Part shown: piece after piece, positions 1 to 64,000 of the stretch | How positions within the stretch are numbered: the stretch's first letter is position 1 | How the letters are laid out: every line of letters starts with the position of its first letter | Source: Bdellovibrionota bacterium | GTDB taxonomy: Bacteria; Bdellovibrionota_C; UBA2361; OMII01 | Length of the DNA: 64,000 nucleotides | Reading direction: 5' to 3' | NCBI GenBank assembly: GCA_044360075.1 | Contig: JBIKLA010000018.1 | Coordinates: forward strand, 2,053 to 66,052 | Made by a program: the position numbers and the translations under genes | The notes under the pieces: generated by a model | Seen by the model: only the letters and a program-made list of their open reading frames with translations | Told to the model about the DNA's origin: nothing | Databases searched by the model: none

Positions 1-2225
1 AGGAGCTTCCGATACCGGCCGACATCAAGGCTCGCGGTGCGATCGCCGTGCAGGAGTACCAAGCCGAGCATCGCCTTGCGTACTATGCAAGCGCCACCGT
101 TAACTGGTGCCCTGCGCTTGGGACGGTGCTCGCAAATGAGGAGGTTATCGACGGCAGGTCGGAACGCGGCAACCACGAGGTTATCCGGAAGGCGATGAAG
201 CAGTGGATGCTGCGTATCACCAAGTACGCTGAGCGGCTCCTTTCAGAGCTGAGCGAGATTGATTGGCCGGAAGCCATTAAGGAGCAGCAGCGCAACTGGA
301 TCGGCCGTAAAACCGGCACGGAGATTACCTTCACCGTTGCGGGCATCGGCAGCCCGCTTGCGGCGTTTACAACCCGCCCCGACACCCTCTTCGGAGTGAC
401 ATTCTTCGTCGTTGCTCCGGAACACCCGCTCGTTGATGAGCTCACGACCCCGGAACAGCAGGCCGTAGTCAACGAGTATTGCGAAAACGCCTCCCGCATG
501 AGCGATTTCGACCGGACCTTTGAGACGCGCAAGAAGACGGGCGTCTTTACCGGAGGCTATGTCGTTAATCCGGCCACTAGCGAGAGGGTGCCGGTGTACG
601 TCGGCGACTACGTCCTTATCTCGTACGGCACGGGTGCGGTCATGGGCGTTCCGGCGCACGACGAGCGCGACTTTGAATTCGCAAAGACCATAAATCTCCC
701 TGTTCGTGCCGTGATCGTTCCGGCTGATGGGGATGAGAAGCTAAAGGCTGAGGTGCGCGAGGGCGGGGTAGTGTGGACCGAGCCCGGAGTGATGCTTCCC
801 TCCTTGGCGCCGGTCGCAGCCGAACTCAAGCTTGAGGGTATCCCTAATGCGGCGGCAGGCGAGAAGATTACTTCATGGCTTGAGCAGCGAGGCGTCGGAA
901 GGCGGGTCGTGAACTACAAGCTCCGCGACTGGCTCTTTTCGCGTCAGCGCTACTGGGGTGAGCCGATACCGATTATTCATTGGGATGACGGGAGCGTCAC
1001 CGCGCTAAGCGACGCTGAGCTGCCGCTGCTGCTGCCCCAGGTGGCCGACTACAAGCCCTCGGACGGCGGCGAGTCGCCTCTGGCGAAGGCAACGGAGTGG
1101 CTTGACGTAACCGAACCCGGTACCGGCAAGAAGGGAAGGCGCGAGACGAACACGATGCCGCAATGGGCAGGTTCGTGCTGGTACTACCTGCGCTTCATCG
1201 ACCCGAAGGACGAGAAGCAGCCGTGGGATCCCAAGCTTGAGAAGCGCTGGATGCCTGTCGATCTCTACGTCGGCGGGGCAGAGCACGCGGTGCTTCACCT
1301 GCTCTACTCGCGATTTTGGCACAAGGTTCTTTTCGATCTTGGGCACGTCTCAACCCGCGAGCCGTTCAAGAAGCTCTATAATCAGGGGATGATCCAGTCG
1401 CACGCCTTCAAGGATAGCCGCGGTGCGCTGGTGGCGGTTGACCTCGTTACTGAGGGCGAGGACGGCGTGGCCAAGCATAAGGACACCGGGGAAAAGCTTG
1501 AGCGCATCATCGCGAAGATGTCGAAGTCACTTAAGAACGTGATTAATCCGGATGAAGTGATTGGGCAGTATGGAGCAGACACGCTCCGCACCTACCTGAT
1601 GTTTATGGGTCCGCTCGATGCCGGGCGCCCGTGGGACTCTAAGGCGATCACCGGCAACGCCCGGTTCCTGCGCCGGGCATTCCAGCTCGTGACGGGCGGC
1701 AAGGACGCAGGCTTTAGGGATGTTGTGCCCCTCGAGGCTGAGCCCGTTGAGGTGCGCAAAGGAATTAACAAGGCGGTCAAGAAGATCATCGATGATATCG
1801 AGGCCCTGCACTTGAATACGCCCATCTCGACCCTTATGGAGCTCCTCAACACCATCGGCGACAAGCCGGTGTCGAAGGAGACCCTTGAGAAGTTTACCCT
1901 TGTGCTCTCGCCCTTTGCGCCACACCTCTCCGAGGAGCTGTGGGAGAGGCTTGGTAATCAGGCCCCAGCGAGTAACGCCACGTGGCCGACTTTTGACCCC
2001 GCTTTTGTGGTTGATGACGTTGTGACGGTTGTTATCCAGATCTTGGGCAAGAAGCGTGCGACGGTGGATGTTGCCCCGTCAATCGATGAGGATGGCCTCA
2101 AGGCTGCAGTCATGGCCGCGATGGTGGGTACCCAGTACGTGATTTCGCCCGACGACCGCTTCATCACGGTGTTCAACCCAGGCACCAAGGTGCCGCGGCT
2201 GGTGAACGTGATAACGAAGGGCTAG
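1..2225 (+). CDS. leuS: Leucine--tRNA ligase, 5' end outside the window
   Basis: Frame is open from base 3. Class I motif KMSKSLKN, editing-domain motifs TTRPDTLFG and GTGAVMGVPAHDERD, and LRDWLFSRQRYWGEPIP are present. Confidence 0.97.
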   Translation, partial: ELPIPADIKARGAIAVQEYQAEHRLAYYASATVNWCPALGTVLANEEVIDGRSERGNHEVIRKAMKQWMLRITKYAERLLSELSEIDWPEAIKEQQRNWIGRKTGTEITFTVAGIGSPLAAFTTRPDTLFGVTFFVVAPEHPLVDELTTPEQQAVVNEYCENASRMSDFDRTFETRKKTGVFTGGYVVNPATSERVPVYVGDYVLISYGTGAVMGVPAHDERDFEFAKTINLPVRAVIVPADGDEKLKAEVREGGVVWTEPGVMLPSLAPVAAELKLEGIPNAAAGEKITSWLEQRGVGRRVVNYKLRDWLFSRQRYWGEPIPIIHWDDGSVTALSDAELPLLLPQVADYKPSDGGESPLAKATEWLDVTEPGTGKKGRRETNTMPQWAGSCWYYLRFIDPKDEKQPWDPKLEKRWMPVDLYVGGAEHAVLHLLYSRFWHKVLFDLGHVSTREPFKKLYNQGMIQSHAFKDSRGALVAVDLVTEGEDGVAKHKDTGEKLERIIAKMSKSLKNVINPDEVIGQYGADTLRTYLMFMGPLDAGRPWDSKAITGNARFLRRAFQLVTGGKDAGFRDVVPLEAEPVEVRKGINKAVKKIIDDIEALHLNTPISTLMELLNTIGDKPVSKETLEKFTLVLSPFAPHLSEELWERLGNQAPASNATWPTFDPAFVVDDVVTVVIQILGKKRATVDVAPSIDEDGLKAAVMAAMVGTQYVISPDDRFITVFNPGTKVPRLVNVITKG

Positions 2226-2235
2226 GCGCCCGTCG

Positions 2236-3657
2236 CTAGAACTGGAAGTAGATAAAGTCGCTCGGATTTGGGCTCGCTGCCACGAGAATACACGCCGCTG
2301 AGGCGAGCACAAAACCGATGCTGAGCGGAGTTCCGAAGCGCTTCCATATCTCCCGCGCCGTCTCCCGCTGTGGCACCACGTGCTCAAGCCAGGTCTCGAT
2401 CCACAGCGGAAGAGAGTAGATAAAGACCGACAGGAAGAAGTAGCGCGGAAGCGAGGCTGGGACGTCCGTCTCCGCGAAGGGGCTCAGCGTAAGGTACATG
2501 ACGAGCTGAGAGAGCTTGTGCTCCCGGAAGAGGAGCCAGCCGATATTCGTCAGGGCGAACATGAAGGCGACGCGCAGTGGAACGAGCGCAGATGCCTGAG
2601 AGATTCGGGCAGGGACGATCTTCGAGAAAAGGTGAAAGATTACCATGAGGGTGCCGTGGTAGGCGCCCCACAGCACAAAGTTCCAGCTTGCGCCGTGCCA
2701 CAGGCCGCTGATGCCGAAGACAATCATGAAGCACAGGTAGAGCCTCAGCGGGCCTGCGCGGGAGGGGCCGAGGAGCGGGATGAAGAGGTAGTCCTTAAAC
2801 CACTGGTTAAGCGAGATGTGCCAGCGCCTCCAGAAATCGGCTGGCGACCGGGCGATGTAGGGGTTGTTGAAATTCACCATGAGCTCGACCCCAAGCAGCT
2901 TTGCGCTGCCGCGCGCGATGTCGGAGTAGGCCGAGAAGTCAGCATAAATCTGGATGCAGAAGGCAAACACGCCAGACCACACGAGCCAGAAGCTTGGATA
3001 GTGAATCGAGAAGGCCTCATTGGCGATGAGGGCGACGTTGTCGGCGATAACGAGCTTCTGGATAAAGCCCCAGCCGATCAGCACAAGGCCCGAGCGGACC
3101 TGTTCAAGGGTGAGCTGGCGCTTCTGGGTAAGCTGGGGGAGGAGAGCGGTCGAGCGCTCGATTGGGCCGGCCACGAGCTGCGGAAAAAACGCGATATAAT
3201 TCGCGTAGTGGAGCAGGCTTTTGCACGGCTCCCGGCTCCCGCGGTACACGTCGATAATGTAGCCGATGCTCTGGAAAGTGTAGAAGGAGATTCCGGCAGG
3301 CAGGAAGATAGAGAGCGTAGGGGGGCTCCACGAAAGGCCAGCGATGCTCAGCAACGCACTGAAGTTATCGGCAAAGAAGGAGGCGTACTTAAAGGTTCCG
3401 AGCAGCGCCAGGTTAAATCCGAGGCTGATGATAAGCATGAGCTTGCGGCGATCCTTGGATCGCGCGATCGCCTGCCCGAGGTAAAAGTCCATGAAGGTGG
3501 AGGCGATGAGAAGAGTGACGAACCAGGGATGAATCCAGCCGTAGAATATGTAGCTGCCGATCAGTAGCAGCCACGACTGGCCGCGCTCGCTGAGGCACCA
3601 GTAGAGCGTGACGAAGCAGGTGAGAAAGATAAGGAACTCAATGCTATGAAAGATCAT
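2236..3657 (-). CDS. MBOAT family O-acyltransferase (AlgI/DltB-like)
   Basis: Polytopic, 473 aa. Motifs LPAGISFYTFQSIGY, FFPQLVAGPIER, DFSAYSDIARG, FWRRWHISL and SGLWHGASWNF (catalytic His). Confidence 0.92.
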   Translation of the reverse strand: MIFHSIEFLIFLTCFVTLYWCLSERGQSWLLLIGSYIFYGWIHPWFVTLLIASTFMDFYLGQAIARSKDRRKLMLIISLGFNLALLGTFKYASFFADNFSALLSIAGLSWSPPTLSIFLPAGISFYTFQSIGYIIDVYRGSREPCKSLLHYANYIAFFPQLVAGPIERSTALLPQLTQKRQLTLEQVRSGLVLIGWGFIQKLVIADNVALIANEAFSIHYPSFWLVWSGVFAFCIQIYADFSAYSDIARGSAKLLGVELMVNFNNPYIARSPADFWRRWHISLNQWFKDYLFIPLLGPSRAGPLRLYLCFMIVFGISGLWHGASWNFVLWGAYHGTLMVIFHLFSKIVPARISQASALVPLRVAFMFALTNIGWLLFREHKLSQLVMYLTLSPFAETDVPASLPRYFFLSVFIYSLPLWIETWLEHVVPQRETAREIWKRFGTPLSIGFVLASAACILVAASPNPSDFIYFQF

Positions 3658-4667
3658 TGCTTGGAATCCTTGATGTACTTCCTGTAAAACATCTCTGTGT
3701 ACTGGCTTCTCTTGACAACGTGATCGTCGGATGGAGTTCCGTAGTAGTCGTCGGTAACCTCCGTGTCTCCGCTTTCGTCGATGTAGCAGACGTTGTTGCG
3801 GTCGAAGTAGGCTTTGAGCTCGCGCTTGTAGTCAATGAACGTGGGCTCGTCTTCGCGCCGCAGCTTTGGTGCGCGCCTGATGCGGAAGAAGCACACGTTG
3901 AGGTTGTTTTCCTTGGCCACCTGCACCATAGGCTCAAGGAAAGACTTGCCAAGCGCCGCGGAGAACTCTTCAGTCGAGGTCATCGGCACGTCGCGCGGGC
4001 GGAAATCTTGGTCGTGAACTACGTCGAATGCTGGTCGGCGGCCGACTGTCTTGAGGTAGCCGTTGATCTCCTCGCGCGTCTTCTCGTAGGGCGCAAAGCT
4101 TGAGAGCTGCATCACCATTTTTGAGAAGGCCTGGCGGGCTGGCTCCTGGATCTCGCTGCGTCCATAGAAGCGGCGGATGCGGTCGATTACTTTCTCCAGA
4201 AAGGTCTCGCTCTTTCTGCGGATGAGGCGATCGTAGACCGGCTCGTAGAAGGTCAGCTCCGTCTCGATAAACTCGGCGTCTTTCGGGGGAACCTGGAACT
4301 CTGTCACGGTCAGCTGCTCGTCCGTGAAAAAAATGAAGACCTTTTTGGGCGTAATGTTGGCGGCGGCGACGAAGTTCTTGAGCCAGATGTACCACGTGGC
4401 GATAAAGCTCGGCCCGGCAGCGACACGGTAGGCCTTCTCCCCGGAGAGGCCGGAGAGGTACTTGGCATCGATGCGCGACTCGCACATCGAGTTCCCGATA
4501 AACACGTAGTCGGGCTGCATCTCCTCCATCTCCTTGATTGGCAGGTCATAGAATGCCTTTGTGCGGGTGTTCACCATGAAGGGGAGCGCAAGCGCCAGTG
4601 CGAGGACCGCGACGCAGCTCATCAGCAGAAAGAGCGGGTAGCGGCTGGAGTGGGTTGGAGAGTTCAT
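3654..4667 (-). CDS. Membrane-anchored SGNH-hydrolase-like protein (DltD/AlgJ-like partner of the MBOAT)
   Basis: N-terminal hydrophobic helix, VFIGNSM block-I-like motif and a C-terminal DDH. 4-nt overlap with the MBOAT start. Start placed at ATG 4667 rather than the track's 4763. Confidence 0.6.
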   Translation of the reverse strand: MNSPTHSSRYPLFLLMSCVAVLALALALPFMVNTRTKAFYDLPIKEMEEMQPDYVFIGNSMCESRIDAKYLSGLSGEKAYRVAAGPSFIATWYIWLKNFVAAANITPKKVFIFFTDEQLTVTEFQVPPKDAEFIETELTFYEPVYDRLIRRKSETFLEKVIDRIRRFYGRSEIQEPARQAFSKMVMQLSSFAPYEKTREEINGYLKTVGRRPAFDVVHDQDFRPRDVPMTSTEEFSAALGKSFLEPMVQVAKENNLNVCFFRIRRAPKLRREDEPTFIDYKRELKAYFDRNNVCYIDESGDTEVTDDYYGTPSDDHVVKRSQYTEMFYRKYIKDSKQ

Positions 4668-4825
4668 GACGCAGTGTTGCTGGCTGAAAGGTCGCACGAA
4701 AATAAGCCTACAGATTGGACTCTCTATTTTGGGGGCGCTTTCGGGGTTGCCGCAACTGCGCAAAGCAACAACGAACGACCGCCCGGTAAAACGGAGTTAT
4801 CGCGTTCTCTTTAGATGATCGGAAG

Positions 4826-6469
4826 CTAGAAGGAGATGCTTTGGACGAAGAGCCGCGAGCCTAGTCGCGTGGCCCGAACAACAACTTTTTTGCCGGATTC
4901 CGCAGGAATATCTACGGTTCCCCTGGCTCCCGAAGCGGCATGAACGAGGTTTAATTTTGAACCAGCCGATACGTAGGCGCGCAGCACCTGGGCGTTCTGG
5001 GGCAGGCTCCTCCAGCTCCTGGTGTCCGCCACCTCGGTAAGCACGTTGTAGACGGCCACCGCCGAGCCCGCCAGCAGGCCTCCATGCTTGCTCGCCAGGG
5101 CGGACGCTGCGCCCTTAATAGAGGCGCGCACGATTTGCCTAATGATCATCGGAACGATCGACTCACGGTAGGCCTTGACCGCAAGCGCGTCCATCGCGCA
5201 GATCGTTTCGGTGCTGCCGAGCGGCTGTCCGCCTTGCGAAATCGAGAGGGGGTGTACCGGCGCTACCGATGCCTTGTAAATCGGTATCGCGATCATCGTC
5301 AGGCCCGGGGCGCTCTTGATCGGGATTGGGAGCGGGAATGCCACGGCGGTCTTGCCGGGGATAATGCCGTCCTCAAACAGCACCACCGCCTCTGAGCGGC
5401 CCGTGTGGGGCGTCTTACCTGCGCGAAACGGCCCGGGGAAGCGCTTCCTAAAGGCTTCGATGTCGTCGGTCATGTCGAGGTCGAGTGCGAGCCGCGCTAC
5501 GTCGCGCTGAATGACGGAATTTTTCGGGGCGATCTCAAGCGCCTTCTTGTAGTCGATGTAGGCGTCGTTCGGCTCGCCCATGAGCTCGTGCACGACGGCC
5601 GACATGTAGAAGGTGTAGGCGTTCTGGAACGAGTTCTTCACCTGTGCCGCAACCGCCTTGGTGCTGCCGAGCATCGCGTCGATCTTATTCGAGAACGGCG
5701 AGGTCGAGAAGTCGCGCGAACGAGCCTCCTCTTCGGCATCGGCAAGCTCTTCCTCGTGCGCCTTGAGCGCCGCTACCTGCGCAGCATTTGCCCGCCGCAC
5801 CTCGACTCCAGCGTCTTCGAGGTTGCCCTTCATGAGGTAGTTGAGCGCCTGATAGTGGTAGGCAAGCACCCGCTCGAAGGGAGGCGGCTGATACGGGATG
5901 AGGTTGTCGTTAACGACGAGGGACGCGGCGTGCGTGGCCATGTCGCTTATGCTGATGTACGCGCGCTCGTCGAACTCCTCGATCTCGTCAAGGGCCTCCC
6001 CAAGCTGTTCCAGGCTAAAGTCGGTTTCGCTCTGCAGTTGCGCGAGGCGCCCCCGCTCGCAGTAGGCGAGGGTGTTGTCCCATCCTTCAACCTCGTCGCT
6101 CAGCGCGCTCTGCACGTTGATTGTCTGGCCGGCGCCCATCGCCTTGAGCAGCTGCGGCACCTTCGAGTCAACGCCCACTATCTCTACCTTCTGCTTGCCG
6201 GGCTGAGCCTGCTGCTGCTTGCCGGTAGCCTCGGAGGGGCCGCCCAGAAACGTCGATACGCTGTCAGCTGCGACGCCGAGCCCGGTTCCCGTGGCATTCA
6301 TGGCCGTGTTAAGGGCCGAGACGCTGCTGTTGGCGGCATTTTTAATTCCGGGAGAGCTCGTCAGGTTCTCCACATGAGAGCAGGCACCGAGCAGGGGCAA
6401 GCATGCCGCCAGGGGCAGAAGGCAAGTCCATCCTCGGCATGTCGTTGTTGCTTTTGCGTTGTTCTGCAT
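4826..6469 (-). CDS. TPR-containing lipoprotein, COG3014-like
   Basis: Lipobox LLGAC. Helical TPR-like segments (YCERGRLAQL, DAYIDYKKALE), NSFQNAY, and C-terminal ADTRSWRSLP typical of this family. Start chosen at ATG 6469. Confidence 0.6.
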   Translation of the reverse strand: MQNNAKATTTCRGWTCLLPLAACLPLLGACSHVENLTSSPGIKNAANSSVSALNTAMNATGTGLGVAADSVSTFLGGPSEATGKQQQAQPGKQKVEIVGVDSKVPQLLKAMGAGQTINVQSALSDEVEGWDNTLAYCERGRLAQLQSETDFSLEQLGEALDEIEEFDERAYISISDMATHAASLVVNDNLIPYQPPPFERVLAYHYQALNYLMKGNLEDAGVEVRRANAAQVAALKAHEEELADAEEEARSRDFSTSPFSNKIDAMLGSTKAVAAQVKNSFQNAYTFYMSAVVHELMGEPNDAYIDYKKALEIAPKNSVIQRDVARLALDLDMTDDIEAFRKRFPGPFRAGKTPHTGRSEAVVLFEDGIIPGKTAVAFPLPIPIKSAPGLTMIAIPIYKASVAPVHPLSISQGGQPLGSTETICAMDALAVKAYRESIVPMIIRQIVRASIKGAASALASKHGGLLAGSAVAVYNVLTEVADTRSWRSLPQNAQVLRAYVSAGSKLNLVHAASGARGTVDIPAESGKKVVVRATRLGSRLFVQSISF

Positions 6470-6682
6470 CGCTCTCTCCGGTTTTTTGCGCATGGGCTTC
6501 CGCCCGAATCCGGCGCGTGGAGGCCACCCGATAGAGATGTCGTTGCACCCAGCACGGATCCGCTGGCGCCCCCTTTGGCGCAAGCATGTTGCCTCACCTA
6601 CGGGGCTTACAAGCCCATAGTCTCTGGGGGCATGACGGAAGCGCCCCTGCCAGCGGGGCGGAGGGTGTTTTATGAGACGGCG

Positions 6683-7252
6683 TTAGGCCGGGGCGATCGC
6701 CTGCATGGCGAGGATGCAGTTTGCCGCATGCTGCTCAAGCGGGATGCCGAGCTCCTCAGCGCCAAGCCGGATATCGTCACGGTTACACCCACGCGCGAAG
6801 GCCTTGTCCTTCATCTTCTTCATGACCGACTTCACCTCGAGGTTGTGAATCGACTTGTCTGGGCGCACGAGCACGCTCGCCGTGATGAGGCCGGAGAGCT
6901 CATCAACCGCGAAGAGCGTCTTGTCCAGAAGGGTAACTCGCGGCACGCCGGAGTAGAGCGCATGGCCCATGATCGCCGTGCGAAGCTCCGCCGGATACCC
7001 GAGCTCGCCCAAGATGGTGTTGCCCTTAAACGGGTGCCCATCGGGGCTCACTGGCTCTGGATACATCTCATAGTCAAAGTCATGTAGCAGCCCGGTTATG
7101 CCCCATAGCTCGGCGTCCGTTCCGTGGCCCCCCTGTGCAAAGTGGCCGGCATACCACCGCATGCATGCCTCAACCCCCAGGGCATGTCCCAGCAGGCTCG
7201 GGCCTTTTGTGTACTCTTGCAGCAGCGCTAGCGCCTCGTCTCTTGTCTTCAT
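6683..7252 (-). CDS. HDIG/HD-domain metal-dependent phosphohydrolase
   Basis: GLLHDFD, AIMGHA, LFAVDELSGLITA and KKMKDKAFARG motifs of the small HDIG family. Confidence 0.85.
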   Translation of the reverse strand: MKTRDEALALLQEYTKGPSLLGHALGVEACMRWYAGHFAQGGHGTDAELWGITGLLHDFDYEMYPEPVSPDGHPFKGNTILGELGYPAELRTAIMGHALYSGVPRVTLLDKTLFAVDELSGLITASVLVRPDKSIHNLEVKSVMKKMKDKAFARGCNRDDIRLGAEELGIPLEQHAANCILAMQAIAPA

Positions 7253-7261
7253 GTGCTGCTG

Positions 7262-7795
7262 CTATGTCCGAGAGGGCTCGATGGGGTTCGCCGTCTCGCT
7301 CGTCGAGAAGACGTCGAGCAGCTTGAGGAGGTTTTGGAGCTGGATACGCTTCTCGATCTCCGATGCCGGGACGGTGGTATTGAACTGCTTGTCACCATCA
7401 CGCACCGAGATGACGAGGTACGAAGCGTCGGGCTTCGGTGCCGAGACGGGCGGCATGGTGAAGACGTCCGACTCTCGCACGAGCTGCAGGGCGCGCGCGG
7501 TGTTCGATCGGTCCTGGTTCTCGGTCAGCGAGCGTGCCGGGAGGATCCAGGTGAGGGTGGGCGGTGGGGTCGGGCGGCCAATGAGCTGGATGGTCACGCT
7601 GAGCTTCACGTTGGCCAGGGCTGAGGGATCGGAGGGCACGGTCTGCTCAAGTATCGGCGCGGTTGCCGTGTACCACCTGTTAAAGTCGACTGCGAGGTCG
7701 CTTGGCAGCGGCTTGCTCGTCAGGTTGAACACAACGACGGCGAGAAGGGCCACGGCTGCCGTGAACAGTGCCTGGTTTGAGATCAGCTTTCGCAT
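7262..7795 (-). CDS. Hypothetical exported or membrane-anchored protein
   Basis: N-terminal hydrophobic segment (ALFTAAVALLAVVVF). Co-oriented with and tightly spaced from its neighbours. Confidence 0.65.
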   Translation of the reverse strand: MRKLISNQALFTAAVALLAVVVFNLTSKPLPSDLAVDFNRWYTATAPILEQTVPSDPSALANVKLSVTIQLIGRPTPPPTLTWILPARSLTENQDRSNTARALQLVRESDVFTMPPVSAPKPDASYLVISVRDGDKQFNTTVPASEIEKRIQLQNLLKLLDVFSTSETANPIEPSRT

Positions 7796-7863
7796 AGAGG
7801 GGCCTAAGGATAGTAGCGTACCCAGGAATGGTCAAATGCCAAGATCTGTGTGAGGACGGGGGG

Positions 7864-9261
7864 TTAACGAGATGCCGGCTTGCGCTTTGCCGCCTCGGCC
7901 AAGAGCCTCTCGCGCTCGTTAATCGACGGGTCGTCCAGAACCAGCTCCTCGAGCTCCTTAAGCAGCGCACCCATGGCCGGCCCCGGCTTCATTCCGAGCT
8001 CGATCAGGTCCGCTCCCGTTACGGCGAGCTTGCCGTACGCCGGGCCCGCGAGGCGTTCCTGCTCGGCCTTGAGCAAGGCATCGAATCCATCGGCCACAGC
8101 CTGGAACTCCTCGGCTGGCATGAGCGGGGGCGCGTCAGCCTCCTTGAAGCTGCGCCAACGGGGCAGGCTCTCGCCGAGGTCGCGCATGAGGCGCCGCACC
8201 CCCGAGGCGCCGCAGTCAAGCGGGCGCATGTGGTGGCGAACGATCGATGCAATGGTGTCCGTGTTGTCACGTGAGAAGCGCAATGAGTGCATCCGCTCCC
8301 GGGCAAGCTTTTCGCTCACGACCTCATGCTGGTAGAAGTGGCGATCGCCCCTGTCGTCGACCGAAAGGGTGTGAGGCTTTCCGACGTCGTGAAAGAGCGC
8401 GGCCCAGCGCATGATCGGATCATGGGGCGACCGCTCAAGTACCCACATCGTGTGCTCGAAGACATCATGCTTATGGAAACGGTTCTGCTCGAAGCCGATG
8501 GCGGGAATGAGCTCGGGTACGGTAAACGGCAGCGCTCCAATCTCCTTGATGCATTGGAATCCAGCGTGTGGATGGGGACTCATGAGAATGGCTTGGAGCT
8601 CAACACGGATCCGCTCGGGGCTCACGCCTGCGAGTCGATCAGCGAGCTGGGCGGCGGCCGCGAGCGCCTCCGCGTCTAGCGAGCGGCCCTGTGCGGGGCC
8701 GAACCTGGCCATGCGCAGTATTCGAAGTGGGTCCTCCCCAAAGCGCCGGGCCGCATCGCCGACCGCGCGCAGGCGTCCCTCTCGAATATCTACTATCGCG
8801 TTGAGCGGGTCGACGATCTTCTCGGAAAACATGTCGAAAGCGATCGCATTGATTGTGAAGTCGCGACCAGAGAGGTCCGTCTCGATATCGTGTGCCGGCG
8901 TGTGTACATCCCGCTCGCTTGGAACGCGGAACGTGGTGACTTCGACGTGCGTCTCGCCGATGACCGCCAGGATGGTGCCGTGCTGAAGCCCTGTGTCCAC
9001 GGTCTTGATGCCATGCCGGTGGCAGCGAGCGCGAACTTCCGGAGCCTCCAGGTTAGTTGCAAGATCGAGGTCAGTTCCGCTAAGGCCGTAAAATGCGTCA
9101 CGGACAGAGCCCCCGACCAGGTACAGCTCGGCCGGCATGAGCGCCACGGAGAGGGCCTTCAGGGCAGGGATATGGATGACCGCCGATAGCTGCGCCGTTG
9201 CGTCAGCTTGGCTGAGCACGGGGGTCGAGGAAGTTGTACCAGGAGGACGGAATCTTTCCAT
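7864..9261 (-). CDS. cca: CCA tRNA nucleotidyltransferase / poly(A) polymerase family, with HD domain
   Basis: LYLVGGSVRD, DLDLAT, EVTTFR, RDFTINA, EDPLRILR and ALFHDVGKP motifs. Exact start uncertain (59-nt overlap with the HNH gene). Confidence 0.9.
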   Translation of the reverse strand: MERFRPPGTTSSTPVLSQADATAQLSAVIHIPALKALSVALMPAELYLVGGSVRDAFYGLSGTDLDLATNLEAPEVRARCHRHGIKTVDTGLQHGTILAVIGETHVEVTTFRVPSERDVHTPAHDIETDLSGRDFTINAIAFDMFSEKIVDPLNAIVDIREGRLRAVGDAARRFGEDPLRILRMARFGPAQGRSLDAEALAAAAQLADRLAGVSPERIRVELQAILMSPHPHAGFQCIKEIGALPFTVPELIPAIGFEQNRFHKHDVFEHTMWVLERSPHDPIMRWAALFHDVGKPHTLSVDDRGDRHFYQHEVVSEKLARERMHSLRFSRDNTDTIASIVRHHMRPLDCGASGVRRLMRDLGESLPRWRSFKEADAPPLMPAEEFQAVADGFDALLKAEQERLAGPAYGKLAVTGADLIELGMKPGPAMGALLKELEELVLDDPSINERERLLAEAAKRKPASR

Positions 9262-9721
9262 GCAGTTTAATATTGAGGACGGGCAGCCAGTCGGGCTTGT
9301 GCGGCTTCGAAAGGAGCTTCATGTGCGCCTCCTTCGGGGTCCTGCCGCCCTTCTTTCTGTTGCAGGTTCCGCATGCGCACACGATATTTTCCCACGTGGT
9401 TTTTCCCCCCTGGCTGCGGGGAATCACGTGGTCGAGCGTGGCCTCCTTCGAGGTCAGCTCGCGCTGGCAATACTGGCATTGAAAGCGGTCGCGAGCCAAC
9501 ACGTTGGCTCTTGAGAGGGGAGGACTGCGCCGGCCGGCCCTGAAAAACCGCACCAGCTTCACAACGGCTGGGGCCTTGATTGCAATTGATACCGAGCGGA
9601 TGTGATGGTCGTACTCCTCTATGATTTCCACCTTTCCGAGGAAGAACAGGCAGACGGCATTTTGCCAAGAGATGACTCTGAGGGGCTCGTAGGAGGCGCT
9701 CACCAAAAGTACCGGACTCAT
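9203..9721 (-). CDS. HNH endonuclease (McrA-like, Zn-binding)
   Basis: RDRFQCQYC...TLDHVIPRSQGG...NIVCACGTCNRKKG motif. Confidence 0.9.
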   Translation of the reverse strand: MSPVLLVSASYEPLRVISWQNAVCLFFLGKVEIIEEYDHHIRSVSIAIKAPAVVKLVRFFRAGRRSPPLSRANVLARDRFQCQYCQRELTSKEATLDHVIPRSQGGKTTWENIVCACGTCNRKKGGRTPKEAHMKLLSKPHKPDWLPVLNIKLHGKIPSSWYNFLDPRAQPS

Positions 9722-9862
9722 ACCCTTAAAAGGGATAAACCTAGGTAAACAGCTAATTTTTACTCTACTCTTCCAGTATCAATAGTGTCGGTAGGTTACG
9801 CAAGTAAGATGTCTAGGTATGATAACTGCTCGCAAAAACAAGCATTAATCGGGGTGGTTACC

Positions 9863-9891
9863 TTGACACTGAAGGGTCTTACCTTTATTTT
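9863..9891 (+). promoter_or_regulatory. Sigma-70-type promoter for the tRNA pair
   Basis: TTGACA (9863-9868), 17-bp spacer, TATTTT (9886-9891), ending 18 bp before tRNA-Ile. Confidence 0.65.
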
Positions 9892-9909
9892 CCGGGTCTT
9901 GCAGCGGAG

Positions 9910-9986
9910 GGGCCAGTAGCTCAGCTGGTTAGAGTACACGCCTGATAAGCGTGAGGTCGGTAGTTCGAGTCTACCCTGGCCCACCA
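9910..9986 (+). tRNA. tRNA-Ile (GAT)
   Basis: Acceptor stem GGGCCAG/CTGGCCC, D arm AGCTCAGCTGGTTAGAGT, anticodon arm CACGC-CTGATAA-GCGTG, T loop GTTCGAG, encoded CCA. Confidence 0.97.
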
Positions 9987-10146
9987 TTATTCCCATTCCG
10001 ATGGCGGCAAAGCGCGCATGCGCCGGCTGCCGGGGGAGATGCTCCAAGCAGAGACGGGCGACGTTCCTCGCGTTTGGCGCGGCGCTTGGCTTTGCGAGAG
10101 TTTGAGGGCACAATGCAGCCGCTGCATCGGCAGCTTCATTAATCGT

Positions 10147-10222
10147 GGGCCTGTAGCTCAGTTGGTAGAGCACTAGCCTTGCAAGCTAGGGGTCCAGAGT
10201 TCGAATCTCTGCAGGTCCACCA
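10147..10222 (+). tRNA. tRNA-Ala (TGC)
   Basis: Acceptor stem GGGCCTG/CAGGTCC with the G3:U70 identity pair, anticodon arm CTAGC-CTTGCAA-GCTAG, T loop GTTCGAA, encoded CCA. Confidence 0.97.
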
Positions 10223-10443
10223 CGATAACCTCTCATCCTCTTCAGTCCTTCCCTGTTGTTTTCTTCTGCGATGCCTCTGGCTCACGAAAAAGCTCTGCTG
10301 TGCTGCGGCTCGCCGTGTCTCTCATAGCCGCGCCCCGCCATCGCGCTTTAGCAGCACGTTTTAGCAGCGCGTTGGTCTCGGGCGAAATGTCTGGGAGCGA
10401 AGAGGTTGGAACTGGGCGGCTGCTCTTGAGAGAGAGCCGAGAT

Positions 10444-10521
10444 CGCATCCAGAGGCTCCGCCAGGGGAGCGGAGAGATGGGCTGATGAGGCTAGGGCATA
10501 TGTAGGGTGCCTCTGGATGCG
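10444..10521. repeat. 13-bp perfect inverted repeat
   Basis: CGCATCCAGAGGC (10444-10456) and GCCTCTGGATGCG (10509-10521), 52 nt apart. Confidence 0.8.
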
Positions 10522-10556
10522 GCGGCATTTACTTCATCCTTTCTGCTTTCCTCCTA

Positions 10557-10982
10557 TTAACAAAAATGAAAATTCATCGTTTCGGGGCTGATGTAACCAC
10601 CATCCCGGCACTGGATGTGCGCGAGACGGAGGAAAACATCGGTGGCGTATTTGGCGTCACTGAGAAACTCAGTGCGCCTGCTGGGAACGGGGCTGTCCCA
10701 GCGCGGGCTATTAACGGAACAGAGCTCCCTTGCCATGCGTGTCGGCACGGTCGCTCTGCTCCAGGTTCCGTCGTTGGGGCGCGACAGGAACCAATTGGCT
10801 TCGTTGCTAGAACTGCTCAGGTCACATGGACGGATGTCCGTGTGAGAGCACTTCTCATCCTCTGCAGTACAATTGGCATGTGAGATATCGATAATGAGGG
10901 AGCGTCGCTTTGGGGCCGGAGCAGCACTGTCCGCTGTGAGCATCTTGTTCGGGGCTGCTACTTTTGAAAACTGCGACTTCAT
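10557..10982 (-). CDS. Possible small hypothetical protein (141 aa)
   Basis: Only sizeable ORF with a plausible RBS (GAGGT about 10 nt before the ATG) in a 1.1-kb gap. No recognisable motif. Confidence 0.35.
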   Translation of the reverse strand: MKSQFSKVAAPNKMLTADSAAPAPKRRSLIIDISHANCTAEDEKCSHTDIRPCDLSSSSNEANWFLSRPNDGTWSRATVPTRMARELCSVNSPRWDSPVPSRRTEFLSDAKYATDVFLRLAHIQCRDGGYISPETMNFHFC

Positions 10983-11299
10983 ACTGCTTACAACCTCACT
11001 TGAGCATGCGCGCTCAATATCCTTCCTTGGGCAAGGTTCGCGCCAACAACGGTGCCGTTGCTGGTTTCAGGCACTTAGGGAATGGCGAGGTGCCCGCATG
11101 CAGAAGCCTCCTTCCCGTTGCTCTGAAAAAAGTTGCGCCAGAAATGTGCAGATGCGCAACGCTCAGGGGATTTCGTAGGCCAAGCTCCGCGAAGGAGCGG
11201 AGGGCGGGGCCGACTGGCGATTTTTGTGCGCTTCGTTGGGGGGACCCCCGGTCATCGGGCAGCGGGGGTGCCGCCAATACACTGTGACCCGTGGCTCCC

Positions 11300-11347
11300 A
11301 AAAATGAGCTGGCCTGCCCGAGCGTGAGGTGACTCGAGCAGGCCAGC
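11300..11347 (-). terminator. Intrinsic terminator after the secreted Cys-rich gene
   Basis: 10-bp stem GCTGGCCTGC/GCAGGCCAGC (11308-11317 and 11338-11347), followed on the minus strand by TCATTTTT, starting 22 nt past the stop. Confidence 0.6.
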
Positions 11348-11369
11348 GATTGTGCGAGTCTACTTCTCC

Positions 11370-11819
11370 TTAATCCTTGCTGCCACGGCCGCGATTGCCG
11401 TTCTTGCTGCCATTCTGGCTCTTGCCGTTGGCACCCGCATCCCACGGGAATCCGCCGTCGGCGTAGCAGGTCTCGTCCTCAGCATCCGCCAGGGCATTCC
11501 TGTAGTCGCGGAGCGACGAGGGATCAACCAGCCCTATTTTTATGAGGGTTTTGAGGGTCGGATACAGCTTTCTGCGGGCACGGGCGAAGCAGGCGTAGCA
11601 GCTCGCTTCAGAGTAGTCGTCATAGCACAGGTCTGAAACCGCCAGAGCCACGCTCTCTGGCGAGACGTACGCGCCGTCTGCGTAGCACGATAGCCCGTTG
11701 AGGGCATCCGACACCTCATCAGCGGAGCACACCTCTTGGGCATGTGCGTCCGTTGCGGGGCATTGGAAGAGGATTGCGGCGGCGCTCAGGGCGCCAAAAA
11801 GAAACGAACGTGCCTTCAT
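11370..11819 (-). CDS. Secreted cysteine-rich hypothetical protein (149 aa)
   Basis: Signal peptide MKARSFLFGALSAAAILFQCPATDAHA, six further Cys residues, and a G/N/K/S-rich tail. Start set at ATG 11819. Confidence 0.75.
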   Translation of the reverse strand: MKARSFLFGALSAAAILFQCPATDAHAQEVCSADEVSDALNGLSCYADGAYVSPESVALAVSDLCYDDYSEASCYACFARARRKLYPTLKTLIKIGLVDPSSLRDYRNALADAEDETCYADGGFPWDAGANGKSQNGSKNGNRGRGSKD

Positions 11820-12033
11820 ACAACTAAAACCTCGTGAAAGGGGTTGGCTATTATATCCTGTCCTTGAGCAAGGTTCGGACCACCCCAGCGCCCACAACTG
11901 GAATCAGTAACTTGTGCTAGGGCTCTCAGGATACGGCTAGAAGGGCATACTGATCGCCATGCACACTTTGCGCAGAACCGCGCTGCCTAAGAGTTTTTGG
12001 CAGGTCGGAGATAGCTTCGAGCCGTAGAAGCCC

Positions 12034-13008
12034 CTAGGCCTGCGCGCGGCTGCGGCTTTGGGCGGCCCGGCGTACGATCTCCTCTGCTGAGGCGCCGGCG
12101 AGGATAACGCCGCCTATGATGGCAAACTCAAGCTGGGTCGGGATGTCGAGCAGCACGATCGCGTTGCGGAGCACCTGCATGAGGGTCGCACCGAGGATCA
12201 CTCCGGTGATGCTGGATTCGCCGCCCTTAAGGCTGCACCCGCCGAGGACCGCGGCAGCGATCGCATAGAGTTCGTAAAAGTTGCCAAAGTCCGAGGGCTG
12301 CGCCGAGTTTACGTCGAGGATAAAGAGCATCCCGCCGAATCCTGCTAGAACCGAGCAGATCACGTAGGCGGCCGTCTTGATGCGACCTGTGCTAATGCCA
12401 CTAAAGCGAGCCGCGACCTCGTTCCTGCCCACGGCCCGAATGTAGAGGCCGTAGGTGGTCTTGCTCATGACGAATCCCGCCATGAGCGCCACCGCCGCTG
12501 TCACAAGCACCACTGCCGGAATAGCGAAGGGAAGGAATCCAAGCCCCGAGAAGGAGCCCGTCGTTATGCTGCGAATCGCGTCGTGCTCCATTCCGAAACC
12601 CTGCGTCTGGTCTCCCGTGATGCCCCTCGCAATCCCACGGTAAAGCAGGAGGCCGCACAGCGTCACGATAAAGGGCTGCAGCCCGAGCTTGGTGATGAGT
12701 GTTCCGTGAAGCAGCCCCAGGAGGACCGAGAGAGAAACGAGCGCCGCAAGTGCGGCTGGCCATGGCCAGCCCATCTGGACTACTAGCCAGGGGAGGAGGG
12801 TGCCAATGAGGCACACAACCGATCCGATTGAGAGGTCGATGCCGCCGCATGTGATGACGAACGAGGCCCCGATGCTGAGCAGGGAAAAGAGCGCCGTTCT
12901 TCGCATCAAGTTCTCGATATTGGCCGGAGCGGCGAAGCGATCATTTGCGGCGTAGATGAACGCGCATGCCACAACGAGCAGAAGGATGAGTCCTAAGTTC
13001 TTTTTCAT
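12034..13008 (-). CDS. Sugar ABC transporter permease (RbsC family)
   Basis: GGIDLSIGS, LQPFIVTL, RAVGRNEVAARFSGI and YELYAIAAAVLGGCSLKGG motifs. Confidence 0.93.
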   Translation of the reverse strand: MKKNLGLILLLVVACAFIYAANDRFAAPANIENLMRRTALFSLLSIGASFVITCGGIDLSIGSVVCLIGTLLPWLVVQMGWPWPAALAALVSLSVLLGLLHGTLITKLGLQPFIVTLCGLLLYRGIARGITGDQTQGFGMEHDAIRSITTGSFSGLGFLPFAIPAVVLVTAAVALMAGFVMSKTTYGLYIRAVGRNEVAARFSGISTGRIKTAAYVICSVLAGFGGMLFILDVNSAQPSDFGNFYELYAIAAAVLGGCSLKGGESSITGVILGATLMQVLRNAIVLLDIPTQLEFAIIGGVILAGASAEEIVRRAAQSRSRAQA

Positions 13009-14504
13009 GCGGCTTTCCTTGAATGGGGCGAGGCGAGGGACATGATAGCGTGCTCCGAAAACTCTGACCGCTGGAGCTCGCCCCGAATCTCGCCCTCGCC
13101 CATAACAATAACCCTGTCGGAGATGCCCAGAACCTCCTCCAGCTCGCTCGATACGAAAAGGATCGCAAGCCCCTTGGCCGCAAGCTCAAACAGAAGCGAG
13201 TAGATCTCGCGGCGGGCGCCGACATCCACGCCGCGGGTTGGCTCATCGAGCAACAGCACGCGCGGGTTGGTCGCAAGGCACCTCGCAAGAACGACCTTCT
13301 GCTGATTGCCCCCGGAGAGCGCCTGCACCGGCTGATCAATCCCGCTGCAGCGCACCCTGAGGGCGCTGATGTAGGAGCGCGAGAGCGCCTGCTCTTCCTG
13401 GCGGTTGCGCAGCCAACGTTGAGAAGCGGCTGCGAGTCTTGAGAGGTTGGCGTTCTCACTGACGGAGCACTCGGCGATGATGCCCTGCTCCTTGCGGCCC
13501 TCGGGCACGAGCGCGATACCGGCTCGGCAGGCATCGCGCGGGGAGCTGATGGTGACAGGCGCTCCGCTAACGGCAATGGCCCCTGCAAGCGCGGGAGAAA
13601 CTCCGAAGATGCTCTCAAGGAGCGCGCTGCGCCCAGACCCAATAAGGCCTGCGATGCCCACAACCTCACCGCTTCGCACCAAAAGCGAGCACGGCGCATG
13701 CGCAGCGGTGGGCTGAAGCGAGGCGACCTCCAGGGCAATGGGACCGGCGGGACGCGGGGCGTAGCCGTAGATGTCTCGAAGCTCACGACCAACTATCATG
13801 CGGATTAGGCCCTCGCGGCTGAATGGCGCCTCCCGAGCCTCTCCCGAGTTCGCGCCGTCGCGGAGCGCGACAACGCGATCCGAGATCTCCTGAATTTCGG
13901 GGAGGCGGTGAGAAACGTACAGGATCGATATTCCTTCGCTCTTGAGGCGCCGGATAAGGGCGAGGAGCTCCTGCGCCTCGCCATCGCTTAGGCTTGAGGT
14001 GGGCTCGTCGAAAATAAGAAGCTGTGCGTCGTAGGCAAGCACTCGCGCTATCTCCACGAGCTGTCGCTCGGCCGGTGAGAGCGACGAGACCCGTCGAGAT
14101 GGCGACAAGCCGACATGGAGCCGCGCCAGCGCAACAGAGGCGATGCGGCTCATCTCGGCCGCGTCGACGACCCCAAAGCGCCGCGGCTCGCGTCCCAGGC
14201 AGATATTCTCAGCAATGGTGAGGTTCTCTGCCAGGCACAGCTCCTGGTGCACGATCCCGATTCCGGCACTGATCGCGTCACGCGGAGAGGAAAACGCCAC
14301 GGGCGAGCCGCGCAGAAGAATCTCTCCTGAGTCGGGCTGCGTGATGCCAGCGATAATTTTTGACAGCGTGCTCTTCCCCGCACCGTTCTCGCCAATGAGT
14401 GACACGATCTCACCAGCATCGATTGACAGCGATACATCGCACAGCACAGGGTTGCTGCCGTATGACTTCGAGATAGAGCGGGCCTCAACGAGCGGAGTCG
14501 TCAT
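13005..14504 (-). CDS. Sugar ABC transporter ATP-binding protein (RbsA/MglA family, tandem NBD)
   Basis: Walker A GENGAGKST, IFDEPTSSL, LSGGNQQKVV and LLDEPTRGVDVGA motifs. Confidence 0.95.
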   Translation of the reverse strand: MTTPLVEARSISKSYGSNPVLCDVSLSIDAGEIVSLIGENGAGKSTLSKIIAGITQPDSGEILLRGSPVAFSSPRDAISAGIGIVHQELCLAENLTIAENICLGREPRRFGVVDAAEMSRIASVALARLHVGLSPSRRVSSLSPAERQLVEIARVLAYDAQLLIFDEPTSSLSDGEAQELLALIRRLKSEGISILYVSHRLPEIQEISDRVVALRDGANSGEAREAPFSREGLIRMIVGRELRDIYGYAPRPAGPIALEVASLQPTAAHAPCSLLVRSGEVVGIAGLIGSGRSALLESIFGVSPALAGAIAVSGAPVTISSPRDACRAGIALVPEGRKEQGIIAECSVSENANLSRLAAASQRWLRNRQEEQALSRSYISALRVRCSGIDQPVQALSGGNQQKVVLARCLATNPRVLLLDEPTRGVDVGARREIYSLLFELAAKGLAILFVSSELEEVLGISDRVIVMGEGEIRGELQRSEFSEHAIMSLASPHSRKAA

Positions 14505-15523
14505 GAGCCGAGCTTCTTGCGCAGATCGGACCAGAATGGGTCGACGTTTGTGCGGTCGATGCGCCGGGCCGGGATGTTGATAAACTTCGATTCCGGGATG
14601 ACAGCCCGGTTTTCGGCCAGAATCTCTTTGAGCAGCAGAACTGATTGAAAGCCATACTCATACGGGTTCTGCACAACAGTCCCAGCCACCCATCCGTCTT
14701 TGATGCCCTGCAGTGTCTCATCCGCTTCGTCGAACGAAAACGCCTTAACACTTCCCAGCTTGCCGCTCTGCTTGAGGGCCTCAAGGCACATTGGGATGTT
14801 GTAGCCGAAGAGCCCCACGACGCCGCTGAGGTCAGGATGCCGCAACATCGCATCCTCACAGTTGGCTTTCGCCTTGACCCGGTCAAACTGGTCAGTCAGC
14901 GTGACGACGATTGAGAAGTTTTCCGCAGACAGCTCCTGGCCTGGGGGATCGTAGCGGCTTGAGTCGAAGCTCCGGCCGAGCACCTCGTCGATAACGCCCT
15001 GCCTGCGCTTGCGCGCGTTATCCTGCTCTAGTCGTCCAACAAAGATCGCAAGCTTTCCGCCCTGTGGCAGGGATTCCTTGATCAGTTCGCCTACCATGCG
15101 TCCGGCCTGATAGTTATCCATTCCGACGTAGGCGAGGCGATTCGTGTTCGGCGCGTCGGAGTCCTGCGTGATGAGGTTGGTCTGAGCCGCGGTGTCATTG
15201 ATAAAGCTGGACTGGTTCGCCGAATCGATCAGGCTGATAGCCACTCCGTCAACGCCGCGAATGAGAAGATCCTCAACGATCCTCTTCTGGTCCGCGATGC
15301 CCTCAGCGGGCATATGTACCGAGACTCGCACCCCGAGATCCTTGCCAGCCGCCTCGGCACCCGCCTTGGCGATCGTCCAGAATGCAGCGATGCCGTTGGT
15401 GATGTAGGCGATGTGGGGACCGCCTTGCCGGGACTGGGGGCTCTTCTTGCAGCCGGCCGAGACCAGCGAGCAGCAGAGCACCGCTGCGACGAAAAGAGAG
15501 GGGAGCAGGAGATTTCTTCGCAT
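14501..15523 (-). CDS. Sugar ABC transporter substrate-binding lipoprotein
   Basis: Signal/lipobox (SAGC). Periplasmic binding protein type-1 motifs FWTIAKAG, YVGMDNYQAG and VVQNPYEYG. Confidence 0.92.
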   Translation of the reverse strand: MRRNLLLPSLFVAAVLCCSLVSAGCKKSPQSRQGGPHIAYITNGIAAFWTIAKAGAEAAGKDLGVRVSVHMPAEGIADQKRIVEDLLIRGVDGVAISLIDSANQSSFINDTAAQTNLITQDSDAPNTNRLAYVGMDNYQAGRMVGELIKESLPQGGKLAIFVGRLEQDNARKRRQGVIDEVLGRSFDSSRYDPPGQELSAENFSIVVTLTDQFDRVKAKANCEDAMLRHPDLSGVVGLFGYNIPMCLEALKQSGKLGSVKAFSFDEADETLQGIKDGWVAGTVVQNPYEYGFQSVLLLKEILAENRAVIPESKFINIPARRIDRTNVDPFWSDLRKKLGS

Positions 15524-15598
15524 GGCGCGGATTATGCGTCATTCGGCATGGGAAGTCAGCCGCTTAGTTCGCAGCAGCAGGCCTTGGGCGGAGGCCAT

Positions 15599-17395
15599 TT
15601 AGAGGTTAAATCGTGCTCCCGATGCGGTCATGTATGTAGTCGTCCCTGAGCCGTCATCGAAGAAGGCCCGGGGGTGGGGGGTGCGGGTCGGCCTCGGAGT
15701 CTTGGTGGGCCTCGGAGTGCGGGTCGGCCGTCGAGTGGGTCGGGCGGTTGGTGTTCGTGTTGGCCTGCGGATTGGCCGGGGAGTGGGGCGCTTCGTTGGC
15801 CTGAGGATTGGCCTGCGGGTAGGCGTGGCCGTCGGTGTCGCCGTCGCGGTTAGCGTTTCAGTCGGCGTGGCGGTTGGGGTGTTCGAGGGAGTAACGGTTG
15901 GGGTTGGAGTCGGATCTCCTGGGTTCTGGGTCGGAGTCGGAGTCGGAGTGTCTGTGGATGTTGCGGTCGGTGTTGACGTTGCCGTTGGAGTCCTGGTTGG
16001 TGTGGCCGTAGCGGTTGGCGCAGGAATATTTCCCGCGCAGTAAGCCGCTGCCGCAGCGATCACACCCGGACCATTGGCGATCGCTCCGGTTGCGACGAGA
16101 CCGCTCAGCGACGGGTAGCTCGTTCCGGTGAGGAGCACGCTGTTAATAAGCTCCGTGACGGAGAGCGTGCGGTTACACACCGATTGCGCCAGGACGAGGA
16201 GCCCCGTGATCTGCGGGGCGGCCATTGAGGTGCCGCTTAAGTAGGCGTATTGGTTTGTGGGGTAGGTGGATGCGATGTCGCTGCCGGGAGCGGAAATATC
16301 CACGGTGTTGACGCCGTAGTTTGAGAAATAGGAAAGATCGCCATCGCTCGTGTTTGATGCGACTGCGATGATGTTGCTTGAGTTGTAGCAGGAGGGGTAG
16401 TTCGCGGTAACGTCGGTGTTAGTCGCCGAGTTTCCGGCAGCCGCAACGAAGACAACACCGGCGGTCCCCGCGTACTGAATCGCTGAGAGGAGGGACGAGC
16501 TAAATCCCCCTCCGCCCCAAGAGTTATTGCTTGCGATGAGGTTGACGCCGCGCTGGCGCATGAGCGAGCCGTAGTCGATGGCCCTGATCGCATTCGCCGT
16601 CGAGCCGCTTCCTGTGGCGCTCAGGAACTTGCCCGCCATGATCTTGACGTTCCATGCAACGCCAGTAACACCGACACCGTTGTTTCCGACCGCGCCGATC
16701 GTCCCCGACACGTGTGTGCCGTGGTATTGATCCTCCATCGGATCCCCATCGTTGTTGCGGAAGTCGTAACCGTAGACGTCGTCGATAAACCCATTGGCGT
16801 CGTCGTCAATGCCGTTGCCAGCGATTTCGCCCGGATTTTGCCACATGTTGGCAGCAAGATCGGGGTGGTCATACCTGACCCCTGTATCGATCACCTGGAC
16901 CACCACTTCACTTGATCCGGTAGTTGTGTCCCACGCAGTGGGAAGTCCCATTTGAATTGCGCCATACAGACTGCCGAAAGCGGGATCGTTCGGGGTTGTG
17001 TCGAGAGCCTTGACCTCCCAGTTCGGATCGCAACTGACATGCCCCCCGATCAGCTTCTTGAGCTGTCTCACCTTTGCCCGGCGGCACGGATCTGTCTTGC
17101 CTGAAAAAGGAACGGGCGCTTCCTGAGCTGCCTGAACACCGGCGCGAGCGCTTGCAGTGCGCTCCTTGACCAAAATGATTCCATCCATGAGGTGATGGGA
17201 CGATAGCCGAGCGGCACGCAGCGCATCGTTACGATTAAGGTCGGAGTTAATCCGTTTCGCGGCTTGCGATCTTCCGGTCGACTTCAAGATCGCCCCGGGA
17301 TACACCTGGCGCACATCGGCCGCAGCGGACGATGCCAGAAGCATCACCACCGTGACCGCCACTCCCAAGATGTGCGCCCTGAGCAGATAACGCAT
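15599..17395 (-). CDS. Secreted S8 subtilisin-like serine peptidase with Pro/Thr-rich tail (paralogue 1)
   Basis: Signal peptide ending AAA, catalytic triad VIDTG / HGTHVSG / GTSMAAP, oxyanion AAAGNS, PT/PR repeats, C-terminus RFNL. Confidence 0.95.
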
Positions 17396-17561
17396 AAAAG
17401 AACCTTATAATGCATGTCGGAAGGATCTCCAGAAAAGTTGAGCCTTTAAGTTGCTTTTCTGGTCGATCAACAAAGCCAATGAAAAAGGAGATGTGGCGCT
17501 ATTCCGGCACAACGATCATGCAAGTAGGGGGGGAGGGGCGGCAACCGGGCGTTGAATGGCC

Positions 17562-19667
17562 CTAGAGGCTAAATCGGGTCCTGTACTTCTCGTCGTACGA
17601 CTCAGGAAAGGTCGGCTGAGGGGTTGCCGTTGGCGTTGCAGTCCGCGTCGGCGTCGCAGTTTTGGTTGGTCTGGGCGTGAAAGTTGGCGTCGCAGTTTTG
17701 GTTGGTCTGGGCGTGAAAGTTGGCGTCACAGTTCGGGTCGGGGTGCTGGTGGGGGTCGCAGTTCGGGTCGGGGTGGCCGTGCGGGTCGGGGTGGCCGTGC
17801 GGGTCGGGGTGGCCGTGCGGGTCGGGGTGGCCGTGCGGGTCGGTGTGGCGGTGCGCGTTGGAGTAGCCGTGCGGGTAGGCGTAGGGGTGCGCGTCGGCCT
17901 TTTCGTTCGGGTCGGGAAAGCCGTAGCCGTGGGTGAGCTTGTCGGGGTAATCGTCAGCGTCGGGGAGGGCGTATCGGTCGGATACGGAGTCGCTGTAAGA
18001 TCCGGAGGAAGGGTTGGAGTGGCGGTCGGCATAGCCGTAGGCGTTGAGGTCGGCGTGACCGGGCTCGGAGGGGTTGTTGGGGTCGGAGATCCGCTGCTGC
18101 ATGCGCTTGCGGCTGCCAGCACGACCCCGAGCCCGTTGGCGATCGCCGAAGTCGCCACCTTGCCGCTTAGCGAGGGATAGACCGTCCCGGTTTTGAGGAC
18201 GCTGTTCATCAGCTCCTGAACGGAGAGCCGACGGTTGCACACCGACTGAGCCAGGGCCAGGAGGCCGGTGATCTGGGGGGTCGCCATGGATGTTCCGCTC
18301 AGGAACGAATAGTTGCTTGGTGGATAGCTTGAGAGAATCGACACGCCCGGAGCGGATATATCAACCGTGGTCGCGCCGTAGTTTGAGAACGAGGCGAGGT
18401 TGCCGCTTGAGTCGTTCGCTGCAACCGAAATGATGTTGCTTGCGCTGTAGCACGACGGGTAGTTCGCCGTTACGTCTGTGTCCATTCCCGAGTTTCCGGC
18501 AGCCGCGACAAAGACGATACCGGCATCTCCTGCAGCCTGAATCGCGGCGAGCAGAGCCGCATTAAAGCCTCCTCCTCCCCACGAGTTGTTGCTGGCCACG
18601 AGGTTCACGCCTCGGCTCTTCATGACGGTTCCGTAGTTGATGGCCTTGATTGCGTTCGATGTGCTTCCGCTGCCGGTCGCGCTGAGAAACTTTCCGGCCA
18701 TGAGCTTCACCTTCCATGCCACTCCGGTTACGCCAGCGCCGTTATTGCCGACCCCTCCGATCGTTCCCGCCACGTGCGTGCCGTGGTAGTGGTCATCGAG
18801 CGGGTCACCTGAGTTCGTGATGGCGTTGATGCCGTAGATGTCATCGACGTATCCATTGGCGTCGTCGTCGATGCCGTTGCCTGCAATCTCGCCCGGATTC
18901 CGCCACATGTTGGCCGCCAGGTCGGGGTGTGAGTAGTAGATGCCCGTGTCGATAATCTGCACGACCACGGTGTTCGAGCCGGTCGTGATGTCCCATGCTG
19001 CGGGCAGCTGCATCTGGGGCGCGCCGTAGAGGTAGCTATAAAGCGAGTCGTTTGGAGTGGTGTCGGTCGCCTTAACCTCCCAGTTCGGAGTGCAGGTAAC
19101 ATGGCCGCCGATCTCCCTCATGATCCGCCGTATCTTTGCCCGCCGACATGGGTTCGTTGCCCCAGAGAATGCCACCGGCGCGTCGCCAGCGCCTGCTGCC
19201 TGAGCAGCAGCCCTGCGGGATGAGGCCTCGTGCACCAGCACGACTCCGTTCATGAGCTTCGTTGACTTAAGACCAGCCGTGCGGAGCGATGAGGTCGTCG
19301 CAAGGTTGGAATTAACGCTGGTTGCGGCGGCCGTGCTGCCGGTCGACTTGAGGACCGCGCCCGGGTAGACGAACTTCTCACTCTCAGCCCAGGCCGCAGC
19401 CGAGTCGAGCGTGCTGGTCGCTACGGCCAGCGTCTCAACGACAACCGCCAGAGCCTGAAAGATATGGCGAAACTGCGAGCCCGTCACAACTGTTACCCAG
19501 GTAGATGAACGGCACTTCGCTGAAGAGTTTGAGTTGTTTGTTTGGGTATTTTGTTGATTTTCAACATTCGCGTTGAAAGGAGTGAGGAGGGGGTATCTAA
19601 ACTGCATACGACTTTTCCCTATACGCCACAGAGTCTCTACCCCCTCCCTGGGCAATAGCCGCGCCAT
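17562..19667 (-). CDS. Secreted S8 subtilisin-like serine peptidase with Pro/Thr-rich tail (paralogue 2)
   Basis: Triad IIDTG / HGTHVAG / [13 protein letters not shown] repeats, C-terminus RFSL. The true start is probably later; GTG 19487 gives a signal-peptide-like N-terminus. Confidence 0.93.
17650..17721. repeat. 36-bp tandem repeat, 2 perfect copies (12-aa T/P-rich unit)
   Basis: GGCGTCGCAGTTTTGGTTGGTCTGGGCGTGAAAGTT repeated twice. Confidence 0.9.
17764..17835. repeat. 18-bp tandem repeat, 4 perfect copies plus degenerate flanks (TPTRTA)
   Basis: CGGGTCGGGGTGGCCGTG repeated four times. Confidence 0.92.
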
Positions 19668-19776
19668 GGTTATATTCCCAAGGCCCTATGGGAGGTTGGC
19701 GAGGCACGCTGGTCGCCATGAGAAGCGCGCTACCGCACGGCTACGCAAATCGTAACCACCCCCGCCACAGCCGTCC

Positions 19777-19810
19777 CCACGAAGTCCCTCCACGAAGTCC
19801 CCACGAAGTC
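19777..19810. repeat. Three direct copies of CCACGAAGTC in the divergent intergenic region
   Basis: Copies at 19777, 19790 and 19801. Confidence 0.85.
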
Positions 19811-20014
19811 TCAGGGAATTCGTGATCGCCGCGCTGGGGGTTTCTGGGACTAACACCGCGGTTTAGCTGATGGGCGGGCTTCCTGTTGGTGGGGAGGCTA
19901 AAGCCTCGCCCCTGGAAGGCTTCAACCCCTTGACCTCGTTAAAATTATGTCGACCGATTCCTCGACACATGCTTCGGCTTGACCTATAGTCGCCACCTTG
20001 TTCGTGGTACCGGC

Positions 20015-20953
20015 ATGAGAGAACGGCTAGTCATTGGTACGCGCAAAAGCGCGCTTGCATTGTGGCAGAGCAGCTTCATCAAGGAGGCGCTCCAGGGCCT
20101 CTTTCCCGGTCTGCATGTCGACCTTAAGCACATCATCACCTTAGGGGACAGGACCCAGGACACCAACGCCGCCATTCCCGAAATTGGTGGCAAAGGCCTC
20201 TTTACGGCCGAGCTTGAGGAGGCCCTCTTGGCGCACGAGATCGACCTTGCGGTGCACTCGCTTAAGGACCTTCCGACTGTTTTGGCACCGCAGTTCTCCA
20301 TTGGCGCAATCCCAGCGCGAGGCCCGGCAGACGACGTTTTCATCTCGCGCTCGGGCAAGCGACTAGAGGAGCTGCCCGCTGGATCTGCAGTGGGCACATC
20401 CAGCCTCCGCCGGTCGTCCCAGATATTGCATCACCGTCCCGATCTGCGGGCGCTGCACATCCGCGGCAACGTCGACACCAGGCTGCGCAAGCTGCGGGCC
20501 GCGGGGGGGGAATACGACGCCATCGTCCTAGCCCGCGCCGGCATAGTGCGGCTGGGGCTTGAGAGAGAGATTACGCACGCTATCTCGCTTGAGGAGATGC
20601 TTCCAGCGCCGGGGCAGGGTGCCTTGGCGGTAGAGTGCCGGGCTGAAGACAGTGAGCTGCTCGGAATGCTCTCGAAGATTCACGATCCTTCTACGGCGGC
20701 CGAGACAACGGCCGAGCGCGCCTTCCTGCGCGAACTTGGTGCCGGATGTAACACGCCGGTTGCGGCGCTTGCGACGGTCGAGAGCAGCGGCTCCTCACGC
20801 GAGATAGCCTTTCGCGGCCGATGCCTCTCTCCGCGCGGGACGGACCTCGTTGAGGTGAGCGGAAGCGCTCCCGCTGGTGAGGCCGAGGCCCTCGGCATAA
20901 CGATGGCTCACCAAGCCATGTCCCGAGGATTTAAGCGCCTTTGCGCCTCGTAG
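20015..20953 (+). CDS. hemC: Hydroxymethylbilane synthase
   Basis: IGTRKSALALWQ, KGLFTAELE, AVHSLKDLPT, GTSSLRR, RGNVDTRLRKL, PAPGQGAL and GAGCNTPV (cofactor Cys). Start set at ATG 20015. Confidence 0.97.
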   Translation: MRERLVIGTRKSALALWQSSFIKEALQGLFPGLHVDLKHIITLGDRTQDTNAAIPEIGGKGLFTAELEEALLAHEIDLAVHSLKDLPTVLAPQFSIGAIPARGPADDVFISRSGKRLEELPAGSAVGTSSLRRSSQILHHRPDLRALHIRGNVDTRLRKLRAAGGEYDAIVLARAGIVRLGLEREITHAISLEEMLPAPGQGALAVECRAEDSELLGMLSKIHDPSTAAETTAERAFLRELGAGCNTPVAALATVESSGSSREIAFRGRCLSPRGTDLVEVSGSAPAGEAEALGITMAHQAMSRGFKRLCAS

Positions 20954-21039
20954 CTCTGCAGAAGCGCTCATAAGCCCGTAATTCCTGGACGTGCAGCGCT
21001 CTTCAATCGTACCCTTAAGGAAGGAGGCAAGAGCAGCCA

Positions 21040-21855
21040 GTGGCCGCCATAAAAATACTACCGACAGCGATTATTACCCGCCCTGAGGGAGCCTACGCAG
21101 GTGCAGACAAGTTGCGGGCTAAGCTTGAGGGGATCGGCTTCAAGTCCGAGCTCCTGCCGGTTTCCAAGGTAGAGCAGCTCAACCTTACTGCCGAAGCGAA
21201 GGACCTTGTGCGCCAAGCCTTTGCAGCGCGTGAGCAATGGCTCGCCTTCTTAAGCCCCTCGGCGGTCTTCGTCTTTAAGAACCTCCTCTCCCGCATCATG
21301 CACTCTGAGAAGATTCCGCCCTCGATATCGCTTGCGGCGCAGGGCAAGGGGACTGCTGATGCCATTAGCGCCTGCTTCGGGCGCAAGCCGGACTTCATGC
21401 CAACGGTCTTTGTGGCCGAGGAGTTCGCCGCTGAATTTGCAAACTTCATCGCTGATGATTCCTCCATTCTTGTGCCGCAATCAGCGGATGGTCGCGATGT
21501 TTTCGGCCCGATTCTTCGGGCACGGGGGTTTTCGGTTGAGACCATCGACACGTACTGTCTTGTGGATGCTCCGCTCAGCGACGAGCTGCGCAAGCGCATG
21601 CAGGAGCTCGCTGGAATGGGCTCCTACATCATTTTTATGAGCCCCTCTGCGGTGAGGGCCGTTGCGAGGGCGTTTAAGGATTATCGCCCGGCTCTTGAGG
21701 CGCTGCGCATCGTGTCGGTTGGGCCGATCACGTCGCAAGCCGTTCGGGAGAGTGGACTTGAGGTTTTCGCCGAAGCAATTGAGAACTCCGAGGACGGCGT
21801 CATCGCTGAGCTTGCAAAGGTGGCAGAGGGCGCAGATCGCGCGAAGGGAACTTAG
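21040..21855 (+). CDS. hemD: Uroporphyrinogen-III synthase
   Basis: IITRP, FLSPSAV, IFMSPSAV and SVGPITSQA motifs; follows hemC. Confidence 0.88.
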   Translation: MAAIKILPTAIITRPEGAYAGADKLRAKLEGIGFKSELLPVSKVEQLNLTAEAKDLVRQAFAAREQWLAFLSPSAVFVFKNLLSRIMHSEKIPPSISLAAQGKGTADAISACFGRKPDFMPTVFVAEEFAAEFANFIADDSSILVPQSADGRDVFGPILRARGFSVETIDTYCLVDAPLSDELRKRMQELAGMGSYIIFMSPSAVRAVARAFKDYRPALEALRIVSVGPITSQAVRESGLEVFAEAIENSEDGVIAELAKVAEGADRAKGT

Positions 21856-21912
21856 CCAAGCATTCCGCTATCCTAGCCTCCGCAGGCGGGCGCTTTCCGG
21901 GAGTCCCCCTCC

Positions 21913-21941
21913 TTGAAAAAAAGGCTATCCTTGGCTAGTGT
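21913..21941 (+). promoter_or_regulatory. Candidate sigma-70 promoter for serS
   Basis: TTGAAA-N17-TAGTGT, 35 nt before ATG 21977. Confidence 0.5.
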
Positions 21942-21976
21942 AAGACCTTGAAATCTTGGGTGTTACGGAGTCCTAC

Positions 21977-23257
21977 ATGATCGACCTTCACGACCTACGC
22001 GAGCGGCCGGATGAGTATCAACACGCGTGCGAGGTAAAGCGCATCAAGCTCGATATCAAGGCCTTCCTTCAGCTCGATGCAGAGTACCGAAAGGCGCGCA
22101 GCGATGTGGAATCAATGCGCGCTGAGCAGAACGCCGTAAGCAAAGAGATCCCAAAGCTCTCTGGCGGCGAGAAGGACGCGAAGCTCGCACAGATGAAGGT
22201 GCTGGCGGAGAAGCTTAAGGAGGGTGGGGCAGCCCTTAAGGAGCTTGAGGAGCGCTTCAACAAGCAGCAGCTCTTGGTGCCGAGCATCCCACTCCCGCAG
22301 GTTCCTGTCGGAAAGGACGACACCGAAAACAAGCCCGTTCGCACATGGGGCGAAATCTCATCCCCGTCGTTTGAGCTCCGTGATCACGTTCGTCTAGGCA
22401 AGGAGCTCGACCTGTTTGACATTGAGCGCGGCGTGAAGGTCGCAGGTGCACGCAGCTACTTCCTCAAGGGAGACGGCATGCGGCTTCAGCACGCCATGAT
22501 GAGCCTCGCGCTGGACGTACTGCACAAGGCCGGCTACACGCTCTTTGACCCGCCCCATATCGTTAAGTACGAAGCGATGGTTGGAACCGGCTACTTTCCT
22601 GGTGGCGAGGAGATGGCGTACCACCTCGACGAGCGCGATGACGGGTTCCACCTCATCGGAACCTCTGAGGTGCCTGTCGCCTCGTACCACTACGACGAGA
22701 TCGTGTCACTCGACGAGCTTCCAAAGCGCTACGCCGGGTACTCGCCGTGCTACCGCCGTGAGGCTGGCGCCTATGGCAAGGACACGACAGGACTGTATCG
22801 TGTGCACCAGTTTTACAAGGTTGAGCAGGTTATCTTCTGCAAGGCAGACCAAGAAGAGAGCATGCGTTTGCACGCAGAGATCCTCGGCAATGCCGAGAAG
22901 GTGATGCAGCTCCTGGAGCTCCCGTACCGCGTCGTTGACGTGTGCACGGGCGACATGGGTCAAGGGCAGGTGTACAAAAACGATATCGAGGCGTGGATGC
23001 CCTCGCGCAAGGCGTACGGAGAGACGCACAGCTGCTCGTCGTTCTACGACTTCCAGGCGCGACGGCTTAATACCCGCTACAAGGACACAAACGGAAAGAA
23101 CGTGTTTTGCTACACGCTCAACAACACCTGTGTTGCGTCGCCGCGAATCTTCATCCCGCTCCTCGAGAACCACCAGAATGCTGACGGCTCGGTGACGATC
23201 CCGAAGGCGCTCCGGCCGTACATGGGCGGGCAAGATATCATTGCGCCAAAGCGCTAG
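21977..23257 (+). CDS. serS: Serine--tRNA ligase
   Basis: N-terminal coiled coil, LIGTSEVP, CYRREAG, GLYRVHQFYKVEQ and ETHSCS motifs. GGAG RBS precedes ATG 21977. Confidence 0.97.
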   Translation: MIDLHDLRERPDEYQHACEVKRIKLDIKAFLQLDAEYRKARSDVESMRAEQNAVSKEIPKLSGGEKDAKLAQMKVLAEKLKEGGAALKELEERFNKQQLLVPSIPLPQVPVGKDDTENKPVRTWGEISSPSFELRDHVRLGKELDLFDIERGVKVAGARSYFLKGDGMRLQHAMMSLALDVLHKAGYTLFDPPHIVKYEAMVGTGYFPGGEEMAYHLDERDDGFHLIGTSEVPVASYHYDEIVSLDELPKRYAGYSPCYRREAGAYGKDTTGLYRVHQFYKVEQVIFCKADQEESMRLHAEILGNAEKVMQLLELPYRVVDVCTGDMGQGQVYKNDIEAWMPSRKAYGETHSCSSFYDFQARRLNTRYKDTNGKNVFCYTLNNTCVASPRIFIPLLENHQNADGSVTIPKALRPYMGGQDIIAPKR

Positions 23258-23272
23258 AACCAGGAGGTAGTA

Positions 23273-24292
23273 GTGTCTCTCTTTATCGACACCTTGTGCG
23301 GAAAGCGCGGCCCCCGGCCGCCGATATGGCTTATGCGCCAGGCAGGCCGCTATCTGCCAGAGTACCGCGCTCTGCGCGAAAAGAACTCGATGCTCCAGAT
23401 GGTGATGACCCCGGAGCTTGCGTGCGAGGTGACGATTCAGCCGCTGCGGCGATTCCCGCTCGACGCTGCAATCATCTTCGCCGACATCCTCACGCCGCTG
23501 ATTGGCATGGGCGCGAAGCTTGAGTTCAAGAAAGGCGAGGGTCCTGTCATCGAAAATCCGGTGCGCTCTGCGGCGGACGTTGCTTCCCTGAAGAACCCGC
23601 CTCCTACGGAGTCTGTCCGCTACACCCTCGATGCCATCAGGCTTGTGGTGAAGGAGCTGGGAGAAAAGACCCCGCTGATCGGCTTCTCGGGAGCGCCGTT
23701 CACGCTTTCCTGCTACCTCATCGAGGGACAAAGCCCAGGAGATCTTGAGCGCACGAAGGGCATGATGTTCGGAGACCCCAATACGTGGCATCTGCTTCAG
23801 GAGAAGCTTGTGTCCCTGTGCGTTGAGTATCTCGTGGCGCAGGTTGAGGCTGGCTGCCGATCGCTTCAGATCTTTGACTCGTGGCTTGGGTACCTCGGGC
23901 CGCGCGAGTACGAGCGCTTTGTCGAGCCCTATCTTACGCGTGTGGTCTCGGAGGTGCGGGCGCGAGTCAGCGTTCCGGTCGTGTTTTTTGCGACCGGCGT
24001 GGCGGGGCTCTTTCCGCTCCTGTCGAAGCTCGACGTGCACGGATTCGGGGTCGACTGGCGCCTGACCCTTCCGCAGGCCCGCGCGCTGCTTGGGCGCGAC
24101 GTTACGCTCCAAGGCAACCTCGATCCCCAGATCTTGGCGGGCCCGTGGGAATACGTTGAGCAATCGGCTCGCGCTATCCTTAAGGAAGCGGCGGACCTTC
24201 CCGCCCACGTGTTTAACTTGGGCCACGGCGTGCTGCCCCACACCCCGCCGGAGAATGTGCAGCGAATGGTTGAGCTGGTGCAGGCGAGGTAA
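23273..24292 (+). CDS. hemE: Uroporphyrinogen decarboxylase
   Basis: PIWLMRQAGRYLPEY, DAAIIFADIL, LIGFSGAPFTL, LQGNLDP and FNLGHG motifs. Confidence 0.97.
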   Translation: MSLFIDTLCGKRGPRPPIWLMRQAGRYLPEYRALREKNSMLQMVMTPELACEVTIQPLRRFPLDAAIIFADILTPLIGMGAKLEFKKGEGPVIENPVRSAADVASLKNPPPTESVRYTLDAIRLVVKELGEKTPLIGFSGAPFTLSCYLIEGQSPGDLERTKGMMFGDPNTWHLLQEKLVSLCVEYLVAQVEAGCRSLQIFDSWLGYLGPREYERFVEPYLTRVVSEVRARVSVPVVFFATGVAGLFPLLSKLDVHGFGVDWRLTLPQARALLGRDVTLQGNLDPQILAGPWEYVEQSARAILKEAADLPAHVFNLGHGVLPHTPPENVQRMVELVQAR

Positions 24293-24295
24293 CGA

Positions 24296-25150
24296 GTGGC
24301 AACTCATCTCCTCGCAATCGCTTCAGTCCTCCTGTACGTGGCCGCTACTGCGCTCATGCTCCTTCAGCTGTGGCGTCCCAGCCGTGCTGGCCGGACAGCC
24401 GGGGCCGCTCACGCAGCCTTTCTTGCCGCGCTCGGACTCCACACGATCACGCTTGGGCTTGTCCTAAAAGACGACCGATTTTTGCTGCTCGACAATGGGG
24501 CTGATTATTTTCTGCTTGTGTCGTGGGGGCTTGCCGTTGTGTTTGCGCTGCTCAAGCGCCGGCTGAATTATCCTATTGTTGGGGCGTTCCTCATTCCCAC
24601 GATCGTGCTCTTCATGGGCAGCTCGTCGTATCTCCTCCACAATGAGCCCGTCTCGCTTCTCGCGGATCCGAGCGTGCAGACAAAAGAGGGGATCATCCTC
24701 TCGCTCCTCCACGGGGTGCCCGCGCTCGTGGCGGTTGTGAGTCTCGCTCTGGCCCTCATCGTGAGCGCCGTATTCCTGATCATCGAGCGCCGTATCAAGC
24801 AGCGCCGCGGGGAGATGCTCTCGCTCGCAGGCCCAAACCTTCAGATCCTCGACGTGCTCAACAGGCAGCTCGTTCAGGTCGGATTCGTTGCTATCTCTTT
24901 TGTGGTGCTCTCAGGCAGCCTGTGGGCCGTGAGCGAGCAGAAGCCCGTGTTTTCAGCCGACACCTCGGTGATCTCCGGCTTGGTCACGTGGGTGCTGCTC
25001 GCCTGCATCCTGCATGCGCGGCTTGTGCTTAAATGGTCGCCGCGCCAGGTCTCGCGCCTTACCGTGCTCGTCACCGCCTCTTTCTTTGTGACGGTCTTCG
25101 CCGTGATGGCGTGGGCCGGGCGTATAACGCATGCCGAACTTTTTTCGTGA
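24296..25150 (+). CDS. ccsA: Cytochrome c assembly protein (CcsA/YpjD-like)
   Basis: About 8 TM helices, conserved LLHG and SGSLWA segments; sits directly upstream of hemA. Confidence 0.78.
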   Translation: MATHLLAIASVLLYVAATALMLLQLWRPSRAGRTAGAAHAAFLAALGLHTITLGLVLKDDRFLLLDNGADYFLLVSWGLAVVFALLKRRLNYPIVGAFLIPTIVLFMGSSSYLLHNEPVSLLADPSVQTKEGIILSLLHGVPALVAVVSLALALIVSAVFLIIERRIKQRRGEMLSLAGPNLQILDVLNRQLVQVGFVAISFVVLSGSLWAVSEQKPVFSADTSVISGLVTWVLLACILHARLVLKWSPRQVSRLTVLVTASFFVTVFAVMAWAGRITHAELFS

Positions 25151-25160
25151 TGGGAGAGTG

Positions 25161-26435
25161 ATGACTAACGCTGCGCTCTCAACCTCCTACGACCCCTCCG
25201 TTATCGTGACTGGGGTGAGCTTTCGCACCCTCGACGTGGCCGGGCGTGAGATCCTTGCCCGCAAGGCACCACAGCCTGAAAAGCTGGGGCGTTACCTCGT
25301 TCAGGAGGGCCTGGCGCGAGAGGCTGCCGTCATCTCCACCTGCAACCGCTTTGAGATCCTCTCAGTTGGCGGGGAGCAGGGCGGCATTCGGCGCTTCTTT
25401 GAGTCTCTGATCGAGGCCCGTGAGGCCAACGAGGAGGTGCTGTACCAGCTCCATGATCGCAGGGCCGTGCGGCATCTTTATCGCGTCTCCTCAAGCCTCG
25501 ACTCGATGGTTCTCGGCGAGGCGCAGATCCTCGGCCAGGTAAAAGAGTCGTACAGGCGCGCCGTTGAGGCAGGAAGCGTCGGCGCGCACCTTCATCACAT
25601 CTTCCAGAGCGCCTTCCACGTCGCCAAGCGGGTGCGCTCGCACACCGAGGTGTCGCAGCACGGCGTGTCCGTCAGCTATGTCGCCGTGCGGCTCGCTCAG
25701 CAGATCTTCTCGAACCTCGCCGACTCCTCTGTTCTTATCATCGGAAGCGGCGAGATGGCGGAGCTCGCGGCCCTGCACCTGTGCTCGCACGGGTGCTCGC
25801 GCATCACGGTCGCAAACCGCACCGTCGAGCGCGCAGCCGAGCTGGCCGAGCGTTTCGGCGGCTCGGCGGTTGCGCTGGGGGATGTCGATCGGGTGCTCGA
25901 CCAGGCCGACATCGTTATCGGCTCGATCTCGATCGACCGGCCAATCCTTACGAAACCGTCGCTGCGATCGCGCCGTGGGGACAAGCCGCTCTTTTTGATA
26001 GACCTCGGGCTGCCGCGCAACTTTGCGCCCGACCTCGCTGAGCAGGACAGCGTCTACCTCTACAACATCGACGACCTCTCGGGCATCGCCGCAGAGAACC
26101 AGGCGCTGCGTGAGGCCGCTGCCCACGAGGCGGAGCTCATTATCGATTATGGCCTGATGCAGTTCGAGCGGTGGCGAGCAAAGATCTCAGCGCAGCCCGA
26201 GATCGTCGACCTGCGCGCCAGGGTGCGTGCTATCTGCGAAGCCGAGGTCGAGCGCGCCTTGGGCGGCCTTGCGGCTGCTAGCACCCTGAATTTACAGGAC
26301 CCGCTGGGCGAGCGCCTGGCCCACGCCATCGCCCAGAAGGTGGCGCATGAATTGACCTGCCTGCTGGAGCGTCAGAGGGGGGTCAATTCGGACGATGATG
26401 CGGCTGCCCCGTTCCTCATCGTCCCCAAAGGATAG
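25161..26435 (+). CDS. hemA: Glutamyl-tRNA reductase
   Basis: STCNRFE (catalytic Cys), SSLDSMVLGEAQILGQVK, IIGSGEMA, ANRT and IDLGLPRNF motifs. Confidence 0.96.
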   Translation: MTNAALSTSYDPSVIVTGVSFRTLDVAGREILARKAPQPEKLGRYLVQEGLAREAAVISTCNRFEILSVGGEQGGIRRFFESLIEAREANEEVLYQLHDRRAVRHLYRVSSSLDSMVLGEAQILGQVKESYRRAVEAGSVGAHLHHIFQSAFHVAKRVRSHTEVSQHGVSVSYVAVRLAQQIFSNLADSSVLIIGSGEMAELAALHLCSHGCSRITVANRTVERAAELAERFGGSAVALGDVDRVLDQADIVIGSISIDRPILTKPSLRSRRGDKPLFLIDLGLPRNFAPDLAEQDSVYLYNIDDLSGIAAENQALREAAAHEAELIIDYGLMQFERWRAKISAQPEIVDLRARVRAICEAEVERALGGLAAASTLNLQDPLGERLAHAIAQKVAHELTCLLERQRGVNSDDDAAAPFLIVPKG

Positions 26436-26594
26436 CTCTCCCCAAACCGCACCCATCAAGCTCCCCCGAGCGCAAAGCTGCCGCTCCCGTTTTGTGGCAT
26501 GTGTAGTATGGTGAGCAATCCGGCGGCGGCCGAGGCAAGGCGAAAAACGAGCTTGGCATCCCCACACTAACGTGGCGTAAGGTAGGGAGACTGT

Positions 26595-27635
26595 ATGAAG
26601 GACACCGCAATAATTTTTGCCCTAGGCGTTTGTGCGTTCTTTTTTAGCGGAGGAGTAGGCATGGCTGACACAAAGAAGATGAGTGACGAGGAGCTCAAGC
26701 AGAAGCTTAGCCCGCTGCAGTACCAGGTGACACAGCAGTGCGGCACCGAGGCGCCGTTCCAGAATGAGTACTGGGACAACCACCGCGCGGGTATCTATGT
26801 GGACGTCGTCTCGGGAGAGCCGCTTTTTAGCTCCCTCGACAAGTTCGACTCGGGCTCTGGGTGGCCAAGCTTCACAAAGCCGATCGATAGCGCTGTTGTC
26901 ACGGAGAAGATCGACAAGAGCCACGGCATGACCCGCACAGAGGTGCGCTCACAACAGGGAGACTCTCACCTCGGGCACATCTTTCCGGACGGGCCGGGGC
27001 CGAACGGCCTGCGCTACTGCATCAACTCAGCCTCACTTCGGTTTATCCCGGTTGCGGATCTCGAGAGCGGGGGATACGGAGAGTACCGCACGCTCTTTGA
27101 GGGGCAGGCGAGCGCAGCCTCATCGGGCGCTGGCGCAAGGGCTGTCCCGCACGAGGAGGTAGCGATCATGGCTGGCGGATGCTTCTGGGGAGTTGAGGAG
27201 CTCATTCGCAAGCTTCCGGGCGTCATCTCAACCGAGGTGGGCTACACTGGCGGAGCGTTTCCCTTTCCCTCGTACGACAAGGTGAGTGCCGGAACGAGCG
27301 GCCACGCTGAGTCGGTGCGGGTCGTCTTTGATCCGAGCAAACTCTCGTACTCTGACCTGTTGCGATACTTCTTTAGGCTCCACGATCCAACAACCCCTAA
27401 CCGCCAGGGAAACGACCGTGGAACTCAGTACCGCTCAGTAATCTTCTTCACATCCCCGGAGCAGGAGCGGGCCGCCAATAAGGTAAAGCAGGAGGTCGCC
27501 GCCTCCGGCAAGTGGGGCTCTCCGGTCGTCACGCAGGTGGTCGCCGCCTCAACGTGGTATCCGGCGGAGGACTACCACCAAGACTACCTGCAGAAGCACC
27601 CAGACGGTTACACCTGCCACTACCTGAGGGACTAG
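26595..27635 (+). CDS. msrAB: Bifunctional methionine sulfoxide reductase, MsrB-MsrA fusion
   Basis: MsrB motifs [15 protein letters not shown] and RYCINSA, followed by MsrA motifs [24 protein letters not shown] and AEDYHQDYL. Alternative start at ATG 26661. Confidence 0.96.
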
Positions 27636-27645
27636 CCGCGCAACG

Positions 27646-29481
27646 TTAGCTGCCGAGGCGCAGCAGGATCTGCTTGGCGACCATTGAGAAGAGGGCGCCG
27701 AGCTGTTCTTTCCTCTCTGTTCCGAAATACTCACCCTGGTCAGTCGAGTTAACGTTGGGGCCGATGCCTGGGACGTATCCGACCGACTGAGTGCAGGAGT
27801 AGCAGTCGGATGAGACGTTTGTTGCGCAACTGGAACTACAGCGACAGACTGCCGAGTTTAGGCTCAAGCTGGTGTTGCCGCTTCGGCTGAAGTCGTAGTT
27901 GGGAGTGAGGGTGCCGCTTGTTGTGCTGACAGCATCGGGGTCCATTGCTATGCGGTGGAGAAACCGGTCCTTCCTGACCACTGGATTGTCGATGTTCTCA
28001 AACGGGTCTTCGCAGGCAGAGGCGGTTGAGTTAGAGCCGAGGCCAACTGTGAAAACGGTAGCCTTAAATTCTGAGCGAATGTAGTCCGAGGCCTCGATCG
28101 CGCAGTAGTATGCTAGCTTGGCGTAATTTAAGTTTGCCGGCACATCGCCGTTTGAGTCTATGGGTACGCCCCGGACGCTAGCCGCGTTGTTCGTTCCCGG
28201 AATCGTAAAATCGAGGGAGGTTAGGCAGCCTCGGGGGGTGGGGATAGGCGTGCTAGTCGCACTGGCATTAAGAGCGTGAGGGAACTGGGTCTGGTTGGAG
28301 AGCACCGGGCCGCAAAGATCGGATACTTCGGGTGCGGTGGCCTTGTCCTTTGGGGAGATGCGGTCGAGGCTAATCACGTGATTAAAAAGGGATGCTGTCT
28401 TGACGAGCGGTGAGGGGCCCCGATACATCGTCCCATTGGCATTCCTCCACTCCAGCGTGTACTGGTAGTCCGTCGCCGGAGCCCGGCTGGAAAAGGTGCC
28501 GCGGAATGCGTTGGGGGCTCCGTCGGTAAAGAGCACAACGATCTTCTTTACCCGATTGTACTGGGCTCCCGCTGCGCCTGAGGCTGCGTTCTTAAAGGAA
28601 TTGAGCTCGGTGATGGCGAATTGCAGCCCTTCGCAGATATTAGTGTTGCTGAGGGGGCGCAGGGAATCTGCGGCCGGTCCGGTTGAGGTGACCCGGGTAA
28701 AGTCAGCATAGCGAGTGGTGGATGATCCAAAGGGGGACGGGGCGGCTCCCCCAGCTGTAAACGGAAAGACCGTTCGGGCCCCGAGGTTAAACGTAGTGAC
28801 TGAGATGTAGTCGTGCAGAGGATTGAAGTAGCCCTTGAACACTCCAAGAGCGCTCACAAGCTTCGTAATTAGCTTATCACCGCTGTTGCAGTTCGAGCCA
28901 TCCGTTCTGCAGGCGCACGTCGGGTCTGTGCAGTTCATGGAGCCGGAAACATCGAGTACGAGCGCCACAGCCACGGGGTCAAGCTGGGCGGTCGCGGTGG
29001 ACCTCACGGGGGCCCTGAATGTGTTGTCGGTGAAGTTGCTGCCGATAAGGCGGGCAACGCGGCCGAGCACAAAGGTCGGGACGCGGTATGTCGTTTCGAT
29101 CCTTACCCGGTCCCGCGCGCAGTCGTAGAAGTTGGCGCCCAAGGGAGTAAGGTTTCCGTCGTTGTTCGCCCGCGCGTCTGGATGAAAAGTTCCCAGGTTC
29201 TCGCGTATAACCGCGGTGGCGTGTGCCTGGAGCAGCAGCAGCCCGTTGGCTTTTGGCGCGCAGCCCCCGCCGCTAGTCTCAAAAAACTTGCCCCAGCCCT
29301 CAATAGCCCTGTACTGAATGGTTGAGAACGCCGCGGCCTTCGCAGCCCGCTCGATTCGCGTCTGCCAGGTATAGAGATGGGCGAGGTCGACCGCCATGCC
29401 CCCTAGGGTGAGGAACACGCCGAGGGAGAGCACGAAGAGCACCATCACGTAGCCGCGTTCTTTACAGGATCGTTGTTTCAC
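27646..29481 (-). CDS. tadG: TadG-like pilus protein with vWA domain, cysteine-rich
   Basis: Prepilin-like N-terminus (ERG|YVMVLFVLSL...MAVDLAHLY), MIDAS motif LVLDVSGS and LFTDGAP. Start set at GTG 29481. Confidence 0.8.
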   Translation of the reverse strand: MKQRSCKERGYVMVLFVLSLGVFLTLGGMAVDLAHLYTWQTRIERAAKAAAFSTIQYRAIEGWGKFFETSGGGCAPKANGLLLLQAHATAVIRENLGTFHPDARANNDGNLTPLGANFYDCARDRVRIETTYRVPTFVLGRVARLIGSNFTDNTFRAPVRSTATAQLDPVAVALVLDVSGSMNCTDPTCACRTDGSNCNSGDKLITKLVSALGVFKGYFNPLHDYISVTTFNLGARTVFPFTAGGAAPSPFGSSTTRYADFTRVTSTGPAADSLRPLSNTNICEGLQFAITELNSFKNAASGAAGAQYNRVKKIVVLFTDGAPNAFRGTFSSRAPATDYQYTLEWRNANGTMYRGPSPLVKTASLFNHVISLDRISPKDKATAPEVSDLCGPVLSNQTQFPHALNASATSTPIPTPRGCLTSLDFTIPGTNNAASVRGVPIDSNGDVPANLNYAKLAYYCAIEASDYIRSEFKATVFTVGLGSNSTASACEDPFENIDNPVVRKDRFLHRIAMDPDAVSTTSGTLTPNYDFSRSGNTSLSLNSAVCRCSSSCATNVSSDCYSCTQSVGYVPGIGPNVNSTDQGEYFGTERKEQLGALFSMVAKQILLRLGS

Positions 29482-30118
29482 GGGGCAAGTTCTGTTGGTT
29501 GGCTGGTCTAAGGGGAGATCTAAGGGGAGAATTGGCGAAGTTAACATCGAAGCTGTTTCCGACTCCGATTACCCGGTAGTTGATGATGGGGGCATACACA
29601 AAGGTCATCTCGGAAATCAAGACCCGGCCGGTTGTGCACCCCCACGTGCCTGTCACGATGCCGTTGGGGCCAGCGATTCCCCCCGCGCGCGGCTGATATG
29701 CCGAGTTGGGGTTTTGTGAGGTAATTGCCTGCGGGGCCTGGGCGGCACACCCCGCAGTCGGGACGGGGTTGGCATAGTCGAACCGGTACATGGAGATCGT
29801 GACAGAGCCCGGAATGCCTGTGCCGGCGAGGGTGGCTTCTATTGAGGCCTTTACGTTGTCAAGGCATCCCTGGATAAGGGGAGTGGTAACCAGTTGATTG
29901 ACTAAGACCTCCCCGTTTGTGAATTTCACGCTAGTTCTGTCGCATTGACGATACGCCCGCATGGCAGCTTCCTTGCTCAGCACATCCGCAACCTGCCGAA
30001 AGCGGATAAAGCGCGAGAGCTCGACGGTTGCTCCGGCAACAAGCAGCATGATCGGCGCGACCATGATAAACTCAAGGAAGCTCGCGCCACGTTGTTGCCC
30101 CCGGTCGTTCATGCGCAC
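29462..30118 (-). CDS. tadE: TadE/TadF-like pseudopilin
   Basis: QRG|ASFLEFIMVAP: G/XXXXE prepilin-peptidase motif followed by a hydrophobic helix. Confidence 0.85.
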   Translation of the reverse strand: MRMNDRGQQRGASFLEFIMVAPIMLLVAGATVELSRFIRFRQVADVLSKEAAMRAYRQCDRTSVKFTNGEVLVNQLVTTPLIQGCLDNVKASIEATLAGTGIPGSVTISMYRFDYANPVPTAGCAAQAPQAITSQNPNSAYQPRAGGIAGPNGIVTGTWGCTTGRVLISEMTFVYAPIINYRVIGVGNSFDVNFANSPLRSPLRPANQQNLPRETTIL

Positions 30119-30579
30119 TACAGCTCCACCGGATTCTGTTCAACAATTGCAACCGCAACGCCGCGGTAAATGAAGTTTTGCTGCCCAGGGATTAGGGTGC
30201 CCATGAAAATATTGGCCGTGTAAGACACATTAAGCACAACGGTACTACCCGGCGCCGGGGGGCAAGTGGGGGGGGTAAAGATGACGTTGGTAGCTGTGAC
30301 TGAGTTGCCAAAGATCTGCTGTCCTGCCTCATTGGCGGCGTCCCTAACCTGCGCGCAGGTATTTCCCCCGGGTGCAGTCGGCGGCAACCCAAGCGTTCTA
30401 GCCATCTGCGTGGTCGCCAGCTGCACCTGCGAAAGGTTCCACGAGATCACCATGAGCTGGATGCCGGCCATCAAGATAAAGAAAAAGGCCGGCACGACCA
30501 GGGCGCCTTCAATAAAGATAGCCCCCCGCTCTCGCCAGGGCTGGGCACGGCTGCTGTCATGTGTTCGTGGGGCTTTCAT
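30118..30579 (-). CDS. tadE: TadE-like pseudopilin
   Basis: ERG|AIFIEGALVVP prepilin motif followed by a hydrophobic helix; 1-nt overlap with the next gene. Confidence 0.85.
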   Translation of the reverse strand: MKAPRTHDSSRAQPWRERGAIFIEGALVVPAFFFILMAGIQLMVISWNLSQVQLATTQMARTLGLPPTAPGGNTCAQVRDAANEAGQQIFGNSVTATNVIFTPPTCPPAPGSTVVLNVSYTANIFMGTLIPGQQNFIYRGVAVAIVEQNPVEL

Positions 30580-30856
30580 TCTGCACTTGGTGTGACTAGG
30601 GCGCTCTCTTTAATTTCGCATATATAGGGTGTTCGCACGATCCTTTTTGATGAATAGCGGCAAGAAGACGATTCTAATAACCTGAAAATGTTGACTAAAA
30701 GAGCTTTGGGGGCGCTTTATTCCTTGCGCGGTGCTCGGTCCATCTCAGTCCCCCCCAGCCTGCCCGGGCGTTCCGCAACCCGGCGACGAGCCTCGCCTCT
30801 CCTTTTTTTCGGCGCCTCTCGGCTGGATGGCTGCTGGCCCGAGCTATAGTGATAGG

Positions 30857-30987
30857 TGGCGGTCACGTCCAATTTGAGGTACGGGTTCAAGGGTAGTTAG
30901 CTGCTTCCGTGAACCCGGTTGGCCCACGCTGGGCCTCTTCCCATGTTGAGGTCCCTAAAGTGGGGCCGGGGATCTGCGGAGAGGAGC
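30857..30987 (+). ncRNA. Candidate structured RNA (queF leader or 6S-like RNA)
   Basis: TATAGT -10 at 30845-30850. Hairpins CGGGTTCA/TGAACCCG (30882-30917) and GGCCCA-CGC-TGGGCC (30921-30935). Segment 30934-30940 is complementary to the SD region. Identity unverified. Confidence 0.25.
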
Positions 30988-31809
30988 ATGGAGACGAAGT
31001 TAATGAACGGCAATCCTCTTGGAAAAAGCACCGGCTATAGTGACGTGTTCGATCCGGCGCTCCTCTTTCCGATCGCCCGTGCGCAGTCACGCGCACAGCT
31101 CGGCATTAAGGACCCACTGCCGTTTCAGGGGCTCGATCGCTGGACCTGCTACGAGCTCTCGTGGCTTAGCGTAGAGGGGATTCCGCAGGTTGGGATCGCT
31201 TCATTTGAGTATCCCGCGTCAACGGCGAACCTGATTGAGTCGAAAAGCTTCAAGCTCTTTCTAGGGAGCATCAACTTCACCCGCTACGGCTCAACGCAAG
31301 AGGTGGCTGATGCCCTGCTTGGCCCATTGCGAGATCTCTTGGGTACTGACGAGGTGTCGATCGACATAGTTGAGCCGCGAGAGTGGGCCGGGATGCGGCT
31401 CGTCTCGCCTCCTGGCGTGTGCGTGGACTCGTCTGAGCTAAAGAGCGATGACCCCGGCCGGCTGCGCAAGGGTGAGGAGATCGTGTCCGAGGTGGTGCAC
31501 TCGCACCTCTTGCGCTCGCTGTGTCCCGTCACTTCGCAACCGGACTGGGGCACGGTCGTGATCGCCTACCGCGGCGCGAAGCTTGAGCACGCATCTCTTG
31601 TGAGCTACCTGCGTGCGCACCGAAGTCATCAGGGCTTCCACGAGGAGTGCTGCGAGCTTCTCTTTACCGATATCATGGCCGCACTCGCGCCGACCTCTTT
31701 GTGGGTTGGTTGCTTCTACACGCGTCGGGGTGGGCTCGACATCAATCCCGAGCGCTGGCTGACGGGGACGCCGCGGCTTGCGCTGGGCGGCCGGTTGGCG
31801 CGGCAGTAG
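30988..31809 (+). CDS. queF: NADPH-dependent 7-cyano-7-deazaguanine (preQ0) reductase, bimodular type
   Basis: DRWTCYELSWL, IESKSFKLFL, LRSLCPVTSQPDWG (catalytic Cys), FHEEC and YTRRGGLDINP motifs. Start at 30988 or 31003. Confidence 0.95.
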   Translation: METKLMNGNPLGKSTGYSDVFDPALLFPIARAQSRAQLGIKDPLPFQGLDRWTCYELSWLSVEGIPQVGIASFEYPASTANLIESKSFKLFLGSINFTRYGSTQEVADALLGPLRDLLGTDEVSIDIVEPREWAGMRLVSPPGVCVDSSELKSDDPGRLRKGEEIVSEVVHSHLLRSLCPVTSQPDWGTVVIAYRGAKLEHASLVSYLRAHRSHQGFHEECCELLFTDIMAALAPTSLWVGCFYTRRGGLDINPERWLTGTPRLALGGRLARQ

Positions 31810-32005
31810 GCTGTCGGTTCCTGAATATTCGGATCGTTTTGGAAGTGGCGGCGGATGAGTCCCCAGTACTGCGTCGGTATCGGGTGCGCTGGAACATTGC
31901 GCACTGGTCCAGGGCGCAGGTGAAGTGAGCGCAAAAGCAGTTTACAGGGGAGCCCTTTAGTCTTACGGTCCAAAGAGAAACAGATTACGCCAGACTTTAA
32001 TCGCC

Positions 32006-33229
32006 GTGCAGCCCTCTCAATTTGAAAATCGCCGGGACGTGAGAAATCTCGGGGCCCGCTTCTTTGATGCCGTGCGCTCGGGGGACGCCTCAAGCGAAGC
32101 CCTCTTTGAGCGCATCTCGGGGCTTTCGGGCTCGCACGCGGCGCCCCTCTCGGACGTGGCCGTCAAGCTATGTGGAGTGCGCCCCACGCCCGGAAATGCC
32201 GAAGAGGTTTTCCGCTGCCAGCTCGCCGGGGCGCGCCTTGTGACGCAGTGCGGTCTTGCTTTCGATCCGGACCTCGTCAACCGGGAGCTCGTGCCGCTGT
32301 TGGTAAAGGTGCCTGCCGTCTCTGTGAGCACGAACCCAGAAGACCTGTGTAGGCTGCGCCTTGAGCGGGTCATGGCGCTTGGCCAGCTTGCGCCGGTCAT
32401 CGAGGAGGGGCTGGTCGATCAGGCTCTCCGATCGGCGATGCTGCACGCCAAGATCCGGGGCTCGTCCCAGTCGTGCCTTTTCTTTCCGATCGCCGGGTTT
32501 GAGGATTCCTTCCGCTCCTTCTCGTTTGGCCATGACACGCAGCTGCGCAAGTATGCACGGGCGGTGTGCCTCGAGTCGATTGCGGGTATCTACGAGATGA
32601 CGGTCGACGCCATAAGCGATGCCGTGCCGGAGACCTTCTCGACGGTGCCGAAGCTTCTGCCGTGGGTGAATTCAGCCACCATAGCGCTCCTGACGCTCAT
32701 GCCGAGCGTGCACCGAGACAGGACGGACGAGACCGACGGCTGCATGGAGCGCATCATCGACAAGATCGACTGGCTCCTGCGCCGGCCGGCTGGATTCCCG
32801 GGCTCGTACCCGCTCTTCACGGGCGAAGAGCGTGATCGGTTTGAGGTGTCACGAAGCATGCTTTCCCTCGCAGCAGCGGTGCTCGTTGCCGGCGGTGAGT
32901 CGTACGGAGGGCACCTGGACGACCTAAAGATTCCGCGCCTTGAGGGGGCTCAGTATCTTGGAACTGCGCTCTTTGCCGAGATTCAGCGCTCGGGCGTCGA
33001 GGGCGCTGTTGAGCGGTTTACCGATATCACCGAAGTGCAGCTGCAGCGGCTTGAGGAGTCAGATGAGATGGACGGCCAGGCGATCATCGAGGTGGCGGCT
33101 TTCCAGTGGCACCTCGGCGCCGCGTCGCGCCCCGAGCTGCTTCGGCTGATGCAGACGGTCCGGCAGCCCAGCGCGCAGCTCTTCATCGCCAAGGCACTTA
33201 AGGATGACGATCCGTGGGAGCGCCGCTAG
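32006..33229 (+). CDS. Hypothetical alpha-helical protein (407 aa)
   Basis: Long ORF with typical codon usage filling the gap; no recognised motif. Start may be GTG 32039. Confidence 0.75.
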   Translation: MQPSQFENRRDVRNLGARFFDAVRSGDASSEALFERISGLSGSHAAPLSDVAVKLCGVRPTPGNAEEVFRCQLAGARLVTQCGLAFDPDLVNRELVPLLVKVPAVSVSTNPEDLCRLRLERVMALGQLAPVIEEGLVDQALRSAMLHAKIRGSSQSCLFFPIAGFEDSFRSFSFGHDTQLRKYARAVCLESIAGIYEMTVDAISDAVPETFSTVPKLLPWVNSATIALLTLMPSVHRDRTDETDGCMERIIDKIDWLLRRPAGFPGSYPLFTGEERDRFEVSRSMLSLAAAVLVAGGESYGGHLDDLKIPRLEGAQYLGTALFAEIQRSGVEGAVERFTDITEVQLQRLEESDEMDGQAIIEVAAFQWHLGAASRPELLRLMQTVRQPSAQLFIAKALKDDDPWERR

Positions 33230-33237
33230 GCAGAGGC

Positions 33238-33702
33238 TTATCTCTTATTCCCGAGAACGCGCTTCACTGACGACGCATCAGGCTTCACAAGATTGGTGCC
33301 GATGATGATCTGCGGAAGTTCGTCGGAGGCCGATACGGCCTTGGCCTGCTCGTAGAGCGCAGCGCCGTAGCTCGACGTGATATCAACCTCGTCGAATCCC
33401 ACGCCGTTTGAGTACAGATCGTTGCGCACCGCATTGCACTCAAAGCAGACCGAGCTTACGAGCATGATCGGCTCCTCAATGGGCCCCGAGAGCCCGTGCT
33501 CTTTGAAGAAGGCAGCTGCCTCCTGGTCCGAGCTAAAGAGGGGGGTCGCGGCGTGGGGCGGGATCAGGCGAATCATTCCAATGCCGAGCACGAGCGCCAC
33601 GAGGGGTATCACCGTCGCCGTTCCCTCTGCTAGCGCGTTGAGCACCCGAACGACGCGATTCTCTTGAGGCCGGGAGTGAAGCTGCATTTTCCTGGTTTCC
33701 AT
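33238..33702 (-). CDS. Membrane-anchored glutaredoxin-like (CxxC) protein
   Basis: One TM helix, then SSVCFEC, FDEVDI and LPQIIIG, the pattern of a glutaredoxin fold. Confidence 0.6.
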   Translation of the reverse strand: METRKMQLHSRPQENRVVRVLNALAEGTATVIPLVALVLGIGMIRLIPPHAATPLFSSDQEAAAFFKEHGLSGPIEEPIMLVSSVCFECNAVRNDLYSNGVGFDEVDITSSYGAALYEQAKAVSASDELPQIIIGTNLVKPDASSVKRVLGNKR

Positions 33703-33914
33703 GAGATACCCCGCACAATATGGCCACGACGTCCTTTACCCACAGATCAAGATGGACGGCAGAATGCCCGGGAAGCTTGAGGTTTTTGGCCGAAAAAGAG
33801 CCCGTTTTAGCGCCTCTTAAGGCGCTGATTTTACTTGGAGATGGTGCAGGACCCCTGACCGCTTGCGGAGCAGAGCGCGAAAAAGCACGAGGCAGAGTGC
33901 TGCTGGCCCCCTCT

Positions 33915-34907
33915 CTATGCTGCGACGGGGACCGAGCACTCCTTGATTTCGCGGAAGTGCATGCCGAGCCTGGTCATGAGCTCGTTGTCGTGATCCTCCC
34001 CGGGATTTGGGGTGGTAAGCAGCTTCTCTCCGGCGAAGATGGAGTTCGCTCCGGCCACGAAGCACAGCGCCTGCATCTCGTCGGACATCTCCATTCGCCC
34101 GGCAGAGAGCCGCACCATTGAGCGCGGCATCATGAGGCGGGCAGTGGCAACAAGGCGCACGAAAGCCAGCGGGTCAACCTCACCCTCCTTCGAGAGAGGC
34201 GTTCCCTCAACCTTCACCAGCATGTTGAGCGGCACGCTCTCGGGCTGCTGGGGCTGGTTTGCGAGCTGCACGAGGAGGCCGAGTCGGTCCTTAACGCCCT
34301 CTCCCATGCCGACGATTCCGCCGCAGCACACAGTCATGCCAGCGTTGCGGACGTTCTCAAGGGTACGGAGGCGATCCTCATACGTTCTCGTTGAAATGAT
34401 CTCGCCGTAGTACTCGGGTGACGTGTCGAGGTTATGATTGTAGGCGTAGCACCCGGCCTCCTTGAGGCGTTGGGCCTGCGACTCTGTGAGCATGCCGAGG
34501 GTGCAGCACACCTCAAGCCCTATGCTCTTCACTTCCTTCACCAGGCCAAGGATGGCGTCGAAATCCTTGCCGTCCTTGACCTCGCGCCACGCCGCGCCCA
34601 TGCAGAAGCGGGTCGAGCCAGACTCCTTGGCCTTTTCTGCCTTGGCGCGAACGATCTCGGGCGGGAGCACGCCGTGGCGCTCAACACCGGTCTTATAGTG
34701 GGCTGACTGCGGGCAGTACGCGCAATCCTCAGGGCAGCCCCCCGTCTTTACGGAGAGGAGAGTTGAACGCTGCACCTCAAGCGGATCGAAGTTGTTGCGG
34801 TGGGCGGATTGGGCCTTAAAGAGAAGATCCGGGAAGGGCTGCGAGTAGAGGGCCATGGCCTCGTCGGCGGTCCAGTTGCTGCGGATGTCCTGAGCGTCGT
34901 TATGCAT
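33915..34907 (-). CDS. bioB: Biotin synthase
   Basis: Radical-SAM motif [29 protein letters not shown] and [23 protein letters not shown] precedes ATG 34907. Confidence 0.97.
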
Positions 34908-34964
34908 GAAAACTCCTCGTGAAAACCGTTGGGTAATACCGTATTTCGGGGGACGGGTACAGGG

Positions 34965-34998
34965 TTGTAAGGCTTTGGTTGTTGCATGTACTTGATAT
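34965..34998. promoter_or_regulatory. Possible degenerate BirA operator upstream of bioB
   Basis: TTGTAAGGC-N16-ACTTGATAT has the 9+16+9 geometry of E. coli bioO (TTGTAAACC-N16-GGTTTACAA). One half-site matches 7/9, the other is weak. Confidence 0.3.
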
Positions 34999-35103
34999 CG
35001 TTGCGGTTGCTGGTTGTTGCCTGTGCGCATGATGGTTTCATATGCCGCTCTCGGAGCCTTTTAGATACACTAGAGGTCCGGATCTCAGGGGGCACAGAAA
35101 AAG

Positions 35104-35715
35104 ATGTCAAAGATAGAGTGGGTTCTTTTTGACCTGGGGGGCGTGCTGGTCGAGGTGGAGCAGCCCCGGATTTTTAGCGCGCTGTCGGAGGAAACCGGCT
35201 TGGCTGCGGCGGAGGTTGAGGCGCGCCTCAAGGCGGCGATCCACCTCTGGAACCCGTTCATAGAGCGGGAGTTCACCCCACGTGAGCTGGCCCAGCTCGT
35301 CAATGGTCTGCTGAGCGCCAATCTCACCGAGCAGCAGGTCGTCGAAGCCTTCAATGCCGAGCTCGGGGCGACGATTCAGCCAACCGCCGAACTCCTTCCC
35401 GGACTGCGCCACAAAACTCAGGTCGGATGCCTCTCGAACACAAATTCCATCCACTGGGATCGCCTCCTCTCGGCATACGACTTTATGGGGCACTTCGATC
35501 GGCGCTTCGCCTCGCAGATCCTGGGGTGCGCCAAGCCTAAGAGTATCGTGTACGAGAAAGTTGAGAAGCTGCTCGGCGTGCCGGCGCGCTCAATCCTCTT
35601 TTTTGATGACCGCCAAGACAACGTCGCCGCCGCCGCACGCCTGGGGTGGCACGCACGGCTCTACACCGGGCATGAGCGACTCGTAGCCGATCTCACGTCG
35701 GCATCGCTGCTCTAA
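35104..35715 (+). CDS. HAD-superfamily phosphatase (YihX-like)
   Basis: Motif I FDLGGVL, LSNTN, KP and FFDD. Confidence 0.9.
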   Translation: MSKIEWVLFDLGGVLVEVEQPRIFSALSEETGLAAAEVEARLKAAIHLWNPFIEREFTPRELAQLVNGLLSANLTEQQVVEAFNAELGATIQPTAELLPGLRHKTQVGCLSNTNSIHWDRLLSAYDFMGHFDRRFASQILGCAKPKSIVYEKVEKLLGVPARSILFFDDRQDNVAAAARLGWHARLYTGHERLVADLTSASLL

Positions 35716-35728
35716 GCACCGCACACAG

Positions 35729-36712
35729 CTATACGAGCCCCTTCTGGCGCAGGTCAGCAAATGCCTCGGCGAAGTAGGTGATAATGAGGTCGGCGCCAGC
35801 GCGCTTCATGCTTGTAAGAACCTCGACCATAACGCGGCGCTCGTCGATCCAGCCCTTCTGGGCGGCCGCCTTAATCATCGCGTACTCCCCGCTGACGTTG
35901 TATACCGCCGTCGGCATCTTGAAGCGCTCCTTTACGGCATGCAGCACGTCGAGGAACGCCAAGCCCGGCTTGACCATCACGATGTCCGCTCCCTGCTCGA
36001 TATCGAGCGCAACCTCGCGCATAGCCTCGTCGAAGTTTGCGGGATCCATCTGGTACGAGCGGCGATCGCCATACTCAGGGGCTGACTGCACGGCATCGCG
36101 GAAGGGGCCATAGAACGACGAGGCAAACTTGGCCGCGTAGCTCATGATCGGGAGGTGCGAAAATCCGGACTCGTCGAGGCCGTGGCGCAGGGCGCCTATC
36201 ATCCCGTCGAGCATGCCGCTTGGAGCAATTATGTCGGCGCCGGCTTCGGCGTGAACGAGCGCTTGCTTGACGAGGTTAGGAAGGGTCGCGTCGTTCTGCA
36301 GCTCGCCGTCCTTCATGACTCCACAGTGGCCGTGCGATGTGTACTCGCAGAAGCATAGGTCGGTGATGACGACCATCTCAGGGATAGCCTTCTTAATCGC
36401 CTTGATCGCCTGCGGAATGATTCCGTGCGGGTGCCAGGCCGATGAGCCGATCTCGTCCTTGAACTCTGGGATGGCGAAGAGGAGCACGGAGCGAACCCCG
36501 AGATCGTGCAGCCGCTGCGACTTCTTGACCGCCGTGTCGACGCTGAGCTGGTACTGGCCGGGCATTGAGGCGATCTCGCGCTCTACTTTCTCTCCTGGAA
36601 CAACAAAGAGCGGGGCGATGAGGTTCGACAACTCCACGCGGGTCTCCCGCACCATGTCACGGATAATTTCAGTGCGGCGGAGCCGGCGGGGGCGAACAGA
36701 AGGAAACGACAT
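35729..36712 (-). CDS. hemB: Porphobilinogen synthase (Zn-binding type)
   Basis: RPRRLR, DLCFCEYTSHGHCG, APSGMLDG, SSFYGPFRDA, MVKPG and YNVSGEYAMIK motifs. Confidence 0.97.
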   Translation of the reverse strand: MSFPSVRPRRLRRTEIIRDMVRETRVELSNLIAPLFVVPGEKVEREIASMPGQYQLSVDTAVKKSQRLHDLGVRSVLLFAIPEFKDEIGSSAWHPHGIIPQAIKAIKKAIPEMVVITDLCFCEYTSHGHCGVMKDGELQNDATLPNLVKQALVHAEAGADIIAPSGMLDGMIGALRHGLDESGFSHLPIMSYAAKFASSFYGPFRDAVQSAPEYGDRRSYQMDPANFDEAMREVALDIEQGADIVMVKPGLAFLDVLHAVKERFKMPTAVYNVSGEYAMIKAAAQKGWIDERRVMVEVLTSMKRAGADLIITYFAEAFADLRQKGLV

Positions 36713-36867
36713 AGCAATACCGAATAACGTTAATGGTGCGATATTACAGGGTTTAATGAGAAAAAGTAAAGGTGTGCGTCCTGCCTGTAGTCACGAAAAA
36801 AACCTTAACTATCCTTGTGTTAGTGGCATACTCCGGGCCGGACCGCGAGAAAATGCTCCCAGCCGAG

Positions 36868-36894
36868 GAAACAATTTCTGCGGACTCCCGAACA
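36868..36894 (+). promoter_or_regulatory. Sigma-28-like promoter upstream of the sigma factor gene
   Basis: GAAA-N15-CCCGAACA (compare consensus TAAA-N15-GCCGATAA), 33 nt before ATG 36928. The same -10 and spacing recur at 39617-39643. Confidence 0.55.
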
Positions 36895-36927
36895 TCTGAG
36901 TGAGTTTTGGGGAGGAGGGCGCCAAGT

Positions 36928-37737
36928 ATGCCACCGGGAAAGCGGAGCGGAGAACGGGAAGCAGCGGCGCCTGCGCGAGCCAAGAAGCCGGGCGCTTCTG
37001 GACGGGGACGGGCGCGGCGGGCGGCGGAGCGCCGAAGTCCACAGGGCGACCGCGCTCGAAACAGGCTTATCGAGCGCTACCACGGCTATGTGGGCCTTAT
37101 AGTGGCGCGCCTCGTGCGCACGATGCGGTTCCCGGCAGCGCTTCGCGATGAGTTCATGTCAGCCGGGTACCTTGGGCTCGTTGAGGCCGCGAGCCGTTTC
37201 GACCCGGGGCGCGGCCACGACTTCCGCGCCTTCGCCTTCCTCCGCATTCGCGGTGCGGTCATCGACTACATTCGGTCCTCGTGCGAGCTCTCGGGAAACA
37301 CCTACCGTGTGTTCAAGGCGCTTGAGGCGGCGCAGGAGCTGCGCGCCGAAAGCCTTGAGCATCAGCAAACGGGCTCAACGGGCCGCGAGGAGCGGGCCGC
37401 GAAGTCCTTGACGGCGCTTTCAAAGAGCCTCGTTGCCTACCGCCTCACGGCGCTCAAGCACGGCATGGTCACCATAGGCGCGGCCTCACCGGATGATCCT
37501 GAGCGGTGCCTTGAGGAGAAGCAGGGTTCCGAAAAAATCCGCGCGATCGTAGCAACATTGCCCGAGAAGGAACGAACTATCATTGAGCAGTACTACTTCC
37601 ACGACCGCAAGCTGACGGACGTGGCGGCCCAGTACGCAGGGCTCTCCAAATCGTGGGTATCGAGGCTGCATGATCGCGCGCTTGTTTTCCTTAAAGAAAA
37701 GTTCCAGCAAGAAGCGCCTGAGCTCCTCGAGCCATGA
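36928..37737 (+). CDS. fliA: FliA/WhiG-family (sigma-28-like) RNA polymerase sigma factor
   Basis: Region 2 DEFMSAGYLGLVEAASRFDPGRGHDFRAFAFLRIRGAVIDYIR and region 4 LPEKERTIIEQYY...LSKSWVSRLHDRAL. GGAGGAGG RBS precedes ATG 36928. Confidence 0.88.
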   Translation: MPPGKRSGEREAAAPARAKKPGASGRGRARRAAERRSPQGDRARNRLIERYHGYVGLIVARLVRTMRFPAALRDEFMSAGYLGLVEAASRFDPGRGHDFRAFAFLRIRGAVIDYIRSSCELSGNTYRVFKALEAAQELRAESLEHQQTGSTGREERAAKSLTALSKSLVAYRLTALKHGMVTIGAASPDDPERCLEEKQGSEKIRAIVATLPEKERTIIEQYYFHDRKLTDVAAQYAGLSKSWVSRLHDRALVFLKEKFQQEAPELLEP

Positions 37738-38548
37738 GCGCCGCCCGCAGTCCCGTTCGCGATTCGTTGTGGTCCTGATTTTCGTGGCAGCACTTGCGGC
37801 GGGGTGTGATGAGCAGATTGTGCATGACCTCTCCGAAAACGACGCCAACCGGGTTGTGAGCCGCCTCAGTGCGGCCGATCTTGGGGCGCACAAGGTCCAG
37901 CAATCGGATGGCCGCTGGGCTGTTGCTGTGCGCCAGGAAGCCATCGTCCCGGCGCTCTCGTTCCTTGAGAGCAACCGAGTGCTCATTGCGCGGCCATCGG
38001 GGGGTGCCAAGAGCGGCATCGTGCCGAGCCGCGAGGAGCAGTGGTTTCGCTACGAGCGCGCCATGGCACAGACGATTGAAGAGAGCCTCGGGGCGCTCAG
38101 TGGCGTGCTTGAGGCGCGGGTGCACCTCAACTTGCCTGAGACGGATCCCCTCTTTGGAACGAGGAAGGAGGCGGTGGGAAGCGGCTCAGTGCTGCTCCTG
38201 ATCGACTCACGGTACTCCGCCGCAAACGGGGAGGTTGCAGCGCTTGTGGCGGGAGCCGCCGGGATCCCGGTGGCTCAGGTGACGGTGCTCAAGAGTGCCG
38301 CGAGCCCGCCGCCGGTTGCTGCGCGCCCGGCAGAAAAGACATCCGAAGGCGAGGCACTGGAGGCAGCCAGCCAGCAGCCGATCGGCGCCGCCAAGCCTGC
38401 AGGGGGCTCCGGGCTCAACATGCCGGTGACGATCGGACTTGCGGCGGCCGTGGGCGTGGTGGGCGTGGTGCTGCTCTCACGGCTTAGGCAGCCGAGACGA
38501 CAGCCGTTTGCGTTCCGGAGGCTGGACCGTCACGACAACGATGAATAA
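37670..38548 (+). CDS. sctJ: Type III secretion inner-membrane ring lipoprotein SctJ (YscJ/PrgK family)
   Basis: Lipobox LAAGC, LSENDANRVVSRL, and IVPSREEQ...LSGVLEARVHLNLP, with a single C-terminal TM. Too short for flagellar FliF. Start ambiguous (see findings). Confidence 0.85.
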   Translation: MIARLFSLKKSSSKKRLSSSSHERRPQSRSRFVVVLIFVAALAAGCDEQIVHDLSENDANRVVSRLSAADLGAHKVQQSDGRWAVAVRQEAIVPALSFLESNRVLIARPSGGAKSGIVPSREEQWFRYERAMAQTIEESLGALSGVLEARVHLNLPETDPLFGTRKEAVGSGSVLLLIDSRYSAANGEVAALVAGAAGIPVAQVTVLKSAASPPPVAARPAEKTSEGEALEAASQQPIGAAKPAGGSGLNMPVTIGLAAAVGVVGVVLLSRLRQPRRQPFAFRRLDRHDNDE

Positions 38549-38557
38549 GGGGAAGGC

Positions 38558-38806
38558 ATGGCGAGTTCTCGCGGAGTGACAGGGGAGGGGGCGGCTGATG
38601 CTGCACAGCACGCTGCCGAGGTGATCTCTCCGATCAGCATGGCGTGCTTCATGGAAGGCATCCCGCTCGTTTCGGTTCCGATGACAGGTGAAGAGGGCAC
38701 GAGAGTCGCTGAGGGGCTTGCGACGCTCCAGCGAAAGCCGGCGGTCGAGGCGTATCTCTTCTGCCTGCAGCAGCTCCTCTTGGCGCACGGTGACGGGGCA
38801 TGCTGA
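38558..38806 (+). CDS. Small hypothetical protein in the T3SS operon (SctK position)
   Basis: Good RBS (AAGGGGAAGG); stop overlaps the next start. Confidence 0.65.
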   Translation: MASSRGVTGEGAADAAQHAAEVISPISMACFMEGIPLVSVPMTGEEGTRVAEGLATLQRKPAVEAYLFCLQQLLLAHGDGAC

Positions 38807-39609
38807 CGGTCCTTAACCGTGAGGAGCTGCTCCGCGATGCGGCACTGCGGCCGATGATTGAGCGCACGGTGCGTGCGCTCGCTCGGGAGCAGCGTGCGGA
38901 AATTATCTGCCGGCCGACGGTGGGCGGGTTCTCCGCGCCGTGGATCGTGCTCCTGGATGGGGCGGGCATCGGGATGGGGCTGTGGACTGACGAGCTGCTG
39001 CCGTGCGCCACGGAGCTGCGGCGTGCCATCGTTCGGGTACGGTGCGTGGCCGCCATCGTGAATGCGTTTGGGGGCGCCAGCGCTTTCCCTCTAGCGCTGT
39101 CGTCGATGCGCGAGCCCCCGGCGGAATGGCCGCGCTACAGCATCACAATCGGGGCTGATGTGTGTGTCGTCGCGTGCTCCCCCGGACTGCCGCAGACCGG
39201 GTTGTGGGAGACCCCGACGGAGTTGGCAATCCCCCGCGTGCGCGTGCCGTTGTGGTGCGAGCTTCCGCTGCTGAGCGCAACGGAGCTCTTGCTAGAGCGG
39301 GTCCCCGTGGGGATTGGGGGCAGTAACATTCAGGGATGGCTACGGTGTGCTGATGGAGGGGCAATGACGATTGAGATAGTTGAGAAGCTGCAGGAACCTG
39401 GCCCCGCGCATGCGCAGGTGCGGGTTGAGCTGGGGGTTATAGAGCTTACGCTTGAGGAGCTGCTTTCACTTCGGCCGGGAAGCGTGCTTGAGATCGGTGC
39501 GGCGCTGCCCCTGGCCTGTACCCTCTCTGTGGGGGCGACCGAGATTGTGCGCGCGATGCTTGAGCCGTCTGAGGGTGGATTTCTGCTGAGGATCGCCCCA
39601 AAAAGCTGA
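38800..39609 (+). CDS. sctQ: SctQ/FliM-FliN-like sorting-platform protein with C-terminal SpoA domain
   Basis: C-terminal VRVELGVIELTLEELLSLRPGSVLEI...GFLLRI matches the SpoA pattern; T3SS context. Confidence 0.7.
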   Translation: MLTVLNREELLRDAALRPMIERTVRALAREQRAEIICRPTVGGFSAPWIVLLDGAGIGMGLWTDELLPCATELRRAIVRVRCVAAIVNAFGGASAFPLALSSMREPPAEWPRYSITIGADVCVVACSPGLPQTGLWETPTELAIPRVRVPLWCELPLLSATELLLERVPVGIGGSNIQGWLRCADGGAMTIEIVEKLQEPGPAHAQVRVELGVIELTLEELLSLRPGSVLEIGAALPLACTLSVGATEIVRAMLEPSEGGFLLRIAPKS

Positions 39610-39616
39610 CGTTCCC

Positions 39617-39643
39617 GCAACTTTTCGCCCTGGCCCCCGAACA
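39617..39643 (+). promoter_or_regulatory. Sigma-28-like internal promoter upstream of the needle/rod-like gene
   Basis: GCAA-N15-CCCGAACA, 37 nt before ATG 39681. Confidence 0.55.
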
Positions 39644-39680
39644 CCCTTCTTGCAACCACTCGAAGAGGAGGGCTTACCGT

Positions 39681-40001
39681 ATGTTCACCAGCTTAATTCA
39701 GGCAACACCGCAGGGCTCATGGGGGCTTCAGCCCGAGGGCTCCTCGATGCTCCGCTACGCGCCAGAGCCACACAGCACGCTCGGTAAGTGGGTTCAGGCA
39801 GCGACGAGCACCGTCGCAAACATGGCGACAACCGCCTTGACCGGCAATCCGATGCTCGACTCGGCGGCTGACTTCCAGCAGCTAATCCAGACGCAGATCC
39901 AGGTCCAGCGGGACATGCAGATATACACCATGGTCTCGAACCTTGAGCGCTCCAAGCACGAGACGGAGATGGCCCCGGTCCGAAACATGCGTGTTGGCTA
40001 G
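39681..40001 (+). CDS. SctF/SctI-like needle or inner-rod protein (106 aa)
   Basis: C-terminal amphipathic helix FQQLIQTQIQVQRDMQIYTMVSNLERSKHETEMAPVRNMR resembles the ends of T3SS needle/rod subunits. S/P/T-rich N-terminus, no signal peptide, strong RBS. Confidence 0.55.
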   Translation: MFTSLIQATPQGSWGLQPEGSSMLRYAPEPHSTLGKWVQAATSTVANMATTALTGNPMLDSAADFQQLIQTQIQVQRDMQIYTMVSNLERSKHETEMAPVRNMRVG

Positions 40002-40052
40002 TGAGATGACCGCCCTCCCGCGAGGGAGGGCGCCACCATCCGGAGGCACGAA

Positions 40053-41939
40053 GTGAAGGCAGCATCGATCAGCTCACGGGACATTGCAGTGCCTCTTGGC
40101 CTGCTCCTCGTCGTCGGGTGTATCTTAATTCCGCTGCCTCCGGGTATCCTCGATATCCTGCTCTGCTCAAACCTGCTTTTTGCGCTGCTACTTGTAATCG
40201 GATCGCTGCACATTCGCGATCCGCTGCGGATCGCAACGCTCCCCTCGCTTCTCCTCATGGCGACCCTCTCTAGGCTCTCGCTGAACATCGCCACGACGCG
40301 GGCGGTGCTGGGCTCGGGGCACGCGGGCAAGGCGGTGGAGGCCTTCGGCTCTGTCGTGATTCAGGGCAGCGCTGTTGTTGGATTTGTCCTCTTTGTGCTT
40401 ATCACCCTGATTCAGTTTATCGTTGTGGCAAAGGGCGCGGAGCGTGTGGCTGAGGTTGCGGCGCGCTTTACCTTGGACGCCATGCCCGGCAAGCAGATGG
40501 CTATCGACGCGGAGCTGCGCAGCGGGCTGCTCGACCCGGAACAGGCGCGGCGCAAGCGCATGGAGGTCCAGACGGAATCGCGCTTCTACGGCGCGCTCGA
40601 CGGTGCCATGAAGTTCGTCAAAGGGGATGCTATAGCGGGGATCGTCATAACAGCCGTAAATATCTGCGGCGGCCTGCTCATAGGAATTCTCGTCCATCAG
40701 CTCGACCTTGAGGTAGCACTTAGGCGCTACACAATTCTCACCATCGGCGACGGGCTCTTGTCGCAGATTCCGTCACTGCTAAACTCGGTTGCGGCCGGGC
40801 TGGTAGTCACGCGCGTTCAGGTCGATGAGTCATCCACGCTCTCGTCGGACCTCCTCATGCAGCTTGGGCAATTCAGGGCCGCGCGCACGTTCGTTGCCGC
40901 GGCCTCCTTCGTGCTCGGGTGCCTGCCGGGCATGCCGCATGTGGCGCTGCTGGCTGTGAGCTCCGCCATAGCGCTTCCGCTCATCATGGTGCGGCGGGGC
41001 GGTCCCAAAGATGAGCCGCCGCAGCCCAAGCTCTTTGAGCCCAGGCTCGCGCACTCCGTGCAGCTGGAAGTTTCCAAGGCGCTGCTTCCCTGCATGCCGG
41101 CTCTCGACAAAGTGAACGAGGCCCTTGAGGCGATTCGGGAGGATTTTTTCTCGCGCTGGGGGGTCGTGCTCCAGCGCCCTGGATTGTCGCTGTGGGATGA
41201 GCCGCAGGGGGCCTTTCGCATCTTGGTGCGCGGCATGGAGGTTTCGCGCTGCGAGCGCGATCCTGACGCAGCGACGTGGGATCTTCTTCTTCGGGAGGTG
41301 CGGGAGGTTGTCGATGGGCACAAAGCTGAGCTGATCGATGATGGGGCGACGCGACGGGCGCTTGATTACGTTGAGAAGCAGGTTCCTGACCTCGTGACGG
41401 GCACGGTGCCATCGCTGCTGTCACTCACGCAGATGACATCGCTGCTTCGCAGCCTCCTGCGAGAAGATCTCACGACGCGACACCTGGACATCATTCTTCA
41501 AACGATCGCCGAGAGTGGTGGGCGGTTTTCGGAGCGGGCGCTCTTGGCCGAGGTGCGCGTGGCGCTGGCACCGGTGGTCAGCCAGGCTGTGGGTCGTGGC
41601 CGCCGCATTCAGGCTGTGGCGCTTGATCCGCTGCTTGACCTTGCGCTCTCAAAGGCCGAAGAGAGCGCCTCCCTTTTGGCTGGGGACCTCCTTGATCTGG
41701 TCAGCGAAGAGGCAGGCGGGGCGGCGGCGAAGGGCCTTCCGATCCTCACGTCAAAGCGGGCACGGGCTTACGTAAGGGATATCGTCCGGGTGCGCTGGCC
41801 GCACGCAGTCATCATCGCGCATGAGGAAGTAGCCCCGCGCTATGAGCTTGAGATCGTTGGAAAGATAGAGGTGGCGCAGGAGCATCAGCGCGAGCAGCTG
41901 CTAAGCGCCACCCTGGGGATGAGGGAGGCGCGGGCATGA
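40053..41939 (+). CDS. sctV: Type III secretion export gate protein SctV (FlhA/LcrD, FHIPEP family)
   Basis: KGAERVAEVAARFTLDAMPGKQMAIDAEL, DGAMKFVKGDAIAG and LTIGDGLLSQIP motifs, about 8 TM helices. MKFVKGD is the injectisome-type variant (FlhA is usually SKFVRGD). Confidence 0.95.
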   Translation: MKAASISSRDIAVPLGLLLVVGCILIPLPPGILDILLCSNLLFALLLVIGSLHIRDPLRIATLPSLLLMATLSRLSLNIATTRAVLGSGHAGKAVEAFGSVVIQGSAVVGFVLFVLITLIQFIVVAKGAERVAEVAARFTLDAMPGKQMAIDAELRSGLLDPEQARRKRMEVQTESRFYGALDGAMKFVKGDAIAGIVITAVNICGGLLIGILVHQLDLEVALRRYTILTIGDGLLSQIPSLLNSVAAGLVVTRVQVDESSTLSSDLLMQLGQFRAARTFVAAASFVLGCLPGMPHVALLAVSSAIALPLIMVRRGGPKDEPPQPKLFEPRLAHSVQLEVSKALLPCMPALDKVNEALEAIREDFFSRWGVVLQRPGLSLWDEPQGAFRILVRGMEVSRCERDPDAATWDLLLREVREVVDGHKAELIDDGATRRALDYVEKQVPDLVTGTVPSLLSLTQMTSLLRSLLREDLTTRHLDIILQTIAESGGRFSERALLAEVRVALAPVVSQAVGRGRRIQAVALDPLLDLALSKAEESASLLAGDLLDLVSEEAGGAAAKGLPILTSKRARAYVRDIVRVRWPHAVIIAHEEVAPRYELEIVGKIEVAQEHQREQLLSATLGMREARA

Positions 41940-42562
41940 AACTGTGGAGAAATGCCGCACGCGGCGCAACTTTGGGGGGCGCAACTTCGATTACCCGGTA
42001 TATGCTGTTGGCGGCCACAGCGCTTAGCGGCTGCTGGCTTCCGGTGGGCGTGCCGGCTGAACGGGTTGAGCGGGCGCAGCAGCTCGTCGATGAGGGCACC
42101 GAGGCGCTGCGGGAGCGGCGGTTTAGCGCCGCGCAGGTCAAGTTTTCGCTGGCTTATGACCTCGCGCCACTTACTGCGGCGCTCGATGGCCAGGGCTGTG
42201 TGGCGCTTCTGCGCGGTGAGTACCAGCGGGCAGAGGAGCTGTTTAAGGAGGCGCTTGCGAGTGACGCAAGCTATGACCGCGCCTTGGCCAATCTCGCGCT
42301 CCTCTACGATGTTACGGGCCGGAGCAGTGAGGCGAGGGAGCTATACGATCGCTTCCTTGAGCAGGAACCTGAGGAGGCCACTGTGCGGAATAACAGGGCG
42401 GCGCTGGCATACGACCTCAGCGCCGACGGGGAGTGGGTCGGGGATGAATTATCGAAGGCGTCGCTCCTTGTGGATGATGGCGTTGTTATAGGAAACCTTA
42501 AGCTGGTAGGACGAATTCCGGAGGAACGACATGACAAAGAAAGCGACCAAGGAACGAAGTGA
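41936..42562 (+). CDS. TPR lipoprotein (TadD/pilotin-like)
   Basis: Lipobox LSGC; three to four TPR-like repeats (ALDGQGCVAL, ALANLALLY, VRNNRAAL); ATGA coupling to sctV. Confidence 0.7.
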   Translation: MKLWRNAARGATLGGATSITRYMLLAATALSGCWLPVGVPAERVERAQQLVDEGTEALRERRFSAAQVKFSLAYDLAPLTAALDGQGCVALLRGEYQRAEELFKEALASDASYDRALANLALLYDVTGRSSEARELYDRFLEQEPEEATVRNNRAALAYDLSADGEWVGDELSKASLLVDDGVVIGNLKLVGRIPEERHDKESDQGTK

Positions 42563-42848
42563 GAATCTTCCCCACAGGAGTGCCCGGCAGGTGCCCGGTC
42601 CGGCGCAGGAGGTTGCGCCTCCGGTGTCGATTGAGGACCTTAACCTAAACGCCACGATCCTCGCCGCGCAGAAACAGGTTTTTAAATCTGAGCAGGAGGC
42701 GCTCGATTTTTTCTACGCAAGGCTGCTCCAGGCGGCCGGGGGTAGCGCTGCTGAGCAGGCACAGATGATGGAATTCCTTGAGCTTTTGATTGAAACGGAC
42801 CCCCTACTCAAGGAGGAGTTGCTGTCTGGGGTAACGATCAGAAAGTGA
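42531..42848 (+). CDS. Small acidic helical hypothetical protein
   Basis: GGAGG RBS; overlaps the upstream gene by 32 nt. Confidence 0.7.
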   Translation: MTKKATKERSENLPHRSARQVPGPAQEVAPPVSIEDLNLNATILAAQKQVFKSEQEALDFFYARLLQAAGGSAAEQAQMMEFLELLIETDPLLKEELLSGVTIRK

Positions 42849-42881
42849 GTCGATCCAGAGCGCTGCATAATCCTAAGGTGC

Positions 42882-43601
42882 ATGCAGCAGGCACCGGGCC
42901 AGGAAGCCCAACGAAAAATCCTCATAGCTGACGATGACGCCGACTCGCGCGTAATCGTGGCCAGCGTTATCTCGCTCATGGGGTACACGCCCGTTGTGGT
43001 CGCCAATGGGCAAGAGGCTCTTGAGCAGAGCAAGCAGGAGGTGCCGCACCTCGCCATTCTTGACTACATGATGCCTGACCTCACCGGGATCGAGGTGTGT
43101 CACCGCATTAAGCACAACGCCGCTGGAGAGTTTGTGCCGGTGCTCATGCTAACCGCGCGCGACACGGTGCGCGACAAGGTGGCGGCGTTTGAGGAGGGGG
43201 TGGATGACTACCTCACCAAGCCGTTCAACTACCAGGAGTTTCAGGCACGCGTGAAGGCGCTGCTTCGGGTGCGCGACCTTACCTTCGACCTGCGCGACAC
43301 CAACGAAGAGCTCAAGAAGATGCAGCAGAAGATCGTCGAGCAGGAGCGCCAGCTGGCAGTGGGCCAGCTAGCCGGCACGGCGGCGCACCAGCTGGGCCAG
43401 CCGCTTTCGGCCATCCTGCTCAACTGCTACCTCATCGAGCAGCTTCCCAAGAACGACCCGAAATTCATCGGCGCGCTGGCCGCCATCAAGAGCGACACCA
43501 AGCGCATGAGCGACCTCATTAACCAGCTTCGGTCCGTAAAGGCATCTGATCGCGAAGGCTACTTCGGCGGCACTGAGATACTCAAGCTTAAGGACGACTA
43601 G
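42882..43601 (+). CDS. Response regulator receiver fused to a HisKA/DHp domain, lacking the ATPase domain
   Basis: REC motifs IADDD, ILDYMMP and YLTKPF, then a coiled coil and H-box AAHQLGQPL. The ORF ends about 70 aa after the His with no N/G boxes. Confidence 0.85.
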   Translation: MQQAPGQEAQRKILIADDDADSRVIVASVISLMGYTPVVVANGQEALEQSKQEVPHLAILDYMMPDLTGIEVCHRIKHNAAGEFVPVLMLTARDTVRDKVAAFEEGVDDYLTKPFNYQEFQARVKALLRVRDLTFDLRDTNEELKKMQQKIVEQERQLAVGQLAGTAAHQLGQPLSAILLNCYLIEQLPKNDPKFIGALAAIKSDTKRMSDLINQLRSVKASDREGYFGGTEILKLKDD

Positions 43602-43604
43602 CGG

Positions 43605-44633
43605 CTAGGCCACTTCCCGGCGGCGAGGCAGCGAGCTCTCGATTGCCTGGTAGCCGCCCGTCATATCCCTGAGCTGTGCGCGTAGCGTCGACAGCAGGAA
43701 CGCCCCCGGGATACCTATTACAATGTATTGGATAATGTGCTGCGTGAGGACCATGCACAGCGCAAGCTCTTTTGGCTCAACGCCAGCCGAGGTGAGCACC
43801 TTAATGGCCACGAGCTCAATAACTCCAAAGCCTCCGGGAGCAGCCGGGATCAGGGAGCTGAAGTTGACCGCGACGAGGAACAGCACCGTTCCCGAGAGCG
43901 AGAGGGGCGAGTTGTACGCCGCTGCAACGCAGGCGAAGGCACCGAGCTCCACGAGCCAAATCGCCGTAGACCAGGCTGCGATTTTGAGGGCCCTCCTCGG
44001 AGAACAGAGGGGGCTTAAGCCGTGAATAAAGGTTTGCACGCGCGAGAAGGTGTAGGTCGATGCCTTGTGGTCGAGCCGCTCCGCTACCTTGTCGGTAAAC
44101 GCAAAGATCTTTGCGCGCAGCGAGAGCACCGCGACAACCCCAACTGCGACCGCCACGAAGAGGTACGCCACGTAGGTGAGATTCTGGGCGTACTCGGGAT
44201 CGAGGTGCCCTTGGCCCAGCCACATGATGATGATTACGAACATAAGGCTTATCGCTAGGCCGTCCGCAAGACGCTCGCTCGCTATCGTCGCCAGCACCAG
44301 CGTGCGCGGCTTGCCGACGACCTTGGAGCCCAGGTGCGCCCTGACAAGCTCTCCGGCACGGGCGGGCAGGATGTTGTTCATGAAGAAGCCGAGCACGAGT
44401 ACGCGGTACGACGAGCCAAAGGGCAGAGGACTGTCAGGAAAGAGGAGCGGCCATCGCGCGGCACGCAGAATGTACGACAGCACCGTCAGCAGAACTACGC
44501 CGAGCAGATACAGGACCTTAGCGCCGGTTGCGTACGTGCGGAGGATCTCAAAGCTTACCTCATGGAAGGCGAGGTACAGGGCCACGATCGTGATCAGCCA
44601 GGGAAGGACAAACTTAAAGATAATTCGCTTCAT
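43605..44633 (-). CDS. UPF0104 / lysylphosphatidylglycerol synthase TM-region (flippase-like) membrane protein
   Basis: RAARW, GFFMNNILPARAGELVR, ASERLAD and LIPAAPGGFGVIE motifs. Confidence 0.85.
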   Translation of the reverse strand: MKRIIFKFVLPWLITIVALYLAFHEVSFEILRTYATGAKVLYLLGVVLLTVLSYILRAARWPLLFPDSPLPFGSSYRVLVLGFFMNNILPARAGELVRAHLGSKVVGKPRTLVLATIASERLADGLAISLMFVIIIMWLGQGHLDPEYAQNLTYVAYLFVAVAVGVVAVLSLRAKIFAFTDKVAERLDHKASTYTFSRVQTFIHGLSPLCSPRRALKIAAWSTAIWLVELGAFACVAAAYNSPLSLSGTVLFLVAVNFSSLIPAAPGGFGVIELVAIKVLTSAGVEPKELALCMVLTQHIIQYIVIGIPGAFLLSTLRAQLRDMTGGYQAIESSLPRRREVA

Positions 44634-44843
44634 GACTCCTAAGCGCGATCCTTGCCGAAGGCTGAGAAAACGCTCCTGCCCCCAATCGACCCCTTTTTTC
44701 GGGAAGTTTGAACACGTATCCTGGCAGAAGATAGGAGCAGGTTAGCAAGGATGGGGAGAAACGCCAAGCGGCGCCTTTTCTCTATACTTCTGGCCGGATC
44801 TCGCCCCTGCGCGCCAAGAAACCCCCTCATCCGGAGAGTAACG

Positions 44844-45809
44844 ATGCCCGCCAAGCCCTCTTACCAATTTGACTGGATACGGACGGCCGATGAGTTGGCC
44901 CAAGCAGCGGCTACCCTTGAGCGCGAGCCCTTCCTTTCGATCGACACCGAGACGAGCGGATGGCAGACCGGCAATGAGCAGCTGTGCCTGATTCAGATCG
45001 GCATCCCCTCAACCAAGCGAGTGCTGCTCGTGGATGTCTTGGCAACCGGAGCGCCGACCGCGCTGGGTCCGCTCCTGGTGGCCCCGAATCCGCTAATTGT
45101 GGCGCACAACGCCTCGTTCGAGGAGCGGCAGTTCGCCCGCTACGATCTGAAGGTAAAGGGCGTGCGGGACACACTCGCCATGTCCCGCGAGCTCCGGCCG
45201 GACCTTCCAAACCACACCCTGCGCACCTGCTGCCGACTGCTGCTCGGCGTCGAGATGAGCAAGGAGGAGCAGACGAGCGACTGGTCTATTCGACCTCTCA
45301 GTGACCGGCAGATTGATTATGCGCGCCTTGATGCCGAGGTCGCGCTGACGCTCTACGACTACCTTAATGGCCTCGAGGAGCGAGCCAAAAGGGATCTCGA
45401 CCTCGACATACCCAAGCTTGTTGAGGAGTACTCGTCGGTTGTGAAGGGCCGCTTCGATCTCGCGGCATCGATCGCCCACGAATATGCGTATCTCCAGGCA
45501 CGCGAGAATAAGCTGCGGGAGGCGATTCGCCAGAAGCTTATCGACGGGTCGCCTGCCTACGACGGGCCGTTCGGCAAGGCGTCGATCTCGAAGGTAAAAC
45601 GCACCGAGGTCAATCCGCAGCGAGTGCGCGAGGTGTTCCCGGAATTCGCCCAGGAGGTTATTCAGGAGCACGTCGACAGGAAGCGTTTTGATGCCGTCGC
45701 GAAGGAGCGTGGGCTTCCCAAGAACTCGATTGAGGTGGTGCTCGACACGGTGGGATACAACGACCGACTCTCCCTGGCGCTTAAGGACGAGTCTGGCGTA
45801 CTTGAGTAG
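44844..45809 (+). CDS. RNase D-like DEDDy 3'-5' exonuclease with an atypical C-terminal domain
   Basis: IDTET, LCLIQIG, HNASFEE, DWSIRPLS and YARLDA motifs. GGAG RBS precedes ATG 44844. Confidence 0.85.
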   Translation: MPAKPSYQFDWIRTADELAQAAATLEREPFLSIDTETSGWQTGNEQLCLIQIGIPSTKRVLLVDVLATGAPTALGPLLVAPNPLIVAHNASFEERQFARYDLKVKGVRDTLAMSRELRPDLPNHTLRTCCRLLLGVEMSKEEQTSDWSIRPLSDRQIDYARLDAEVALTLYDYLNGLEERAKRDLDLDIPKLVEEYSSVVKGRFDLAASIAHEYAYLQARENKLREAIRQKLIDGSPAYDGPFGKASISKVKRTEVNPQRVREVFPEFAQEVIQEHVDRKRFDAVAKERGLPKNSIEVVLDTVGYNDRLSLALKDESGVLE

Positions 45810-45817
45810 CGTAGTGG

Positions 45818-46771
45818 CTACGAGGGGGATTCTCCGGCACGCTGGAGGAGCGCCCAGTAATAGCGAAACGAGGCCCTGTCGTGCAGCCGGCCGTTCAACT
45901 GAATTGGCCCCCACTGCGCTGAGACAGCAGCGGCGATAATCTCCTTGGCCTCGTCGATCTCCTCGCGCGAGGGGGTCATGCCCTTGATAATCGGGTCTAT
46001 CTGCTCTGGATGTATGCTCCACATGCGCAGGTAGCCGAACTCGTGGCGGGCCCGATATGCGTCGGCGTACGCCGTCTCAGGATCCTTCACGTCGACCGTT
46101 ACGTTGTGGTTGGCGATCTTCCCGGCGCCGAGCGCTGCCAGGGCGATGCGCGACTTGGCCAGCGCCACCAGCTTGTGGTCAAACTGGCCGGGGCTGCGCA
46201 TGCAGTCGGCTGGGATGGCGCCTCCGAGGTGCGAGATAAAGTCCATCAGGCCAAAATCGAGGCTCTCCACCTGCGGCAGCCGCGATAGCTCATCGAGTGA
46301 CTCAAGGGCTTCGGGAGTCTCTACCAAGAGGTGCAGCGGGATGCGGCGAGAGATGCCCGCACGGCGCAGGTGGTGCTCGATGAGGCCCGAGATCCAAAGC
46401 ACTTCGCGGGCCGACCTAACCTTGGGCACGGTGATATAGGACACGTGTGCCCCCGCCCGCCCAAGGATCGCCTCAAGGTCTCGCCCGATCTCCGCCGACT
46501 GCGGCGCATGCACCCGCACTCCGACCTGCTTGAATGAGTTCTCGTGAGAGAGGAGCATCGCAGCGAAAAAATCGCGCAGCGGCTCCTCTTGGCCTATCGG
46601 CGCGCCGTCCTCCAGGTCGAGGGTGATGTCCATGAGAGAGCGGCCATGAGGGCCGACGTACCGGCCCTGCAGTGCAAGCGCCTTGCGCACAAACTTCTCG
46701 TTCCCTGCAATGTGCTCGCATGGGGCGATGTCAGGAAGGGTATGGCTCATCTCAAGAGGCGCGGCGTTCAT
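45818..46771 (-). CDS. HpcH/HpaI aldolase / CitE-like CoA-lyase family protein
   Basis: TLDLEDGA, YITVPKV, HLLVET, SLDFGLMDF and MWSIHPEQI motifs. Start set at ATG 46771 (46750 is an alternative). Confidence 0.85.
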   Translation of the reverse strand: MNAAPLEMSHTLPDIAPCEHIAGNEKFVRKALALQGRYVGPHGRSLMDITLDLEDGAPIGQEEPLRDFFAAMLLSHENSFKQVGVRVHAPQSAEIGRDLEAILGRAGAHVSYITVPKVRSAREVLWISGLIEHHLRRAGISRRIPLHLLVETPEALESLDELSRLPQVESLDFGLMDFISHLGGAIPADCMRSPGQFDHKLVALAKSRIALAALGAGKIANHNVTVDVKDPETAYADAYRARHEFGYLRMWSIHPEQIDPIIKGMTPSREEIDEAKEIIAAAVSAQWGPIQLNGRLHDRASFRYYWALLQRAGESPS

Positions 46772-46832
46772 CCCCCTGACATAGGGGAAAGTGGCAAAAA
46801 AAGGAAGCGCCTTTGTTGGCGCAGTGGGGAGC

Positions 46833-47603
46833 CTACTTCTTTTCGCTCCGGTTGATATCTTCCATGCGGGCCATGGCGGCCTCAACCGATATCCCGTATG
46901 GGCCCTCCATCTGGCGAATAATGTCCTCGGCCGCCGGATTGCGAATGCCATTAAGCATGTCGATATGGTGAATTGCGTCTCGGGCCTGGGCCAGCTTTCG
47001 ATGGCGCTCGTCCTCCTGTTTCTGGGCATCTTCCCGCGCTTCCTGGCGATCCCTTCGCACCTCTGCGGCGAGCCGCTCAAGCGCAAGCGCCAGGACCGCG
47101 CTTCCCTCGTCCTTTGGCGACGACAGCTCTGCCACCCCTATGGGCTTAAGAACCGAAGCGGAACCCGTAAAATCGTGGACGAGCCCATGAGCCATTGTGG
47201 TCGGCGATTCCGGGCGCTCAATGTAAATGACAGAGGTCGTTGTTCCAAGCGTCTTGCGGAGCGCTGAGAGCATGTAGACCGTTACCTCAAGCGGGTAGAG
47301 AAGTATCTCCGCCATTAAGGGGCGCTTCTCGGCTTTTTCGGGTTCCTCGGGTGTGGATGTTGGCAGCTCCTGCTTGAGCGCGCCCGATATAGATTCGCTA
47401 GAGGCAAACAGATCGCGGCATGAGAGCCGGCGCATGACGACAGATGGTCCGCGGGCGATCGTGGAGAGGATTTTCTGAAGGCCGGACCGCGGTTCGGTCT
47501 CGCTCATGGCGCCGTGAAGCTGCGCCTGTGTTGCCGGCTCCGTGTTTGTCATAGCGTCGAGTGTTCGCGGAACGCGTGCCTCGTGCTTTGATGTAAGGCT
47601 CAT
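46833..47603 (-). CDS. Hypothetical protein with C-terminal coiled coil
   Basis: Charged heptad stretch ERLAAEVRRDRQEAREDAQKQEDERHRKLAQAR and an S/T/P/E-rich N-terminus. Start at 47603 or 47552. Confidence 0.7.
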   Translation of the reverse strand: MSLTSKHEARVPRTLDAMTNTEPATQAQLHGAMSETEPRSGLQKILSTIARGPSVVMRRLSCRDLFASSESISGALKQELPTSTPEEPEKAEKRPLMAEILLYPLEVTVYMLSALRKTLGTTTSVIYIERPESPTTMAHGLVHDFTGSASVLKPIGVAELSSPKDEGSAVLALALERLAAEVRRDRQEAREDAQKQEDERHRKLAQARDAIHHIDMLNGIRNPAAEDIIRQMEGPYGISVEAAMARMEDINRSEKK

Positions 47604-47725
47604 ATTCGGACTCCCCACCGATGGGTATGGCGCTCCGATTATGAGGTGTGACATACCTAGCGCTGTCGGTTTGCGTCCTTATAGGAACGCAGCTGTGTGA
47701 AACGTCATTAAAAAAGGAACCAGTC

Positions 47726-48406
47726 ATGCCATCGATACGTGCAGGCCAAAAGGCGCCAAACTTTAAGCTTAACGACAAGGACGGTGGGGTTCACCAGCTC
47801 CAATCACCAGGGGCCGACTTCACCGTTCTCTACTTCTATCCCAAGGACAGCACCCCAGGTTGCACCCTAGAGGCCCAGGAGTTTACGGCAACCCTGAAGG
47901 ATTTTAAGGCCAGGGGAGCACGGGTGATCGGGATTTCCGGCGGCGATGGCTCGTCGAAGGCCAAGTTCTGCTCAAAGTACAAGCTCAACGTACCGCTGGT
48001 GTCGGACACTGACTTTAAGGTGGCAAAATCCTTCGGAGCGTACGGGGACAAGAAGTTCATGGGCCGCAGCTTCAAGGGTATCTTTCGCAAGACGTTCATT
48101 CTCGACAGCAAGGGAACGGTCGTAAAGGTGTTTGAGTCGGTTAAGCCCGAAGGGCACGCCACCGAGGTTCTGAAGGCCATCGACGCCATGACGCGCACCG
48201 GAGGCACGACAAAGAAGGCTGTGGCCAAGAAGGCTGCAACGAAGAAGACTCCTGTGAAGAAGGCCCCTGTGAAGAAGGCGCCTGTGAAGAAGGCAACGGT
48301 GAAGAAGGCAACTGCCAAGCGCACGCCGGCACAAACGAAGGCCGCACCGAGCAGTCGCAAAGCCACTGCTCGAGCCGCAAAGACGAGCTCACGCAAGAAG
48401 AAGTAG
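47726..48406 (+). CDS. bcp: Bcp/PrxQ peroxiredoxin with a C-terminal histone-H1-like K/A/P-rich tail
   Basis: LYFYPKDSTPGCTLEA (peroxidatic Cys), FCSKY and RKTFILD, followed by about 65 aa of KKAP/KKAT repeats. AAGGA RBS precedes ATG 47726. Confidence 0.93.
   Translation: MPSIRAGQKAPNFKLNDKDGGVHQLQSPGADFTVLYFYPKDSTPGCTLEAQEFTATLKDFKARGARVIGISGGDGSSKAKFCSKYKLNVPLVSDTDFKVAKSFGAYGDKKFMGRSFKGIFRKTFILDSKGTVVKVFESVKPEGHATEVLKAIDAMTRTGGTTKKAVAKKAATKKTPVKKAPVKKAPVKKATVKKATAKRTPAQTKAAPSSRKATARAAKTSSRKKK
48251..48310. repeat. 15-bp tandem repeat, 4 copies (PVKKA / TVKKA)
   Basis: CCTGTGAAGAAGGCN three times, then ACGGTGAAGAAGGCA. Confidence 0.9.
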
Positions 48407-48441
48407 CGCGCAATAACGTGGGGCGGGAGGGATCGGGAGCG

Positions 48442-49137
48442 CTAGCCGTTGTCGATCTCAACCGCCCACGTTGTCATGTCGTGGACGATGCACTCCGCGG
48501 CGGTGTTGCGGATCTCAGTCATGTTAATGATGTCCGGGCGGCGGTCCGTGAGCCCGAGAGTTGAGCTTACCTCGATCATGTCGGGGCGGTTCGTGGTGAC
48601 GGTGGACGTCCCGTACCACAGGGTGGCACCGGTTCGTACGTCGATAAGCTTGCTGTGAATCTCCCACTTGTCGAGGCGCGAAGGCCAGTCGACATAGCCG
48701 ATAACGATAAAATCGAGCCCGGCCGCCTTGGCAAAATCAAGCGAGCCATAGTTGCCCGAAAAGAACTCCTGCTTCCTTCCCGGCCAGTCCTCCTGGGCCA
48801 GCATCTGAACGATCGGGAAGATCTCCGTTTTTAGGAGCTGCTGCTGCACTCCAAAGGCAAGTTGTGACCCAAAGCCCCTGAATCCGTCGTAGCGATCGGT
48901 AAGATTTGCCTGCGTGATGAAAGGAATTACCCCCACCCGCGCCTGCTGCCCATGCTTAAAGTGCTGATACACATACGATTCGAGATCGGTCTGCACCCAA
49001 GCATGAGTATTGCACCACTCGCCAGCGTGGGTCCCCAAGAACGAGCAGCTCGATAAGAGGGTCATCAGCGTCAAAACGATGACACGTTTAGGGGAGCAGG
49101 AACGGACAGAGAAGTTCCGGGCAAATCGTATCTGCAT
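48442..49137 (-). CDS. Lipoprotein with FlgO/CsgG/TolB-N-like alpha/beta fold
   Basis: Lipobox LSSC; RVGVIPF, GLDFIVIGYV and SKLIDVRTGATLW segments. Start set at ATG 49137. Confidence 0.65.
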   Translation of the reverse strand: MQIRFARNFSVRSCSPKRVIVLTLMTLLSSCSFLGTHAGEWCNTHAWVQTDLESYVYQHFKHGQQARVGVIPFITQANLTDRYDGFRGFGSQLAFGVQQQLLKTEIFPIVQMLAQEDWPGRKQEFFSGNYGSLDFAKAAGLDFIVIGYVDWPSRLDKWEIHSKLIDVRTGATLWYGTSTVTTNRPDMIEVSSTLGLTDRRPDIINMTEIRNTAAECIVHDMTTWAVEIDNG

Positions 49138-49164
49138 GAGGTTATTATGGTTACTCCGAAGCTT

Positions 49165-50073
49165 ATGGACACTCAAAACACTACAACCGGCCGAGTCTGT
49201 AAGACAATCCAAAGTTTGTGCCAGGTCACGGCGCTTCTTGGCGGGCTCTGCCTGATAGCTCTTGCGGGGTGCAGCTCGCGCTATAGCGATGTTCCGGCTT
49301 TCTGGCCCATCCCCACGGAAGACTACACAAATTACGGGCCTGGACGCTTCAAGACATCCCTCCTGGCGCAACAGATCGACGAATATTACCGGGGCGCGGC
49401 GCCCGGTCCGATTGGGGTTACGACGTTCGTCAACATCGACGACCTCTATTCTTCGTCGACCTTCGGCCGCATGGTGGGCGAGCAGCTCATCAGCGAGCTT
49501 GCGATGAAGGGATTTGACGTCATCGAGCTGCGCCACTCAGATGCGCTGCAGTTCCTCGATTCGTCGGGCGAGTTCGCCCTGTCGCGAGACGTCCGGGCGG
49601 TCCGCCCGCAGCGCACCCTTGCGGCTGTCGTTGTTGGCACGTATGTCGTTTCGCCTGAGCGGGTGTACCTCAACGCGCGGCTCATTCAGCCATCAACGTC
49701 ACTCGTCCTCTCGGCCGGATCCGTCGAGATGTCCAAGACCACAGAGCTCGCCAAGCTTTTGCGGACCGGGTCGACCGTTGGATCGCTTGAGCGCATCCCG
49801 GTCAAGCCGGTGGGATACGCATCGCAGTACCCAAACTCCGTCGACTCGATGAGGCAGCAGTGGATACAGGAGGAGTCGGGGTGGAGCGTTCCGCAGCCGG
49901 CTGCTCCTTCGCTTCCTGAGTCTCGGCTCAACGTGGCGCCGAAGGTAGAGTCGTTTCCAAGTGAGACTCCGCAGTCAGCCGCCCAAGCCCCGGCCTCGGC
50001 GGCGAGCGCTGATGCTTCCCCGGCCGCGGCCGCAGCGGCCCCGAAGGTTCTCGGCGATATCGGACCGCAATAA
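49165..50073 (+). CDS. FlgO-domain outer-membrane lipoprotein with low-complexity tail
   Basis: Lipobox LAGC; IGVTTFVNIDD, TFGRMVGEQLISEL, GEFALSRD, VVVGTY and YLNARLI motifs. Start at 49165 or 49147. Confidence 0.82.
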   Translation: MDTQNTTTGRVCKTIQSLCQVTALLGGLCLIALAGCSSRYSDVPAFWPIPTEDYTNYGPGRFKTSLLAQQIDEYYRGAAPGPIGVTTFVNIDDLYSSSTFGRMVGEQLISELAMKGFDVIELRHSDALQFLDSSGEFALSRDVRAVRPQRTLAAVVVGTYVVSPERVYLNARLIQPSTSLVLSAGSVEMSKTTELAKLLRTGSTVGSLERIPVKPVGYASQYPNSVDSMRQQWIQEESGWSVPQPAAPSLPESRLNVAPKVESFPSETPQSAAQAPASAASADASPAAAAAAPKVLGDIGPQ

Positions 50074-50077
50074 TCGG

Positions 50078-50374
50078 TTACTTTTGGTTCTCTGGCGCGG
50101 GCTGGCTGAATCCGCCCGCAATCCTGCCTTCCACCACCTTGAACGGCTCCTGCTTTGGGCGGACGTTGAACTTCTTGCCCTTCCCAAGCCTGAGTTCCTC
50201 CAGGCGCCTCCTTTCCTTCAGGCACGCCTGGTCGATCAGCGCGTCTCCGGTGTTGCAGTAATCCTCAACCGTGAAGAAGTAGATCGGTATGCCGATCGCG
50301 ACGATGAGGCCGGCGACGAGAGCCGACAGCAGGAAGGTCCGCCGCTGAAGCATAGGAATCGCTTCTTGACGCAT
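50078..50374 (-). CDS. Small single-pass membrane protein
   Basis: RRTFLLSALVAGLIVAIGIPIYFF helix followed by a two-Cys basic ectodomain. Start at 50374 or 50353. Confidence 0.6.
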   Translation of the reverse strand: MRQEAIPMLQRRTFLLSALVAGLIVAIGIPIYFFTVEDYCNTGDALIDQACLKERRRLEELRLGKGKKFNVRPKQEPFKVVEGRIAGGFSQPAPENQK

Positions 50375-50641
50375 CGGCACGACGGTTGCCGACGGCGACC
50401 CTTTTTGAGTATTTGAAGCTCCCATTAGCGCCCTCCCAAAGGATCTCTTCGTCACAAAAGGATATTCCCTTGAGCCCGGCCTTTGGCATCAAACTTCCTG
50501 GTGTAAAACACGGGTTTTTCTGCTACCTTGCCCGGGCAGTTGTCAGGGCCCCTCATAGTAGGGTAATCACCTGACTCGGCTGAACTTTTGGGGGTTCGCC
50601 GAAGCAGCACACTGTAGCCAGTTTTTTAGCGAGCACGAGCC

Positions 50642-51331
50642 ATGAGCGAGAGCGACGTCACGAGTCACTTCTGGGTAGCTAACCCACCTTTCTTCTCATC
50701 GACCCTTCTGGTGGCGAGCACCCCGGATGCCTCTCAGGGGGAAAAGGTAGAGACGCATCTTGAGATCTTCGATGTTGATGGCACAAAGGTCAACGACGTG
50801 AGGGTCGAGTTTCCGGCCGGAGAGGTTGGGGTGATCGACCTTGAGCCGTTCGCGCAGGGCCTCAAGGCGCAGGGTGGCGTTGCCCACGGGCACCTCTCGG
50901 TGTCGTCGCCTCTTGGCACGCGCCACGTGTGCCGGCAAGCGATCGGCAGCAGCGTTTCGCTTGTGCAAGATCCCGTTGTTACGCGCGGCCGCGAAAGCTC
51001 GTTCACCCCGCTTATCATCGGCGCTCGGCGCGAGCACCAGATCGTGCTTGTGAACGCATCCGGGGACGTTGCGCAGGTCGCCATCAGGCTATTCTACGGT
51101 AATCGAGCTCCGGAGTGGAGCCTTGAGGTTGCGGGCAACGCAAGTAGGCTTATCTCCCTTGAGGCGGAGCTGCTTAACACCAGCGAGGATGGGTCATGGG
51201 AAAAGGGGGCGATTCAGGCGTACCTCCGTATAGCGCCGCGGCTGCAGGCGGCGGTCACCTGCCACCTGATCGAGCGGGTTCCGGGCGAAACCCCAGAGCA
51301 GGATTCGTTTCGCTGTTTGGCGACGTGGTAG
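50642..51331 (+). CDS. Hypothetical beta-rich protein
   Basis: Alternating beta-strand pattern; first of three co-oriented genes. Confidence 0.75.
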   Translation: MSESDVTSHFWVANPPFFSSTLLVASTPDASQGEKVETHLEIFDVDGTKVNDVRVEFPAGEVGVIDLEPFAQGLKAQGGVAHGHLSVSSPLGTRHVCRQAIGSSVSLVQDPVVTRGRESSFTPLIIGARREHQIVLVNASGDVAQVAIRLFYGNRAPEWSLEVAGNASRLISLEAELLNTSEDGSWEKGAIQAYLRIAPRLQAAVTCHLIERVPGETPEQDSFRCLATW

Positions 51332-51354
51332 GCTAGGGGAGCACAGGAGAAGAG

Positions 51355-52134
51355 ATGAAGCGAGTAGTCACCAATTCCGTCAGGACCCTGGTCTTCTGCC
51401 TATCAACGGCAACAATCAAGACCCGCATCCACTTCTTTCCTTCGGCGGGCAGCGCGGGCGGCCACATGCCCGTCACGTGCATCCTCACGCTCTTCGGCAA
51501 GGGCCTTGAGAAGAAGACGGTAATGCTCGACGGCGGGCGCCTTAACCAGCCTGATGGCCTGCGGCTTGAGGACGCGTTTCCGGCCCTGCGCGGAGAGGTT
51601 TCCGGAGTGTTTGGCCTTGAGGTCCGGCTCTCGTGCCCGCAGGGCCGCGTCAATCTGCTGAACTCCCAGGCTGCTGTTGAGTTCGTGTCGTCGACGTCTT
51701 CGATGCTCTATGGAGGAGCCCCGTTCTCTCCGATGACCGAGGAGGTCGATGAGATGAGCGTGTCGTCCATCGTCGATCGTATTGAGCCGCTTCAGAAGCG
51801 CAGCCCGACCGCCGTAGCGGTACAGGACGCAAGCCTTACCTCGTCGCTGGTGATCGTCAATGCGGGCCCGGAGGCCCTTAAGCCGGAGCTCACGCACGTG
51901 GCGGGAGAGTCGACCAAGCCGCTGCACCTCGGAACTCTCTCACCTGAGTCCGTGATCGAGGTTCCCCTCGACGAGGCGCTGTTCAGGGAGAGCAGCGTCA
52001 AAGAGACGCTGTGGGGAGCGACCAAAGTCGAGAAGATGGTCCTGCCGGAGTTTTCGCGCTCGCCCGAGTCGTCGTACTACATTCTGTACCGCGATCCCTC
52101 GTCCAAGCGTCCCGTGAGTGTCTGCTCGATATGA
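51355..52134 (+). CDS. Hypothetical beta-rich protein
   Basis: GGAAGAGAG RBS; ATGA-coupled to the next gene. Confidence 0.75.
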   Translation: MKRVVTNSVRTLVFCLSTATIKTRIHFFPSAGSAGGHMPVTCILTLFGKGLEKKTVMLDGGRLNQPDGLRLEDAFPALRGEVSGVFGLEVRLSCPQGRVNLLNSQAAVEFVSSTSSMLYGGAPFSPMTEEVDEMSVSSIVDRIEPLQKRSPTAVAVQDASLTSSLVIVNAGPEALKPELTHVAGESTKPLHLGTLSPESVIEVPLDEALFRESSVKETLWGATKVEKMVLPEFSRSPESSYYILYRDPSSKRPVSVCSI

Positions 52135-52910
52135 AACTAGCGGTCTTTAACCCCTATGGGCTCATGGATCAGGAGTCTGGGGTGGTGTACCTGCTCGCCA
52201 ATTTTTTGGGGAAGCAGGGGGCCGAAGTGCTCCAGCTGCGCTGTGACGGCGCCCAGCAGGCCTGCGCCCGTGACGTACTGAGTGGCGGGGTGCGCACCCC
52301 TTTTTCTTGCTCCCAATGCAGCGGCGAGCAGGCGGCGTTGGCGCAATGGTGCGGGGCGCGGCCCAAGGCACTCTCATCGCTCCTGAGCCCGAGCGACATC
52401 TCGCAGACTGCGCAGTGGCTCGCAGCTGCGGCGGGAGATGCCCTGTTTCGAGTCGAATTTCGCGGCGTAAACCTGTGGGAGCAATGCAGGGAGCAGTTCG
52501 TTTCACAGTGGAAGCTCCAGCCGGGCCAAGAGCTCACCCCTCAGCTCGACCGCAGCCTGCGGCAGCTCTTCACCTCCTACATGCACACCCGAATAGCTTC
52601 GGAGCGCTTCATCGCGGCATCCAAGGCGACCGCCCATTTCGTGACGAGACCTCGCGACGCCGCCTCGTCGGCGTACCTCGCTGAGGCGCGGGCCGCTTCC
52701 GGCAGCGAAATAGCCACCTTCTCATTCTCTGCAGAAGACGAGGCTATCCTCATAGAGACTGATGGCTCGCCACACCGCTACGAAACGCGGCTCGTCCTGC
52801 AGGGCATCACCTCCATGCGCAGCGACTTCCGCACATGGGCCCCTGAGGTGACTGCGATGGTGCATGAGATGCTTTCGTTTCTTGGGTATGCGCCAGATCG
52901 CCTTGCCTGA
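52131..52910 (+). CDS. Hypothetical Cys-motif protein resembling the N-terminal half of capsule-synthesis-type enzymes
   Basis: ESGVVYLLANFLGKQGAEVLQLRCDG...AC...FSCSQC pattern; ATGA overlap at 52131. Confidence 0.55.
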   Translation: MKLAVFNPYGLMDQESGVVYLLANFLGKQGAEVLQLRCDGAQQACARDVLSGGVRTPFSCSQCSGEQAALAQWCGARPKALSSLLSPSDISQTAQWLAAAAGDALFRVEFRGVNLWEQCREQFVSQWKLQPGQELTPQLDRSLRQLFTSYMHTRIASERFIAASKATAHFVTRPRDAASSAYLAEARAASGSEIATFSFSAEDEAILIETDGSPHRYETRLVLQGITSMRSDFRTWAPEVTAMVHEMLSFLGYAPDRLA

Positions 52911-52931
52911 GGCGCCACTGCGATTGCCCAA

Positions 52932-53534
52932 TCACGTCGTCTCGTGTGCCGCCGACCAGGCCGCTCTTGTGATTGCAACCCGATCTTCGGCCACCCACTG
53001 CCCGCGCTTCTGGAAACCCTCGGGGAGGTGCTTTGCAAAAGAGAGTCCGGCCCTCTCCAAAACTTTCTTGCTGGCAAGGTTCCAAGTTGCGTACGCAGCC
53101 TCAATTCGCTCCGCCTGCAGCGACTCAAACCCAAATCTCACTATCGCTTGTACGGCCTCGCTCATGTATCCCTTGCCCTGCTGGTCAGGGTGGGTCCAGT
53201 AGCCGAGGCTCCACACATTCGGCTCGGTGGTGCGGCGAATAGACACCCTCCCGATAAAATCCCCGCCCTGACGGCCATCGATCGTAAAAGAGTACGATTG
53301 GCCCTGCTCCCAAGCCTGAATGCATGAGCGTAGCGGCTCATGCAGCTCCTCTATCGTGGCCGGCGGATCCCACAGCATGCCGTCGTTAAAGCCTGGGTGG
53401 CGTGTGGCAGAGAAAACGGACGGGATGTCCTTCTCAGACGGAATGCGGAGCTGGCATCGGGGGGTCAGGATGGTGACGTCTTTGGGTAGGGGCGGTGGGA
53501 GGGCAGCCCGGGGATGTGTGTCTTGAGTTCGCAT
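52932..53534 (-). CDS. GNAT N-acetyltransferase, RimJ/RimL family
   Basis: LGYWTHPDQQGKGYMSEAV and NLASKKVLERAG motifs. Confidence 0.92.
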   Translation of the reverse strand: MRTQDTHPRAALPPPLPKDVTILTPRCQLRIPSEKDIPSVFSATRHPGFNDGMLWDPPATIEELHEPLRSCIQAWEQGQSYSFTIDGRQGGDFIGRVSIRRTTEPNVWSLGYWTHPDQQGKGYMSEAVQAIVRFGFESLQAERIEAAYATWNLASKKVLERAGLSFAKHLPEGFQKRGQWVAEDRVAITRAAWSAAHETT

Positions 53535-53558
53535 GTATCCTCTCTCAATCGTGATAGG

Positions 53559-56500
53559 CTAAGACCCGCCCGACGAGGGCCGCGGCAGACGCTCAAACCG
53601 AATCCGTGTTTTTGGGTTCGGCAGGAGCGCCTGCAGGGCTTTCGGGAGAACCTTGGCGATCGCTGGGGACGGGGCACCGTTTGCAATGGTCTCGCGCAGC
53701 AGTGCCGACACGGCCTTTTTCGGCACCATGCCGCCGAAGATGCCGCTATTCTTCTTGATAAATGGCATGACGATATCGGCGCACTCCTCCGCATAGAGCT
53801 GCTGTAGGCTTGGCGGCATGTCGGCTGAGAGGCCACTCGTAAGAAGCTGCATGAGTGTCTCACTCGACATCGGCGCGAGTGCCTTGAAGTAGTCGCCGAG
53901 CGATAGGATTGCCTTCTGCGCCTCGGTTACCATCTTCGATACCGGTATTCCCTGTTCGCGCAGCTGGCCCAGGATCCCCACCATGACTGGCGCAATGTCG
54001 GAGGGGGACGAGCACAGCATGGCGGTTGAGATGAGAACCTTCGCTAGCTGCCGGTGGTCGTCGTGAGACCACTGCTCAAGCGCCATAGCCTTGAAGTCGA
54101 AATGCCCGATGCCCTTGCCGATAGCAATCTGGCCGCCGTGCCGATCGCAGTCGAACTCTCCCTTGAGAATCGCGTTAAACTCCCGGGCTAGGATGGCCTT
54201 GGCCATGCGCTGCAGCTCAGGAGTCGTCCCGTCCCGCTCAAGTCGCGTGATGAAGTGCTCGCCCTTCATCTCTGACATTGTGAAAAAGTCCTCGCCGGAC
54301 CGAAACACCTCAGCCGAATCGAGCGGGATGGCGTGCCCGTCGACGTGGGCCACGAAACCACGGTAGTTCGCCGCAGCCCGCTCATATTGGGCCTTCGACA
54401 CCCAAAAATTTGACTCAAGCGAAGCCCGCTCGCGCGCGTCAGTTATAATGGGACGAATTGACTGCGCGATCGGATCGTCCTTGTCCATCGAGGCCACCAT
54501 GCGCAGCATGATGTCAAAGCCGTCCTCTGCGCGGGCTTGGCAATTGGGGCGCCGCAGGCACAACAATCCCTCATTGACCTCAACGACGATATTCATCGAG
54601 CCGCACCCACGCAGCTTGCCGATATGCCCGAAGGACACCCCGTCCCGAGCCTCGATGATGTCAAGGAGGCGGAATATCTGGGCGCGTGATGGTGCCTGCG
54701 TCTTGTACTTAAGGTGCCGCGCGTGCTCAATAAGGTCACGACGAAAATCGTCAGGAAGCCCCGGGGCATCCATGAGGACCTGTACGAACTTGATCTCCGC
54801 TGGCCCCTGGCTTTCGGCGAACTTGGCTAGGATTGCCCCGGGCGTCGTGGCTGCCTGCCTACCGGGCTGCCCGGCGGTAAGGAGCGCAACGAGGGCGAGG
54901 TGCTGGGCGTGTTCCGGAAGGGCGTGAACGTAGCGCTTAAGGAGATCTCGTGTTGCCGCATGGTGCGGCATGCTTGGAGGAAGCACCGCCTCTACAACGA
55001 AGTCGAATGAGTTATCCACCGAGAGCCGGGCTGCAGTGGGAAGAAGCTCCTTGGCGAAAAGAGCCCGGCCCTCAAGGGGAAGCCGCCAAAACTCCTTGTG
55101 GAGCATCTTGAGGGTATTGCGGGTTATCATGCGCGATGCCGACTCAAGATCGTCGAACCCGCGGGCGCTGGCACCGGTTTGCGGAAGCATGTGCACGATC
55201 TGTTCAGTGAGGTCTGCAGTTTCGGCTGGGGTGCCCTCACTAAGCAGATAGCGCAAGAAACGGTTGCGCTCCTCTTCGTGGGCCTTTACCACAGTGATCA
55301 GGGCCTCGGCGTCGTGACCTAGCGCCAGGAGGGAGAACTTGGAGAAAGCGCGGGAGGATTGCACCAGCCGCTCGATGGTCATGGAGCATTCGCGTTGGCT
55401 TAGAAGTGATTCGGCCAGTTCAAAACCGAGCTGCTGCAGGTCAGCCCCTGCTGTTGAGTCGACGAGCGGTTGGATCCGCTCCTCAACGCGCCGTCTGAAG
55501 CCCTCGGAACGATCGTCGGCACCGAGCGTCAGCGCGGCATCCTTAACCCACATTGAGATAATTCGGTCTCGCAGCTCCGGCTGCCGTATTCTCGAGCCCG
55601 AGAGCAGCCGCTCAAGGGCGGCACGGCGAGGCTCAGAGGGGAGCTCAAGCTTCTCGATAGAGGAAAGTATGTGCGCCAGGAACCTCTCCTCCGCCTTGGT
55701 GCCGAGCAGGTCAAGCGCATAGAGATCTCGCCATGCCCTGGCCAAGTCCGGCACTGAGGGGCCGTCCTGCTCGAACGGTATCTTCGCTATGAGGGGGGAG
55801 ATCTCCGATGAGGTAAGGAAGCGCCACGGGTCGTTGAAGCCCATCTCGAGGCGCTTGCAGATTGATGCTATGGTCACAAGGTCCGAACTGGTGAGCGAGC
55901 CAGACTGAAGAATTCCGAGTAGATCTGTGGTACACAGCGCCATTGAGCCTGAAATTGATTGGCTTCCGGGGGCCCCGTCGCTAATTGAATCCCAGTCCGT
56001 AAAGAGAGAGTTCTGGGGTTGGGAATCGATCCACTGGAGCAGCGCCTTCGCAGAGATCTGTTTCGGGTACCCAAGGCGTTTTTCGCAGAGGCTGCGCATC
56101 TCGTCGGGGACGTAGTTGTTTGTCTCGGTTGCCGCCTGGCGCACCACGCTTCGTATCTGGTCATCCGATAGGTCGGGCGCGAGCGTTGTGACAAAAGCCC
56201 GCAGGGGGGAGGTGACCGTCTTCTGCGAGGAAGACGCACGCGCATCCCGCTCCACATGGGGGTCTCGGTAGTAGAGCTGAAAAGACTTAGAGGGCAAGAG
56301 TTCAACCACGGCGTCGTACAGCGGGCGATTGCTGGCCTTCGCTGCACTAAGGGCCGCAAAAAGATCGAGGATATTCCGTTCGGTGAATTCCTCCTTGTGG
56401 GAGAGCGCTATCGAGGCATTTTTGGCATGCATCACGATGAAGTGTGAGTTCTCTAGCACGACCTTGAGCAGCTCCGGGTCACACGAGGCGCCGGGCGTGC

Positions 56501-64000: not shown

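Follow-up and report, generated by a model that had tools for sequence, protein, structure and literature searches.

Non-flagellar type III secretion systems (NF-T3SS) of the 'Myxo' type are encoded in Myxococcales at short and long loci, and a secretin-less intermediate form was proposed for them (PMC3459982), so that the concept of such a form is not new. The needle-less T3SS* of M. xanthus (mxan_2434-2464) works together with the Kil Tad pilus (PMC12075869). Chlamydia has no flagellum but has kept a sigma-28 factor, and secretion of an anti-sigma factor by the T3SS was hypothesised (PMC10597470).

The operon described here is encoded in the genome of a Bdellovibrionota bacterium (GCA_044360075.1). 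The window, to which all coordinates refer, is the whole stretch of 64,000 nt that was analysed (contig JBIKLA010000018.1, positions 2,053 to 66,052). With a probability of about 0.6, the operon makes up a third of a non-flagellar T3SS that is functional, inherited vertically and spread over three loci; this T3SS is called System A in the following. The operon consists of nine co-directional genes (36928-43601, forward strand) in the order FliA/WhiG sigma, SctJ, 82-aa protein, SctQ, SctF-family subunit, SctV, TPR lipoprotein, 105-aa protein and REC-DHp protein, and is flanked by housekeeping genes (Table 1). All nine ORFs are intact and have the codon-position GC contents of real genes (GC1 ~0.7, GC2 ~0.45, GC3 ~0.73), a pattern not found for the overlapping antisense ORFs. 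The nine-gene run described in a sequence-only reading of the window was thus verified, and whole-genome family searches agreed with its statement that sctC/D/L/N/R/S/T/U and flagellar structural genes have no match within the window. The genes had also been described as RBS-coupled throughout; they are indeed contiguous, but the coupling is interrupted between sctQ and the 106-aa subunit gene (71 nt) and between the latter and sctV (51 nt), and the two gaps contain, between them, a promoter and a hairpin. The start of the sigma gene had been placed at 36868, which is instead the onset of a promoter-like motif; the start is most likely the ATG at 36928, which is preceded by GGAGGAGG. For sctJ, the ATG at 37670 is the only usable start, resulting in a 68-nt overlap with the sigma gene.

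Table 1. Features of the operon (window coordinates).
Feature	Coordinates	Strand	Remarks
Sigma-28-like motif AAACAATTTCTGCGGACTCCCGAACA	36869..36894	+	~35 nt 5' of the sigma gene
FliA/WhiG-family sigma factor, 269 aa	36928..37737	+	Sigma70_r2 and r4 domains
SctJ inner-membrane ring lipoprotein	37670..38548	+	lipobox LAAGC, C-terminal TM helix
82-aa small ORF	38558..38806	+	slot conserved, sequence poorly so
SctQ-type sorting-platform protein, tandem SpoA	38800..39609	+	FliMN_C match at C-terminus
Internal sigma-28-type promoter CAACTTTTCGCCCTGGCCCCCGAACA	39618..39643	+	38 nt 5' of the needle gene
SctF-family needle (or rod) subunit, 106 aa	39681..40001	+	C-terminus ...SNLERSKHETEMAPVRNMRVG
GC-rich hairpin	40011..40032	+	between needle gene and sctV; 9-bp stem, GCGA loop, no U-tract
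SctV/FHIPEP export gate	40053..41939	+	FHIPEP 514 bits, motif GAMKFVKGD
Periplasmic TPR lipoprotein	41936..42562	+	4-nt overlap with sctV stop codon
Third sigma-28-like motif AACTTTGGGGGGCGCAACTTCGATTA	41968..41993	+	5' end of the TPR gene
105-aa protein	42531..42848	+	disordered N-half, conserved C-terminal helix EFLxLLxETDPxLxEEL
REC + DHp (HisKA) protein	42882..43601	+	no ATPase domain

A whole uncultured bacterial phylum shares this layout. The same gene order was found in 23 of the 23 loci examined, the series sigma-J-x-Q-needle-V-TPR recurs at the levels of the genus, the order and the class, and the gene order, including the small ORFs, extends over about 36 families. None of the related loci has R, S, T, U or N genes within ~9 kb of the operon. 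In most genomes System A coexists with a flagellum. In one genome (G058), no W-type SctV (see below) and no sigma factor of the operon type were detected and, at the thresholds used, neither a C50-type SctT nor a FliI/SctN-family match, the latter null result including FliI although flagellin is present.

The top NCBIfam family of the sigma factor is FliA/WhiG with 95 bits, which does not reach the cut-off of 189.6. FliA and WhiG are also the best matching solved structures, and the flagellar FliA is its closest paralogue within the genome. It has a basic disordered N-terminal tail and a shortened region 3. In 21 of 22 related loci the sigma gene lies directly upstream of sctJ, and in the exception (L129) it is located ~5 kb further upstream.

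Four sites in the genome carry a sigma-28-type promoter, AACTTT-N11-13-CCGATAA: two lie in front of the sigma gene and of the needle gene, and two in front of the operons at two further loci, C50 and C41. The match before the sigma gene is the weakest, with three mismatches to AACTTT-N12-CCGATAA, and stronger matches are found at the equivalent position in the related loci L119, L120, L123 and L105. The site upstream of the needle gene recurs in 10 of 23 related loci, with ~0.14 expected, and the motif precedes the C50-type operon in 7 of 20 relatives; the background is 0.048 hits per kb, for a motif whose -35 half was picked after inspection of the genome's own sites. The third motif is matched in position in L105 and L134, and its role as a promoter is uncertain owing to its location within the longest ORF. 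The hairpin upstream of sctV (-29 kcal/mol, z = -2.75) may tune the ratio of needle to gate expression, either by stabilising the mRNA or as an attenuator.

As had been claimed, SctJ is of the lipoprotein type and not a FliF (YscJ_FliF 47 bits; TIGR02544 SctJ 77.7 versus FliF 18.9 bits). The AF2 model of SctQ (pLDDT 72.6) matches the FliM(SpoA)::FliN tandem with an E-value of 9e-5. The family profile of the 106-aa subunit matches MxiH and PrgI end-to-end at marginal E-values of 0.04-1.3, and a Foldseek search with the model of this protein gave no match; relatives carry two SctF-family subunits. The lipobox cysteine of the TPR lipoprotein is kept in 19 of 19 aligned orthologues. The two small proteins of 82 and 105 aa have no family match, and the former has a tblastn match in L105 only. 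The partner of the REC-DHp protein is likely a PAS/GAF histidine kinase, which is encoded in the split sctU locus described below.

SctV carries the injectisome-type MKFVKGD motif, as described before. It belongs to a separate, deep and monophyletic clade, here called 'W-type', which has more than 110 orthologue clusters in metagenomes (59-74% identity) and is excluded from the FlhA clade with a support of 100. Under a site-heterogeneous model, three pairing partners of the W-type were indistinguishable, namely FlhA, the group of classical SctV and Myxococcota, and the other non-flagellar SctV of the genome. The tree thus speaks neither for nor against the proposed flagellum/injectisome intermediate. 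The sequence-only reading would have been abandoned if SctV grouped with FlhA and a complete flagellar set existed elsewhere, or if the other core genes were absent or pseudogenised. A full flagellum is indeed encoded elsewhere in the genome, but SctV does not group with FlhA, and the missing core genes are intact on C50 and C41.

C50 has the gene content sctI-sctP-sctRST-sctU, a layout kept in 19 relatives. Its ruler is FliK/SctP-like, its small-protein family matches MxiI (E 0.0088), and its sctU is divided at the NPTH cleavage site into two halves, between which the histidine kinase gene is located. The export proteins score higher with Sct than with Fli models (R 183.9 versus 152, S 40 versus 20.7, T 64.9 versus 52.4, and U_N 90.9 versus 75.6 bits). 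C41 carries genes for an SctL-like protein and SctN; by sequence alone this ATPase fits System A and System B alike, and in most genomes of the order only two ATPases are encoded for three gates. These results bear out the view of a genomically split, secretin-less, non-flagellar T3SS, with GspD and PilQ being the only secretins in the genome. All component matches are below the NCBIfam equivalog cut-offs. Scans of the System A loci and the genome revealed no SctD, secretin, tip or translocon for System A; SctC, SctK and SctO were not found, and no effectors, chaperones or gatekeeper were identified. The genome also encodes a second T3SS, which is needle-less and paired with Tad genes. The partner loci were assigned to System A by exclusion: C39, the other non-flagellar cluster, is equipped with separate J, Q, R, S and T genes and a candidate membrane-only SctU that had no family match in the scan, but lacks V, and a third FHIPEP gene adjoins Tad genes on C44.

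In the favoured reading, the operon contributes the FliA-family sigma factor, the SctJ ring, SctQ, the SctF-family needle or rod, SctV, the TPR lipoprotein, the 105-aa protein and the REC-DHp protein, C50 adds the SctI rod, the ruler, SctR, SctS, SctT and the two-polypeptide SctU, and C41 provides the SctN ATPase together with SctL. The three loci would form a single regulon, co-transcribed by a sigma-28-family factor, for which the operon's own is the simplest candidate. With the internal promoter and the hairpin, the polymerising subunit would be expressed at a higher level in relation to the gate, and the kinase and the REC-DHp protein would add signal-dependent control. Substrates would cross the inner membrane via a rod/needle-type conduit, and passage through the outer membrane, if any, would proceed via further partners, with the TPR lipoprotein as a candidate link. 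We know of no route by which a needle-type filament could pass the outer membrane when a secretin is missing. The analogy to the Myxococcus T3SS* and the Tad/Kil-like system elsewhere in the genome make it plausible that the machine serves to attack other cells in a contact-dependent manner.

It had been claimed that a dedicated sigma-28 factor runs the T3SS. The kinship with FliA/WhiG and the sigma-28-type promoters at all three loci are in line with this, but the promoters may be read either by the operon's own sigma factor or by the canonical flagellar FliA. A possible, though tentative, alternative is a cascade, in which FliA reads the promoters of the three loci, including that before the operon sigma, and the latter, having a diverged -35 recognition helix, acts one level down (e.g., on effector genes) or competes with FliA. 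The region 4.2 helix is SKSWVSRLH in the operon sigma and TESRASQIRSRA in FliA, which would fit a cascade, as would the shortened region 3, the better conservation of FliA (63-74% versus 28-45% identity at the order level) and the relatives' motif, which is near the textbook sigma-28 consensus CCGATAA. Also, FliA (245-252 bits) is kept in four relatives without flagellin and FlhA (G040-G043), suggesting non-flagellar targets, and G040 retains the motif upstream of the needle gene. However, in virtually all loci the operon begins with the sigma gene, and the flagellin promoters of the same genome lack the AACTTT -35 element, a weak comparison that would fit two specificities, with AACTTT being that of the operon sigma.

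A different question is what the apparatus does. It is rather unlikely that it is an envelope-confined, T3SS-derived export or assembly device, which is neither injector nor weapon and has a function unrelated to predation; such a device might assemble a rod or filament within the periplasm, or export periplasmic or surface proteins and pass them on to the T2SS, Tad or type IV pilus. The lack of secretin, SctD, tip, translocon and gatekeeper in genome and locus scans, the coexisting flagellum of most genomes and the housekeeping-like vertical inheritance are consistent with it, delivery of effectors was argued to be beyond the secretin-less systems of Myxococcales alone (PMC3459982), and the inner membrane of some bacteria contains T3SS-related structures whose function is unknown (PMC9380563). 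Nevertheless, the SctF-family subunit, taken together with the SctI rod and the SctP/FliK-like ruler, suggests a length-controlled filament of the extracellular type, and Tad/Kil-like genes and a second T3SS-like cluster are present, as in the Myxococcus predation apparatus (PMC12075869). It is highly improbable that the operon is what remains, in decay, of an earlier injectisome or of a second flagellum: the scattered core genes, the missing C, D, tip and translocon and the scores below the equivalog cut-offs could be read in this way, but the ORFs are intact with a coding GC pattern, the gene order is kept across the ~36 families down to the small ORFs, the W-type clade is monophyletic, and promoters occupy the same positions in relatives.

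With classical injectisomes (Ysc, Inv-Mxi-Spa, Hrp), System A shares homologues of SctJ, Q, F, I, P, R, S, T, U, V, L and N in the genome, with R, S, T and U being closer to Sct than to Fli models. In contrast to them, SctC, SctD, SctK, SctO, gatekeeper, tip and translocon are missing, the order J-x-Q-F-V is non-canonical, AraC, HrpL or ECF control is absent, and every component stays under the curated equivalog cut-offs. The flagellar FliA/FlgM hierarchy is resembled by the FliA-family sigma, by TAAAGTTT-N11-GCCGATAA-like promoters upstream of a polymerising subunit gene, and by the FliK-like ruler and FlhB-type switch. In contrast to this hierarchy, no FlgM-like protein was recognised in System A, and promoters also precede basal-body and export-gate genes and not late genes only; rod, hook, filament and Mot genes are lacking, and the ring is formed by SctJ instead of FliF. 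The chlamydial NF-T3SS likewise has core genes scattered over several loci (PMC3459982), but it has a secretin, needle, translocon and SctD, of which System A lacks secretin, translocon and SctD. The chlamydial sigma-28 regulon comprises hctB and tsp only and not the apparatus (PMC10597470), its sigma-28 gene lies outside the T3SS operons and not within one as in System A, and chlamydial SctV groups with classical SctV and not with the W-type clade.

The Myxo NF-T3SS and System A are alike in being secretin-less and translocon-less, in having the export apparatus, SctJ, SctI, the ATPase and the sorting platform, and in a long vertical inheritance of systems that were earlier mistaken for relics (PMC3459982, PMC12075869). 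The short Myxo locus also has no SctD, and the Tad/Kil-like genes in the genome of System A parallel the situation of T3SS*. System A differs from the Myxo systems, which lack SctF and are encoded in one cluster, by its SctF-family subunit and FliK/SctP-like ruler, its distribution over three loci, the FliA-family sigma in the operon with sigma-28-type promoters, the split SctU with the embedded kinase gene, its occurrence in flagellated bacteria, and an SctV that forms its own clade, apart from that of Myxococcota and classical SctV.

The operon in the window consists of nine co-directional open reading frames headed by a sigma factor gene, and together with two further loci of the same genome, on contigs C50 and C41, it is proposed to encode a non-flagellar T3SS, called System A here. 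The nine-gene, sigma-headed arrangement proposed by the sequence-only reading was confirmed: all nine ORFs are present, and the GC content at their three codon positions is that expected for real genes (GC1 about 0.7, GC2 about 0.45, GC3 about 0.73, in a genome with 60% G+C), unlike that of the long antisense ORFs over the operon. The sigma gene had been assumed to start at 36868, but most likely it starts with the ATG at 36928, which is situated behind GGAGGAGG. Neither a sigma-70-type promoter nor a convincing terminator was found within the operon run. The positions of all features are compiled in the table.

Positions and properties of the type III loci, neighbouring genes and promoter motif sites
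Feature	Location	Strand	Remarks
Nine-gene operon	window 36928-43601	plus	sigma, SctJ, 82-aa ORF, SctQ-like, 106-aa needle/rod, SctV, TPR lipoprotein, 105-aa ORF, REC-DHp
Basic N-terminal extension of operon sigma	window 36928-37065	plus	about 45 residues
Start codon of sctJ	window 37670	plus	ATG, sole possible start
Hairpin between needle gene and sctV	window 40011-40032		9-bp GC-rich stem, GCGA loop, no U-tract
vWA-domain protein	window 27646-29547	minus	633 aa
Peroxiredoxin (AhpC/TSA)	window 47648-48406		lysine-rich C-terminal tail
Flanks of the operon			housekeeping genes: hemB, bioB-like, HAD, MprF-like TM domain, RNase D-like exonuclease, peroxiredoxin
C50 operon	C50 8786-16177	minus	114-aa, 332-aa, SctR, SctS, SctT, SctU_N, kinase, SctU_C
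C50 114-aa protein			family matches inner rod MxiI, E 0.0088
C50 332-aa protein			weak FliK/Flg_hook domain
C50 SctU N-domain			266 aa
C50 PAS-GAF histidine kinase			1064 aa
C50 FlhB/SctU C-terminal piece			84 aa
Split sctU (locus L018)	C50 8786-13131	minus	split at NPTH autocleavage position
Third FHIPEP gene with Tad cluster (loci L005, L006)	C44 74618-88976		
Motif site 1	38 nt upstream of needle gene		
Motif site 2	directly upstream of C50 operon		
Motif site 3	directly upstream of C41 operon		
Motif site 4	5' end of TPR gene		
Motif site 5	upstream of sigma gene		weaker form

The identities of the operon proteins were analyzed by Pfam and NCBIfam searches. The earlier description of SctJ as the short lipoprotein type, and not FliF, was upheld, i.e., the 292-aa protein scored 77.7 bits with the SctJ model TIGR02544 versus 18.9 bits with FliF, and it has a lipobox (LAAGC) and a C-terminal transmembrane helix; the first 68 nt of its gene lie within the sigma gene. 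The true FliF is encoded in a 583-aa frame on C35. The 269-aa SctQ-like protein has a FliMN_C/SpoA domain at its C-terminus. Its AlphaFold model (17 orthologues in the alignment, pLDDT 72.6) matched the tandem-SpoA structure FliM(SpoA)::FliN with an E-value of 9e-5 and more weakly resembled FliM, HrcQb-C and YscQ-C, and, judged by this model, it is a SctQ/FliMN-type sorting-platform protein with tandem SpoA domains. SctV, the export gate, is a 628-aa FHIPEP protein (514 bits). The TPR protein has a lipobox, and it is a genuine lipoprotein, with the lipobox cysteine kept in 19 of 19 aligned orthologues. The receiver and HisKA protein is devoid of an ATPase domain, and the 82-aa, 106-aa and 105-aa ORFs had no family match in Pfam or NCBIfam. 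In the flanking region, the C-terminal tail of the peroxiredoxin bears a weak resemblance to the histone-like HC2 family of chlamydiae.

The 106-aa family has a strongly conserved C-terminus, LLxxQIxxQxxMQxVSMxSNxEKSxHETxMAxIRNxRxG. When its profile was compared with solved structures, it matched MxiH, PrgI and an SsaG/EscF-type fragment to the last residue, at E-values of only 0.04-1.3. The AF2 model of the protein is composed of two helices, fitting a needle protomer; Foldseek with this model revealed no significant match. In addition, the family is related to that of the C50 114-aa protein (hhalign probability 76%). The protein is assigned, with moderate confidence, as a needle/rod subunit of the SctF family. 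The hairpin that follows its gene (-29 kcal/mol, z -2.75) has an extended fold that reaches toward the ribosome-binding site of sctV, and it may lead to a higher expression ratio of subunit to gate. In six loci of class-level relatives (L125, L126, L131, L132, L137, L138), sctV is preceded by a tandem pair of needle-family genes, one the orthologue of the window gene and the other a shorter paralogue ending with ...SN..R......(I/V)..N(I/M)R.

Family searches of the whole genome, which is 98.9% complete, revealed three FHIPEP, three FliP-type and three YscJ/FliF-type loci as well as two FliI/SctN-type ATPases, and FlhB-type matches at two loci, C10 and C50. On C50, SctR passed the cut-off of the EscR/YscR subfamily model (183.9 bits, cut-off 179) versus 152 bits with FliP, and the Sct models also scored higher than the Fli models for SctS (40 versus 20.7), SctT (64.9 versus 52.4) and SctU_N (90.9 versus 75.6). 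The sctU gene of this operon is split exactly at the autocleavage position: the membrane domain ends with ...KVIVVRRAP, and the C-terminal piece begins where the C-fragment of a cleaved FlhB would begin. The arrangement of the kinase gene between the two sctU parts and the C50 layout are kept in 19 relatives (loci L149-L168). On C41, the gene for a 213-aa, weakly SctL-like protein (35.5 bits) is translationally coupled to a downstream ATPase gene of the FliI/YscN family. This ATPase passed the subfamily cut-off (437 bits, cut-off 379.5), and it scored 449 bits with SctN and 444 with FliI; its sequence does not assign it to System A or to the C39 system. Two ORFs of 95 and 99 aa behind sctN on C41 look like non-genes and were discarded.

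The genome also encodes a flagellum, with FliF, FliI, FlhB and FliP on C10 and C35 and at least three flagellin genes elsewhere; within the window no flagellin match was found. A further non-flagellar T3SS, System B, is attributed to C39 and C44. C39 contains two FHA proteins, SctJ, SctQ, SctR and SctS; behind these, two membrane proteins that had no family match in the scan occupy the positions of sctT and sctU, and C39 is without SctV. The third FHIPEP gene, on C44, is located behind a Tad cluster (RcpC, TadZ-like ATPase, CpaF, TadB, TadC), with PP2C and FHA genes upstream and the gene of an 806-aa HEAT-repeat protein downstream. By exclusion among the whole-genome loci, the window (J, Q, F, V) was paired with C50 (I, P, R, S, T, U), and C39 with C44. 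Most genomes of the order have three FHIPEP gates (flagellar, Tad-linked, and W-type, i.e., of the clade of the window SctV) and only two FliI/SctN ATPases, and therefore one of the non-flagellar systems is either without an ATPase of its own or shares one; many class-level relatives have three ATPases.

A secretin SctC was not found, and the only secretins of the genome are GspD (514 bits) and PilQ (351 bits), both above cut-off and each in a T2SS or T4P gene context; a Tad secretin is absent. No YscD-like or FHA-TM protein that could represent SctD is encoded at the window, C50 or C41, and proteins with FHA/YscD-cytoplasmic domains occur only at C39. Tip, translocon and gatekeeper proteins and effectors with chaperones, which evolve fast, were not recognised by Pfam/NCBIfam at the three loci. 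The sequence-only reading had postulated an atypical, genomically split T3SS, and the core genes on C50 and C41 and the lack of an own secretin agree with that view. About 7 kb upstream of the operon a vWA-domain protein is encoded, which had been described as a TadG-like tip pilin; none of the 22 related loci that were searched gave a match to it. In Myxococcus, T3SS* acts jointly with Tad tip complexes. Conservation of the FlgO-like lipoproteins, of the hemB side and of the TadE/TadG cassette is confined to genus-level relatives, and they were therefore not counted among the parts of System A; FlgO-like lipoproteins are also present in a few relatives beyond the genus, and TadG had no match in any relative.

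FHIPEP matches were detected in 123 genomes of the 124-species phylum, and most of these have three. Orthologues of the window SctV form more than 110 clusters in metagenomes, with 59-74% identity. The operon was compared with 22 loci, i.e., 20 from other genera, families and class-level relatives and two metagenome contigs. In all compared loci the genes are arranged as sigma-J-small-Q-needle-V-TPR(-105 aa-REC/DHp), no R, S, T, U or N gene is present within about 9 kb of the operon in 22 of 22 loci, and hemB and the other neighbours are retained only within the genus. Because of these three observations, the unit is taken to run from the sigma gene through REC/DHp, and its separation from the other core genes is judged to be ancient. 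The alternative of a relic locus, with absent or pseudogenised core genes, was rejected on this conservation, which includes the C50 layout.

Model scores did not differentiate the window SctV (FlhA 453 versus HrcV 447 bits; PDB FlhA 305 versus SsaV 299). A contig scan with back-translated SctV patterns, which are generic FHIPEP motifs, yielded no close orthologues and mostly FlhA proteins with 30-40% identity, which were useful solely as tree references. The references of the tree were the FHIPEP proteins of 80 named genomes. Four groups were obtained, each strongly monophyletic: FlhA, classical SctV together with Myxococcota, the C44 type (the clade of the third FHIPEP gene) and the W type. 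The FlhA clade (support 100) includes the C10 copy of the genome and excludes the window SctV. As judged by the tree, the window SctV is thus not FlhA. With LG+G4 the groups were arranged as {W-type, C44-type} | {SctV+Myxo, FlhA} at 95/89. The site-heterogeneous C20 PMSF model did not discriminate between the possible arrangements of the four groups, with a support of 54 for W+FlhA and p-AU values of 0.59 each for W+SctV/Myxo and W+C44, and therefore a sister-group claim for the W type was dropped. The sequence-only reading had named a complete flagellar set elsewhere, combined with an SctV grouping with FlhA, as the finding that would speak against an intermediate between flagellum and injectisome; flagellar genes are indeed present on C10 and C35, but SctV lies outside the FlhA clade. 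The intermediate status is neither shown nor refuted by the order of the clades, which matches the equal scores of the window SctV with FlhA and SctV models.

The best NCBIfam family of the operon sigma is FliA/WhiG, although its 95 bits are below the cut-off of 189.6. Its top matches among solved structures are FliA and WhiG, its orthologues carry a FliA annotation from JGI, and of its paralogues in the genome the canonical FliA, adjoining flhA/flhF, is the closest. The N-terminal extension of the operon sigma is extremely basic (R/K/A/G-rich), is missing from canonical FliA and varies in length among orthologues.

The textbook sigma-28 promoter is TAAAGTTT-N11-GCCGATAA. A motif that agrees with it and has the same spacing, (G)(A/C)AACTTT(T)-N11-13-CCGA(A/T)(A/C)A, is present at five places in the genome. 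Its -35 half had been chosen after viewing these sites, and therefore a fixed pattern (AACTTT-N11-13-CCGATAA, at most two mismatches, CGA core obligatory) was tested on the loci of relatives. With a background of 43 matches in 891 kb (0.048 per kb), the pattern was found about 120 nt or less upstream of the needle gene in 10 of 23 loci, versus about 0.14 expected. It was also found upstream of the sigma gene in several relatives and, in 7 of 20 C50-type loci, 50-120 nt before the leading gene of the operon. Some of the sites are perfect, e.g., AACTTTTGCCAAGCCGCTCCGATAA in L120. This conserved, shared motif is the strongest evidence that the loci would form one regulon under a factor of the sigma-28 family. 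Sigma-28 control, as proposed before, is therefore backed by the promoters in front of the loci, while their reader may be either the operon sigma or canonical FliA.

The simplest reading is that the operon's own sigma would drive the regulon. A cascade in which canonical FliA reads the promoters of the T3SS loci instead is rather unlikely, but several observations point in its direction. Four relatives without flagellin and FlhA, G040-G043, have kept a highly conserved canonical FliA (245-251 bits, 63-74% identity to that of this genome), encoded on G040:C39, G041:C54, G042:C16 and G043:C3 (loci L176-L179) and not beside flagellar genes, which suggests that FliA has a non-flagellar regulon in the phylum and could read T3SS promoters. 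One of these genomes, G040, retains the motif before the needle gene. Furthermore, region 3 of the operon sigma is shortened, and its 4.2 helix, SKSWVSRLH, is conserved among orthologues and unlike that of FliA (TESRASQIRSRA). In contrast, the relative G058 speaks for the operon sigma, as it is without W-type SctV, has no detectable C50-type SctT, and also has no sigma of the operon type. In G058, no FliI/SctN-family match, FliI included, was found at E 1e-40, despite the presence of flagellin. The -35 element is CAAAGG in the flagellin promoters versus AACTTT in the T3SS promoters; this contrast, with three sequences, is no more than suggestive of two sigma-28 specificities.

System A might be a fourth deep type III lineage beside the flagellum, the classical injectisomes including the Myxo forms, and the Tad-linked System B (probability about 0.2). 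Such a lineage would have kept an ancestral flagellar logic, in which a factor of the sigma-28 family transcribes the gene of a polymerising rod/needle subunit under the control of a ruler; one of the small conserved ORFs might encode a secreted checkpoint protein. The lineage would already have parts of the SctJ, SctF and SctI type and no secretin. If this is true, the stage between flagellum and injectisome has a living descendant in System A, which is nearer to the needle by one step than the Myxococcales forms. The origin of injectisomes from the flagellum now rests on one intermediate-like group, the needle-less, secretin-less Myxococcales systems, and System A would be a second, independent group, widely conserved in an uncultured phylum. 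The combination of features is new. System A has a putative needle-family subunit, rod and ruler but no secretin, its promoters are of the flagellar sigma-28 type and a FliA paralogue belongs to the operon itself, its sctU gene is already divided at the autocleavage site, with the two parts separated by a sensor kinase gene, and its three-locus architecture is stable over about 36 families. System A bears on the rewiring of T3SS regulation, on whether gene fission can replace SctU cleavage, and on a needle-type machine working without an outer-membrane ring. Genomes of the phylum typically have three type III export gates, which is masked by automated annotation that names all of them FlhA.

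Searches of the published literature yielded neither such a T3SS for Bdellovibrionota nor an injectisome with a FliA paralogue at its head. Compared with the flagellum, System A is without a gate of the FlhA clade and has SctJ in place of FliF. In Chlamydia, the NF-T3SS is likewise scattered and an orphan sigma-28 is present, which controls only hctB and tsp (PMC10597470). The nearest comparison is with the secretin-less, SctF-less 'Myxo' systems of Myxococcales, which Abby and Rocha described as descendants of an intermediate form (PMC3459982); during prey lysis, the T3SS* of M. xanthus cooperates with the Kil Tad pilus (PMC12075869). The absence of a secretin, of SctD (in the short Myxo locus), and of a recognisable tip and translocon is common to both. 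In contrast to the Myxo systems, which are without SctF, System A has putative needle-family, rod and ruler genes, a three-locus layout, promoters of the sigma-28 type together with a FliA paralogue encoded in the operon, an SctU whose split gene encloses a kinase gene, and a flagellum in the same genome. The Myxo SctV belongs to the group of Myxococcota and classical proteins, whereas that of System A forms a separate clade, each being monophyletic. System A would work like the secretin-less type of Myxococcales without being a member of that clade.

Follow-up and report, generated by a model that had tools for sequence, protein, structure and literature searches.

The window, that is the whole stretch of 64,000 nucleotides that was analysed, carries on its forward strand a non-flagellar type III secretion-like gene set that starts with the gene of a FliA/WhiG-like sigma factor (Table 1). 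This protein has the FliA/WhiG layout, with regions 2 (Sigma70_r2, residues 59-117) and 4 (Sigma70_r4, residues 209-256), no region 1.1 and a length within ~240-270 aa, and its best NCBIfam match is TIGR02479 FliA_WhiG, at 95.5 bits for a cut-off of 189.6. We found orthologues in 61/61 related genomes, with an identity within the genus (20 genomes) of only 48-65%. The block formed by sctJ, the 82-aa ORF and the SctQ-like gene (37670..39609) keeps its synteny in 20/20 relatives, and synteny was also seen in relatives for the block made of the TPR lipoprotein gene, o105 (the 105-aa ORF) and the response-regulator gene. SctV is one of three FHIPEP paralogues; used as a query against the genome contigs, it found FlhA/SctV homologues at 30-50% identity, all distant and none from a close relative.

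Table 1. Genes and promoter-like sites of the window discussed in the text.
Feature	Position	Strand	Basis or context
P1, class T promoter	36866..36896	+	before sigma gene; sequence and matrix
FliA/WhiG-like sigma gene, 269 aa	36928..37737	+	Pfam Sigma70_r2, Sigma70_r4
sctJ	37670-38548	+	Pfam YscJ_FliF; NCBIfam SctJ match below cut-off
82-aa ORF	38558-38806	+	between sctJ and SctQ-like gene
SctQ-like gene	38800-39609	+	Pfam FliMN_C; NCBIfam SctQ match below cut-off
P2, class T promoter	39615..39645	+	sctQ-o106 intergenic region; sequence and matrix
o106, conserved 106-aa protein	39681..40001	+	no family match; AF2 model
sctV (FHIPEP export gate)	40053..41939	+	Pfam FHIPEP, E 5.5e-154
P3, class T promoter (GCGCAACTTTGGGGGGCGCAACTTCGATTACC)	41964..41995	+	before TPR lipoprotein gene; 24.5 bits
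TPR lipoprotein gene	from 42002 (probable)	+	Pfam TPR; lipobox, start codon
105-aa ORF (o105)	42531-42848	+	within TPR lipoprotein transcript region 42002..43601
Response-regulator/HisKA gene	42882-43601	+	Pfam Response_reg, HisKA
Marginal promoter-like site (GCTCAACTTTTCTGGAGATCCTTCCGACATGC)	17412..17443	-	before S8 peptidase paralogue 1; 11.1 bits

Two copies of one motif precede the sigma gene and o106, respectively. The first, P1, reads GAAAC-N14-CCCGAACA (36868-36894), with the -35 box GAAAC at 36868-36872, the -10 box CCCGAACA at 36887-36894 and 33 nt to the ATG at 36928. The second, P2, reads GCAAC-N14-CCCGAACA (39617-39643), with the -35 box GCAAC at 39617-39621, the same -10 box at 39636-39643 and 37 nt to the ATG at 39681. 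The first-pass annotation had placed both sites, with their identical -10, exactly to the base. The strict pattern matches twice in the window, against 0.00 expected from 100 shuffles, and three times in the 3.28-Mb genome, against ~0.27 estimated from base composition. By using a weight matrix built from relatives only (40 orthologous sites from 20 related genomes, the window being excluded), we observed that P1 (23.9 bits) ranks tenth and P2 (24.2 bits) sixth among 6.1 million genome positions. The same matrix also revealed a strong site that had been overlooked, P3 (24.5 bits), which at least 12 of 20 relatives retain behind sctV and which has an in-frame ATG 7 nt downstream in the genomes G000, G020 and G007. 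The longest ORF of the TPR lipoprotein gene starts at 41936; read from 42002, the N-terminus is MLLAATALSGC, and a start at 42002 on a leaderless transcript is probable.

These sites, called class T hereafter, share the consensus (A/G)CG(C/A)AACTTTT-N11-yCGA(A/T)(C/T)A. The distance from the C of AAC to the C of CGA is 16 nt in 30/40 training sites, as in P1 and P2 and in the E. coli sigma-28 consensus, and 17 nt in the other 10. The CGA core was imposed by the search pattern. The flanks of this core are of the sigma-28 type: C or T precedes it in 32 of the 40 training sites, A or T follows it in all 40, and this pattern recurs in ~130 further orthologous sites. Class T thus has the -10 core and the spacer (11 nt between the 8-mers) of sigma-28 promoters, and the earlier claim of a sigma-28-geometry promoter is borne out by spacing and core. 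The -35 box is another matter, since it is G(C/A)AAC in all sites and not TAAA(G). Judged from its sequence and conservation, the motif is genuine: a deeply conserved promoter of the flagellar (sigma-28-like) type whose -35 box has changed.

P2 would serve o106, which the first-pass annotation had taken for a needle/rod subunit. This identity finds no Pfam, PDB-sequence or fold support. We detected no Pfam match for o106 or for any of 23 orthologues, no NCBIfam or PDB-sequence profile match, no Foldseek match for its AF2 model, no homology to PF09392, PF17001 or solved needle/rod structures, and an hhalign probability of only 0.8% against the genome's SctI-like protein. The AF2 model (pLDDT 67) has a disordered N-terminus and a long C-terminal helix, confident over residues 62-105, and the C-terminus is conserved over 40 genomes. 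The resemblance to needle/rod subunits (SctF/SctI) is one of general shape only. Because of its disordered N-terminus and its own sigma-28-type promoter, we also considered o106 as a candidate FlgM-like anti-sigma factor.

The motif is conserved at both positions in 20/20 same-genus genomes. Beyond the genus, most of 20 further families of the order also carry the motif before the sigma gene and o106: with the matrix at 13 bits or more, 17 of 20 order-level loci have P1 and/or P2 and 13 have both. Orthologous sites were likewise found upstream of the sctI operon and of sctL-sctN (26/30 genomes each), of the DUF1521 gene (20/24) and of comM (25/30 by matrix, the five misses all carrying GCAAC-N16-CGAA(C/T)A). 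The class T -10 varies in concert by clade, being CGAAC, CGATA or CGATT; base composition could account in part for this drift.

Genome-wide, the relatives-only matrix returned 47 sites at 20 bits or more, 87% of them intergenic, compared with 16% of the genome. A same-strand gene start lies within 150 nt of 49% of these sites, compared with 3% of the 8-10-bit sites. When the -35 was left free, no pentamer located 16 nt before CGAWHA in upstream regions was more enriched than GCAAC, with 11 occurrences for 0.42 expected. The motif marks a regulon, as had been proposed. First, all three operons of the window's type III secretion set carry it (C54, C50 and C41), the two on other contigs, sctI-sctP-sctRSTU and sctL-sctN, being headed by it as well; the C50 site (30.9 bits) is the genome's top match and the C41 site scores 20.9 bits. 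Second, class T precedes ~40 genes outside these operons, among them type IV pilus genes, the DNA-uptake/processing genes comM, comF, comEA-like, radC, ssb, recQ and uvrD, and a multicopy RAYT transposase family. Third, using the motif to look for effectors, as the first-pass annotation had suggested, picks out the genes of a DUF1521 protein and a pesticin-like lysozyme, both plausible candidates for secreted substrates. The regulon is much wider than a type III secretion-plus-effector set, since it includes pili, DNA uptake and transposases.

We also noticed that, in 12/44 cases, exactly 6 nt separate the end of the site from a start codon. At comM this gap is kept in most relatives, whose protein alignments begin at residue 1. 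Such a fixed and conserved distance fits leaderless mRNAs starting at the ATG, and many class T transcripts may be of this kind. The same distance bears on whether the motif is a promoter at all. It could instead be the site of a transcription factor, for instance the operon's own response regulator, and a two-block motif with a fixed spacer would suit such a protein; it could also be a chance repeat. However, the geometry and the CGA core match sigma-28 promoters exactly, the sites are strictly oriented with the 6-nt distance recurring in 12 cases including the conserved comM, and the operon showed no other promoter, a search for sigma-70-like promoters across 36600-43700 having found none. 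A chance repeat is excluded by the shuffles and the independent matrix ranks. We thus regard these alternatives as extremely improbable.

The first-pass annotation had listed three weaker variants of the motif in the window, of which one persists, as a marginal site. At 50582-50605 the spacer is 14 nt, where 16-17 are needed, and the matrix gives no match; upstream of 10557, nothing on the forward strand reaches 8 bits. The site before S8 peptidase paralogue 1 (17443-17412 on the reverse strand) scores 11.1 bits, less than the values at which enrichment begins to show. It is retained, as CTCAACTTTT...CCGTTA with the -35-like part conserved, in the nearest relatives alone, and more distant S8 orthologues have FliA-type sites (TAAAG...GCCGA). 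It appears FliA-like and is no clear member of class T.

Four sigma-28-like genes are present in the genome, namely the window sigma, FliA (C10:28340-29092), C39a and C39b, and class T precedes only the first of them. A flagellin gene and C39a carry T(T/C)AAG-N16-CCGA(T/A)A, here class F, which matches the Bdellovibrio bacteriovorus FliA consensus TTAAG-N16-CCGATA (PMC3627812). By their sequence, these canonical FliA-type promoters (TTAAG-N16-CCGATA) are a separate class within the same genome. The C39a promoter is of class F wherever a site was found (17/30 relatives). C39b is preceded by a third motif, GAAGCA-N17-GATAAGGGGG, whose only copy in a scan of the genome is that one, so that it defines no regulon there. 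Phyletic patterns fail to separate these factors, because FliA (60/61 genomes) and C39a (58/61) are both nearly universal; the one genome without a FliA match, G030, has seven flagellin genes, and the absence there is most likely an assembly gap.

Could FliA itself read both the TTAAG- and the GCAAC-type -35, the type III secretion operon and its sigma gene being merely FliA targets? Such breadth would match FliA of B. bacteriovorus, which acts as a global regulator of the attack phase (PMC3627812, PMC5430801), and both the shared CGA core and the presence of FliA in nearly all genomes searched would suit it. However, over ~170 orthologous sites we saw no conversion of one -35 type into the other, and within the genome each is linked to its own -10 flavour. 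Moreover, FliA is 90-97% identical across the genus, including clades that differ in their class T -10, and flagellin genes have no class T site. Together, these data make FliA a highly unlikely reader of class T.

C39a and C39b, which lie beside a second type III secretion-like cluster, offer another solution. One of them could read class T, in which case P1 would be a step in a cascade FliA -> C39a -> C39b -> window sigma rather than an autoregulatory site, and the window sigma would have other targets. With C39a behind a FliA-type site and C39b behind the third motif, the architecture of a cascade already exists; C39a is widespread, the C39a-C39b pair also occurs in G024 and G030, and a more global factor would suit a regulon this broad (pili, DNA uptake). 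On the other hand, no class T site was found at the head of this second non-flagellar cluster (C39), whereas every operon of the window's machine has one, and we found no fourth conserved motif on which the window sigma could act. In addition, C39a is 75-88% conserved within the genus while the class T -10 drifts by clade. Finally, the recognition helix in region 4.2 of the window sigma, KSWVSRLHDRA, resembles that of FliA (ESRASQIRSRA) more closely than do the helices of C39a and C39b, which fits a promoter that keeps the sigma-28 geometry. We therefore consider a C39a or C39b reader unlikely.

The most economical reading, which we regard as probable, is that class T is recognized by RNA polymerase carrying the fast-evolving sigma factor encoded at 36928-37737. 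We infer this from position, from the exclusion of the other promoter classes and from evolutionary rates; with three other sigma-28-like factors in the genome, the assignment is provisional, and the identity of the reading sigma, the autoregulation and the transcription start sites are predictions. Observations that speak against the window sigma as reader include the following: the large pilus and DNA-uptake share of the regulon is unlike a secretion-dedicated sigma factor, and the protein scores below the curated FliA/WhiG cut-off. If the window sigma does read class T, P1 would provide positive autoregulation of the sigma-sctJ-sctQ transcript, P2 a separate and probably stronger supply of o106-sctV, and P3 the transcript of the TPR lipoprotein gene, o105 and the response-regulator gene, which in this clade would be leaderless. 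Since class T also heads the machine's other two operons, this sigma would synchronise a machine whose genes are scattered, and it would in addition drive the candidate substrates and the pilus, DNA-uptake/processing and RAYT transposase genes. Only tentatively do we go further and propose that a duplicated flagellar sigma was re-specified at the -35 (TAAAG -> GCAAC), that a type III secretion-like machine of non-flagellar kind with scattered genes captured it, and that this sigma, through largely leaderless transcripts, now couples the machine, type IV pili, DNA uptake/processing and RAYT transposases in one programme. In uncultured predatory Bdellovibrionota, such a programme could act as a contact-kill-and-take-up-DNA module, parallel to the canonical FliA attack-phase regulon.

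We found no description in the literature of a sigma-28-like factor inside a non-flagellar type III secretion cluster of Bdellovibrionota. If the assignment is true, the window sigma would be a natural sigma-28 paralogue with altered -35 specificity kept in such a cluster, and would bear directly on the divergence of injectisome-like machines, and of their regulation, from the flagellum. As a tool, the motif joins three operons on three contigs into one machine and nominates the DUF1521 protein and the pesticin-like lysozyme as secreted substrates in unculturable organisms. The co-regulation with pili and DNA uptake and the abundance of predicted leaderless transcripts were unexpected and suggest a testable hypothesis on the use of the machine. 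Furthermore, the pairs FliA/class F, window sigma/class T and the third motif before C39b could make a compact system for studying sigma-28 promoter recognition, and possibly orthogonal expression parts.

The FliA/sigma-28 class-3 promoters of Escherichia coli and Salmonella have the consensus TAAAGTTT-N11-GCCGATAA, with 15 nt between TAAA and GCCGATAA. The class T sequence GAAACAAT-N11-CCCGAACA aligns with it position for position, and the two share a CGA core in their -10 boxes, T-rich sequence downstream of the -35, a tie to a type III export machine and a promoter of the class ahead of the sigma gene. They differ in the -35, which in class T is G(C/A)AAC instead of TAAAG with an invariant C at position 5, in the targets, which here are pilus and DNA-uptake genes together with a type III secretion-like machine that is not flagellar, in the many transcripts predicted to be leaderless, and in the sigma factor itself (95.5 bits against the TIGR02479 cut-off of 189.6). 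Closer in phylogeny, B. bacteriovorus has the FliA motif at two thirds of its attack-phase promoters (PMC3627812, PMC5430801); its FliA drives Tad pilus genes and provides a precedent for a heterologous reporter assay in E. coli (PMC5430801). In both members of this phylum, pili and hydrolases belong to a broad non-flagellar programme under the control of a sigma-28-type promoter. However, a single FliA with a canonical -35 does so there, whereas here class F is accompanied by a second class with a changed -35, which appears tied to a paralogous sigma in a type III secretion-like operon.

In streptococcal competence, the alternative sigma factor ComX/SigX acts through the cin-box TACGAATA. It belongs to an unrelated sigma family and has neither a comparable -35 block nor a link to type III secretion, but it similarly drives comF, comEA, radC, ssb and pilus-like genes, from a -10 that contains CGAAT. 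As for type III secretion systems, those of Pseudomonas syringae and Erwinia have the hrp box and its sigma factor HrpL, which is of the ECF family and not of the sigma-28 type, recognises another box and is not known to control pilus or DNA-uptake genes. HrpL is nevertheless an alternative sigma factor encoded in the secretion cluster itself, with a conserved box before every secretion operon and effector gene that can be used for effector discovery; similarly, in the genome studied here, the sigma gene and every operon of the machine are preceded by one and the same box, which is kept in relatives.

Two sites in the window operon carry the promoter class studied here (class T, with a G(C/A)AAC-type -35): P1 (GAAACAATTTCTGCGGACTCCCGAACA, 36868-36894), 33 nt from the ATG of the sigma gene at 36928, and P2 (GCAACTTTTCGCCCTGGCCCCCGAACA, 39617-39643), 37 nt from the ATG at 39681 of o106, the first gene of the P2 transcript. 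Sequences, coordinates and ATG distances reported by the first-pass annotation were confirmed exactly. The window contains two matches to the strict pattern G(A/C)AAC-N14-CCCGAACA, where dinucleotide-preserving shuffles (n = 100) give 0.00, and the whole 3.28-Mb genome contains three, against about 0.27 expected from base composition; the 8-mer CCCGAACA alone occurs 145 times in that genome. No sigma-70-like promoter was detected across 36600-43700. A conserved element, AAAAACCTTAACTAT-N6-GTTAGTGGCATAC (36798-36835), lies 35-70 nt upstream of P1 and is shared with the nearest relatives (L031, L033-L035), its shorter core GTTGTGGCA being present in other relatives. It could serve the sigma operon as a basal promoter or operator, or else be the promoter for hemB, which is divergent.

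Features of the window operon (window coordinates) and examples of class T and class T-like sites elsewhere in the same genome (contig:position)
Feature	Coordinates	Strand	Evidence
Window sigma gene, 269 aa	36928-37737	+	Sigma70_r2 and r4 domains; best family FliA/WhiG TIGR02479
sctJ	37670-38548	+	Pfam/NCBIfam
82-aa ORF	38558-38806	+	no evidence for family
SctQ-like gene	38800-39609	+	FliN C-terminal domain
P2, second motif	39615-39645	+	sequence and matrix
o106, 106-aa ORF	39681-40001	+	without family match
sctV	40053-41939	+	FHIPEP, E 5.5e-154
TPR lipoprotein gene	41936-42562	+	TPR repeats
105-aa ORF	42531-42848	+	no evidence for family
Response-regulator/HisKA gene	42882-43601	+	Pfam
comM	C6:7456		class T site
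comF	C19:87979		class T site
radC	C25:47615		class T site
comEA-like	C52:51912		class T site
T2SS-F	C15:5671		class T site
T2SS-E	C17:52846		class T site
ssb	C45:72501		class T site
Prepilins	C29:135738 and C53:7571		class T site
Transposase-family examples	C38:113166-113196, C20:14865-14835, C12:8042-8012, C27:4832-4802, C43 (3 copies)		

Orthologues of the window sigma were found in 61 of 61 related genomes searched, those of the same genus being 48-65% identical and those across the order 28-47%, and the order sigma gene to response regulator is intact in all 20 same-genus genomes. The regulon proposed by the first-pass annotation depends on the motif being kept before orthologues, and in 20/20 same-genus genomes we indeed found a class T site at both positions, before the sigma gene and in the gap separating sctQ from the o106 orthologue. 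The consensus of these 40 sites is (A/G)CG(C/A)AACTTTT, spacer, yCGA(A/T)(C/T)A, the spacer from the C of AAC to the C of CGA measuring 16 nt in 30 sites and 17 nt in 10. Synteny persists in 20 further genomes, each from another family of the order, where the motif precedes sigma and/or o106 in 17 and both in 13 (matrix ≥13 bits). The proposed genome-wide scan was performed with a weight matrix built from the 40 relatives' sites only, the window left out. P1 (23.9 bits) and P2 (24.2 bits) ranked #10 and #6 of 6.1 million positions in the window's own genome. Of the 47 matches ≥20 bits, 87% are intergenic versus 16% of the genome (according to crude, codon-bias based gene calls), and for 49% a gene on the same strand begins within 150 nt, versus 3% at 8-10 bits. 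Also, in a test agnostic to the -35, GCAAC was the top-enriched pentamer, standing 16 nt before CGAWHA 11 times in upstream regions where 0.42 occurrences were expected.

The same matrix gives 24.5 bits to a further site, P3 (GCGCAACTTTGGGGGGCGCAACTTCGATTACC, 41964-41995), 25 nt past the sctV stop, so that the operon has three class T promoters and not two. Seven nucleotides after P3 comes an in-frame ATG (42002), from which a lipoprotein signal containing a lipobox, MLLAATALSGC, is read; this arrangement of site, 7 nt and ATG recurs in two relatives (G020 and G007). A class T site follows sctV in at least 12 of 20 relatives, several of which have it in a true intergenic region. In the stretch 41936-42001, the start ATG of the longest TPR ORF (41936) overlaps the sctV stop (ATGA), which places P3 within the first 20 codons of that ORF. 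The lipoprotein may therefore exist in two forms: the P2 transcript would give one whose signal peptide is long, and P3 a short one that is leaderless.

Twelve of the 44 sites scoring ≥16 bits end exactly 6 nt upstream of a start codon. In those 12, the -10 element is followed at 7-8 nt by the A of the ATG, the distance expected of a sigma-28 start, which fits leaderless mRNAs. Many pilus and DNA-uptake genes have this 6-nt gap, kept for comM in about 30 related genomes; the comM start codon is fixed, as protein alignments begin at residue 1 in 30 genomes. Such a constant distance to the ATG is not expected of a transcription-factor site and indicates that class T is a promoter.

The genome encodes three type III export sets: a flagellar one on contig C10 beside the canonical fliA, that of the window, whose other parts lie on C50 and C41, and a second non-flagellar one on C39 with two divergent sigma genes. 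The C50 operon (SctI-like gene, FliK-like gene, sctR, sctS, sctT, sctU N-domain, sensor kinase and a separate FlhB C-terminal piece) is headed by a 30.9-bit site, the best matrix match in the whole genome, and the C41 operon (FliH-like and SctN ATPase genes) by a 20.9-bit site; no class T site was found by matrix at the head of the C39 cluster. Among relatives, sites precede the sctI operon and sctL-sctN in 26/30 genomes each, nearly always as the sole match of the locus and at the expected place. In the C50 operon (C50:8786-16120, minus strand), SctU is split into a 266-aa membrane-plus-linker part and an 84-aa FlhB C-terminal piece, with a gene for a 1064-aa sensor histidine kinase between them.

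High-scoring sites also precede a gene for a DUF1521 protein with a Ser-rich N-terminus (25.7 bits, kept in 20/24 relatives), a pesticin-like lysozyme gene and several small proteins without known function. Unexpectedly, class T sites were found before type IV pilus genes (T2SS-F type, T2SS-E type, PilP and two prepilins) and before DNA-uptake or processing genes (comM, comF, comEA-like, radC, ssb, uvrD and recQ). The comM site is matched in 25 of 30 relatives at a fixed position, and the remaining five all have GCAAC-N16-CGAA(C/T)A. Separately, a multicopy family of 324-aa Y1 (IS200-like) transposases (at least nine full genes, about 15 motif copies) carries in each copy a class-T-like ACACAACTTCCCnCCCCCACCTCCGATTCTC ending 6 nt before the ATG. 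Given their flanking REP-like palindromes TGTAGCCGGGCTAC, these are probably RAYTs, whose expression may go together with that of the DNA-uptake genes.

The weaker variants of the first-pass annotation fared less well. Upstream of S8 paralogue 1 (17443-17412, minus strand), the -35-like half CTCAACTTTT, with -10 CCGTTA, is conserved in the nearest relatives only, and the site scores 11.1 bits, below the enriched range; more distant S8 orthologues have TAAAG...GCCGA sites of FliA type. The variant at 50582-50605 has a 14-nt spacer and no matrix match, and upstream of the ORF at 10557 nothing scores on the plus strand. Elsewhere in the window, the gene 12034-13008 contains a class T-like site of 16.4 bits (12286-12256, minus strand), and the unannotated stretch 9722-11369 a 15.0-bit match that has a good -35 but lacks the CGA (11138-11108, minus strand).

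The product of o106, taken at first pass for the needle or rod subunit, is well conserved and ends in ...SNxxKSxHExxMAPxRNxRVG, with ten invariant columns over 23 sequences. In its model the N-terminus is disordered and the C-terminus forms a helix (62-105) predicted with confidence. Searches against Pfam, PDB sequences and folds gave no match, and its profile shows no similarity to the genome's SctI-like protein; its general shape is therefore all that would speak for a needle or rod. Alternatively, it may be an exported partner of FlgM type.

As for the factor reading class T, the genome has 15 sigma-70-family genes, of which four are sigma-28-like (the window sigma, FliA on C10, and C39a and C39b on C39), and only the window sigma gene has class T upstream. 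These four occur together in nearly every related genome, so that their distribution does not separate them as candidate readers; one genome without a FliA match is nevertheless flagellated, so this gap is probably an assembly artefact. One flagellin gene (C38:91625) carries a FliA-type TCAAAG-N16-CCGAATA and C39a TTAAG-N17-CCGATA (CTTAAGG-N-GCCGATAG), matching the B. bacteriovorus FliA consensus TTAAG-N16-CCGATA (PMC3627812). Another of the six flagellin genes (C19:42019) has a canonical sigma-54-type box TGGCAAGCCTCTTGCT upstream, and the flagellins therefore appear divided between two sigma factors. The C39a promoter remains FliA type in 17/30 relatives and never turns GCAAC, and C39b has a third motif, GAAGCA-N17-GATAAGGGGG (C39:54731-54761, between the divergent C39a and C39b), kept in relatives and single-copy in this genome. 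These separate C39a and C39b promoters suggest a sigma cascade. That class T is read by C39a or C39b within such a cascade is a reading that we consider unlikely, and that FliA reads class T through relaxed specificity seems more improbable still. GCAAC-type -35 elements pair in this genome with CGA-AC/AT, and TAAAG-type ones with GCCGA-CC/AG/TA. The window sigma evolves fastest among the sigma-28-like factors (within-genus identity 48-65%, versus 90-97% for FliA and 75-88% for C39a), and the class T -10 drifts by clade in concert at all regulon promoters (sites from G000-G035): CGAAC in the window's clade, CGATA in G032/G029/G009 and CGATT in G002/G017/G001/G028. Base-composition drift could contribute to this change. 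In the recognition helix of region 4.2, the window sigma (KSWVSRLHDRA) resembles FliA (ESRASQIRSRA) more closely than C39a or C39b do. Together, these data favour the operon's own sigma as the probable reader of class T, with P1 as its autoregulatory promoter.

The E. coli sigma-28 consensus is TAAAGTTT-N11-GCCGATAA, with TAAAG as -35. The window sites share this geometry position for position, and their -10 and spacing are those of a sigma-28 promoter, whereas their -35 is G(C/A)AAC. Likewise, FliA/WhiG (TIGR02479) is still the best family of the window sigma at 95.5 bits, under the curated cut-off of 189.6. For B. bacteriovorus, an attack-phase regulon of FliA has been described (PMC3627812). 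Our literature search found no sigma-28-like factor described from within the gene cluster of a non-flagellar T3SS. In its working, the class T system resembles the FliA class-3 system and also HrpL with its hrp box, where the alternative sigma factor is encoded in the cluster and a box stands before every operon.

Follow-up and report, generated by a model that had tools for sequence, protein, structure and literature searches.

A giant Bdellovibrionota protein joining an M48-type metallopeptidase domain to a divergent UbiB/ABC1-fold domain

The window analysed here, a 64,000-nucleotide stretch of DNA from a Bdellovibrionota bacterium, carries on its minus strand a gene for a giant protein that is made of three parts: an M48 endopeptidase, a scaffold of about 770 residues, and a domain of the UbiB/ABC1 fold. 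Neighbouring genes code for a GNAT acetyltransferase, a YdcZ exporter, an HD hydrolase and a periplasmic binding protein, and the gene is present in a single copy in its own genome. The overall layout of the locus is as follows (aa, amino acid positions of the protein):

53559..58433, minus strand: whole gene (1,624 codons and a stop codon); a single uninterrupted open reading frame, product predicted to be soluble
58269..58433, minus strand: variable N-terminal extension rich in Ser, Ala and Pro, aa 1-55 (13-36% identity among orthologues)
58260..58295, minus strand: conserved motif IAPQRYSSYHEQ, aa 47-58, upstream of the alternative start M62 (orthologue alignment)
57444..58250, minus strand: M48 (BepA-type) zinc metallopeptidase domain, aa 62-330 (Pfam, BepA profile match, AF2 and Foldseek)
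55137..57443, minus strand: fast-evolving scaffold, aa 331-1099 (32-57% identity among orthologues)
53574..55136, minus strand: divergent UbiB/ABC1-fold domain, aa 1100-1620 (AF2, Foldseek, PF03109 in relatives, motif alignment to canonical UbiB)

Neither a signal peptide nor a transmembrane segment was found in the whole 1,624-aa protein, in which the highest 19-residue Kyte-Doolittle mean is 1.37. The first 55 residues include 9 Ser, 8 Ala and 8 Pro, so that composition and hydropathy agree with the earlier note on this DNA, which had described an N-terminus of about 55 residues rich in S, P, T and A and devoid of signal or membrane segment. This extension is missing from the Micavibrio-type clade of the family. 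The public gene call of the same protein (P0002) is 1,563 residues long and starts at M62; since IAPQRYSSYHEQ, which lies upstream of M62, is kept in orthologues of 45-64% identity, the longer reading frame is likely the correct one. A helical linker of about 900 residues had also been proposed, and helices are indeed predicted for those parts of it that were modelled with AF2, namely residues 331-560 of the scaffold and residues 1100-1200.

Within the protease domain, three sites could be placed by alignment:

57867..57881, minus strand: HELTH zinc-binding and catalytic motif, aa 185-189 (H185, E186, H189; motif alignment)
57804..57821, minus strand: EEALCD, aa 205-210, with E206 the predicted third zinc ligand (aligned to BepA E201)
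57681..57683, minus strand: H251, aligned to the His of 'THPLPESR' in BepA (profile-to-PDB alignment)

The Pfam M48 profile (PF01435) recognised the whole protein marginally, at 20.5 bits against a gathering cut-off of 20.3 (E = 4.6e-4), and scored 22.9 bits (E = 8.4e-5) with the N-terminal piece alone; in relatives the match was clear, with 16 of 20 tested family members recovered and a best E of 1e-11. When the AF2 model of the domain (pLDDT 82) was searched against the PDB, the only matches at high Foldseek probability (1.0) were BepA (6AIT; E = 1.6e-4) and 3C37 (E = 2.5e-2). The M48-like domain with HELTH and a downstream EEALCD that had been read from the sequence is therefore upheld by Pfam in the relatives, by structure prediction and by profile alignment. 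Among the 106 family representatives that have an M48 module, the HExxH motif together with the E206 position is complete in 103, position 206 is Glu in 104, and H251 is conserved in 103. The domain is thus predicted to be a zinc endopeptidase with a complete catalytic set. In BepA the 'THP' His acts as a zinc-blocking, auto-inhibitory residue, and H251 is its aligned counterpart.

The C-terminal domain was more elusive at the sequence level. PF03109, the Pfam ABC1 profile, gave no match to the protein at E up to 1, nor in a six-frame search of the gene, and an NCBIfam search with the protein gave no match either. A PDB sequence search with a family profile of the C-terminal domain returned no UbiB match; its sole match, a HopA1 fragment (E = 0.61), was discarded as chance. 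Because Pfam ABC1 misses the protein itself, the UbiB assignment rests on relatives, fold and motif alignment. PF03109 matches 7 of 20 relatives tested (best E = 3e-7). The AF2 model of the domain (pLDDT 87, pTM 0.85) has as its nine best PDB matches structures of the UbiB family throughout, namely of MSMEG_1954, Rv3197 and COQ8A, with Foldseek E-values of 1.6e-7 to 2.5e-4 and TM-scores, on the target, of 0.39-0.54. The ABC1/AarF-like domain named in the earlier note is supported by these data, and with it the fusion of M48 and ABC1/UbiB-like modules is real, as Pfam in relatives, structure prediction and fold search agree. The domain behaves as a sister family and not as an orthologue of UbiB. 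Its motifs align to canonical UbiB at the following sites:

54780..54794, minus strand: IKFVQ, corresponding to KxGQ but with Val in place of Gly
54546..54566, minus strand: beta3 strand LLCLRRP, aa 1290-1296, with C1292 at the place of the canonical VAVK Lys (alignment and AF2)
54414..54416, minus strand: E1340, equivalent of the alphaC Glu (invariant in 156/156 representatives)
54129..54152, minus strand: catalytic loop DCDRHGGQ, aa 1428-1435 (D1430 and H1432 invariant in 156/156)
54090..54098, minus strand: DFK, corresponding to DFG, aa 1446-1448 (D1446 invariant in 156/156)

All motifs quoted in the earlier note (HELTH, EEALCD, LLCL, DCDRHGGQ and DFK) were found in their places, and the alignment confirmed the last three as deviations from kinase motifs. 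In the clade to which the protein belongs, four hallmark positions are altered: the beta3 Lys to Cys, the KxGQ Gly to Val, the loop Asn to Gln and the DFG Gly to Lys. Of the 156 family representatives, 24 have Lys at the position of C1292, 19 have Arg and 113 have another residue (K/R 28%); position 1435, Asn in the canonical loop HxDxHxGN, is Gln in 116 and Asn in 40; and the DFG Gly-to-Lys change is the mark of one clade (33/156).

These substitutions invite the interpretation, raised as one option in the earlier note, that the C-terminal domain is a true pseudokinase, a non-catalytic nucleotide, lipid or protein binder or scaffold that leaves M48 as the sole enzyme activity. The lost beta3 Lys, the substituted DFG Gly, KxGQ Gly and loop Asn of the clade, and the failure of Pfam ABC1 to recognise the protein would all be expected under it. 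However, all 156 representatives retain D1430 and D1446 (the catalytic and the DFG Asp), E1340 of alphaC and Q1218 of KxGQ, and 153 of them retain K1215, the Lys of KxGQ. No other region of the protein is as well conserved as the UbiB-like domain, with 65-82% identity among orthologues versus 32-57% for the scaffold. As the strongest constraint in the protein falls on this domain, it is not a decayed kinase, and we regard the pseudokinase label as probably wrong and this alternative as unlikely. By analogy with UbiB/COQ8, a role as an ATPase-type switch is more probable for the domain than one as a protein kinase; the four altered hallmark positions in the clade leave its use of ATP putative.

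Whether another residue stands in for the missing Lys can be addressed within the family. In the window protein, R1294 lies two residues past C1292 and hence points to the same side of the strand, R1295 hardly varies within the family, and DFK places a Lys (K1448) at the DFG Gly position. DFK is confined to sequences with no K/R at the beta3 position (33, versus 0 of the 43 with K/R there); in the tree, however, every DFK sequence falls into one clade, so that the association reflects a single event and is not statistical evidence. In addition, 79 of the 156 members have no K/R at the beta3, +2 or DFK position and still keep all other catalytic residues, which argues further against a pseudokinase. 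Compensation by K/R as a family-wide rule was dropped on both grounds. The earlier suggestion of a residue replacing the Lys thus survives only for the protein's own clade, where R1294, K1448 and R1275 are candidate compensating residues that we offer as leads; the family as a whole seems independent of the beta3 Lys, given that these 79 members have no substitute yet keep the remaining catalytic residues.

The family of the protein is large: it comprises at least 560 clusters when grouped at 50% identity, and its members are named at best "hypothetical protein". Full-text literature searches found no paper on the family or on an M48 plus ABC1/UbiB fusion, in keeping with the earlier remark that no characterised fusion of the two is known. 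In the databases searched, the family was found only in uncultured lineages and under no informative protein name; the carriers are small genomes labelled Micavibrio, Bdellovibrionota, Peribacteria/Patescibacteria and Melainabacteria. Within the phylum of the window, 25 of 124 genomes (20%) carry the protein, and in the order around Micavibrio 12 of 151 (8%) do. The idea that all predators have the family was ruled out by a single carrier (G128, Pseudobdellovibrionaceae) among the 301 genomes of its phylum.

Identity to the syntenic orthologue in genome G024 is 46%, compared with mostly 51-84%, typically about 66%, for the neighbouring genes, and other gene contexts surround the orthologue in G023 and that on the contig of the closest relative, P0003. 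The protein is an accessory, mobile and comparatively fast-evolving member of its family. The earlier note had set its effector proposal against conservation of the protein as a housekeeping enzyme in relatives that lack a type III secretion system (T3SS). The family does occur without a T3SS, but the protein is not housekeeping, because it is single-copy, patchy (25/124) and found in different contexts in close relatives. The same distribution bears on the possibility that the protein replaces UbiB in quinone biosynthesis. The genome of the window has no canonical PF03109 protein, as such a replacement would imply, but only one in five genomes of the phylum carries the giant protein, and the Micavibrio-type carriers own it together with a canonical UbiB, so that this possibility is already close to refuted.

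A T3SS-like operon lies about 12 kb from the gene, and this distance is kept in G024. The proposal that the protein is a T3SS substrate gained no support: no chaperone or T3SS gene is adjacent, the family is present in genomes without any FHIPEP protein (G125, Peribacteria, and G127), and co-occurrence with a T3SS is uninformative because a T3SS-like SctV orthologue is found in 122 of the 124 genomes of the phylum. The adjacent GNAT acetyltransferase has no chaperone features, and it was rejected as an operon partner since G024 lacks the downstream GNAT gene and the GNAT gene at L037 is convergent. In the contexts examined, no partner, chaperone or secretion gene was conserved beside family members.

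Variation among family members gives further hints as to where these proteins act. Sec-signal-like N-termini occur in 9 of 106 two-module members, and Sec signals are absent from about 90% of the family. Three relatives have C-terminal hydrophobic anchors as in canonical UbiB. One subfamily has a SidE-PDE domain in place of M48 (E = 1.3e-54 and 1.6e-31); of three members checked, two have ankyrin repeats in addition. One 5,715-aa member appeared leucine-rich-repeat-like by eye only. The Sec-signal relatives and the SidE-PDE fusions lend indirect support to the general idea of an exported effector, and the protein appears closer to an accessory weapon or effector than to an enzyme of housekeeping.

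An accessory, patchy and fast-evolving family, usually encoded by a single gene, might also serve in anti-phage or abortive-infection defence, with the scaffold as a large sensor and the protease and ATPase domains as effectors, and one distant relative does have a type I restriction-modification system and a Fic gene as neighbours. However, a PADLOC search of four family members gave no match at E up to 0.1, the remaining contexts examined are free of defence genes, and Sec signals as well as SidE-PDE and ankyrin fusions are ill-suited to an intracellular phage sensor. In our judgement, known defence systems usually occur in well-studied taxa too, which sits poorly with a family seen only in uncultured lineages. 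Taken together, a role in defence seems very improbable.

A different explanation places the protein inside its own cell. Under it, the protein would be a cell-autonomous cytoplasmic quality-control factor in which the UbiB-like domain senses the lipid or quinone state of the cell's own membrane and M48 trims membrane-associated proteins, a fused counterpart of the M48 and ABC1K pair of plant plastoglobules. The missing export signal in the window protein and in about 90% of the family, and the three relatives with UbiB-like anchors, fit such a membrane-facing cytoplasmic role as well as they fit an effector, and no canonical UbiB was found in the genome by the PF03109 six-frame search. Known M48 enzymes such as HtpX, Oma1, Ste24 and BepA act on membrane-associated substrates. 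UbiB proteins do so as well (10.1101/149823), and the plastoglobule M48 protease PGM48 shares its location and its expression pattern with ABC1K7 and ABC1K3 (10.1101/2021.02.05.430006). On the other side, patchiness (20% of the phylum, 8% of the Micavibrio order), changing contexts and fast divergence are untypical of a core factor, and the Sec-signal variants and the SidE-PDE subfamily point outward; we therefore consider quality control possible but somewhat doubtful.

The reading that we tentatively prefer, at a probability of roughly 0.4, is that of an exported or contact-delivered effector in which a UbiB-type switch governs an M48 protease. The C-terminal domain would then be a UbiB-type ATP-binding or ATPase switch, neither a protein kinase nor a dead pseudokinase. 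It would work with the invariant or nearly invariant Lys and Gln of KxGQ, the Glu of alphaC, the catalytic Asp and the Asp of DFG, and could dispense with the beta3 Lys. [quoted passage not shown] Through the scaffold, the switch might control or target the M48 protease, a coupling that we purely infer, and H251 may block the M48 zinc as the 'THP' His does in BepA. Acting outside the housekeeping of its producer, the effector would attack membrane-associated proteins of a prey or host cell, and the T3SS-like system encoded about 12 kb from the gene, which has no needle, would be just one candidate export route. Several points weigh against this effector reading: the window protein has no recognisable export signal, no partner, chaperone or secretion gene is conserved beside it, most of the family lack Sec signals, and the T3SS-like system is near-universal in the phylum where the protein is patchy, with the family also present in FHIPEP-less genomes.

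A bolder version, which we consider decidedly unlikely, would make the family a new class of nucleotide-gated protease effectors, in which a Lys-independent UbiB-fold ATPase senses target-cell ATP together with membrane lipids or quinones, and a helical scaffold of about 800 residues then releases a latent, possibly His-blocked M48 protease; such effectors would be cargo of the needle-less T3SS-like (or a Tad-linked) contact machine about 12 kb away, in a possibly predatory lineage.

Bacteria, archaea and eukaryotes all have UbiB/ABC1 proteins, one of which, COQ8A, is encoded by a human disease gene. What these proteins do biochemically is still unclear, with ATPase activity tracking COQ8 function best (10.1101/149823). 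The fusion of this soluble fold to a protease, an enzyme whose output can be read, offers a natural 'Rosetta stone' for what UbiB folds couple to, and the family shows that strong selection can maintain the fold even where the classical beta3 Lys is absent. Should the effector reading hold, predatory, epibiotic and intracellular bacteria would have a large unstudied family of giant proteins added to their toolkits.

Among known systems, the protease half resembles E. coli BepA (YfgC; 6AIT, 6SAR) and a soluble M48 peptidase of Geobacter (3C37), with which it shares the M48 fold. It has in common with BepA the upstream 'NA', the HExxH motif and the Glu zinc ligand in an ExxxD helix; its downstream His, in 'D.H...R', aligns with 'THPLPESR' of BepA, and as in BepA helical elements follow directly after the protease. 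In contrast to BepA, the window protein has no signal peptide and so is not periplasmic via Sec; H189 and E206 are 17 residues apart versus about 61, with about 45 fewer residues between the HExxH and Glu helices; and in sequence the family profile matches BepA weakly (E about 0.01). Unlike BepA and 3C37, it has 1,300 extra residues including the kinase-fold domain. Characterised M48 enzymes are typically membrane or periplasmic proteins, although this is no defining feature of theirs, and the window protein, with no signal or transmembrane segment predicted, departs from this pattern.

The C-terminal domain shares its fold with the UbiB family (COQ8A, 7UDQ; Rv3197, 5YK0-2; MSMEG_1954, 7CYR), along with a KxGQ-type motif within an N-terminal helical extension, an alphaC Glu in 'E-x-D/N', a D-x-H-x-G-N/Q loop and the DFG Asp. 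It differs from UbiB in reading G-C-G-S at the Ala-rich loop, KFVQ for KxGQ, HGGQ for HPGN, DFK for DFG and Cys for the beta3 Lys, in having no transmembrane anchor and in being fused to a protease.

As a large, soluble, multi-enzyme, accessory and fast-evolving protein, it is reminiscent of the SidE-type effectors of Legionella, although it has neither the SidE PDE nor ankyrin domains and no family member is a demonstrated secretion substrate; a survey of the Legionella pan-kinome lists only the housekeeping ABC1 protein lpg2905 (PMC9758233). The plastoglobule proteins PGM48 and ABC1K are separate plastid proteins of the canonical families, related to the window protein at the family level, and no functional coupling between them is known from the study cited (10.1101/2021.02.05.430006). 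They nevertheless bring to one lipid-body surface the same two activities that are fused in the window protein, and the fusion thus parallels the unexplained co-occurrence of M48 and ABC1K on plant plastoglobules.

The gene is an uninterrupted open reading frame of 1,624 residues running from 58433 to 53559 on the minus strand of the window. A coordinate check placed every motif quoted in the earlier note, which had proposed a translocated M48/ABC1 (pseudo)kinase effector, where that note had read it:

Motifs of the giant protein
aa 185-189 (57867-57881), minus strand: HELTH, M48 domain
aa 205-210, minus strand: EEALCD, M48 domain
aa 1290-1296, minus strand: LLCLRRP, UbiB-like domain, beta3
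aa 1428-1435, minus strand: DCDRHGGQ, UbiB-like domain, catalytic loop
aa 1446-1448, minus strand: DFK, UbiB-like domain, DFG position

Composition and a hydrophobicity scan confirmed that the first 55 residues are S/A/P-rich and carry no signal or membrane segment. The same holds for the whole protein, since no 19-residue window exceeds a mean Kyte-Doolittle value of 1.37. The public gene call (P0002) uses an alternative start at M62; upstream of it, however, the motif IAPQRYSSYHEQ (aa 47-58) is kept in orthologues of only 45-64% identity, and the longer frame is therefore probably the translated one. A clear Shine-Dalgarno sequence is absent upstream of both candidate starts. At the other end of the protein (aa 1608-1624; 53562-53612) lies a short motif, (I/L)-(R/Q)-F-(E/I)-(R/K), that recurs as the last residues of many family members. 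As this motif forms a beta-strand in the AF2 model (model residues 513-516), the extreme C-terminus looks structurally integrated, unlike a free secretion tail.

The M48-like domain proved to be a genuine M48 zinc protease by Pfam, profile alignment, AF2/Foldseek and motif conservation. The Pfam M48 score of the window protein itself is barely over the cut-off (20.5 versus 20.3 bits); of 20 family members, 16 are matched by the Pfam model, the best of them at E = 1e-11. Against E. coli BepA the family profile aligns over two stretches, pairing the 'NA' motif, HExxH, E206 with the third zinc ligand of BepA (E201), and H251 with the His of BepA 'THPLPESR'. For aa 55-560, AF2 gave a model (pLDDT 82) whose only high-probability Foldseek matches in the PDB were BepA (6AIT) and the Geobacter M48 peptidase 3C37. 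Relative to BepA, the giant protein lacks about 45 residues between the helices bearing HExxH and the Glu. Among 106 family representatives with an M48 module, 103 have the complete HExxH+E206 set and 103 retain H251; in the window protein the M48 active site is intact.

For the ABC1/AarF-like domain described in the earlier note, the fold and motifs were borne out, but Pfam ABC1 gives no match to the window protein itself, and no UbiB structure was found by sequence when the family profile was searched against the PDB. PF03109 does match 7 of 20 relatives (best 3e-7), and likewise the family members P0100, P0150 and P0042. The nine top PDB matches of the AF2 model of aa 1100-1624 (pLDDT 87, pTM 0.85) are all UbiB-family structures (MSMEG_1954, Rv3197, COQ8A; Foldseek E 1.6e-7 to 2.5e-4), with ordinary protein kinases ranking below them. 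In a profile alignment with a canonical UbiB from a Micavibrio genome, the KxGQ motif, nucleotide loop, beta3, catalytic loop and DFG all pair. The C-terminal domain is therefore of the UbiB/ABC1 fold, a divergent sister of that family.

Both the motif and the profile alignment agree with the earlier reading that the beta3 Lys of VAVK is missing, its place being taken by C1292. Of 156 representative domains, 24 have K here, 19 have R and 113 have some other residue, so that the absence of the Lys is, on sequence comparison, a property of the family and not a lesion of the window copy. The rest of the site is nearly or fully invariant:

Conservation of nucleotide-site residues among 156 representatives
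K1215: KxGQ Lys, 153
Q1218: KxGQ Gln, 156
R1295: beta3, 147
E1340: alphaC Glu, 156
D1430: catalytic Asp, 156
H1432: catalytic loop, 156
D1446: DFG Asp, 156

Between orthologues the UbiB-like domain is also the best-conserved region (65-82% identity), followed by the M48 domain (47-71%), the scaffold (32-57%) and the N-terminal extension (13-36%). Lys loss throughout the family, the invariant residues and this top conservation together make a decaying pseudokinase unlikely; the predicted nucleotide site is strongly constrained without the classical Lys. K1215, R1294, K1448 and R1275 are candidates for residues that may compensate. DFK in place of DFG marks a single clade (33/156, including the window protein), and the window protein's own subclade additionally has KFVQ, C1292 and R1294; 79 of the 156 members have no K/R at beta3 or at +2 and no DFK. 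DFK has a single origin in the tree, so that its link with Lys loss represents one event and proves nothing; we dropped compensation as a general rule and retain it as a clade-specific lead.

Searching a library of 50%-identity representatives with the C-terminal profile retrieved 1,716 proteins at E <=1e-3 and 560 at E <=1e-30, the best 150 being mostly 1,450-2,000 residues long with the UbiB-like domain at the C-terminus. In 121 representatives the stretch preceding that domain is 900 residues or longer, and 102 of these contain an M48 module; the N-terminal part differs in the remaining 19, which make up a subfamily. All three M48-less members checked contain a SidE phosphodiesterase domain (E 1.3e-54, E 1.6e-31 and one precomputed match), two of them with ankyrin repeats. 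This sister subfamily (P0144, P0150, P0155 [L040, 10001-18199]) retains the scaffold and the UbiB-like domain, with GPAY[IV]K[LM]AQ ... YDFGEM. In the 5,715-aa member P0123, a complete M48-scaffold-UbiB-like unit forms the C-terminal third, the remainder being made up of large duplicated modules together with stretches that looked leucine-rich-repeat-like by eye. Members are named only 'hypothetical protein' in every source, and a full-text literature search found no description of an M48-UbiB-like fusion, in line with the earlier note. In a survey of the Legionella pan-kinome, the only ABC1 protein mentioned is the housekeeping one (PMC9758233). A role in defence is unlikely, there being no PADLOC match for four family members.

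The giant gene is accessory, mobile and fast-evolving. A contig of the congeneric genome G024 (C67, loci L045-L047) is collinear, in inverted orientation, with 27600-64000 of the window, and carries the orthologue in the same slot, between a PAS histidine kinase (61042-62334) and an ORF at 52011-52910. This orthologue is only 46% identical, against mostly 51-84% (typically ~66%) for the neighbouring genes. Four extra genes flank the giant gene in the window, through either insertion there or deletion in G024:

Genes absent from the G024 slot
52932-53534: GNAT, downstream of the giant gene
58575-59078: YdcZ, upstream
59075-59806: HD_3 hydrolase, upstream
59734-61020: periplasmic binding protein, upstream

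The orthologue of G023, like that on the contig carrying the closest relative (P0003), is surrounded by unrelated genes, and no partner gene is conserved across the examined contexts. A distant member (locus L038, 1-9400) adjoins type I restriction-modification genes (hsdR, hsdS, hsdM), an AAA_13 gene and a Fic gene, the sole defence-island-like context among those seen.

The gene is single-copy in its own genome (a 3.28-Mb assembly, 98.9% complete). Within the phylum of that genome the family is carried by 25 of 124 genomes, which belong to 12 of 64 genera and to a single order. The order around a Micavibrio carrier has 12 carriers among 151 genomes, and the phylum to which a Pseudobdellovibrionaceae carrier belongs has just one among 301. 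This sparse, patchy distribution rules out a general 'predator' marker. Other carriers are labelled Micavibrio, unclassified Alphaproteobacteria, Peribacteria, Patescibacteria, Caenarcanales (class Vampirovibriophyceae of Melainabacteria) and one 'Methanobacteriota' bin. Those examined have genomes of 1.1-2.7 Mb, and the distribution leans to small-genome lineages; for several of these lineages, dependence on other cells is known or suspected. A PF03109 search of the window's genome found no canonical UbiB/ABC1 protein, the best matches being partial (20-27 bits) and on unrelated kinase-like ORFs. That the giant protein fills the housekeeping role of UbiB is nevertheless unlikely, given the patchy distribution and the canonical UbiB that some carriers possess besides it.

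A non-flagellar T3SS-like locus does lie in the window, with an SctV-like gene (40053-41939) ~12 kb from the giant gene and equally spaced in G024. However, the SctV-like orthologue is found in 122 of the 124 phylum genomes and the giant protein in 25, so that their co-occurrence carries no information. The window's genome has three FHIPEP paralogues (contigs C10, C44, C54). In this organism the data speak neither for nor against a T3SS link; as a general family property it is excluded by carriers such as G125 (Peribacteria) and G127, without any FHIPEP protein. The SctV-like ORF continues across a single in-frame TAG in seven or more genomes of the genus (G002, G100, G104, G105, G106, G109, G024) and through TAA in G017 and also G024; a single conserved position would suggest a split gene or readthrough, the alternative being assembly errors.

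The protein is soluble, combining an M48 protease, a UbiB-fold site and a variable scaffold. Of the activities of COQ8/UbiB proteins, ATP hydrolysis follows function best, and both cardiolipin membranes and phenols stimulate it; a candidate nucleophilic water is bound by the KxGQ Gln, and protein substrates have no access to the active site (10.1101/149823). The invariant residues of the family are, by analogy, those required by this chemistry. The UbiB-like domain may therefore be an ATP-driven, probably lipid-responsive switch, not a protein kinase, that would control or target the protease. Hydrophobicity scans, the basis of all our signal-peptide calls, detected a Sec-signal-like N-terminus (e.g. 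MKLRLFLLAVCAVLLGPAHALA) in 9 of 106 two-module members, and 3 of the 106 have hydrophobic C-terminal tails. With ~90% of members lacking export signals, the main rival, somewhat less probable than the reading given next, is a cytoplasmic, membrane-facing quality-control enzyme, for which plant plastoglobules offer a precedent: the M48 protease PGM48 is co-expressed there with ABC1K7 and ABC1K3 (10.1101/2021.02.05.430006). The Sec-signal relatives, the SidE-phosphodiesterase and ankyrin subfamily, the patchy distribution and the rate of divergence point instead to action on another cell following export or contact-dependent delivery, to which we give a probability of roughly 40%. That subfamily shares the domain vocabulary of Dot/Icm-type effectors.
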